DNA of 565 nucleotides from a phage. A program made the position numbers and the translations under genes. The notes beneath the pieces are model-generated. The model was not told the origin of the DNA and ran no database searches. It worked only from the letters and a program-made list of their open reading frames with translations. This document shows positions 1 through 565 of the stretch, piece after piece (within the stretch, counting starts at the first letter, position 1; the number at the start of each line of letters is the position of its first letter). The stretch is taken from sequence record EF517093.1; one strand, written 5' to 3'.

Positions 1-441
1 GTTCCGGCTGCTGACCGTGTGTTCTACTGTGACCCAGATAGCTACTCTGCGATTCTGGCAGCACTGATGCCGAACGCAGCAAACTACGCTGCTCTGATTG
101 ACCCTGAGAAGGGTTCTATCCGCAACGTTATGGGCTTTGAGGTTGTAGAAGTTCCGCACCTCACCGCTGGTGGTGCTGGTACCGCTCGTGAGGGCACTAC
201 TGGTCAGAAGCACGTCTTCCCTGCCAATAAAGGTGAGGATAATGTCAAGGTTGCTAAGGACAACATTATCGGCCTGTTCATGCACCGCTCTGCGGTAGGT
301 ACTGTTAAGCTGCGTGACTTGGCTCTGGAGCGCGCTCGCCGTGCTAACTTCCAAGCGGACCAGATTATCGCTAAGTACGCAATGGGCCACGGTGGTCTTC
401 GCCCAGAAGCTGCTGGTGCAGTGGTTTTCAAAGTGGAGTAA
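1..441 (+). CDS. 10A: Major capsid protein 10A, C-terminal 147 codons (5'-partial; start codon lies upstream of the window)
   Basis: Frame +1 is open from base 1 (GTT CCG GCT GCT GAC CGT = VPAADR) and continues through the listed 19..441 ORF to TAA at 439-441. The ORF track's start at GTG 19 is an artefact of the window edge. The translation (…FYCDPDSYSAILAALMPNAANYAALIDPEKGSIRNVMGFEVVEVPHLTAGGAGTAREGTTGQKHVFPANKG…AKYAMGHGGLRPEAAGAVVFKVE*) matches the C-terminus of T7 gp10A as I recall it. Codon choice (CGT, CTG, GGT, AAG, GCT) fits a highly expressed gene. Confidence 0.93.
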   Translation, partial: VPAADRVFYCDPDSYSAILAALMPNAANYAALIDPEKGSIRNVMGFEVVEVPHLTAGGAGTAREGTTGQKHVFPANKGEDNVKVAKDNIIGLFMHRSAVGTVKLRDLALERARRANFQADQIIAKYAMGHGGLRPEAAGAVVFKVE

Positions 442-565
442 TGCTGGGGATGGCCTCAACGGTCGCTGCTAGTCCCGAAGAGGCAAGTGTTACTTCAACA
501 GAAGAAACCTTAACGCCAGCACAGAAGGCCACACGTATCCGCGCTGCTAACAAAGCCCGAAAGGA
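1..565 (+). CDS. 10B: Minor capsid protein 10B, made by programmed -1 ribosomal frameshift; join(1..426,426..565), partial at both ends
   Basis: After the -1 slip at GTT-TTC (T426 read twice), the frame with codons at 426-428, 429-431, … is open to the window end with no stop. It reads FQSGVMLGMASTVAASPEEASVTSTEETLTPAQKATRIRAANKARK, matching the known 10B-specific tail of T7. This frame is closed upstream by TAA at 372-374, so it cannot be an independent long gene. The last 20 nt (GCTAACAAAGCCCGAAAGGA) match the sequence just upstream of the T7 T-phi terminator, familiar from pET vectors. Confidence 0.85.
423..429 (+). other. Programmed -1 ribosomal frameshift site (G GTT TTC), 12 nt upstream of the 10A stop codon
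   Basis: Seen in sequence: a T4 run inside G-GTT-TTC in the 10A frame, with the -1 frame opening immediately downstream. Established knowledge: in T7 gene 10 the tRNA-Phe slips from UUC to the overlapping UUU near codons 341-342 of 10A, giving roughly 10% 10B. This heptamer is not a canonical X-XXY-YYZ motif. Confidence 0.8.

Follow-up and report, generated by a model that had tools for sequence, protein, structure and literature searches.

The 565-nt stretch of phage DNA analysed here (hereafter, the window) almost certainly contains the programmed -1 ribosomal frameshift site of the T7 capsid gene 10, as found in a T7 variant. The putative slippery heptamer G GUU UUC (Val341-Phe342) lies at positions 423–429 of the forward strand, 9 nt before the TAA stop codon of gene 10A (439–441). 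Confidence in the site comes from homology and comparative data, and not from the statistics of the window. The feature itself is already known: the 10A/10B frameshift was described by Dunn and Studier (1983), Condron, Atkins and Gesteland (1991) and Sipley et al. (1991), according to the citations in PMC1635266, and both PMC1635266 and PMC5009743 give GGTTTTC (G_GUU_UUC) as the sequence at which T7 shifts. T7 capsid display vectors are built on this classic example of recoding, and recognizing it matters mainly for correct annotation. Mildly new are the comparison of the slip site and the downstream structure across relatives, and the mutation pattern of the variant.

The slip site at the 3' end of gene 10A

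The window was aligned with the T7 reference genome (V01146), where it matched positions 23564–24128 without gaps and with 98.6% identity. It was 97.7–98.8% identical to ~100 further T7 records. In V01146, gene 10A is annotated at 22967–24004 and gene 10B, joined from two pieces, at 22967–24162, followed by the Tphi terminator at 24210 and the start of gene 11 at 24228. The 3' edge of the window is equivalent to T7 24128. The gene, the position and sequence of the heptamer, and its 9-nt distance to TAA are the same in T7 and in the window. The two differ by eight point substitutions, and the window stops ~11 codons short of the end of 10B, before the Tphi region. The initial annotation had taken the region to be homologous to T7 gene 10, with a -1 shift of the 10A/10B type that was already described and not novel. 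The gap-free alignment supports this homology, and the GenBank T7 record, with its 10A and joined 10B coding sequences, bears out both the frameshift reading and its lack of novelty. The coordinates proposed for the heptamer (GGTTTTC, 423–429) and for the 10A stop (439–441) proved exact.

Positions 1–441 of the forward strand encode the 3' part of the major capsid gene 10A, namely residues 200–345 and the TAA. This assignment follows from the frame-1 translation and its identity to T7. The frame-1 protein matched the Pfam family PF21703 (Gp10A-like) with an E value of 5.6e-53 and residues 200–343 of the solved T7 capsid chain (PDB 2xvr_A) with an E value of 2e-90. In the 10A frame, the heptamer is divided as G|GTT|TTC, with Val at 424–426 and Phe at 427–429, and Phe342 is followed by AAA GTG GAG before the TAA. 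GGTTTTC occurs as a single copy on both strands of the window, with 0.03 copies expected per window (200 shuffles).

Searches of the window for other elements gave little. No frameshift-element family was found in Rfam at E values up to 10, where the only match was a chance miRNA-like one (E 0.9). Scans of both strands revealed no sigma-70 promoter and no intrinsic terminator, and the repeat search found no inverted repeats, just two short imperfect two-copy matches. The minus-strand open reading frames (37–75 aa) are antisense to gene 10 and were rejected, as nothing supported them.

The four-T run at 425–428 could in principle be a site of transcriptional slippage, producing mRNAs that are one U shorter and need no ribosomal shift. 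Appreciable polymerase slippage is known for homopolymer runs of ~8 or more, and a run of four bases is far below this length. In addition, the literature treats the T7 case as ribosomal (PMC5009743, PMC1635266), and how efficient the shift is depends on sequence far 3' in the mRNA (PMC5009743). We therefore regard the probability of transcriptional slippage as practically negligible.

The site was compared with 9 annotated GenBank phage relatives and 80 IMG/VR loci, 78 of which were distinct. These 78 loci are mutually related, so that the counts given for them do not represent independent events. NGTTTTC was present at the homologous position in 72 of the 78 distinct loci. The heptamer was GGTTTTC in 67 of them, AGTTTTC in 4, CGTTTTC in 1 and GGTTTTA in 1, and CGTTTTC was also found in the phages Ebrios and KFSA9. 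The Val codon of the site was GTT in 75 of the 78 loci, compared to 43% GTT for the remaining Val codons in the 143-codon stretch that contains it. The two codons preceding this Val codon varied freely, both synonymously and non-synonymously. The GTT bias, combined with this free variation immediately upstream, points to selection on the U-run itself in these relatives. The distance from the heptamer to the stop codon was 6–18 nt.

Several relatives deviated at the site. One locus (L027, 1038–1044) has GGTTTTA, with Leu in place of Phe, yet it retains a -1 tail of 45 codons. Another (L044, 1000–1065) is the sole relative with GTA TTT at the site, and its -1 extension is just 4 codons long. The 10A of this locus is 7 codons longer than that of T7, and the distance from site to stop is 30 nt rather than 9 nt. 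Judged from its sequence, L044 appears to have lost the recoding arrangement naturally.

Four T3-like loci (L028, L031, L033 and L036, ~1029–1035) lack the U-run at the T7 position. Two codons 3' of it they have C|CCA|AAG instead, and their -1 tails are 84–93 codons long; the position of the slip site has shifted by no more than a few codons. Condron and colleagues are said to have located the gene 10 frameshift of T3-type phages at C CCA AAG in 1991. The T3-type site resembles that of the window in gene, -1 direction and purpose, and CCCAAAG is in the appropriate register in all four loci. It differs in its more 3' position, in the use of tRNA-Pro and tRNA-Lys, and in its 84–93-codon tails. 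The window contains no such site.

The -1 frame and the 10B tail

The 10B-specific -1 reading extends from 429 to 565 on the forward strand (Gln343–Lys387) and runs off the window. The -1 frame (frame 3) is stop-free over positions 375–565, that is, for 63 codons, whereas its upstream part contains 15 stops in 124 codons. The initial annotation had described this frame as open from the U-run at 425–428 to the window edge; the second half of this description holds, but the opening begins at 375, 17 codons earlier. A slip at Phe342 would give the product ...AVVF-QSGVMLGMASTVAASPEEASVTSTEETLTPAQKATRIRAANKARK, the tail of which is identical to T7 10B at 41 of 45 residues. Both the T7 10B-like character of the tail and the junction peptide AVVF-QSGVMLG had thus been correctly recognized. 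The predicted slip product spans the junction ...AVVFQSGVMLGM..., and the predicted junction of 10A with the -1 tail reads ...AAGAVVFQSGVMLGMASTVAASPEEASVTSTEETLTPAQK. The window holds 45 residues of the 10B tail, and ~11 further codons lie beyond the equivalent of its edge in T7. The tail matched PHROG 12582 with an E value of 2e-20.

Taken alone, the open -1 frame is weak evidence. When positions 442–565 were shuffled by mononucleotide, 19.5% of the shuffles kept the frame open, although 45 open codons have a P of ~0.003 given the upstream stop density in this frame. It is the comparison with relatives that is informative. In the 10B-only region of the T7 clade, substitutions were distributed 10/6/23 over the first, second and third codon positions of the -1 frame, so that 23 of the 39 variable columns were third positions. 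For this region, 9 T7-clade relatives gave a pN/pS of 0.24 when read in the -1 frame, compared to 1.27 and 1.35 in the remaining frames; the pN/pS of the 10A body was 0.18. Frame-specific pN/pS and the excess of third-position changes argue for translation of the 10B tail in the -1 frame and for purifying selection on it. An extension of 38–100 codons was present in the -1 frame of 76 of the 78 distinct loci, while the +1 frame remained open for at most 17 codons in all of them.

These data also bear on whether the open frame could be due to chance in a G+C-rich 3' region, with no extension made by this variant. The shuffles that stay open would allow this, as would the non-synonymous nature of 4 of the 6 changes in the tail and the reported non-essentiality of 10B (PMC5592923). 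We nevertheless consider chance highly improbable, given the homology to the experimentally characterised T7 site, the frame-specific purifying selection among relatives, and the fact that none of the eight substitutions creates a -1 stop or hits the heptamer.

Two other routes past the 10A stop were rejected. Readthrough of the TAA would lead the zero frame to another stop at 511, and the pN/pS in this frame is 1.27. A +1 shift would end at a stop at 470, and in relatives the +1 frame is limited to the ≤17 codons given above.

The 10B tails of the IMG/VR loci (L011–L090) fall into two length classes, 38–55 and 84–100 codons, with unrelated sequence directly past the site. In one locus (L087, 1032–1111), a TAG replaces the GAG present in the near-twin L045 and leaves a tail of just 16 codons.

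The tail could also be translated separately from the ATG at 441–443, which overlaps the 10A stop as TAATG, yielding a free peptide of ~52 aa that is not fused to 10A. This ATG is in the -1 frame, and a separate coding sequence starting from it is annotated in AV103, Yanou, UFV01, HZ2R8, Ebrios and KFSA9; PHROG 12582 is itself a 52-position family built from such separate calls. However, TAATG is present in only 18 of the 78 distinct relatives, whereas the -1 frame is continuous with the heptamer in all 76 relatives with an extension of at least 38 codons. CHRF_10025 and FE44 keep the tail and have no start codon at this place. The GGAG located 2 nt before the ATG is closer than the usual Shine-Dalgarno spacing. 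Furthermore, a joined 10B coding sequence is annotated in the T7 and phiA1122 records, and a larger capsid species, of ~41 kDa and ~10% of the total, is reported in T7 virions (PMC1635266, PMC8923235). Separate translation is thus very improbable, and we retain the reading in which the tail is fused to 10A by the -1 shift. Protein 10B is reported to make up ~5–10% of the capsid, with an unstructured, surface-exposed tail (PMC8923235).

Many deposited T7-like genomes, along with PHROG 12582, present the 10B tail as a small gene of its own. In seven of the annotated relatives (L002, L003 and L005–L009), it is given as a separate ORF of ~52 aa that starts at the 10A stop, and not as a joined coding sequence. 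The names assigned to this ORF are 'head protein', 'hypothetical protein' and 'capsid and scaffold protein'.

Slippage mechanism and related sites

Most ribosomes would read GUU-UUC-AAA-GUG-GAG-UAA and release 10A (345 codons), and a minority would move one base back on G_GUU_UUC. During this slip, tRNA-Phe would re-pair fully from UUC to UUU, and tRNA-Val would keep two of its three pairs in moving from GUU to GGU. Reading would then resume at CAA-AGU-GGA (Gln-Ser-Gly), pass the 10A stop and add the ~53-residue 10B tail. The A-site half of the heptamer conforms to Y_YYZ, as both UUC and UUU are read by tRNA-Phe. The P-site half, G_GU, does not consist of three identical X bases, and tRNA-Val on GGU is mismatched at the middle position. 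We infer that the slip is tandem rather than by tRNA-Phe alone.

Slippage of tRNA-Phe alone on U_UUC, either from the A site or, when the A site is empty, from the P site, would be of the hexamer type and would give the same product; because of this identity, the two slips are inseparable by sequence. We consider the hexamer-type slip possible, but less probable than the tandem one. Position 1 of the heptamer is variable among relatives (G in 67, A in 4, C in 1 and also in Ebrios and KFSA9), and GTTTTC is kept. With A or C at this position, tRNA-Val would keep only one of three pairs according to the anticodon rules, so that the variability leans slightly toward a dominant role of tRNA-Phe. 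On the other hand, G prevails at position 1, although this may reflect the preferred codons CTG and GTG. The review by Atkins et al. (2016) can be read both ways: it places T7 gene 10 under X_XXY_YYZ, with G_GU as X_XX, and terms such sites 'intermediates with the hexanucleotide situation' (PMC5009743). The initial annotation had called the heptamer non-canonical, with a slippage mechanism that differs from that of retroviral or dnaX-type sites. The imperfect P-site re-pairing agrees with the first part of this statement; the second part is too strong, since the review files the T7 site within X_XXY_YYZ (PMC5009743), and the difference is one of degree.

Wild-type T7 gene 10 shifts at ~10% (PMC1635266). 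The same source reports <1% shifting for GGTTTTC transplanted without its native context, and the heptamer alone is therefore no guarantee of the wild-type level. For full shifting, T7 depends on sequence further 3', including CCCC in the Tphi terminator, >200 nt downstream (PMC5009743), and in 2016 the review still listed this long-range requirement as unexplained. The distal Tphi stimulator region is outside the window, the edge of which corresponds to T7 24128 (Tphi, 24210).

The A_AAA_AAG site of Escherichia coli dnaX is likewise a -1 shift of bacterial ribosomes that gives two products from one gene. It differs from the T7-type site in its perfect X_XXY_YYZ heptamer, its upstream Shine-Dalgarno-like stimulator, a stem-loop ~6 nt downstream, and an efficiency of ~50%. 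Involvement of the downstream stem-loop in dnaX frameshifting is documented in PMC1635266. By comparison, the T7-type site has an efficiency of ~10% and a characterised stimulator >200 nt away (PMC5009743). An upstream stimulator of the dnaX type is absent from the 20 nt before the heptamer (403–422, CCAGAAGCTGCTGGTGCAGT), which contain no AGGA, GGAG or GAGG. The G_GUU_UUU site of the cardiovirus EMCV and other G_GU sites share with the T7 site the imperfect 5' half and a U-run for A-site tRNA-Phe (PMC5009743). The cardiovirus site, however, is used by eukaryotic ribosomes with protein 2A as trans-activator, and has no homology to the site in the window.

Predicted downstream RNA structure and the substitutions of the variant

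A branched RNA structure was predicted at 435–496 of the forward strand, 5 nt past the heptamer, from 9 T7-clade sequences using RNAalifold; it may act as a local stimulator. Its outer helix pairs 435–442, including the TAA, with 489–496, and encloses an inner hairpin at 443–473. The folding energy of the inner hairpin was -17.6 kcal/mol in T7 (z -3.56) and -11.1 kcal/mol in the window (z -1.38). For the whole predicted element, the z value was -1.10 in the window, -1.47 in T7, -4.06 in phiA1122 and -2.97 in HZ2R8. Among 21 T7-clade sequences, 95.7% of cells were paired, and no two-sided change was found at any pair. Because the variation throughout this clade is one-sided, it provides no covariation proof of the structure.

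The 136 nt at 430–565 of the window folded no better than shuffled sequences (z -0.64). The T7 sequence from the heptamer through Tphi had a z value of -2.62, with the terminator hairpin as the dominant element, and its minimum-energy fold showed no long-range pairing of the terminator with the slip-site region. Across 77 distinct loci from several clades, the 62 nt beginning 5 nt past the site (a four-base gap) had a mean z of -2.8, compared to +0.28 for control windows of the same genes.

A different hairpin was observed in the long-tail clade, which has 10B tails of 91–93 codons. In L041 (1049–1091) and 26 related loci (alignment A3, columns 27–69), it comprises 18 bp and begins 19 nt past GGTTTTC. 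In this hairpin, 98.8% of cells were paired, and two pairs (AU/GC and CG/UA) showed compensatory changes, in 15 cells. This cell count, the covariation score and the percentage of paired cells were not reached by any of 500 shuffles, and the signal collapsed in slid controls; most shuffles equalled the number of compensatory pairs. With its spacing of 19 nt, the hairpin is too far from the site for a classical -1 stimulator.

The predicted local structure at 435–496 may have a role in the shift. A stronger version is that the local 3' RNA structure is a real, under-appreciated stimulator across T7-like phages, with the structure kept while the sequence differs from clade to clade, in which case G450A would lower the production of 10B here. 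The mean z of -2.8, the covarying hairpin of the sister clade and the <1% shifting of the transplanted heptamer (PMC1635266) support this version. It is weakened by the 19-nt distance of the sister hairpin, by the missing compensation in the T7 clade and by the distal location of the published stimulator (PMC5009743), and we consider it tentative and rather doubtful.

The G>A substitution at position 450 of the forward strand (Val350Met in 10B), identified by alignment with T7 and by folding, breaks a G-C pair of the predicted hairpin (alignment columns 28–44). This pair is G-C in 20 of the 21 T7-clade sequences, with the window as the sole exception. By weakening the predicted hairpin, G450A could make the frameshift efficiency of the variant differ from that of T7. 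As a natural experiment, it offers, together with the comparative hairpin data, a small testable handle on the far-downstream requirement of T7 (PMC5009743).

All eight differences from the T7 reference are, on the coding strand, either G>A (239, 265, 450, 485, 525 and 531) or C>T (536 and 538). They change 10A at two residues (G279D and V288I) and the 10B-only part at four (V350M, E375K, A377T and T379I), and two further changes in the 10B-only part are synonymous. The 124 nt that code for 10B alone hold six of the eight (Fisher p = 0.002). To judge from the sequence, the changes look like the outcome of G:C-to-A:T mutagenesis, with constraint relaxed on the dispensable tail. An exact search with a variant-specific 29-mer (519–547) gave no match in IMG/VR or in the JGI metagenomes. 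A search of a plasmid collection yielded just a distant Yersinia prophage-like record. The records AY264775–AY264778 (T7 isolates K, K115 and P) had 9–13 mismatches to the window.

Seven of the eight differences are absent from all other T7 records compared, and G525A alone is shared. At this position (T7 24088), it is the T7 reference, with Glu375 (GAG), that is the odd one out: AAG (Lys) is present in the window, in several T7 records (LC730325, AY264777) and in all relatives examined.
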